Source of the DNA: Escherichia coli
Lineage (GTDB): Bacteria; Pseudomonadota; Gammaproteobacteria; Enterobacterales; Enterobacteriaceae
Length of the DNA stretch: 1,428 nt
Strand: one strand, 5' to 3'
Assembly: GCF_003334785.1 (NCBI RefSeq)
Contig: NZ_QOWV01000060.1
Part shown: positions 1-1,428 of the stretch, one piece after another
How positions within the stretch are numbered: position 1 is the first letter of the stretch
Layout: each line of letters opens with the position of its first letter
The notes under the pieces: generated by a model
The model's database searches: none
Told to the model about the DNA's origin: nothing
What the model saw: only the letters and a program-made list of their open reading frames with translations
Made by a program: the position numbers and the translations under genes

Positions 1-119
1 GTGGAGGTGAAGGCCACGCCGGGTTCATGAAGATGGCGGTCCAGGGTTTTCAGGGCCCGTTGAATGAGGCTGCGCTCGCCGGGCGTCATCTCTCCGGGCA
101 GAAAGGAAAGCTGTTGCAT
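1..119 (-). CDS. RadC-like JAB/MPN-domain protein (YeeS/YfjY/YkfG family), 5' partial: only the N-terminal 39 codons are in the window, the C-terminus lies beyond position 1
   Basis: Manual minus-strand translation from the ATG at 119..117 gives MQQLSFLPGEMTPGERSLIQRALKTLDRHLHEPGVAFTS, open to the window edge. I recognise this as the N-terminus of the RadC-like proteins of E. coli CP4-type cryptic prophages. A purine-rich SD-like stretch GGAGAGAAG (124..132) lies 4-9 nt upstream. An in-frame ATG at 134..132, directly after the upstream stop (TGAATG), is an alternative start. Absent from the ORF track because the in-window part is short. Confidence 0.75.
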   Translation of the reverse strand, partial: MQQLSFLPGEMTPGERSLIQRALKTLDRHLHEPGVAFTS

Positions 120-123
120 TGTA

Positions 124-132
124 CTTCTCTCC
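124..132 (-). promoter_or_regulatory. Shine-Dalgarno-like ribosome-binding site for the RadC-like gene
   Basis: Minus-strand sequence reads TGA-ATGGAGAGAAGTACA-ATG; the GGAG/GAGAAG purine run sits at a suitable distance upstream of the ATG at 119. Confidence 0.5.
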
Positions 133-134
133 AT

Positions 135-608
135 TCAGTCGATGATGCGCATAATGGCGCTGCATTCCGGATGCTGCAGGGCGTAATCCCGCAGCCGGTA
201 ATAATGGACCGTCATGGCATAACACTCCGTACGACAGGCATGATGACTGTACGTCATCAGACAGGCAGCAATGCCGGCAGCTTCCGGACTCATTTCAGCG
301 CGGTTACCGTTCATGGCATTGAACAGTACCCATGTTTCGTCATCATCGTCATCCGGTTCGGGTGCCATAAATGCCCCGCCGTTGTTCAGGGTGTACAGAT
401 TCCAGATACCACCGCAGTAGTCTTCGCACAGACGGTCCATCCAGCCGAAGACACGGGGCTCCAGGGTCACCCACTGTGGAATGAGGCCAAAGTGCTGCGG
501 CCAGAAGCTGATGCGCTGTTCATCAGGGACGAGGGTGGCAACCAGTTGTTGCAGGTCAGTCTCCGGTGCACAGGCCGAGGAGGTGGTGTTCTGAGACAAT
601 GTTTTCAT
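135..608 (-). CDS. Antirestriction protein, ArdB/KlcA family (Pfam Antirestrict-type; YfjX/YafX-like), 157 aa, complete
   Basis: Minus-strand ORF ending at TGA (137..135). Protein from the internal ATG at 608..606: MKTLSQNTTSSACAPETDLQQLVATLVPDEQRISFWPQHFGLIPQWVTLEPRVFGWMDRLCEDYCGGIWNLYTLNNGGAFMAPEPDDDDDETWVLFNAMNGNRAEMSPEAAGIAACLMTYSHHACRTECYAMTVHYYRLRDYALQHPECSAIMRIID. The VPDxxRxxFWPxHFG...PQW, CxxYxGGxW, LxNGG, SxEAAGI, YxLRD and HPE motifs match my recollection of KlcA/ArdB-family proteins. This start is preferred over the track's ATG at 785 because it has a strong AAGGA ribosome-binding site 8 nt upstream and gives the typical family length of ~150-160 aa. Confidence 0.85.
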   Translation of the reverse strand: MKTLSQNTTSSACAPETDLQQLVATLVPDEQRISFWPQHFGLIPQWVTLEPRVFGWMDRLCEDYCGGIWNLYTLNNGGAFMAPEPDDDDDETWVLFNAMNGNRAEMSPEAAGIAACLMTYSHHACRTECYAMTVHYYRLRDYALQHPECSAIMRIID

Positions 609-616
609 GTATGAAA

Positions 617-621
617 TCCTT
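617..621 (-). promoter_or_regulatory. Shine-Dalgarno site (AAGGA) for the antirestriction gene
   Basis: Minus-strand sequence reads TTACAAGGATTTCATACATG; AAGGA lies 8 nt upstream of the ATG at 608. Confidence 0.65.
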
Positions 622-794
622 GTAATGTGAATAAATGAGAGGGAGTAAAGGTCGGGAGCTGGCAACATCACGTTCATCACTGACCGTGATGACCCGGTAA
701 TATCAGGGATGAATGATATTCGGCTGAAATTCCGGACAGCCGTACGCGTAACCGTTCCGGTCACAGACGGATGGCCTGATGCCATTGCCTGTAC

Positions 795-812
795 TCAGTC
801 TGCACAGACTGA
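795..812. repeat. 18 bp near-perfect palindrome tCAGTCTGcaCAGACTGa (candidate operator or short hairpin)
   Basis: Plus strand 795..812 is tcagtctgcacagactga: 8 bp arms (795..802 and 805..812) around a 2 bp centre. No downstream T-run on either strand, so it does not look like an intrinsic terminator. Confidence 0.45.
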
Positions 813-909
813 TTTCTCCGGGACGGTAAAGCAGACGGGTATACCAGGCGCACAGGTCATCATCAGAAATGGAACGACATCCCGGCAGCGCCTTCAGGGA
901 CAGGCTGCA

Positions 910-1428
910 TCAGCGCAGGCTCTCCAGCAGCGTTTCCGCCATCACCCACAATGCGCGGTTGAGCTTAATATCGGTGTCGATGCTGTGAATGGCACGGGTG
1001 TGGATACGTTTTCCTCTGGCACTGCGACCGGAAATCCCGCCTTTCAGCATATTCTCCTGGATGGTCTGATAAGTACTCCACAGGTCCTTACCGTAATCCT
1101 CCCTGCGTCGCGGTGTCAGAATGTCAGCGGTGGTGACGGGCTGATGTTCGTCACCATAACGGTAAGTCAGTGCCGCCTGTGCCAGCGCCTGGCGTGCCGG
1201 TGGCGGCAGAATCAGCGACTGCATGGCATCACGCTTTTCCTCAATCCGGTCAAAAACCCCCACCACCTCGTAAGCCCCTTCAATGACTCTGTCCACCACA
1301 TTTCCCCGGTGCGGAACACGCACTTCCCCCAGAGACTGACCACAGACGCATCCGTTCTGGCAGACGAACCTGAAGTAACCCGGCAGCATCTGGTAGCTGG
1401 AGGTACCGTCATGAGAGTTGAGCAGAAT
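910..1428 (-). CDS. DUF932-family protein (YfjQ/YafZ-like), 3' portion: C-terminal 172 codons plus stop are in the window, N-terminus lies beyond position 1428
   Basis: The track ORF 910..1389 (-) remains open in the same frame up to the window edge. Manual translation of 1428..1390 gives ILLNSHDGTSSYQ, running into MLPGYFRFVCQNGCVCG..., so the track's Met at 1389 is internal. The stop is TGA at 912..910. The NSHDG(T/S)S and FxCxNG motifs fit my recollection of DUF932 proteins, which commonly sit upstream of antirestriction genes in enterobacterial islands. The family label is less certain than the call that it is coding. Confidence 0.7.
   Translation of the reverse strand: MLLNSHDGTSSYQMLPGYFRFVCQNGCVCGQSLGEVRVPHRGNVVDRVIEGAYEVVGVFDRIEEKRDAMQSLILPPPARQALAQAALTYRYGDEHQPVTTADILTPRRREDYGKDLWSTYQTIQENMLKGGISGRSARGKRIHTRAIHSIDTDIKLNRALWVMAETLLESLR

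Follow-up and report, generated by a model that had tools for sequence, protein, structure and literature searches.

The 1,428-nt stretch of Escherichia coli DNA analysed here (the window) is very probably, with a probability of about 0.88, a piece from inside the conserved accessory gene array that is found both on tRNA-integrated E. coli islands of the CP4-44 or pheU-island type and on related Enterobacterales conjugative plasmids. The full array runs DUF905, DUF932, a small cysteine-rich gene, ardB, a RadC-like JAB gene, DUF987, cbeA/cbtA, DUF5983, DUF957 and DUF4942. All genes of the window (GC content 55.8%) lie on its minus strand, where the open reading frames give the co-oriented order DUF932, ardB, RadC-like gene. 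E. coli chromosomes match the whole window at identities of up to 99.8% (99.8% for E. coli TW10722) under the annotation DUF932, antirestriction protein and JAB domain-containing protein, and window-related sequence was present in 4,891 of 5,426 complete E. coli genomes, at a median of 3 places per genome. The match values for DUF932, ArdB, the RadC-like protein and the window as a whole are far beyond chance, and the window, an inner part of a familiar gene cassette, is ordinary and already known. The first-pass annotation had named these three families, placed them in this same-strand order and considered them a known module rather than a new system. The families were recovered through matches to PF06067, PF03230 and PHROG 10132 and, for the RadC-like protein, through a full-length relative (TIGR00608); the order was confirmed on the minus strand and in E. 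coli chromosomes, and the near-identical, widely carried E. coli array agrees with a known module. No PADLOC defence model matched any of the four proteins.

The central gene, ardB (klcA type; 135..608, minus strand), is intact and encodes 157 residues. Its product matched the Pfam family Antirestrict (PF03230, E=3e-37) over model positions 1-92 of 92 with residues 62-157, as well as PHROG 10132, 'anti-restriction protein' (E=1e-63), and KlcA (PDB 2KMG, E=2.6e-21). Of its 157 residues, 154 are identical to those of ArdB from E. coli CFT073 (ORF14 of PAI-II, PDB 2WJ9; E=2.7e-110), a member of the KlcA/ArdB family with the same length and Pfam family, from which it differs by D18 for G, L26 for I and D62 for N. 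The predicted pI is 4.58, while characterised ArdB/KlcA members have values of 4.6-5.05 (PMC2836571). An Antirestrict domain match, a close relation to a solved fold and a small, acidic protein, as expected of ArdB/KlcA, were thus all found. CFT073 ArdB alleviated type IA-ID restriction in vivo, with anti-restriction values of 54-1174, and gave no direct inhibition in vitro (PMC2836571), so that its molecular mechanism is unsettled. By analogy with this 98%-identical protein, the window ArdB would be expected to act in antirestriction.

The RadC-like JAB gene (YeeS type; 1..119, minus strand) starts 15 nt past the ardB stop, is preceded by GGAGAG at 132..127 and is represented by its first 39 codons; the residues they encode share 100% identity with the N-terminal end of the 158-aa JAB/RadC protein of TW10722. 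The JAB domain (Pfam PF04002/TIGR00608; H-x-H-x7-S-x2-D metal-binding motif) lies beyond the window and was observed in this relative with the identical N-terminus, which scored 148.4 bits against TIGR00608 (cut-off 133.85), showed the motif HNHPSG...PS..D in an alignment with PDB 2QLC, and shared 76-97% identity with the K-12 paralogues. At the other end, positions 910..1428 (minus strand) hold the 3' part of the DUF932 gene, consisting of 172 codons and a TGA stop at 912..910, with the 5' 100 codons located beyond the window. This part shares 100% identity with TW10722 WP_001234625.1 over residues 101-272 and matched PF06067 (E=6e-34, model positions 67-227 of 227); a full-length relative matched PHROG 12094 (E=2e-128). 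Over 44 diverse members, with a reference row identical to the window protein, nine positions were family-invariant, of which seven (G117, C123, N125, H140, R208, E225 and G230) fall inside the window part and two (P29 and E99) outside. The DUF932 structure model is confident and the family occurs in thousands of clusters; no solved structural relative was found, nor did the literature on DUF932, YfjQ and YafZ yield a functional study. The earlier view that the DUF932 and RadC-like proteins are largely uncharacterised consequently holds for DUF932, but not wholly for the RadC-like protein, whose paralogue YfjY (LfgB) has been reported to act as a protease degrading the antitoxin MqsA (PMC10846083).

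A fourth, decayed gene, overlooked in the first-pass annotation, lies within the 300 bases that separate DUF932 from ardB. Alignment and translations place the remnant of the small cysteine-rich gene at 703..909 (minus strand). Intact copies encode approximately 81-87 residues, and their start codon overlaps the DUF932 stop by its final base (TGATG). Aligned with them, the window copy proved to have lost 38 bp close to its 5' end, a deletion that shifts the reading frame. The original ATG (910..908) now opens just a 15-codon ORF that ends at 863, the remnant holds zero in-frame ATG, GTG or TTG codons, and C36 and W58, nearly invariant in the protein, are replaced by Y and R. Judged from these features of its sequence, the small gene is dead in the window copy. 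The remnant is in frame with DUF932 behind one TGA, low-level read-through of which could produce a DUF932/remnant fusion. Annotation pipelines label the DUF932-ardB stretch variously as 'none', 'hypothetical protein' or, misnamed, 'antirestriction protein', a conflict that is explained by the presence of a real, unnamed small gene which is often broken in E. coli.

The small protein has 184 homologues across the Enterobacterales, and its gene is likewise flanked by DUF932 and ardB on Klebsiella plasmids and in Yersinia and Mixta. The conserved core of the ~84-aa protein reads GCRSISDDDLCAWC...YRPGE.SLC...WPS.CD..GY...CP; no Pfam, NCBIfam or PHROG model matched it, and its AlphaFold2 model (pLDDT 56) was too poor for fold comparison. 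K-12 ypjI was considered as a homologue and discarded, as tblastn and translation showed no relation. We tentatively suggest that the small protein is an unrecognised, translationally coupled and probably zinc-binding partner of DUF932, and hence a missing component of the cassette. As a guess from the invariant E/C/N/H/R/E positions of DUF932, the two partners might have a nucleic-acid or metal-dependent role. Between the remnant and ardB lies a 94-nt non-coding spacer (609..702, minus strand), with an AAGGA RBS-like site at 621..617 and an 11-nt inverted repeat (666-676/681-691) forming the one hairpin in the window, where repeats are otherwise short and at chance level. The spacer is missing from the Klebsiella plasmid copy, in which ardB starts 16 nt after the small gene.

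The surroundings of the module were read in its relatives, where it occupies at least two loci (pheU in TW10722 and the CP4-44 locus in LD39-1), and the island context given here is borrowed from them. After the RadC-like gene in TW10722 come DUF987, a YeeU-family antitoxin, CbtA, DUF5983, DUF957 and DUF4942. The island spans ~67 kb, starts at tRNA-Phe with a tyrosine integrase, and carries at its far end, before cadC, a repeat of the tRNA 3' end and terminator with a 1-nt deletion, owing to which a mismatch-only pattern search missed the repeat and it was found by reading the sequence. In LD39-1 (99.2% identical), the window's array lies at the K-12 CP4-44 locus, beside tmaR/yeeA. Genes for DUF987 and of the CbeA/CbtA type were also found downstream in LD39-1, the Klebsiella plasmid and Mixta, all of them relatives of the window, and STEC islands at pheU, pheV and selC are reported to carry the same gene set (PMC6174562). 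The DUF987 gene and CbeA/CbtA pair predicted to follow the RadC-like gene, the integrase and tRNA attachment site predicted further off, and the probable horizontal acquisition of the DNA are thus all borne out in the nearest relatives.

Comparison with K-12 gave a more mixed picture. The earlier proposal of a match to the CP4-6, CP4-44 and CP4-57 module stands for the gene families, for YeeS and, in CP4-6 and CP4-57, for the order from ardB onward, but not for the module as a whole. CP4-44 (yeeR-yeeS-yeeT-cbeA-cbtA) has yeeR in place of the window's DUF932, small-gene remnant and ardB; homology begins 24 nt into radC, with DNA 100% identical over the last 95 nt, and YeeS matches residues 11-39 of the window's RadC-like protein exactly and has no counterpart of residues 1-10. 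CP4-57 lfgABCDE (yfjX-yfjY-ypjJ-yfjZ-ypjF) and CP4-6 yafX-ykfG-ykfH-yafW-ykfI share the order ardB, RadC/JAB, DUF987, antitoxin, toxin and have a DUF932 gene (yfjQ and yafZ, respectively) upstream on the same strand, with identities to the window array of 67-75% for ArdB, 73-74% for DUF932 and 76-82% for the RadC-like protein. In these two regions, however, 4-9 other genes separate DUF932 from ardB, and neither the small cysteine-rich gene nor homologous upstream DNA is present.

The K-12 record names these paralogous regions 'cryptic prophage CP4-6/-44/-57' and all three proteins match PHROG families, which could suggest that the window derives from a genuine (P4-like) prophage, now reduced to a remnant, and that its genes are of phage origin. 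We regard this as very unlikely: only one of 50,697 phage records gave a match, a 3.2-kb unannotated record covering just 40% of the window, and the 67-kb TW10722 island contains no phage structural, lysis or packaging genes. The array was found, by contrast, on 707 plasmid records, of which 475 are predicted to be conjugative, and recurs on Klebsiella IncFIB/IncHI1B conjugative plasmids and on Yersinia and Mixta chromosomes. The Klebsiella plasmids (e.g. NZ_CP021699.1; DUF905-DUF932-small gene-ardB-radC-DUF987-YeeU-CbtA) share the gene order and orientation of the window, with DUF932 and ArdB ~72% identical, and differ from it in being plasmid-borne, in their intact small gene (84 aa) and in an extra 72-aa ORF between ardB and radC. 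Because the module is near-absent from phage records and common on conjugative plasmids, 'island or plasmid cassette' is the better fit and 'cryptic prophage' is a historical label.

A different reading, compatible with the island cassette, is that the genes form a domesticated host stress-response operon like CP4-57 lfgABCDE. Deletion of lfgB sensitised K-12 to H2O2, acid and heat, LfgB degrades MqsA, and MqsA binds the lfgA promoter region (PMC10846083); moreover, LfgB (YfjY) shares 76% identity with the full-length TW10722 relative of the RadC-like protein. This reading nevertheless seems improbable, as the DNA upstream of the window ardB is not homologous to the K-12 lfgA upstream region with its mapped MqsA site, the cassette varies from 1 to 15 copies per genome and is absent from ~10% of E. 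coli genomes, and neighbouring genes are decaying. Least credible is the notion that the 300-bp stretch 609-909 is a functional structured element, either an Frpo-like single-strand promoter or a regulatory RNA for early ardB expression. Single-stranded DNA promoters are known for leading-region antirestriction genes (PMC11541004), and the single-stranded DNA fold of 609-909 was far better than that of shuffled sequences (z -4.8 sense, -3.0 antisense), as was that of an intact E. coli copy of the DUF932-ardB stretch (z -4.15). The RNA fold, on the other hand, reached a z of -1.9 only, orthologous stretches from Klebsiella, Yersinia and Mixta folded no better than shuffles (z -0.3 to -0.9), and most of 609-909 is coding sequence of a conserved small protein; the E. 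coli copies differ too little to allow covariation to be tested. A consensus scan of the window found no promoter, no terminator and no sigma-70-like hexamer pair on either strand, 609-909 included, and neither strand matched Rfam at E<=1. The absent hexamers, together with a fold signal that is not conserved in orthologues, led us to discard this candidate.

For the island and plasmid cassette, the tight spacing of the co-oriented genes suggests that they may share a transcript and serve as a cassette for establishment and maintenance. ArdB would neutralise host restriction, to judge from the near-identical protein, by alleviating type I systems in vivo while leaving modification unblocked, and would in this way protect the element's unmodified DNA upon entry into a new host. 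The JAB protease, by extension from its paralogue LfgB, might remove a host regulator or defence protein, while the type IV toxin-antitoxin pair CbeA/CbtA would stabilise the island. DUF905, beside the module, is frameshifted in the closest relatives, which together with the dead small gene agrees with an island that is resident and decaying slowly rather than with one in active transfer. The ~67-kb TW10722 island showed no transfer genes, so the role in establishment after transfer may be vestigial.

The cassette is among the commonest accessory modules of E. coli islands, and its central gene, ardB, already has a crystal structure and in-vivo data, which leaves little for discovery. DUF932, having neither a structural nor a functional relative, is a fair experimental target, and the window itself serves as a marker of horizontally acquired DNA.

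Every meaningful reading frame of the window lies on its minus strand. The 3' part of a DUF932 gene runs from 1428 to 910 (172 open codons ending in TGA; Pfam PF06067, E=6e-34), and since the match begins at model position 67 (positions 67-227 of 227 are covered), the first ~100 codons fall outside the window. It is followed by the remnant of a small cysteine-rich gene (909..703) and by a complete ardB of 157 codons (608 to 135), the product of which matches Pfam PF03230 Antirestrict (E=3e-37) and PHROG 10132, 'anti-restriction protein' (E=1e-63). The ardB frame is also open for 59 codons upstream of the start (609-785), giving a 216-aa ORF at 785..135. Finally, a RadC-like gene starts at 119, 15 bases past the ardB stop and with GGAGAG ahead of it, and is cut off by the window edge 39 codons in. 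The encoded residues match, at 100% identity, the N-terminus of a JAB/RadC protein (158 aa) from E. coli TW10722. That protein scores 148.4 bits against TIGR00608, above the curated cut-off of 133.85, and carries the HNHPSG...PS..D metal-binding motif in an alignment to the RadC homologue 2QLC. The Pfam, PHROG and TIGR00608 matches thus confirm the module of DUF932, antirestriction and RadC-like genes proposed in the first-pass annotation, with the RadC/JAB domain itself lying outside the window.

ArdB is identical at 154 of 157 positions to ArdB of uropathogenic E. coli CFT073 (PDB 2WJ9), and shares 75% and 67% identity with K-12 YfjX (now LfgA) and YafX, respectively. The CFT073 protein, YafX and YfjX all alleviate restriction by the four type I families in vivo while modification is little affected, and direct inhibition by ArdB was not seen in vitro (Serfiotis-Mitsa et al., PMC2836571). 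The full-length RadC-like relative is 96.6% identical to K-12 YeeS, 82% to YkfG and 76% to YfjY, the last of which, renamed LfgB, is reported to be a protease degrading the antitoxin MqsA under oxidative stress (PMC10846083). The DUF932 part shares 73-74% identity with K-12 YfjQ / YafZ. When 1.84 billion representatives were scanned in full, 5,370 cluster representatives matched DUF932 at E<=1e-3, and P29, E99, G117, C123, N125, H140, R208, E225 and G230 are invariant across 44 diverse members. The AlphaFold2 model is confident (pLDDT 92, pTM 0.88); Foldseek of this model against the PDB returned nothing at E<=1e-3, and a literature search on DUF932 found no functional study. Judged from the alignment, C123, N125, H140, R208, E225 and E99 may be functional positions in this uncharacterised fold. 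Window positions 910-1428 correspond to residues 101-272, with E99 just outside and the other five inside.

Window-related sequence was found by megablast in 4,891 of 5,426 complete E. coli genomes, at a median of 3 and a maximum of 15 places per genome, nearly all of them chromosomal. The top match is TW10722 (99.8% identity), in which the module is followed by DUF987, a YeeU-family antitoxin, CbtA, DUF5983, DUF957, DUF4942, an integrase fragment and then cadC, and preceded by DUF905, DUF4339, patatin, RdcB, dynamin, the Ag43-family adhesin Cah and a YeeP-like GTPase interrupted by IS100. Farther upstream stands a tRNA-Phe gene with an adjoining tyrosine integrase, and the tRNA 3' end and terminator recur, with a 1-nt deletion, directly ahead of cadC, which gives an island size of ~67 kb. 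This pheU island also holds defence-type genes (TW10722 region L005, 9591-31436): a cluster of an SNF2 protein, an AAA ATPase, an S8 peptidase, a DNA methyltransferase and a DEAD/DEAH helicase, and a SLATT protein together with a Qat system (KAP NTPase, QatC, QatD). In LD39-1 (99.2% identity overall, 100% across 609-909), the array occupies the K-12 CP4-44 locus, adjoining tmaR/yeeA. The DUF905 gene next to DUF932 on its upstream side has a frameshift in TW10722 (region L001, 19378-19601) and in LD39-1 (region L009, 13388-13583), a further sign of decaying island copies. STEC pheU, pheV and selC islands carry YeeP, Ag43, YkfF, YafZ, KlcA, YeeS, YeeT, YeeU and YeeV (PMC6174562). The surroundings predicted for the module, namely DUF987 and a CbeA/CbtA-type pair after the RadC-like gene, an integrase, a tRNA site and direct repeats, were all borne out in the nearest relatives, and the module sits at more than one locus.

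The expectation of the same arrangement in K-12 CP4-6, CP4-44 and CP4-57, on the other hand, did not hold, as the K-12 layout differs in each. In CP4-57 and CP4-6, several genes separate DUF932 from ardB. CP4-44 is without DUF932 and ardB; there, yeeR lies immediately ahead of yeeS, in place of the DUF932, small gene and ardB of the window. DNA homology to the window starts 24 nt inside radC (CP4-44 region L008, 12303-12397), so the 10 N-terminal residues of the window's RadC-like protein are missing from YeeS, and this edge looks like a rearrangement breakpoint. As for an 'integrative element or cryptic prophage', the integrative reading fits better than the prophage one. Phage genomes are essentially devoid of the module: a single one of 50,697 phage records matched, partially, this being a 3.2-kb unannotated record. 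Plasmid records with the module number 707, of which 475 are predicted conjugative, and Klebsiella IncFIB/IncHI1B plasmids hold the whole DUF905-to-DUF957 array. Given the near-absence in phages and the 707 plasmid records, the module is better labelled an 'integrative island or plasmid accessory cassette'.

The gap of 300 bases between DUF932 and ardB is left without annotation in some genomes and called 'hypothetical protein' in others. In most E. coli copies, an ORF of 81-87 aa begins on the final base of the DUF932 stop (TGATG) and stops shortly ahead of ardB, and it is placed likewise in Klebsiella plasmids, Yersinia intermedia and Mixta. A protein search gave 184 homologues across Enterobacterales (52-65% identity), none of which has a Pfam domain, and the protein had no match in Pfam, NCBIfam or PHROGs. 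The alignment contains an invariant R-x-x-SDDD-x-C motif and nearly invariant C36, C49, C71, W58, P59 and YRPGE, conserved residues which suggest a small metal-binding protein; its AlphaFold2 model reached a pLDDT of just 56. The window copy carries a frameshifting 38-bp deletion between the imperfect repeats GAAGGCG and GGAGGCG. The original ATG now begins a 15-codon ORF, and the leftover 68 codons are without a canonical start and contain C36Y and W58R. This variant occurs in 66 of the 5,426 genomes, including O104:H4, 55989, 042 and H10407, and other E. coli copies are damaged differently, by an internal deletion or by frameshifts entering the open frame upstream of ardB. The small gene seems to be undergoing decay in E. 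coli islands. Many copies from E. coli/Shigella have a frameshift that fuses 52 N-terminal residues of the small protein to the ardB-upstream frame (for example P0031, a cluster of 193 sequences), which leads gene callers to output chimeric 'antirestriction' proteins. After the deletion, the remnant in the window shares its frame with DUF932, with one TGA between them (909-912); read-through of this TGA would produce a DUF932-remnant fusion, although the frame agreement may well be a coincidence.

As single-strand promoters can drive antirestriction genes of plasmid leading regions (PMC11541004), the idea of such a promoter was tested on the DUF932-ardB stretch. Folded as ssDNA, positions 600-915 beat shuffles by a wide margin (z -4.8 sense, -3.0 antisense), as did an intact E. 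coli copy (z -4.15), while the same stretch as RNA reached just -1.9. The stretch holds neither a sigma-70-like hexamer pair nor an Rfam match, and the fold is not kept in orthologous stretches from Klebsiella, Yersinia and Mixta, where z lies between -0.3 and -0.9, no gain over shuffles. These results leave the promoter unsupported, and the E. coli fold signal is probably incidental. In Yersinia intermedia (region L010, about 4330-4370), the small gene is separated from ardB by an interval with a strong, GC-rich hairpin, ACAAACAGGC...GCCTGTTTTGT, which is terminator- or attenuator-like and absent from the window.

The initial description as a known module and not a new system was correct, and the point was already known; the modest novelty is confined to the unnamed family of the small gene, whose copy in the window is defunct. 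The best-supported reading is that the window forms part of a mobile-island establishment and maintenance cassette, and we infer co-transcription of the cassette genes and an establishment role in this resident copy. ArdB counters type I restriction, as shown for a protein with 98% identity to it; the JAB protease may, like its 76%-identical paralogue, remove a host regulator or antitoxin; and CbeA/CbtA may stabilise the element, a function well established for this family.

Follow-up and report, generated by a model that had tools for sequence, protein, structure and literature searches.

Organization of the ardB–RadC-like gene junction in an Escherichia coli island module: a conserved short spacing and a probably ordinary internal start

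Background

The closest described counterparts of the locus analyzed here are two gene sets of E. coli K-12: yafX–ykfG(–ykfH–yafW–ykfI) in CP4-6 and lfgA(yfjX)–lfgB(yfjY)–ypjJ–yfjZ–ypjF in CP4-57. Both have the gene order of the module in our window (the whole 1,428-nt stretch of E. coli DNA that was analyzed), namely an ardB homologue, a RadC-like JAB gene, a DUF987 gene, a CbeA-type antitoxin gene and a CbtA-type toxin gene. The lfgABCDE genes have been called an operon, and the authors concerned suspected that an lfgA::kan insertion was polar on lfgB; over-production of MqsA represses lfgA about 4-fold and lfgB about 3-fold (PMC10846083). Operon lists group both K-12 paralogue sets (PMC5371832, PMC4448311). 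A literature search for direct transcript mapping of the yeeS/yeeT/yeeU operons found nothing useful.

The yafX–ykfG junction is like that of the window in being 15 nt long and in frame and in the end of the ardB homologue (IID-TGA), but its spacer (CCGAAGGAGCAACAG) lacks the upstream ATG, and the AAGGAG in it is stronger. The lfgA–lfgB junction is 8 nt long and out of frame. Protein identity between the window and the K-12 copies is 67–82%, and unlike them the window copy follows a DUF932 gene, with a gap of 300 nt, as in CFT073-type islands. A third K-12 copy, yeeS in CP4-44, is missing the first ~8 codons and no longer has an ardB partner; instead it overlaps yeeR by 4 nt (3,309..3,312 of locus L005); the RadC-like gene therefore tolerates a different upstream partner and a different N-terminus.

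The ArdB protein of CFT073 PAI-II (ORF14; PDB 2WJ9) has been studied in a paper whose title reports in vivo activity of the family (PMC2836571); it has the PF03230 domain and the 157-aa length of the window protein, from which it differs by three substitutions. Plasmid klcA/ardB genes have not been reported with a RadC-like partner, whereas the pairing in the window is almost entirely chromosomal in E. coli.

Two general kinds of gene junction also bear comparison. The spacing of unidirectional gene pairs in E. coli shows a small peak at +10 nt, which has been interpreted as mostly independent initiation (PMC10666635). Such short-spacer junctions resemble ours in having a Shine-Dalgarno (SD) sequence in or just after the upstream stop, a spacer of 10–15 nt and a start about 9 nt after the SD (PMC10666635); the window is distinctive only in its extra in-frame ATG abutting the stop. 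Classical coupled pairs, with ATGA or TGATG overlaps, are likewise co-directional with a close stop and start, but the window genes do not overlap and their 15 nt lies beyond the -8 to +10 nt spacing that is taken as predictive of termination–reinitiation (PMC10666635).

Gene content of the window

The stretch is an E. coli island module, of CP4-type or pathogenicity-island kind, with the order DUF932–ardB–radC-like(JAB)–DUF987–cbeA–cbtA. Its arrangement is ordinary: the module is a very common one on E. coli islands, the junction is of its standard internal kind, and the K-12 operons had already made it known. Among 5,426 complete E. coli genomes, 4,891 give a match to the window, at a median of 3 places each, and 13,461 of the 13,468 matched places are chromosomal. 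A 99.8%-identical, PGAP-annotated locus in strain TW10722 (L001) has the order DUF932–antirestriction–JAB–DUF987–YeeU-family antitoxin–CbtA toxin–DUF5983–DUF957–DUF4942. The antirestriction CDS has the same coordinates there, and ends 15 nt before a JAB CDS whose start is the ATG at 119..117. The features of the window are collected in Table 1.

Table 1. Features of the window, in order of position
Feature	Position	Strand	Remarks and basis
RadC-like JAB-domain gene, first 39 codons	1..119	-	Cut by window edge; 158 aa full length in TW10722
Trivial palindrome	17..38		Only find of the repeat search of the window
Antisense ORF	27..614	+	195 codons
Predicted weak RNA hairpin	101..136	-	GGAGAG (132..127) pairs with CUUUCC (110..105, RadC-like codons 4–5); AUG in loop
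RadC-like start codon ATG	119..117	-	PGAP, cluster lengths, co-linear N-termini
Purine-rich run GGAGAGAAG	132..124	-	Begins with the G of the upstream ATG
Shine-Dalgarno core GGAG	132..129	-	Inside the purine-rich run; 9 nt before start codon
Intercistronic spacer ATGGAGAGAAGTACA	134..120	-	15 nt; strand read and script indexing
Alternative in-frame ATG	134..132	-	Adjoins stop (TGAATG); no SD; not conserved
ardB stop codon TGA	137..135	-	Script indexing
ardB-type antirestriction gene	608..135	-	157 codons and TGA; ORF, PF03230, 2WJ9, PGAP
DUF932–ardB gap	609..909	-	300 nt
Palindrome, 7+7	674..692		In DUF932–ardB gap
Palindrome TCAGTCTG-NN-CAGACTGA	795..812		18 bp; in DUF932–ardB gap
Site of 38-nt deletion	~895..905		Segment present in many E. 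coli copies
DUF932 gene, 3' part	910..1428	-	Upstream of ardB; cut by window edge

Sequence matches indicate that the antirestriction protein is a member of the ArdB/KlcA family. It is identical to the crystallized CFT073 ArdB at 154 of 157 positions (E=2.7e-110), carries the Antirestrict domain PF03230 over model positions 1–92 of 92 (E=3e-37), and matches the KlcA structure 2KMG (E=2.6e-21).

The downstream protein is a RadC-like member of the JAB/MPN group, its profile score being above the curated cut-off: with model TIGR00608, whose cut-off is 133.85, the full-length TW10722 protein scores 148.4 bits. The equivalog model NF000642 gives 158.6, below its cut-off of 180, so that the protein is not a bona fide RadC equivalog. 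Pfam precomputes PF04002 for it, and it matches the structure of a RadC homologue, 2QLC (E=1.7e-24). A JAMM metal-binding motif of the form HxH…S…D is present in the TW10722 protein as AHNHPSGEVIPSKAD (HNHPSG…PS..D), in a part that lies outside the window, which covers residues 1–39.

Anatomy of the junction and the RadC-like start codon

On the minus strand the sequence across the junction is …ATC ATC GAC TGA ATG GAG AGA AGT ACA ATG CAA CAG CTT…. The coordinates that the sequence-only reading had given for the stop, the spacer, the purine-rich site and both ATGs proved exact to the base when indexed by script. The GGAG core forms a duplex of -6.4 kcal/mol with the anti-SD, ending 9 nt 5' of the ATG at 119..117. 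Because about 7% of the 12-nt windows in the same sequence reach an equal score, the SD taken alone is only mildly above chance; its position is kept across diverged homologous junctions. The ardB and RadC-like ORFs share a reading frame in which the TGA is the sole intervening stop (…IID*MERSTMQQLSF…), an arrangement absent from the sequence-only reading.

Which of the two in-frame ATGs is the RadC-like start? That reading had favored the downstream one, and the comparison of homologues bears it out. Three independent E. coli copies, as well as K-12 ykfG, have the ATG at 119..117 as their PGAP start, and the large clusters of RadC-like proteins (714 to 6,367 members) are all of 158 aa. N-termini are co-linear across junction classes, with 38–85% identity over the first ~39 residues; those from other junction classes (38–51% identical) align with MQQLSF to within two residues. 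The upstream ATG at 134..132 has an SD duplex energy of +0.4 kcal/mol, i.e. no SD, and is missing in the yafX–ykfG, Citrobacter youngae and Kluyvera ascorbata copies. Nor are the spacer 'codons' kept as a peptide: they read MERST, MVAGT, MEAGT, PKEQQ or PEEQQ. Given an upstream ATG that lacks an SD and varies between homologues, an unconserved spacer peptide, and the agreement of PGAP, the 158-aa clusters and the co-linear N-termini, the conserved start is the ATG at 119..117; as far as sequence comparison goes, homologues settle the matter. For annotation, the value of the comparison is that it fixes the RadC-like start at this codon.

The junction in homologous loci

A protein scan with ArdB, taking one genome per species, gave 39 loci, in Enterobacterales. 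A RadC-like gene follows ardB on the same strand in 37 of the 39 species-level loci, and the gap between the two is 10–19 nt in 31 of them. The junctions are sorted in Table 2.

Table 2. Junctions between ardB and the downstream gene
Junction	Loci	Spacing	Remarks
Class A	4, plus E. coli copies	Exactly 15 nt, same frame	Spacer sequence diverged
Class B	12	10–11 nt	Usually TGAGG…, SD overlapping stop
Class C	11	Conserved ATG 12 nt after stop	GAGGA overlapping stop
Class D and one Rahnella locus	5		Extra small ORF between ardB and RadC-like gene
Serratia sp. DD3	2	19 nt	
Trabulsiella	2	13 nt	
Klebsiella pneumoniae	1	1,277-nt insertion	346-aa transposase-like ORF
Other	2		Different downstream genes

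SD-like pairing of about -6 kcal/mol, some 9 nt before the start, is found in most junctions and often overlaps the stop (TGAGG…); the anti-SD background has a median of -2.2 and a 10th percentile of -5.7. Across the junctions the spacer stays short, though its letters vary freely.

Homologues with a long spacer would speak against the tight junction that the sequence-only reading had proposed, and we looked for them; the apparent long gaps were all resolved and none counts against it. The gaps of 66–69 nt in class C are only apparent, as the ORF is open back to the ardB stop: its conserved ATG stands at +12, behind an SD that overlaps the stop. Those of 228–240 nt in class D are filled by an inserted ORF of 73–77 aa, and all four loci of this class have its start 10 nt past the ardB stop. 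The gap in K. pneumoniae is due to the insertion.

By sequence comparison, ardB and the RadC-like JAB gene (for an LfgB-type protease; PMC10846083) are a conserved, tightly linked pair across Enterobacterales. The linkage is a reasonable hint at joint action during island establishment.

The class-D ORF (MPYGLSHLNALWDALGKTTV…FHIWSWFESLHDGF…; loci L014, L015, L017 and L019, about 3,415–3,650) is conserved in Phytobacter, Enterobacter mori, E. wuhouensis and Trabulsiella, and is interrupted by a stop in one locus (L017). A related ORF of 56 aa occupies the same gap in Rahnella (L043), where its start lies further downstream. In K. pneumoniae ATCC 13883 (L029) the transposase-like ORF at 3,534..4,574 splits the pair.

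Initiation of RadC-like translation

The reading that we consider probable is that of an ordinary polycistronic internal junction, in which one mRNA serves both genes and the RadC-like gene is initiated mainly through its own SD. A single mRNA would carry ardB and the RadC-like gene; the ATG at 119..117 would be served by the GGAG just past the ardB stop; and most RadC-like synthesis would come from ordinary SD-dependent initiation. Ribosomes terminating on ardB would halt 15 nt upstream, covering the SD site, and so may help somewhat, through transient opening of a weak SD hairpin or occasional reinitiation.

How much, then, could upstream translation contribute? In native E. coli gene pairs reinitiation is down by 40–80% at +14 nt and nearly gone by ~20 nt, and spacings of 11–20 nt form a gene-specific, 'variable' zone in which it is much reduced (PMC10666635). 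A 15-nt spacer with its own SD fits the ordinary, mostly independently initiated class of junctions, to judge by analogy with these pairs. As to the relative weight of de novo and coupled initiation, coupling is probably weak and would give at most a modest boost; the translational coupling raised by the sequence-only reading is thus possible but unsupported.

Two models of coupling are current, RNA unfolding and ribosome scanning with reinitiation (PMC12548453). In its strong form the second would have a ribosome from the TGA at 137..135 restart at the nearest AUG, whether that at 134..132, giving a MERST-extended protein, or that at 119..117, and RadC-like output would be stoichiometrically tied to ArdB. 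We regard this as unlikely. It is true that the stop has two ATGs within 0–15 nt of it, that spacing is short in every junction class, and that in-frame ATGs recur near the stop (the distance being 0 nt for class A, 3 nt for class C and 5 nt for loci L009 and L011); use of the nearest start is what the scanning model predicts (PMC12548453). However, a spacing of at most ~10 nt, the range associated with reinitiation, separates the stop from the non-conserved ATG at 134..132 (0 nt) and not from the conserved start (15 nt), a distance close to that of the 40–80% drop. The RadC-like gene, moreover, has its own SD, while the near-stop ATGs have none, are missing in ykfG, C. youngae and Kluyvera, and are replaced by ATA or AAC in some class-C loci. 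The 158-aa length given by gene callers, in clusters of thousands of members, also tells against use of the nearer start.

Less likely still is coupling through RNA structure, in which the SD would be locked in the hairpin at 136..101 until a ribosome at the end of ardB melted its 5' arm. The minimum-free-energy fold does pair GGAGAG with CUUUCC (-10.2 kcal/mol, 43% of the ensemble), and every class-A variant can pair its SD tract with the pyrimidine tract CUUUCCUUU. Such pairing needs no selection, because any SD pairs with the pyrimidine-rich tract encoding Leu-Ser-Phe. Against shuffled sequences the fold reaches a z-score of no more than -1.72, and 12 of 200 shuffles fold equally well; opening the initiation region would cost 9.25 kcal/mol, less than the background mean of 11.3 ± 3.7. 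Four homologous junctions folded no better than their shuffles (z -0.24 to +0.19), which gives no support to an SD-occluding hairpin as a conserved element. Furthermore, the SD is itself blocked by the body of any ribosome that terminates 15 nt upstream (PMC12548453). That said, since the predicted local hairpin pairs the SD, a stronger dependence on upstream translation is possible.

Transcription of the pair

The sequence-only reading had noted that no terminator separates the two genes, and this holds: a 15-nt spacer is too short to contain either a terminator or a promoter, and a consensus scan of both strands of the window (promoters at 9/12 matches) found no terminator-like or promoter-like site. 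On the gene strand of the TW10722 locus there are strong terminator-like hairpins directly before DUF932 (5623–5652) and after DUF957 (9456–9482). Inside the DUF932…DUF957 block the same strand has only two weaker terminator-like sites, within or after cbtA, and there is no terminator-like hairpin near the ardB/RadC-like junction. The scan, which is insensitive to non-consensus promoters, did not locate an operon promoter, the 300-nt DUF932–ardB gap included.

Co-transcription, likewise proposed from the sequence alone, is strongly supported by the common strand, the 15-nt gap, the lack of a terminator, conserved synteny and the K-12 paralogues. The genes look like an operon by the usual signs of same strand, short gap and no intervening site, with adjacency conserved across species. 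From a junction with neither terminator nor promoter, and from K-12 paralogues that are described or listed as operons, we infer co-transcription of this particular copy; the inference is safe and not new.

The probable reading of one mRNA with an internal SD-dependent start has a competitor here too, namely a promoter inside ardB or the spacer that drives the RadC-like and downstream genes separately. The K-12 gene yeeS, which has no upstream ardB and overlaps yeeR instead, indicates that the RadC-like gene can function in another upstream context, and a non-consensus promoter might escape a simple scan. But there is no promoter-like site in the window at 9/12 matches, the spacer cannot hold one, 31 of 39 loci keep the gap tight, and lfgA and lfgB are repressed together, with the lfgA insertion suspected to be polar on lfgB (PMC10846083). 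Separate transcription is therefore very unlikely, and nothing supports a weak promoter within ardB.

The shared reading frame

The in-frame ATG next to the stop could make the junction a dual-start device: ribosomes terminating at the TGA would restart at the SD-less ATG at 134..132 and make a MERST-extended proteoform, and free 30S subunits would use GGAG and the ATG at 119..117. Coupled and uncoupled synthesis would thereby each be marked by a proteoform of its own, and might differ in function as well. In-frame ATGs occur 0–5 nt after the ardB stop in three junction classes, somewhat more commonly than the chance expectation of ~5–8% per class. The extra ATGs near the stop or the start (those of L009, L011, class C and the lfgA–lfgB locus L003) all lack an SD, and not one of them is conserved in the class to which it belongs. 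We hold such a device to be quite improbable, on a par with separate transcription. In lfgB an extra in-frame ATG also adjoins the main start (ATGATG, L003).

Programmed UGA readthrough, which would yield an ArdB–RadC-like fusion protein because both ORFs are in the same frame, is scarcely credible: the frame is shared without a second stop in the spacer, likewise in yafX–ykfG (where C follows the TGA) and in class C, and a natural stop-to-Arg fusion is known as a singleton protein (P0029), but a shared frame is expected by chance in one third of cases, the class-B (10–11 nt) and lfgA–lfgB (8 nt) junctions are out of frame, the spacer peptide varies (MERST / MVAGT / PKEQQ), and all ArdB+RadC fusions in the database are singletons that arose by point mutation (stop-to-Arg), deletion or frameshift. 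One stop-codon mutation suffices to fuse the two ORFs in the window (117..608, minus strand).

Other features of the window

The gap between DUF932 and ardB is unusually long; in E. albertii it is ~60 nt. It contains the two palindromes of Table 1, of which the 18-bp one is not significant, since palindromes with 8-nt arms arise in 41 of 300 shuffles of the window. An Rfam scan of the window at E <= 1 gave no match. Many E. coli copies have an extra 38 nt directly after the DUF932 stop, and the window represents the deleted form. Compared with 730..770 of a copy that has it (L045), the extra segment shows imperfect direct repeats at its flanks (CCCTGAAGGCG / CCCCGGAGGCG) and an inner inverted repeat, TGATTC…GAATCA. 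The long ORF on the plus strand is antisense to the whole of ardB and to the junction; in all likelihood it merely reflects how the codons of the sense genes are composed.

Follow-up and report, generated by a model that had tools for sequence, protein, structure and literature searches.

The question that this locus raises is what is encoded at its left edge, where the list of open reading frames shows no minus-strand gene. The window, as we call the whole stretch of DNA analysed here, comprises 1,428 nucleotides from Escherichia coli. A preliminary description of it had placed at positions 1-119, with no strand given, a gene of which only 39 codons are present and which the list had missed. 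We found such a frame on the minus strand. Read from position 119 to position 1, it opens with ATG CAA CAG and continues for 39 codons and two additional bases, with no stop codon up to the window edge, to give the translation MQQLSFLPGEMTPGERSLIQRALKTLDRHLHEPGVAFTS. The program that prepared the list drops the reading frames that cross an end, which is the reason why this frame does not appear there.

The rest of the gene was followed in related genomes. The whole window is matched by 4899 E. coli records, the best of which is E. coli TW10722, with 1425 of 1428 nucleotides identical (99.8%) and mismatches at positions 123, 183 and 207. Bases 1-119 are identical, at 119 of 119 nucleotides, to the start of an annotated coding sequence of that strain (WP_001384108.1, JAB domain-containing protein). 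Extended past position 1 in TW10722, as the preliminary description had proposed, the frame does not meet an early stop codon and runs to 158 amino acids. The gene is intact in this strain; a product of the complete frame would end in ...SFAEHGLL (...HLIIGGSQVFSFAEHGLL). The tests described below for the full-length protein were performed with the TW10722 sequence, identical to the window over positions 1-119, and the window itself holds residues 1-39 only.

The full-length protein belongs to the RadC family. The Pfam RadC model (PF04002) matched residues 38-157 with an E-value of 3.7e-44, over model positions 2-121 of 121, and a weak match to Prok-JAB (PF14464) was also obtained (E 3.2e-4). 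The NCBIfam model TIGR00608, "RadC family", scored 148.4 bits, above its cut-off of 133.85. Among the phage protein families the match was to PHROG 10276, "DNA repair protein", and among the proteins of known structure to the RadC homologue of Chlorobium tepidum (PDB 2QLC, E 1.7e-24). These data agree with the RadC-like (JAB/MPN) identity that had been proposed from the first residues. The metal-binding motif, for which a search had been suggested, is complete in the 158-amino-acid protein and reads E57...H107-N-H109-x7-S117-x2-D120. In an alignment of 46 sequences, including homologues of about 41-82% identity, there is no variation at E57, H109, S111, G112 and D120 and almost none at H107, N108, P110, P116 and S117, with H107 and S117 conserved in at least 90% of the sequences.

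The AlphaFold2 model of the protein has a mean pLDDT of 89.3 and a pTM of 0.80. In a Foldseek search its best matches were the chains of 2QLC, with TM-scores of 0.86-0.91 (normalised by target), an rmsd of 1.9-2.3 Å and a best E-value of 3.7e-13. The next neighbours were weak (E from 4e-3 to about 0.1) and consisted of MPN-domain proteins (EMC8/9 and BRCC36) and cytidine deaminases. EMC8/9 are subunits of the ER membrane complex. The RadC-like protein is thus predicted by the model to adopt an MPN / deaminase-like fold. The weak MPN and cytidine deaminase neighbours are consistent with the placing of JAB within the deaminase-like fold (PMC3239186). According to the model, the part encoded in the window comprises helix alpha-1, which spans residues 13-30, preceded by an N-terminal tail and followed by a linker. 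The block mean pLDDT is 57 for residues 1-10, which is low confidence, and 86 and 82 across residues 11-30. The JAB domain and all the catalytic residues lie beyond the window edge, where the preliminary description expected the domain, and the Pfam RadC match begins at residue 38.

Two in-frame ATG codons could serve as the start of the gene. The first, at position 119, is preceded by a Shine-Dalgarno-like GGAGAG (positions 127..132, minus strand, as read from the sequence) located 7 nt upstream. This element falls within the 15-nt gap that separates the stop codon of the antirestriction gene (positions 135-137) from the RadC-like start. The second ATG, at position 89, corresponds to M11, the annotated start of YeeS of E. 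coli K-12. The codon at 119 is the better start since the GGAGAG preceding ATG 89 directly abuts it. The annotated YkfG and LfgB proteins also carry an N-terminal extension before the conserved core, and in YkfG (MKQLSFLPGEMTP) it is collinear with that of the window protein. A start at M11 was rejected for the window copy on the basis of the well-spaced Shine-Dalgarno sequence of ATG 119 and the collinear N-terminus of YkfG, and because the K-12 start results from the yeeR junction described below.

The longest listed open reading frame over positions 1-119 is a plus-strand frame of 195 amino acids (positions 27..614), which overlaps both the start of the RadC-like gene and the antirestriction gene. 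The idea that it is the true gene has next to no probability in our estimate. It gave no significant family match (best PHROG E-value 0.16), whereas the strong Pfam and PHROG matches belong to the minus-strand products. All 15 E. coli records among the matches listed annotate only the three minus-strand families in this region. The substitutions also fit the minus frame. In a comparison with the paralogue ykfG, 17 of 24 differences in the first 39 codons and 70 of 108 over the whole gene fall at third positions of that frame. The plus-strand frame was rejected, from its lack of a family match and from the substitution pattern, as a shadow ORF of GC-rich coding sequence. In the same comparison, the whole gene gave a dN/dS of 0.108 and its first 39 codons one of 0.087, which points to strong purifying selection on the RadC-like gene. 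The latter result bears on another reading, in which truncation or decay has left the source genome with a remnant whose frame ends soon past the window edge, so that an N-terminal fragment only would be encoded. Such decay has precedents: the CP4-type islands are mosaic and decaying, the K-12 gene yeeS has lost ~10 codons from its 5' end where it joins yeeR, TW10722 carries pseudogenes a few genes away (DUF5983, DUF905 and an integrase fragment), and numerous gene calls among the homologues are fragmentary or fused. However, TW10722, with three mismatches in 1428 nt, carries an intact gene of 158 codons, and in 4796 of the 4806 matching E. coli genomes at least one copy extends over 80% or more of the gene. 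Together with the strong purifying selection, this makes a remnant very improbable, and the near-identical genomes suggest that the gene, which the window follows up to codon 39, is intact in the source genome.

A further reading is that the window gene is the housekeeping radC (yicR) and not a mobile-element paralogue. The two genes have the Pfam family (PF04002) and the catalytic motif E...HxHx7SxxD in common, and the fold is also shared (TM about 0.9 to 2QLC). On the other hand, the identity to YicR (b3638) is 42% and is confined to the JAB part; the RadC-like protein does not have the N-terminal region of YicR, for which an HhH has been described (PMC3239186). The YicR-type equivalog model PRK00024 gave 158.6 bits, below its cut-off of 180, with only profile positions 88-211 of 212 matched. 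The position in the genome differs as well: yicR is a core gene between rpmB and dfp, while the window gene is an island gene, located between antirestriction and DUF987 genes in an island adjoining cadC. The identity with chromosomal radC was rejected on these grounds, and the chance that it is correct is minimal; the distinction drawn in the preliminary description between the two therefore holds. We conclude with high confidence that positions 119..1 of the minus strand are the start of a gene of the yeeS/ykfG/lfgB type, encoding a single-domain RadC-family JAB/MPN+ protein of ~158 amino acids that is carried by the CP4-type integrative islands of E. coli. The segment at 1..119 is annotated here, from its translation, the 119/119 nt identity and dN/dS, as the 5' end of a gene of the YeeS/YkfG/LfgB group, which codes for the short form of the RadC-like JAB/MPN proteins. 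Such genes are already known, being annotated in thousands of genomes and having three named paralogues in K-12. The names given to near-identical members in other genomes ("JAB domain-containing protein", "RadC family protein" and "DNA repair protein RadC") show that the annotation of the paralogues is inconsistent.

The window contains two other genes, and all three are on the minus strand. Directly upstream of the RadC-like gene, at positions 135..608, there is a complete gene for an antirestriction protein of 157 amino acids, the counterpart of YafX and YfjX (= LfgA), identified by PF03230 (E 3e-37), PHROG 10132 (E 1.2e-63) and the RefSeq annotation. A longer ATG-initiated ORF (135..785, 216 amino acids) is listed, and the RefSeq start in TW10722 corresponds to position 608. 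The match to the Antirestrict family begins only at residue 21 of the 157-amino-acid form. It is followed, in the upstream direction, by an intergenic region of 301 bp (609..909, minus strand). This would be, by its position, the expected promoter region of the antirestriction-RadC-DUF987-CbeA-CbtA string. A sigma-70 consensus promoter and a terminator were looked for in the window and none was found, nor was there an Rfam match. Positions 910..1428 encode the C-terminal 172 codons of a DUF932 protein, the counterpart of YafZ and YfjQ (PHROG 12094, E 2.4e-128; RefSeq), whose N-terminus lies past the right edge. The frame stays open as far as the window end, and its product is identical to WP_001234625.1 of TW10722. 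No NCBIfam or PADLOC match was obtained for the DUF932 protein, and none of the PADLOC defence-system families matched the RadC-like, antirestriction or DUF932 protein at E ≤ 1e-3.

The resulting gene order is DUF932 upstream, then antirestriction, RadC-like, DUF987, CbeA-type antitoxin and CbtA-type toxin genes, which are co-directional and tightly spaced. The upstream half of this order is seen in the window, and the downstream half in TW10722 and in the K-12 elements CP4-6 and CP4-57. The order from the antirestriction gene to the toxin gene also occurs in both of these K-12 elements, and the yfjXY-ypjJ-yfjZF genes of CP4-57 have been treated as one operon (PMC5371832, PMC10846083). In TW10722 the genes downstream of the RadC-like gene code for DUF987, a YeeU/CbeA-type antitoxin, CbtA, DUF5983 (a pseudogene), DUF957 and DUF4942, and they are followed by an integrase fragment by cadC. 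This frameshifted fragment is all that separates the island from cadC (locus L001, 4585-4744 and 1-4325). A search with ARAGORN for a tRNA gene as an attachment site gave none in the 17.4-kb TW10722 locus.

The RadC-like protein was compared with the named K-12 proteins, to which its identity is 97% for YeeS, 82% for YkfG, 72% for LfgB (= YfjY) and 42% for YicR. In the case of YeeS (b2002, CP4-44 cryptic prophage), the 97% applies to the shared length, and both genes lie upstream of those for DUF987 (YeeT), CbeA and CbtA. The ancestral start is preserved in the window copy (MQQLSFLPGE), as it is in ykfG, and an antirestriction gene lies upstream. CP4-44 has no such gene, and the annotation of yeeS begins only at M11, the 5' end having been replaced where the gene meets yeeR. 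There are in-frame stop codons upstream of M11 in K-12, and yeeS shares 4 nt with the end of yeeR (locus L002, 6279-6320). This arrangement indicates that the yeeR/yeeS junction is a recombination joint, at which ~10 codons from the start of yeeS were lost along with the antirestriction gene. YkfG (b0247, CP4-6) has the same length of 158 amino acids and a matching N-terminus. Its gene also follows an antirestriction gene (yafX) after a 15-nt gap and precedes DUF987, antitoxin and toxin genes. It is, however, a diverged paralogue, with dS of about 1.1, and in CP4-6 the genes ykfF, ykfB and yafY together with pseudogenes are placed between the DUF932 and antirestriction genes, where the window has 301 bp only. 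LfgB (b2644, CP4-57) shares the catalytic motif and the operon layout, lfgA (antirestriction) - lfgB - ypjJ - yfjZ - ypjF, but its N-terminal 25 residues differ (MMEQSLIPQTPVLPLTAQRTV...). RefSeq names yfjX and yfjY as lfgA and lfgB and describes LfgB as "CP4-57 prophage protease" (locus L004, 7920-8869).

The gene is widespread in the species. It was found in 4806 of 5426 complete E. coli genomes (89%), with a median of three copies and up to 13, nearly always on the chromosome. Homologues at the protein level are encoded on 2328 plasmid records, 1650 of which are predicted to be conjugative, and they are rare in phages (39 of 50,697 records). At E ≤ 1e-3, the representatives in sequence space amount to 40,279 clusters. 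The link to mobile elements that had been suggested is well supported by the CP4-type islands and by these plasmids. The RadC-like proteins of conjugative plasmids (for example IncL/M pOXA-48-like plasmids) are likewise single-domain short forms on transferable elements, with ~59% identity over the JAB domain. The plasmid version matches only from residue 38, so its N-terminus differs from that of the window protein. The partners also differ: those of the plasmid version are DUF3085 and an HTH regulator, and those of the window type the antirestriction protein and the CbtA/CbeA pair. The DUF3085-RadC pairing has been noted previously (PMC12826799). We also observed a DUF4942 gene both near the plasmid RadC-like gene (locus L006, 5433-10520, with DUF3085, an HTH regulator and DGQHR/DndB-like genes) and at the end of the island string (locus L001, 5074-5916). 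Its occurrence in the two settings suggests an accessory-gene pool common to conjugative plasmids and CP4-type islands.

The activity of the protein can be approached from its motif and from its paralogues. With a complete set of motif residues, the RadC-like protein would be an active Zn-dependent hydrolase, in which H107, H109 and D120 would hold the metal while E57 and S117 would assist catalysis, and it would probably be made together with the antirestriction protein. As to the substrate, we lean, at slightly less than an even chance, towards a metallopeptidase whose targets would be regulatory or defence proteins of the host, in line with the reported action of LfgB on MqsA. A protein substrate is favoured over nucleic acid because the LfgB work is the one study in which a close paralogue was examined by direct experiment. 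According to that report, purified LfgB degrades the antitoxin MqsA and alpha-casein in vitro, and deletion of lfgB causes sensitivity to H2O2, acid and heat, which can be complemented (PMC10846083). By its authors' own caveats, the evidence for the protease is weak: the protein was poorly soluble, overnight incubations were used, contamination by other proteases is a source that the authors "cannot strictly rule out", and the portion of the text available contains no catalytic-site mutant control (PMC10846083). The preliminary description stated that the function of such proteins is not established. This is still a fair statement, but an incomplete one, to which the LfgB report, weak as it is, should be added. 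The regulatory circuit of MqsA and LfgB may be inapplicable at the window locus, which has no MqsA motif and whose upstream region shows no relation to its counterpart in CP4-57. The site ACAT(N2)ACAT does not occur in the window at up to one mismatch, and the region at 609..909 could not be aligned to the DNA that precedes lfgA in CP4-57. The transfer of the circuit to this locus was tentatively rejected for these reasons.

In a different reading, which we regard as possible but less probable than proteolysis, the RadC-type JAB domain acts on nucleic acid or nucleotides. It could, for example, process the incoming single-stranded DNA of a transferred element, or serve as a nuclease, beside the antirestriction protein during establishment. 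Iyer et al. argued that the RadC-type JAB domains have no groove in which a ubiquitin-like tail could be held, and they took the domain fusions as a sign of nucleic-acid substrates (PMC3239186, PMC5512222). RadC is fused to HhH, ArdC-N, DnaG-type primase and DinG/Rad3-type helicase domains, and in the helicase fusions it is positionally equivalent to a 3'-5' exonuclease (PMC3239186, PMC5512222). The occurrence of cytidine deaminases as fold neighbours after the RadC and MPN proteins, the strong bias to conjugative plasmids (1650 of the 2328 plasmid matches) and the adjoining antirestriction gene agree with this reading. An earlier overproduction of YfjY resulted in a mutator phenotype, as mentioned in the LfgB paper (PMC10846083). 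In contrast, the literature searched contains no biochemical demonstration of nuclease activity, proteolysis is the only activity reported for a close paralogue (PMC10846083), and the short form does not have the HhH DNA-binding region of YicR. As newer functional work on the RadC proteins of mobile elements, the literature searched gave only the LfgB paper, the predictions of the Aravind group and the DUF3085-RadC co-occurrence.

The finding itself is ordinary, as it recovers a gene that an ORF lister omits at the edge of a window. It adds nothing new on the function of RadC, and provides one example in which an intact ancestral N-terminus is combined with tight coupling to an antirestriction gene. 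The RadC-type JAB proteins are enriched on conjugative elements beside antirestriction genes, and protease and nuclease functions have been put forward for them as competing proposals. We speculate, with a chance that we put well below even, that the short-form RadC-like protein is an effector of establishment or counter-defence that works with the antirestriction protein, its JAMM site cutting a specific host regulator or defence protein, or processing the transferred DNA, when an island or plasmid enters or is induced. If this is true, a gene family carried by ~89% of E. coli genomes and by more than 2000 plasmids would acquire a defined role.

Follow-up and report, generated by a model that had tools for sequence, protein, structure and literature searches.

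Which start codon does the antirestriction gene of this Escherichia coli island use? The stretch of DNA analysed here, which we call the window, comprises 1428 bases, and its minus strand carries three genes. The frame of the antirestriction gene, a member of the ArdB/KlcA family, is open on that strand from an ATG at 785..783 to the stop at 137..135. This makes an ORF of 216 aa, whose translation begins MASGHPSVTGTVTRTAVRNFSRISF, as quoted in an earlier note on this DNA; an in-frame TGA lies at 797..795. The ORF, its ATG and the stop beyond it are where that note had placed them. An ATG inside the frame, at 608, would give a protein of 157 aa. Over-long start-codon calls are a general phenomenon in bacterial annotation. 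We put the probability at about 0.9 that the 157-aa protein from ATG 608 is the real product and that the extension upstream of it is a non-coding chance frame.

The window is 98-99.8% identical to chromosomal islands in many E. coli strains. The gene order in these islands is DUF932, antirestriction, JAB/RadC, DUF987, YeeU-type antitoxin and CbtA toxin, with an integrase remnant adjoining. E. coli TW10722 and LD39-1 match the whole window at 99-100% identity. The window lies in an E. coli island of the CP4-44/CP4-57 type, and we propose that its minus-strand genes form part of an operon running from DUF932 through a small Cys-rich protein, ArdB, RadC/JAB and DUF987 to CbeA/CbtA. Antisense to the whole antirestriction gene lies an ORF of 195 aa (27..614, plus strand) that is annotated in no record seen; it is a shadow ORF typical of a GC3-rich gene. 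The features discussed below are collected in Table 1.

Table 1. Features of the window, in order of position.
Feature	Position	Strand	Remarks
RadC/JAB (YeeS-like) gene, 5' part	1..119	(-)	ATG 119..117; begins 15 nt past the ArdB stop
Antirestriction gene, ArdB/KlcA family, 157 aa; very probably the real CDS	135..608	(-)	ATG 608..606
Leader between small-gene remnant stop and ArdB start, probably untranslated	609..702	(-)	In-frame GTG/ATG/TTG at 680-663 lack a Shine-Dalgarno site
In-frame extension of 59 codons; very probably a non-coding chance frame	609..785	(-)	Shares 703..785 with the small-gene remnant, read in another frame
Shine-Dalgarno AAGGA	617..621	(-)	8 nt before ATG 608
Single extra A (GGGTC-A-TCACGG) keeping the ArdB frame open upstream	690..690	(-)	Alignment A1
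Pseudogene remnant of the 79-87-aa Cys-rich gene	703..910	(-)	ATG 910..908; original stop TGA 705..703
AGG codon, Trp58 to Arg	775..777	(-)	Trp58 at least 90% conserved
TAT codon, Cys36 to Tyr (CAWC motif)	841..843	(-)	Cys36 family-invariant, in 31 sequences
38-nt deletion junction between AGGCG direct repeats	888..889	(-)	Frameshifts the small gene
DUF932-family gene, 3' part	910..1428	(-)	Stop TGA 912..910; runs off the window

The start of ArdB

Profile and structure comparisons placed the gene firmly in its family. The Pfam model PF03230 matched over its full length (E 7e-37, model positions 1-92 of 92) at residues 121-216 of the long ORF, and PHROG 10132 matched (E 1e-63) from residue 21 of the 157-aa form. 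The PDB entry 2WJ9 matched (E 3.5e-126), with 3 differences over 157 aa. KlcA (PDB 2KMG, E 5.5e-21) aligned from its residue 3 to its C-terminus, beginning at residue 17 of the 157-aa form; the Pfam, PHROG and KlcA alignments all begin at or after that residue. NCBIfam holds no family for either form of ArdB. In ArdB homologues, about 20-28 variable residues precede a conserved block, LVAT-VPDEQRISFWPQHFG. A size of about 130-160 aa, with an N-terminus shortly before the LVAT-VPDEQR-FWP block, fits the 157-aa form and does not fit the 216-aa form.

Pairing of the mRNA with the 3' end of the 16S rRNA also favours the internal ATG. At ATG 608 it reaches -5.2 kcal/mol, the best value among the in-frame candidate starts, against a mean of -2.6 kcal/mol for the window background. 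The earlier note had called the AAGGA at this ATG a strong site. The site is present, at 8 nt, and marks the best start, but its strength is only moderate, since 22% of window positions score just as well. Either AAGGA or GAGG stands in the same place at Enterobacter, Klebsiella, Mixta, Yersinia and Citrobacter loci. Translation of ArdB would start at ATG 608 behind the AAGGA site and would give 157 aa.

When the 216-aa ORF was used as the query, 1443 homologues were found, typically of 150-161 aa and covering 73% of the query, which is 157/216. Across ten genera, ArdB homologues measure 143-164 aa. We aligned 14 sequences, 13 of them homologues, drawn from E. coli paralogues, Enterobacter, Hafnia, Salmonella, Citrobacter, Pantoea, Klebsiella and Yersinia. 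The N-terminal Met of all 13 homologues aligns to M60 of the 216-aa ORF and none spans the extension, which bears out the suggestion that the extension does not resemble the family N-terminus, although this evidence is partly circular because homologue N-termini are themselves gene calls and PGAP places starts by homology. PGAP annotates exactly the 135..608 CDS (474 nt) as WP_000855059.1, and it gives the 157-aa form in all 8 of the related records inspected. The exact 157-aa sequence is found on at least 1000 contigs in a collection of 15 billion proteins.

The spacing of genes at other loci is an argument independent of that circularity. A gap of just 16 nt lies between the stop of the preceding small gene and the ArdB ATG in Enterobacter ludwigii, a Klebsiella-type contig and Mixta, and this spacing was counted in four genera. 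Those loci have AAGGA or GAGG before the ATG and no in-frame start upstream of it.

Published activity data point the same way. A synthetic gene was used to express ArdB-CFT (157 aa, E. coli CFT073, NP_752219), and EcoKI restriction was relieved by a factor of 710 in vivo (PMC2836571, Tables 1-2). In vivo this protein, which is 98% identical to the window product, counters type I restriction and shows no anti-modification (PMC2836571, Table 2). Function thus needs no more than the 157-aa form. In the same study, KlcA was structured from its own residue 7 (PMC2836571). From the Shine-Dalgarno site, the conservation and the activity of this 98%-identical 157-aa construct, we infer that ribosomes start at 608 in vivo. 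The earlier note had preferred 157 aa as the product, and that preference is now backed by the Shine-Dalgarno site, the homologue N-termini, the 16-nt spacing, the PGAP records and the activity of ArdB-CFT.

The 59-codon extension

Translation of the full ORF from ATG 785 would add a 59-residue N-terminal domain to ArdB, and the frame is indeed open and ATG-initiated. Several observations make such a product extremely unlikely. ATG 785 has no convincing Shine-Dalgarno site, as had been supposed, and its pairing energy (-2.2 kcal/mol) is no better than the background mean given above. Nor is the length of the open frame noteworthy, as the earlier note had held it to be: 62 codons are open before ATG 608, and this is within chance because 9.7% of 5000 dinucleotide-preserving shuffles of 609..909 were open for at least as long. 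The same collection of 15 billion proteins has no entry with the exact 216-aa sequence. The frame contains further in-frame starts, namely GTG 764, GTG 680, ATG 677, GTG 671, ATG 668 and TTG 665, and we found no Shine-Dalgarno site before any of these six.

The comparison of composition that the earlier note had proposed also separates the extension from the gene. The extension has GC contents of 0.42/0.53/0.53 at codon positions 1/2/3, whereas the values are 0.58/0.45/0.66 for the ArdB gene and 0.63/0.44/0.66 for DUF932. In composition, then, the extension is not like coding sequence. Its first 27 codons (785..705) are the C-terminal half of another gene, the small Cys-rich gene described below, read one base out of register, and the remainder (702..609) is leader. 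The 177 nt that are open upstream of ATG 608 would then consist of a 94-nt leader (609..702) and the 3' half of the small gene. They would not be translated as ArdB, whose frame would cross the small-gene remnant out of frame.

The 216-aa form also needs the extra A at 690, and many copies do not have this base. We aligned the minus strand of 590..930 with the corresponding sequence of six E. coli relatives (alignment A1), and the A was missing from 5 of the 7 copies. Without it, the frame upstream of ATG 608 closes at TGA 705..703, and the A- loci L003 and L005 have only 31 codons open upstream. With it, the change of register would carry the frame beyond this TGA, which is the small gene's own stop, and leave it open. 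E. coli copies of 590..930 number about 4300. In marginal counts, each allele being counted separately here and below, 1398 E. coli records have the exact 64-mer with the A as their best match, and 959 have the exact 63-mer without it. The long extension rests on a polymorphic one-base indel and therefore does not behave as a coding N-terminus would. The extra A also extends an inverted repeat to TCATCAC-GGTCA-GTGATGA (674..692, minus strand, 7-bp stem).

A decayed small gene upstream of ArdB

The region 703..910 is not merely leader: it holds the frameshifted remnant of a small gene, newly found here. Residues 19-81 of WP_001164966.1 map to 894..706 with 95% identity (tblastn, E 6e-45). The small gene's ATG at 910..908 overlaps the DUF932 stop codon (TGA 912..910, as TGATG), and a GGAG Shine-Dalgarno site is kept in the window. 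From this ATG, only MQPVPEGAAGMSFHF is read before a stop, an ORF of 15 codons compared with 79-87 codons in intact copies. The window copy is a pseudogene because it carries the frameshifting 38-nt deletion together with the replacements Cys36Tyr and Trp58Arg. Normally the small gene would follow DUF932 by translational coupling through TGATG, and in this copy it would be dead.

After the deletion, the core of the small gene happens to lie in the DUF932 frame right behind its TGA (LLESLR, stop, CSLSLKALPGCRSISDDD, within 703..930 on the minus strand). Read-through of the DUF932 TGA could in principle still make the small Cys-rich protein, as 703..930 translates in one frame as LLESLR, stop, CSLSLKALPGCRSISDDDLCAWYTRLL and onward to IIHP and a second stop. 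However, agreement with the DUF932 frame is most likely a one-in-three chance coincidence, and no known read-through context is present at the TGA. The mutation of both Cys36 and Trp58 indicates relaxed selection, and the core frame contains no ATG, GTG or TTG. We consider the chance that the protein is still made in this way to be close to nil, and we treat the window copy as a pseudogene in what follows.

Of 5426 E. coli genomes, about 66 carry the 38-nt deletion junction by the same marginal counting. A separate deletion, of 76 nt between CCCGGAG repeats (alignment A1 columns 71-146), is found in three other loci (L006-L008). The small gene has thus been hit by at least two independent direct-repeat deletions, a TA insertion and substitutions, and it decays repeatedly in E. 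coli. Other genera, unlike E. coli, keep it intact.

The intact small gene and its family

Where it is intact, the small gene encodes WP_001164966.1, an 81-aa protein. In strains that include 81009, PGAP annotates it as a hypothetical protein whose gene lies between those for DUF932 and ArdB. The family comprises 184 proteins at E up to 1e-3, spread across Enterobacterales. Homologues of 79-87 aa with 52-65% identity occur in Enterobacter, Citrobacter, Klebsiella, Salmonella, Yersinia, Mixta and other genera, and they share the invariant core R-S-x-S-D-D-D-x-C-x-x-C ... Y-R-P-G-E-x-S-x-C ... P ... Y. At 10 of 10 loci the gene stands directly behind DUF932, with its start overlapping the DUF932 stop (TGATG or TAATG), and upstream of the antirestriction gene. 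Pairwise divergence within the family is 0.26/0.26/0.50 at codon positions 1/2/3. By these measures of sequence, the small gene is real and conserved, and it is uncharacterised.

Searches of Pfam, NCBIfam, PHROGs and the PDB gave no significant relative of the small protein. The best PDB profile match, to a sialidase (E 0.023), was judged to be due to chance. AlphaFold2, run on a 31-sequence alignment, returned no usable model (pLDDT 42), and a search of the literature on the gene module found nothing on the small ORF.

In the K-12 island CP4-6 (L017), yafZ (DUF932) and yafX (ArdB) are separated by ykfK, ykfL, yafY, ykfB and ykfF. A tblastn search downstream of yafZ in CP4-6 detected no small-gene remnant, and the small gene is therefore not universal in these islands. 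At a Yersinia intermedia locus (L011), a terminator-like hairpin with a T-run lies at 3336..3353 (plus strand), in the 129-nt gap between the small and antirestriction genes, an indication that this lineage transcribes ArdB on its own.

The leader and its possible regulatory role

Conservation of 609..800 might instead reflect a cis-acting element that controls ArdB at the RNA or DNA level, for instance a promoter or a structured leader. Between columns 147 and 300, alignment A1 shows hardly any variation even though the flanking coding sequence differs among the copies, and the extra A lengthens the hairpin described above. However, an Rfam covariance scan of the window (E up to 1) and scans of the window for sigma-70-like promoters and intrinsic terminators returned nothing. 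The leader RNA folded no better than its shuffles (z 0.07 with the extra A, as in the window, and 1.05 without it), and the idea of a riboswitch or structured leader was dropped because of this. The conserved block is mostly the coding core of the small gene, which is conserved at the protein level across genera, and other genera have no such leader. Conservation of 703..800 at the nucleotide level among the E. coli copies is accounted for by that coding core, and the copies are also recent relatives. A control element of this kind is thus very improbable. A Frpo-like single-strand promoter upstream of ArdB, of the kind known from the leading regions of plasmids, was considered separately and rejected: small-gene coding explains the conserved block, and the folding is unexceptional.

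Longer forms of ArdB in public data

The earlier note had warned that automated annotators may call a long form. Such calls do exist, as a 181-aa chain in the PDB, as 180-aa ENA calls and as fused ORFs. The chain of 2WJ9, named 'intergenic-region protein', has 181 aa and begins MMNVMLPAPD at a codon equivalent to GTG 680. It reads MMNVMLPAPDLYSLSFIHITRISY-MKTLSQ and so starts 24 residues upstream of the RefSeq start. These 24 extra residues are probably leader sequence brought in by an over-long start call. The 180-aa ENA calls form a cluster of 191 members (P0142).

Might a form of 177-181 aa, started at GTG 680, ATG 677 or ATG 668 and corresponding to 2WJ9, be native or co-produced with the shorter one? 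The in-frame starts are present in all seven aligned E. coli copies, and the 24 codons from GTG 680 are open throughout. The 181-aa protein was soluble and was expressed and crystallised, and there are the 180-aa ENA calls. However, these starts have no Shine-Dalgarno site, and starts 680-665 have pairing energies of -2.2 to -3.2 kcal/mol, which is background level. The 24 residues have no counterpart in other genera, four of which have just 16 nt upstream of the ATG. Read by eye, the differences among E. coli paralogues in the 24-residue stretch are mostly non-synonymous. In addition, the 157-aa construct was fully active in vivo (PMC2836571), and the KlcA fold starts at about residue 21 of the 157-aa form. 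We consider a native intermediate form very unlikely, and we retain ATG 608 as the start.

Fused ORFs arise from a second indel. A TA insertion near window position 792, combined with A 690, gives one continuous ORF, 271 aa long when read from ATG and 284 aa when read from GTG, made up of the small protein's initial 52 residues, a 59-residue out-of-frame stretch and ArdB. We located the fused ORF at 246..1100 (minus strand) of locus L004, equivalent to window 135..~950, and the TA+/A+ haplotype is common in E. coli, strain NCCP15648 being one of its carriers. Taken as a marginal count, the exact 68-mer with the TA is found in 1516 records. On short contigs the fusion is put out by gene callers as one protein (P0031, 193 members); PGAP makes no such call. 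TA+/A- copies stop at TGA instead (P0024, P0050).

One could imagine that the small Cys-rich protein is a translationally coupled partner in a DUF932-ArdB-RadC module, and that on the TA+/A+ fusion ribosomes coupled from DUF932 make a 271-aa ArdB beside the 157-aa one. In that case, the 216-aa frame of the window would be a degraded relative of a dual-isoform arrangement. We hold this combined idea to be highly unlikely. The 216-aa ORF, the 180/181-aa form and the fusions on short contigs would all be artefacts of an unconserved open frame, with 157 aa as the product.

Some stranger ORFs were also seen. One of 317 aa, on 8 contigs (P0138), joins about 90 N-terminal aa of DUF932 to the frame of the small-gene/ArdB fusion, and three further clusters (P0136, P0147, P0149) are ArdB proteins with internal tandem duplications. 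All four may be real rearrangements or assembly artefacts.

Discussion

For annotation, the main value of this analysis is that the start given in RefSeq for a well-known antirestriction gene stands confirmed. The extension is ordinary and allele-specific, and the product is the already known 157-aa ArdB. What the earlier note had missed were the further in-frame starts, the decayed small gene within the supposed leader and the single-base insertion behind the long frame. The small gene has no bearing on how ArdB works. As a conserved, unnamed gene that is often missed or broken, it is possibly worth a functional look where it is intact.

The extension resembles other spurious N-terminal extensions, or over-long start calls: its upstream ATG has no Shine-Dalgarno site, conservation or coding composition to support it, and pipelines disagree on the start. 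It differs from plain spurious extensions over intergenic DNA in that part of it is the out-of-frame relic of a neighbouring gene. That relic belongs with the WP_001164966.1 family, since 706..894 corresponds to residues 19-81 and the overlapping ATG and the Shine-Dalgarno site are retained. Unlike intact members, the window copy has a 38-nt frameshift and has lost Cys36 and Trp58 to replacement.

The gene itself is a member of the ArdB/KlcA antirestriction family (PF03230), which includes KlcA (PDB 2KMG) and YafX and YfjX of K-12. Its nearest known relative is ArdB-CFT, which is ORF14 of PAI II in CFT073 and the subject of PDB 2WJ9. The window product stands 3 residues apart from it over the shared stretch, and both lie in the same island context, with RadC/JAB and CbtA/CbeA genes adjoining. 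The proteins do not differ substantially, and what is peculiar to the window allele is only its longer upstream open frame.

Follow-up and report, generated by a model that had tools for sequence, protein, structure and literature searches.

A run of five aspartates within an antirestriction protein of Escherichia coli raised the question of whether such a strongly acidic patch takes part in antirestriction or has some other place in the protein. The window (the whole stretch of DNA that was analysed, 1,428 nucleotides of contig NZ_QOWV01000060.1) had previously been described in an earlier note that was made from its letters. That note mentioned an electrostatic contact between the patch and restriction enzymes as one possible role and considered the encoding DNA to be prone to slippage.

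The run was located in an ArdB/KlcA-type antirestriction gene at positions 135..608 on the minus strand, which we identified from its translation, a Pfam profile, a deposited structure and a RefSeq coding sequence. The gene (ardB) encoded a product of 157 aa, with the ATG at 606-608 and the stop codon at 135-137. Residues 62-157 matched Pfam PF03230 (Antirestrict) with E = 3e-37 over model positions 1-92 of 92, i.e. over the full length of the family profile. Moreover, 154 of the 157 residues were identical to PDB 2WJ9 (ArdB from E. coli CFT073), PDB 2KMG (KlcA from pBP136) could be aligned with E = 2.6e-21, and the same span was labelled 'antirestriction protein' by RefSeq in NZ_CP035841.1, a 99.8%-identical E. 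coli chromosome. The start at 608 was supported by the 2WJ9 construct, by the RefSeq coding sequence in that chromosome, and by a Shine-Dalgarno-like AAGGA read from the sequence at 617..621 (minus strand), 8 nt before the start codon. A 216-aa ORF at 135-785 from the mechanical ORF list simply began at an upstream in-frame ATG, and a 195-aa plus-strand ORF at 27-614 that overlapped ardB was taken as a mirror ORF given the strong homology of the minus-strand frame. The protein ended with RIID, and its C-terminal aspartate D157 (138..140, minus strand) was equivalent to D141 of ArdB(R64) and D142 of KlcA136; it was at least 90% conserved in our alignment A1, and the window protein possessed the C-terminal Asp of the ArdB/KlcA family. 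The profile, the fold, this Asp and the context all place the window gene in the family, as the earlier note had recognised from the letters. Its product is essentially the crystallised CFT073 ArdB, and the patch was present in the 2WJ9 entry too.

The genomic context was that of an island. Downstream of ardB, the 5' end of a RadC-like JAB-domain gene (1..119, minus strand; ATG at 117-119) began 15 nt after the ardB stop codon, and the upstream part of the window contained the 3' part of a DUF932 gene (910..1428, minus strand; stop codon at 910-912). The order of the whole island module was DUF932 - ArdB - RadC/JAB - DUF987 - CbeA/CbtA. Matches to the window occurred in 4,891 of 5,426 complete E. 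coli genomes (median, three places per matching genome), and the module is a very common genomic-island unit of this species. In the closest complete genome the island adjoined cadCBA, and the K-12 paralogues were yafX in CP4-6 and yfjX (renamed lfgA) in CP4-57. When both strands were scanned against Rfam at E <= 1, no RNA family was returned for the window, and a consensus scan returned no promoter or terminator; the tract therefore does not belong to an RNA element or signal.

On the plus strand, positions 339-353 read gtcatcatcgtcatc, and the reverse complement gave the codons GAT GAC GAT GAT GAC for D86-D90 (339..353, minus strand). The neighbouring codons were those of Glu91 (336-338) on one side and of Pro85 (354-356), Glu84 (357-359) and Pro83 (360-362) on the other. 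The five Asp codons were therefore followed by Glu91 in the frame of the minus-strand ORF 135-608, just as had been claimed. The peptide PEPDDDDDE was also given correctly in the earlier note, but its span was 336-362 rather than 336-359, the latter being 3 nt off at one end and encoding EPDDDDDE. The run exceeded chance expectation: in 200,000 composition shuffles of the protein, a run of at least 5 Asp appeared with a frequency of 1.25e-4 and a run of at least 6 D/E with a frequency of 3.9e-4. At the DNA level, the tract was an imperfect (GAY)5 repeat, for which Tandem Repeats Finder (TRF) reported no repeat even at a minimum score of 30. It contained two copies of GATGAC, the first encoding D86-D87 (348..353, minus strand) and the second, 9 nt downstream, encoding D89-D90 (339..344, minus strand). 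In 2,931 complete E. coli genome records the top match was an identical 95-nt region around the tract, so that a sequencing artefact can be dismissed.

The place of the run in the fold was read from an AlphaFold2 model built from a 39-sequence alignment (mean pLDDT 89.6, pTM 0.82). According to DSSP, residues 84-92 of the model were non-regular and lay between strand A79-P83 (AFMAP; 360..374, minus strand) and strand W93-N97 (WVLFN; 318..332, minus strand). In this model the Asp run is the loop of a beta hairpin, and the predicted acidic hairpin loop E84-T92 (EPDDDDDET; 333..359, minus strand) had a net charge of -7 out of a protein net charge of -12. No other 9-residue window of the protein was as negative as PEPDDDDDE. 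Thus, the 'strongly negative loop' of the earlier note was confirmed by the model as a segment between two beta strands. In the strands, F80, M81 and P83 on one side and W93 and F96 on the other were invariant across 86 enterobacterial homologues, and the block 81-90 had a mean pLDDT of 87, the lowest within the folded part. A Foldseek search with the model retrieved 2WJ9 with E = 7e-25 and TM-scores of 0.83 (query-normalised) and 0.90 (target-normalised), the overall range being 0.81-0.92, and 2KMG with E = 2e-10 and TM-scores of 0.77 and 0.84. No other PDB fold was found below E = 0.4, only ArdB and KlcA being retrieved, and the model had the alpha/beta fold of KlcA/ArdB. Although the TM-scores were high, so was the rmsd of the Foldseek match to 2WJ9 (4.8-6.4 A), and 2WJ9 chain A appeared to be about 11 internal residues short. 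[quoted passage not shown] In our alignment, the counterpart of the loop in KlcA136 was D69-R73 (DLAGR), and D69, E75 and E77 flanked the loop. From the secondary structure, the pLDDT of the block and the KlcA alignment we infer that the loop is probably solvent-exposed, flexible and close to an acidic face.

The distribution of the loop among homologues suggested which of its properties were kept. In a set of 21 diverse full-length homologues (37-60% identity) plus KlcA, the loop was mostly 5 residues long with a net charge of +1 to -4, compared with 9 residues and -7 in the query. An enterobacterial set of 319 proteins contained 59 distinct loop sequences, 44 of which had nine residues, nine had seven, and a few had 8, 12 or 13; in one allele (P0049) the loop was deleted down to two residues. 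Judged from these alignments, the turn of distant ArdB/KlcA proteins comprises about 5 weakly charged residues, and the 7-13 residues of the enterobacterial island copies are a clade-specific enlargement. Each of the 59 enterobacterial loops carried a net negative charge, ranging from -1 to -10, and the fraction of D+E residues averaged 0.62. Among the 44 distinct nine-residue loops, E84 was found in 42, P85 in 33, D86 and D88 in 36 each, D90 in 32 and E91 in 35; position 87 was D or E in 34, and position 89 was free (D in 17, S in 11, N in 8, R in 3, and others). The clade thus conserves an acidic loop of the form E-P-D-[D/E]-D-x-D-E, of which the five-Asp homopolymer is the E. coli version.

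The same data bear on the possibility that the run is a selectively neutral low-complexity insertion, made and kept by slippage in a tolerant surface loop. The loop columns were about twice as variable as the remaining protein (mean entropy 1.03 vs 0.51), the length variants ranged from 2 to 13 residues including the loop-deleted P0049, and the enlarged loop was absent from distant active homologues, all of which would be expected of such an insertion. However, neutrality does not readily account for 59 of 59 distinct loops being net negative, for D/E at positions 84, 86, 88, 90 and 91 in 32 to 42 of the 44 loops while their neighbours varied freely, or for the dominance of the nine-residue length (44/59). 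The conservation also spanned Escherichia, Citrobacter, Klebsiella, Hafnia, Enterobacter, Salmonella and Pantoea, with acidity kept across genera while individual loop positions turned over. The kept acidity argues for some selected role of the loop, and we consider a neutral insertion rather unlikely.

The explanation that we favour, and regard as probable, is that the run belongs to an exposed, flexible, clade-specific acidic hairpin loop that enlarges the negative face of ArdB, has at most a tuning effect, lies outside the essential determinant and undergoes occasional in-frame slips. The tract supplies five of the nine residues of the hairpin loop E84-T92 between its two beta strands. Such a loop would prolong the acidic face of the protein by a flexible, negatively charged segment, adjoining the strand that may correspond to the one bearing part of the 'glutamate cluster' of KlcA, and it might tune charge, solubility or the preference for a partner or target. 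The antirestriction determinant proper would consist of the C-terminal Asp together with the conserved surface patches, with the loop not included.

The last point could be compared with published activities. Against EcoKI, the reported anti-restriction values were 710 for ArdB-CFT073 (loop EPDDDDDET), 9,250 for YafX, 6,160 for YfjX and 2,430 for KlcA136 (PMC2836571 Table 2), the comparison being one between proteins that are about 30% (YafX, YfjX) to 60% (KlcA136) divergent and whose expression levels were unmatched. Activity of all four extended to the remaining Type I families in the assays (PMC2836571 Table 2). In our alignment the corresponding loops were EPDNDET in YafX, DADGDDK in YfjX and DLAGR in KlcA136. 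Since homologues without the run alleviated restriction as well or better, the Asp run was not required for activity; these data show that the run is dispensable, not that it is free of effect, because the proteins differ elsewhere and their expression was unmatched. The earlier note had named absence or high variability of the patch in functional homologues as a finding that would speak against its importance, and DLAGR, EPDNDET and DADGDDK largely correspond to such a situation. In the searchable ArdB/KlcA literature we found no report of loop mutants, and a requirement for activity was reported there for no residue other than the C-terminal Asp. Namely, deletion of D141 inactivated ArdB(R64) in vivo and in vitro (PMC12429846), and the C-terminal Asp lies in a conserved surface patch (PMC2836571). 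The paper on LfgA/LfgB was silent on the loop; LfgA failed to complement the lfgA phenotype there, and its authors suspected a polar effect on lfgB.

These activities also weaken the idea that the run makes an electrostatic contact, in which it would partly mimic DNA phosphates and bind the Type I enzyme in the manner of Ocr and ArdA. Such a contact would fit the position of the patch as the most negative window of the protein, the conservation of acidity within the enterobacterial clade, and the acidic character that ArdB proteins share with Ocr and ArdA (PMC2836571). On the other hand, the patch was absent from active homologues, and with 2,430-9,250 for KlcA136, YafX and YfjX against 710 for ArdB-CFT073 a required contact with restriction enzymes through the run was unlikely. 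Furthermore, ArdB and KlcA neither inhibit nor bind EcoKI in vitro and barely touch modification (PMC2836571). Their fold is globular and KlcA-like rather than that of an elongated DNA mimic, and our fold search, which returned only ArdB and KlcA, did not place the protein among the DNA-mimic antirestriction proteins of the Ocr/ArdA type. The known inactivating mutation concerned the C-terminal Asp. It has also been proposed that ArdB binds DNA non-specifically and blocks HsdR translocation (PMC10149784), and an Asp loop would disfavour binding of this kind. An EVADES preprint left ArdB and KlcA out of its co-folding. Taking both sides, we judge a contact of this type to be quite improbable.

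A third explanation treats D86-x-D88-x-D90-E91 as a Ca2+/Mg2+ binding loop of the DxDxDG type. DxDxDG loops bind calcium via side chains at positions 1, 3 and 5. In agreement with this, positions 1, 3 and 5 of the loop (D86, D88 and D90) were conserved in 32 to 36 of the 44 distinct loops, with positions 2 and 4 being more variable. However, the sixth position was Glu in 35 of the 44 loops and not the motif-defining Gly, the seven-residue loops of the active paralogues broke the pattern (DADGDDK in YfjX and EPDNDET in YafX), and the ArdB/KlcA literature searched did not mention a metal. There was very little to be said for cation binding on this balance.

Returning to the loop that we favour, an acidic hairpin loop with occasional in-frame slips, its length alleles could be examined directly at the DNA level. 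An E. coli allele with eight aspartates (D8; P0039) read GAT GAC GAT GAT GAC GAT GAT GAC, which corresponded to the window tract with a perfect 9-nt tandem duplication (GAT GAC [GAT GAT GAC]x2), and it was confirmed in the complete genome of strain RM10740. Because the two GATGAC copies are 9 nt apart, their misalignment would account for this +9-nt allele. Alleles with four aspartates (D4) read GAT GAT GAT GAC, shorter by 3 nt through the loss of a GAC codon; they were found only in draft assemblies and metagenomes, and the tract DNA was identical in 5 of 5 proteins. The D4 proteins had 6-10 differences from one another, were equally far from the D5 alleles and were not each other's closest relatives. 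Independent origins of the D4 alleles were considered but not upheld, since the identical tract DNA would fit a single event spread by recombination as well as recurrent identical loss. Outside E. coli, a Citrobacter/Klebsiella allele read (GAT GAC GAC)x2 GAT, giving D7 (DGD7E), with relatives that had DGD3E.

The population census covered 5,426 complete E. coli genomes, which contain roughly 12,000-13,500 copies. In 2,931 records the top match was the exact 95-nt region with D5. Eleven records fell into the 95-99% identity band of the D8 query, with one more record at 99% or above, and this 95-99% band held all seven listed ungapped matches of D8 length. No D4 allele was seen among the 5,426 genomes; the best matches of the D4 query were all D5 alleles with a 3-nt gap. 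Thus, the in-frame length change foreseen in the earlier note did occur (+9 nt in D8 and -3 nt in D4), but the tract was not 'prone' to it, as the variants made up well under 1% of the copies. The tract shows ordinary micro-indel behaviour at a short repeat, being stable with rare variants. Slippage would be the mechanism of these length alleles, with the imperfect (GAY)5 tract and its GATGAC copies now and then misaligning in replication to yield D8 and D4; the tract does not serve as a switch.

Three further in-frame deletion alleles (P0055, P0057 and P0060) began in or at the tract. The tract was rejected as a deletion hot spot, since the two deletion alleles examined came from single draft assemblies and had no clean microhomology at their junctions. 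An 8-nt repeat, TGATGACG, was situated 2 nt out of register with the P0060 junction.

It was also considered that PEPDDDDDE could be an intrinsic ribosome destabilisation (IRD) sequence that aborts some ribosomes and in this way lowers ArdB, and perhaps the radC-like gene, in a Mg2+-sensitive manner. All 9 of its 9 residues are D, E or P, compared with the published criterion of at least 4 in 6 (bioRxiv 10.1101/2021.02.02.429294). The EPDP of MgtL and the internal DPDPEPE of the prophage gene yagN cause IRD (bioRxiv 10.1101/2021.02.02.429294; PMC11162784), the latter in vitro. Of the three E. coli proteins, ArdB-CFT073 showed the lowest activity against EcoKI, which is compatible with lower expression and is no evidence for it. 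However, D/E/P motifs in internal positions are mostly silent, as IRD is counteracted once at least 30 residues of the nascent chain occupy the tunnel (bioRxiv 10.1101/2021.02.02.429294). The motif is not near the N-terminus: it starts at residue 83, with 82 residues preceding it and the bulky F80 and M81 just upstream. Furthermore, ArdB-CFT073 could be over-expressed and crystallised. If IRD did take place, more ribosomes should drop off when Mg2+ is low or when cells are deficient in bL31 or YbiT, and the D4, D5 and D8 alleles would be expression variants and not surface variants. The chance of this was as slight as that of cation binding. Finally, the tract can hardly be a simple-sequence contingency locus for phase or antigenic variation, as in-frame length alleles do exist but there were only five imperfect units with no TRF repeat, a triplet unit cannot switch the frame, and the dominance of D5 in the population counts (2,931 complete-genome records vs about 11 of D8 length and no D4) effectively refuted it.

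Considered as a whole, the feature is already known, since the window carries a near-identical allele of an ArdB with a deposited crystal structure and measured activity, and the acidity of the family and the variability of its loops were noted as early as 2009 (PMC2836571). The additions made here were small, namely the place of the run in the fold, the acidic E-P-D-[D/E]-D-x-D-E loop, rather than a homopolymer, as what is conserved in the clade, the census of the tract with its stable D5 and rare D8 and D4 alleles, and the argument for dispensability from published assays. Nothing here marked the loop as key to the mechanism of ArdB, and its significance is small. Since this mechanism is still described as unsettled (PMC10149784, PMC12429846), the clade-specific acidic loop would nevertheless be a cheap mutagenesis target with respect to target range.

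Among the known systems, Ocr and ArdA resemble the window protein as small acidic proteins that block Type I restriction, but they are folded differently and act in another way. In vitro they attach to the methyltransferase core, and they prevent modification, neither of which applies to ArdB and KlcA (PMC2836571). KlcA of the IncP-1 plasmid pBP136 (2KMG) and ArdB of pKM101 and R64 share with the window protein the Pfam family, the fold, the C-terminal Asp and the overall acidity. However, their identity to it was about 40%, their loop was a 5-residue turn (DLAGR, net 0), and they are encoded by genes of the plasmid leading region and not by island genes. YafX and YfjX/LfgA were closer, being 67-69% identical (alignment A1), of the same fold family, provided with an acidic loop and active in vivo; their genes likewise precede a RadC/JAB gene and a CbtA-type toxin-antitoxin pair. 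They differed in that their loop was two residues shorter and lacked the Asp run (EPDNDET, net -4, and DADGDDK, net -3) and in that their reported activity against EcoKI was higher.

The closest of these systems was ArdB-CFT073 (PAI II ORF14; PDB 2WJ9; 'ArdB-CFT', Serfiotis-Mitsa et al. 2009/2010, PMC2836571), which had the same length and an identical PEPDDDDDE loop throughout. It differed from the window protein by D18G, L26I and D63N (window residue first), all outside the loop, and its chromosomal location may differ from that of the window copy. In vivo, ArdB-CFT073 alleviated restriction by all four Type I families and had little effect on modification (PMC2836571 Table 2). By analogy with this 98%-identical protein, the window allele would also be expected to alleviate restriction without blocking modification.

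Several alleles of ardB (135-608, minus strand, in the window) had lost internal segments in frame. The E. coli allele P0080 (124 aa) lacked exactly 99 bp between the two copies of a 9-bp direct repeat, TCATGGCAT (coding strand ATGCCATGA), and was 33 residues shorter as a result. A protein-level comparison showed that two further alleles, P0071 and P0085, had a junction identical to that of P0080. Within the ardB gene of the window, the copies of this repeat were located at 212-220 and 311-319 with a spacing of 99 bp.

In three other in-frame deletion alleles (P0055, P0060, and P0057), the 5' breakpoint was inside or at the tract of five Asp codons (339-353). The deletion comprised 72 nt in P0055 and 84 nt in P0060. 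Two of these three alleles were inspected at their loci (L015 and L016), each coming from a single draft assembly. An 8-nt repeat, TGATGACG, was present at 338-345 and 252-259, close to the P0060 junction. Its register was shifted by 2 nt relative to that junction, and a simple repeat-mediated origin of this deletion was therefore ruled out.

The N-terminus of ArdB was another variable part of the protein. The E. coli paralogue groups (157, 159, 161, and 164 aa) differed in length and sequence mainly in the N-terminal ~17 residues, as exemplified by a 12-nt indel near codon 10. Residues 1 to ~17 (window 558-608) were predicted to be disordered, with pLDDT below 50.

On the plus strand, a 195-aa ORF (27-614) was antisense to the entire ardB gene, and a 49-aa ORF (271-420) read the Asp tract as a run of Ser. 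Both probably represent mirror ORFs, ardB being a GC-rich gene.

Downstream of ardB, only 15 nt (120-134) separated its stop codon (135-137) from the ATG (117-119) of the RadC-like JAB-domain gene, which suggested co-transcription and possibly translational coupling of the two genes. In K-12, the paralogous pair yfjX-yfjY corresponds to lfgA-lfgB of the lfgABCDE operon, whose promoter is bound by MqsA, and MqsA is reportedly degraded by the protease LfgB (PMC10846083). On the other side of ardB, the 300-bp spacer that separated it from the DUF932 gene (609-909) gave no match in a sigma-70 consensus scan or in Rfam and contained no terminator-like site. A small hypothetical protein annotated in the matched region of some E. 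coli relatives probably maps to this spacer.

In the closest complete genome, E. coli TW10722 (NZ_CP035841.1, locus L014), the module was located within an island adjoining cadCBA. This island also contained a degenerate fragment of an integrase and an autotransporter of the Cah/Ag43 type, together with genes of the dynamin family and patatin-like genes. Its architecture was of the usual CP4-44/CP4-57-like type.

What the first reader, a model, noticed from the sequence alone, without database searches (positions are those of the whole stretch)
910..1428. DUF932 protein of unknown function heading the module
The gene runs off the window edge and carries NSHDGTSSY and FVCQNGCVCG motifs, i.e. 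conserved His/Asp and Cys residues that could form a catalytic or metal-binding site. DUF932 proteins are widespread on plasmids, phages and ICEs next to anti-defence genes but, to my knowledge, have no established biochemical function. Their consistent position upstream of antirestriction genes makes an anti-defence or establishment role a reasonable hypothesis.
Basis: partly seen in the sequence, partly recalled or inferred. Interest (0 to 1): 0.35.

Follow-up and report, generated by a model that had tools for sequence, protein, structure and literature searches.

The report
Widespread uncharacterised DUF932 (YgeB/YafZ) gene
The finding is the last two-thirds of an ordinary, already catalogued DUF932 gene in an E. 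coli genomic island; its family is among the commonest genes carried into new hosts by conjugative plasmids, and its biochemical function is still unknown.

Summary
Window 910-1428, minus strand, encodes residues 101-272 plus the stop of a 272-aa DUF932 protein (Pfam E=6e-34). Both quoted motifs are present.

The gene is not new. About 90% of complete E. coli genomes carry matches to this window. The protein is 63% identical to F-plasmid YgeB (YubP, 'gene 32'). Published work ranks that family third among gene families enriched in plasmid leading regions, at median ORF position 1 from oriT, and lists it as uncharacterised.

No function could be assigned. A confident AlphaFold model (pLDDT 92.9) has no convincing relative in the PDB or in an AlphaFold DB sample. 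Sequence and profile searches of PDB, PADLOC, NCBIfam and PHROGs also named nothing.

Only part of the proposed active site survives comparison. N104, C123, N125 and H140 (plus H82, Q224 and N257) are invariant down to 26% identity. H106 and D107 are not invariant, and the other two cysteines are not conserved.

The antirestriction neighbour is present in only about half of 74 enterobacterial loci. RadC and CbtA neighbours are more constant.

My best reading is an early establishment factor for incoming DNA, probably an enzyme or nucleic-acid binder. This is inferred, not shown.

The parts
910..1428 (-). 3' part of the DUF932 (PF06067) gene: codons 101-272 plus the TGA stop at 912-910. The 5' 300 nt lie beyond the window.
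   Evidence: Translation; Pfam E=6.1e-34; identical to the C-terminus of the 272-aa WP_001234625.1.
1393..1419 (-). NSHDGTSSY motif (residues 104-112), in the hairpin loop after strand 96-104 of the model. N104 is invariant and G108 nearly so. H106 and D107 are frequent but replaceable.
   Evidence: Column counts in 101 homologues and in a 12-sequence alignment reaching 26% identity; secondary structure.
1339..1368 (-). FVCQNGCVCG motif (residues 121-130). C123 (1360-1362) and N125 are invariant and G126 is above 90%. C127 and C129 are not conserved.
   Evidence: the codon positions were checked against the sequence.
1309..1311 (-). Codon of invariant His140, which follows the short strand 136-138.
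   Evidence: Invariant (101 sequences) and; codon read.
609..909 (.). 301-bp spacer between the DUF932 stop and the start of the antirestriction gene. No RNA family, promoter-like or terminator-like site was detected.
   Evidence: The offset from the DUF932 match to the antirestriction match ranges from 58 to 867 bp in loci where the two are adjacent.
135..608 (-). Downstream neighbour: an ArdB/KlcA-type antirestriction gene of 157 aa.
   Evidence: ORF list; RefSeq product 'antirestriction protein'; 25% identity to the F-plasmid antirestriction protein at E=1.8e-4.
1..119 (-). Start of the RadC/JAB-domain gene, which continues beyond the left edge of the window.
   Evidence: RefSeq annotation of the matching locus.

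Best explanation
Shown: this is a chromosomal-island copy of the DUF932 gene family, which includes E. coli K-12 YfjQ and YafZ and F-plasmid YgeB (also called YubP or 'gene 32'). The protein is a basic (pI 9.3), single-domain-family protein of 272 aa. Its model has an alpha/beta sheet half (about residues 10-140) and a helical half (about 144-271), with no recognisable relative of known function. The gene is intact and under purifying selection.

Inferred: it is an establishment factor, made soon after a mobile element's DNA enters a new cell. On F it sits in the operon driven by the single-strand promoter Frpo1. In this island it precedes the antirestriction, RadC and CbtA/YeeU genes.

Speculative: the invariant polar residues H82, N104, C123, N125, H140 and Q224 (with E225 nearly invariant) and N257, together with conserved arginines, form a catalytic or metal-binding site. 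That site would act on nucleic acid or on a host factor during conversion of the incoming strand, rather than block one particular restriction enzyme.
For: Identity: Pfam E=6e-34; full gene recovered; 62.7% identity over 268 aa to the F gene at 64438-65259. The supplement of Samuel et al. groups the names YgeB, YubP, UPF0380 and PF06067 in one family. F's coordinate-based gene names also place ygeB at that position.

Prevalence: 4891 of 5426 complete E. coli genomes match the window. At least 5000 plasmids carry a homologue, 4447 of them predicted conjugative. The family spans 5370 clusters at 50% identity.

Leading-region position: on F and on pL65-2 the gene lies next to the oriT-proximal SLT gene and in the same orientation as ssb and psiB. 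In Samuel et al. the family has 4661 members, median ORF position 1 from oriT, and the orientation that can be transcribed from the T-strand.

Functional hints, all from Couturier et al. 2023: Frpo1 is required for early expression of its downstream genes in transconjugants. Deleting Frpo1 lowers transconjugants to 25% against 93% for wild type. Deleting ygeA alone gives 3.9%. A deletion of ygeB alone could not be built. The matings were between MG1655 strains.

Selection: all 80 enterobacterial loci carry intact ORFs, and median dN/dS is 0.12.

Candidate site: residues invariant down to 26% identity; 31 arginines and pI 9.3; confident model with pLDDT 92.9.
Against: No experiment isolates the contribution of ygeB. 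The F data confound it with ygeA and with the priming role of Frpo1 transcripts. [quoted passage not shown] The island copy has no Frpo-like or oriT-like DNA similarity to F outside the coding sequence, so early expression is unproven here. From strand positions alone, H82 and C123 may sit at opposite ends of the sheet. No fold or profile match supports any particular chemistry. Phage homologues show the protein also works outside conjugation.
Confidence: 0.45

Rival explanations
1. It is a dedicated anti-defence protein, for example an anti-restriction factor that directly inhibits or evades a host immune system acting on incoming DNA.
For: It is adjacent to an ArdB/KlcA-type gene in the window. 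It belongs to a family enriched in leading regions, which are rich in anti-defence genes, and it carries a putative 'Anti-restriction' label in the supplement of Samuel et al.. It also occurs among small, early-looking genes in jumbo phages.
Confidence: 0.2
2. It acts on the donor side, or as a regulator needed for expression of the transfer or pilus machinery or for activation of the element.
For: In Variovorax, phage exposure selected loss of the DUF932 start codon in 50-60% of reads from each of four populations, alongside trbE (T4SS) mutations. In a Massilia ICE the gene lies between a relaxase-like gene and the excisionase/integrase end.
Against: On F the gene sits in an operon whose promoter is needed for early, transient expression of its downstream genes in transconjugants, and it has the same orientation as the other leading genes. 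No DNA-binding regulator fold was recognised. The Variovorax result is correlative and its authors read it as phage defence.
Confidence: 0.12
3. It belongs to an addiction or toxin-control circuit. It would neutralise a toxic partner (YgeA on F, or the CbtA-type toxin module in islands) rather than act on DNA.
For: A ygeB-alone deletion could not be constructed, whereas Frpo1-ygeAB deletions could. CbtA lies downstream in 59 of 74 loci. A yfjQ S147R change was recorded in one FtsZ-suppressor strain.
Against: The island has its own cognate antitoxin, YeeU. No ygeA homologue was found in the island locus, and the ICE and phage contexts examined show no CbtA or YeeU families. The FtsZ suppressor is a single unverified mutation.
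Confidence: 0.1
4. The chromosomal copy is a functionless relic of a decayed mobile element.
For: The island has a truncated integrase and several pseudogenes (DUF905, DUF5983, GTPase). Several cluster representatives are truncated or deletion-fused versions.
Against: All 80 loci from different enterobacterial species keep a full-length ORF, with median dN/dS 0.12. The window fragment has no stop or frameshift.
Confidence: 0.03

Closest known systems
F-plasmid YgeB (= YubP, 'gene 32', UPF0380), encoded in the leading region
   Same: 62.7% identical over 268 aa. Same length (272 against 273 aa), the same invariant residues and a single DUF932 domain.
   Different: The F copy is adjacent to oriT, downstream of the single-strand promoter Frpo1 and of ygeA. 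The window copy is in a chromosomal island with no detectable DNA similarity to Frpo, oriT or ygeA, and it is followed by antirestriction, RadC and CbtA genes.
E. coli K-12 YfjQ (CP4-57) and YafZ (CP4-6), UPF0380 family
   Same: The same family and the same kind of prophage-like island. Both are still listed as uncharacterised.
   Different: I did not measure identity to the K-12 paralogues. That they belong to the same Pfam family is from annotation names and my own knowledge.
C-terminal DNA-binding domain of TnsE (Tn7), and the FP domains of PI31 and FBXO7
Anti-restriction proteins (ArdA, ArdB/KlcA, P1 Hdf/DarA)
   Same: The same genomic neighbourhoods and the same presumed early timing.
   Different: No sequence, profile or fold similarity. 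DUF932 is basic, not acidic.

Membership tests
DUF932 / PF06067 (UPF0380; older annotations say DUF945) | Significant match to the Pfam profile | tested here: met
   E=6.1e-34 over model positions 67-227 of 227 for the window fragment. PHROG 12094 matches the full protein at E=2.4e-128.
DUF932 / PF06067 (UPF0380; older annotations say DUF945) | Stand-alone protein of about 270-290 aa with no fused domains | tested here: met
   The full gene is 272 aa. All 120 listed database relatives carry only PF06067. The longer forms examined are deletion fusions or upstream read-through.
DUF932 / PF06067 (UPF0380; older annotations say DUF945) | The family's conserved polar residues (N104, C123-x-N125, H140, Q224-E225, N257, R208, R245) are present | tested here: met
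   All are present in the window translation and are invariant or at least 90% conserved in the alignments. H82 lies outside the window but is present in the full gene.
Leading-region gene of a conjugative element (YgeB-type, expressed from a single-strand promoter) | Orthology to F YgeB | tested here: met
   62.7% identity over 268 aa.
Leading-region gene of a conjugative element (YgeB-type, expressed from a single-strand promoter) | Location next to an oriT and downstream of an Frpo-type single-strand promoter | tested here: not met
   The locus is a chromosomal island beside the cad operon, and no relaxase or T4SS gene is annotated within 12 kb on either side of the window. blastn finds no similarity to the F Frpo1/oriT region outside the coding sequence. 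A diverged single-strand promoter cannot be excluded.
Anti-restriction proteins (ArdA, ArdB/KlcA, Hdf-like) | Sequence or structural similarity to a characterised anti-restriction protein | tested here: not met
Anti-restriction proteins (ArdA, ArdB/KlcA, Hdf-like) | Relieves restriction of unmodified DNA in vivo | not testable with these tools
   This needs a restriction-alleviation assay.
Cys-His hydrolases (papain-like or related) | Recognisable fold with a catalytic Cys, His and Asn/Asp and an oxyanion Gln | tested here: not met
   The invariant residue types C, H, N and Q exist. No cysteine-hydrolase fold appears among the structural matches, and C123 sits in a turn between strands, not at a helix N-terminus.
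TnsE-CTD / FP-domain-like alpha/beta fold | Structural superposition with convincing score | tested here: inconclusive

The most novel reading that the evidence does not exclude
DUF932 is the founding member of a new enzyme or DNA-junction-binding fold. It would use the invariant Cys123/His140/Asn125 (plus His82) site to act on the incoming single strand or its primer-template junctions. It would be generally required for conjugative plasmids, ICEs, mobilisable islands and some phages to establish in a new cell. That would explain why it is the first T-strand-transcribable gene to enter on thousands of IncF plasmids and why a ygeB deletion could not be obtained.
Probability: 0.12. Interest if true: 0.75.

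Novelty: already known. Interest (0 to 1): 0.3.

Why it matters
The family is very common: about 90% of complete E. coli genomes match this window, at least 5000 sequenced plasmids carry a homologue, and the family spans 5370 clusters at 50% identity. On IncF plasmids it is the first forward-oriented gene to enter a recipient. Published deletions around it cut F transfer several-fold. Working out what it does would fill a real gap in how resistance plasmids establish, and could offer a target for blocking their spread. This window adds no new biology to that question. It is a typical, already annotated copy. What this analysis adds is a short list of residues to mutate and several excluded explanations.

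Tried and rejected
- Sequence and profile searches of PDB chains gave only chance hits.
- NCBIfam gave only a sub-threshold match to TIGR03299 'phage/plasmid-like protein'. PHROGs gave families of unknown function. PADLOC gave nothing.
- The anti-restriction link through P1 Hdf was rejected by hhalign.
- Domain fusions as a functional clue: none are real.
- An Frpo or oriT relic upstream of the island gene: no DNA similarity to F outside the coding sequence.
- Rfam, promoter, terminator and repeat scans of the window showed nothing notable.
- Literature searches on DUF932, DUF945, yfjQ, yafZ, UPF0380, PF06067, TIGR03299 and ORF273 found no functional study.
- The first genome scan, with the 101-sequence alignment, failed for lack of a conserved stretch. 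It was repeated with a closer alignment, which returned only Enterobacterales, so the context statistics do not cover distant lineages.
- I could not map the conserved residues onto the model, because coordinates are not exposed to the script environment.

Full report
**What is in the window.**
All three genes lie on the minus strand. The RadC/JAB gene starts at 119 and runs off the left edge. An ArdB/KlcA-type antirestriction gene occupies 135-608. After a 301-bp spacer, an open frame runs from the right edge down to a TGA stop at 912-910. That frame gives 172 residues containing NSHDGTSSY and FVCQNGCVCG. It matches Pfam DUF932 (PF06067) at E=6.1e-34 over model positions 67-227 of 227.

**The full gene.**
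The window matches E. coli TW10722 at 99.8% over its whole length. It also matches 4891 of 5426 complete E. coli genomes, with a median of three places per genome that has any. In TW10722 the full gene encodes 272 aa (WP_001234625.1, annotated 'DUF932 domain-containing protein'). The window fragment is identical to residues 101-272 of that protein.

**The surrounding island.**
The locus is an integrative island next to the cad operon. On the gene strand the order is: IS100, GTPase remnant, Cah (an Ag43-like autotransporter), dynamin-like, RdcB, patatin, DUF4339, a hypothetical gene, a DUF905 pseudogene, DUF932, antirestriction, RadC/JAB, DUF987, YeeU, CbtA, DUF5983, DUF957, DUF4942 and an integrase remnant. 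A 13-bp-stem terminator-like hairpin lies just upstream of the DUF932 start, outside the window. This fits DUF932 opening a transcription unit, but no consensus promoter was found there.

**Is any function known?**
- Full-text searches for DUF932, DUF945, yfjQ, yafZ, UPF0380, PF06067, TIGR03299 and ORF273 returned no functional study.
- The 2024 re-evaluation of the E. coli y-ome still lists yfjQ and yafZ as uncharacterised.
- Sequence and profile searches of all PDB chains gave only chance hits.
- NCBIfam gave a sub-threshold TIGR03299 match, PHROGs gave unknown-function families, and PADLOC gave nothing.

**Structure.**
I built an alignment of 101 full-length homologues at 37-52% identity, drawn from a search that found 5370 clusters at 50% identity. 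The resulting AlphaFold2 model is confident (pLDDT 92.9, pTM 0.89). It has an alpha/beta half with a mostly antiparallel sheet (strands 61-68, 82-88, 96-104, 112-120, 125-128 and 136-138) and a helical half (144-271).
- Foldseek against PDB found no hit at E<=0.001.

With these tools the fold is an orphan.

**Are the motifs conserved?**
- Among the 101 homologues, P29, C123, N125, H140 and G230 are invariant.
- H82, R85, R87, E99, N104, H106, G108, G117, R208, D211, W217, Q224, E225, G231, R245, N257 and W261 are at least about 90% conserved.
- D107 is 86% conserved and S105 is 79%.
- After adding phage homologues down to 26% identity, the invariant set becomes P29, T49, Q68, H82, N104, G117, C123, N125, H140, L174, Q224, G230, N257 and L260. 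H106 and D107 are then replaced in some members (NANDG, NSHNG, NDSAG).
- C127 and C129 are Cys in only 8% and 14% of sequences.

So there is a conserved polar constellation containing one Cys and two His, which suits a catalytic or metal site. The 'Cys cluster' is not real, and the His and Asp of NSHDG are not strictly required. The protein is basic, with pI 9.3 and 31 Arg.

**The link to conjugative plasmids.**
tblastn hit the 5000-record ceiling in the plasmid collection. Of those records, 4447 are predicted conjugative and most are IncF-type plasmids of Escherichia or Klebsiella, at 61-63% identity. On pL65-2 and on F itself the gene lies beside the oriT-proximal SLT transglycosylase gene. 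It has the same orientation as hok, psiB, the ParB-like gene, DUF905 and ssb.

The F gene (64438-65259, 273 aa) is 62.7% identical to the island protein. F genes are named by map position: yfjA at 59.2 kb, yfjB at 59.5 kb, yfgB at 56.8 kb and ygfA at 65.6 kb all fit. By that rule this gene is ygeB, preceded by ygeA (95 aa). The supplement of Samuel et al. 2024 confirms this, grouping the names YubP, UPF0380, YafZ-like, 'F plasmid gene 32-like', PF06067 and YgeB in one family. That family is the third largest enriched in leading regions: 4661 members, FDR p=0, median ORF position 1 from oriT, T-strand-transcribable orientation. [quoted passage not shown]

The anti-restriction part of that label rests on a single member hitting P1 Hdf by Foldseek. 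My profile comparison with Hdf gives a probability of 0.7%, so I reject that link.

**Experimental hints from the literature.**
- Couturier et al. 2023 show that the single-strand promoter Frpo1 lies upstream of ygeA and ygeB and is required for early expression of its downstream genes in transconjugants.
- Deleting Frpo1 lowers transconjugants from 93% to 25%. Deleting ygeA alone gives 3.9%. A ygeB-only deletion 'could never be constructed'.
- The matings were between MG1655 strains, where host restriction should not matter.
- Transcripts from this promoter also prime complementary-strand synthesis, so the contribution of ygeB itself is unresolved.
- A Variovorax preprint reports that phage exposure selected loss of a DUF932 start codon in an integrated plasmid, along with T4SS mutations.

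**Genomic context at larger scale.**
A scan of species-representative genomes returned 80 loci, all Enterobacterales, at 67-98% identity.
- All 80 carry full-length ORFs, and median dN/dS against the window-type gene is 0.12, although dS is near saturation. The gene is therefore maintained by selection.
- Of the 74 loci with at least 3 kb of downstream sequence, 34 have an ArdB-like gene downstream on the same strand, 22 of them within 1 kb.
- Seven loci (Proteus, Providencia, Morganella) have it immediately upstream, and 33 have none.
- RadC/JAB follows in 60 loci and CbtA in 59.
- Outside the Enterobacterales, examples include RadC...DUF932 followed by a large ParB_N protein and DUF736 in Pseudomonas aeruginosa. 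In a Massilia ICE the gene sits between a relaxase-like gene and the excisionase/integrase end. There is also a Roseomonas plasmid copy.
- In jumbo and other phages the gene sits among runs of small unannotated genes.

The antirestriction association is real but partial. The broader association is with establishment or leading-region gene sets.

**Interpretation.**
The most economical reading is that DUF932 is a conserved establishment factor of mobile DNA, probably an enzyme or a nucleic-acid-binding protein. It is probably not a specific restriction inhibitor. I hold this at about 0.45, because no experiment isolates its role and no fold match indicates a chemistry. The rivals are a direct anti-defence protein (0.2), a donor-side or regulatory role (0.12), control of a toxic partner (0.1) and a functionless relic (0.03).

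**Verdict.**
The gene is real and correctly identified, but it is an ordinary, already annotated member of a known family of unknown function. Novelty: already known. Interest: 0.3. That score reflects the importance of the unsolved family, not anything unusual about this copy.

Noticed in passing
L001 13777-13806 (minus strand), about 50 nt upstream of the DUF932 start; outside the window: A strong terminator-like hairpin (13 pairs, 7 G-C, T-rich tail) lies between the DUF905 pseudogene and DUF932. It suggests DUF932 starts a new transcription unit, but no consensus promoter was found between them.
   Followed up: partly
window 609-909: The 301-bp non-coding spacer between DUF932 and the antirestriction gene has no Rfam, promoter or terminator hit. 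In other species the offset between the two genes ranges from 58 to 867 bp. The antirestriction ORF has an in-frame upstream extension to position 785 (216 aa). This is probably not used, because a good Shine-Dalgarno sequence precedes the ATG at 608.
   Followed up: partly
L001 12135-14051, compared with F (L008 4756-13260): The island carries DUF905, DUF932 and an ArdB-like gene. These correspond to families 2, 3 and 9/14 of the published top leading-region families. The island has no annotated relaxase or T4SS gene within 12 kb on either side of the window, so it looks like a leading-region gene set kept on a possibly mobilisable island.
   Followed up: partly
L082, L085, L086, L088-L091 (Morganella, Providencia, Proteus): The gene order is inverted relative to E. 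coli. The ArdB-like match ends 26-27 bp before the DUF932 match in five of these loci and within about 450 bp in the two Morganella loci. No RadC or CbtA gene follows.
   Followed up: no
   Followed up: partly
L004 6001-8139 (metagenomic phage-like contig): A DUF932 gene lies two genes upstream of a DNA polymerase III beta-clamp homologue. In L006 a DNA ligase and an HU-like gene lie downstream. This may hint at a replication-related context.
   Followed up: no
P0001 and P0010 (E. coli-derived database proteins): These are chimeric ORFs that join an Ag43-like C-terminus, or a dynamin-like protein, directly to DUF932. They look like deletions inside islands of this type, not true domain fusions.
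   Followed up: partly
E. coli K-12 yfjQ (literature): A yfjQ S147R substitution was the only mutation listed for one strain in which a foreign FtsZ became functional (PMC5405962). This is notable because the same islands carry CbtA-type toxins, annotated as cytoskeleton-binding and, to my knowledge, acting on FtsZ and MreB. Causality was not shown.
   Followed up: no
window 27-614, plus strand: A 195-aa ORF runs antisense to the antirestriction gene. It is probably a spurious shadow ORF and was not examined further.
   Followed up: no
F plasmid, L008 12033-12320 (ygeA): The 95-aa YgeA protein upstream of ygeB has the strongest single-deletion phenotype in F, with 3.9% transconjugants. It has no homologue in the island. 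Its relation to DUF932 is unexplained.
   Followed up: partly
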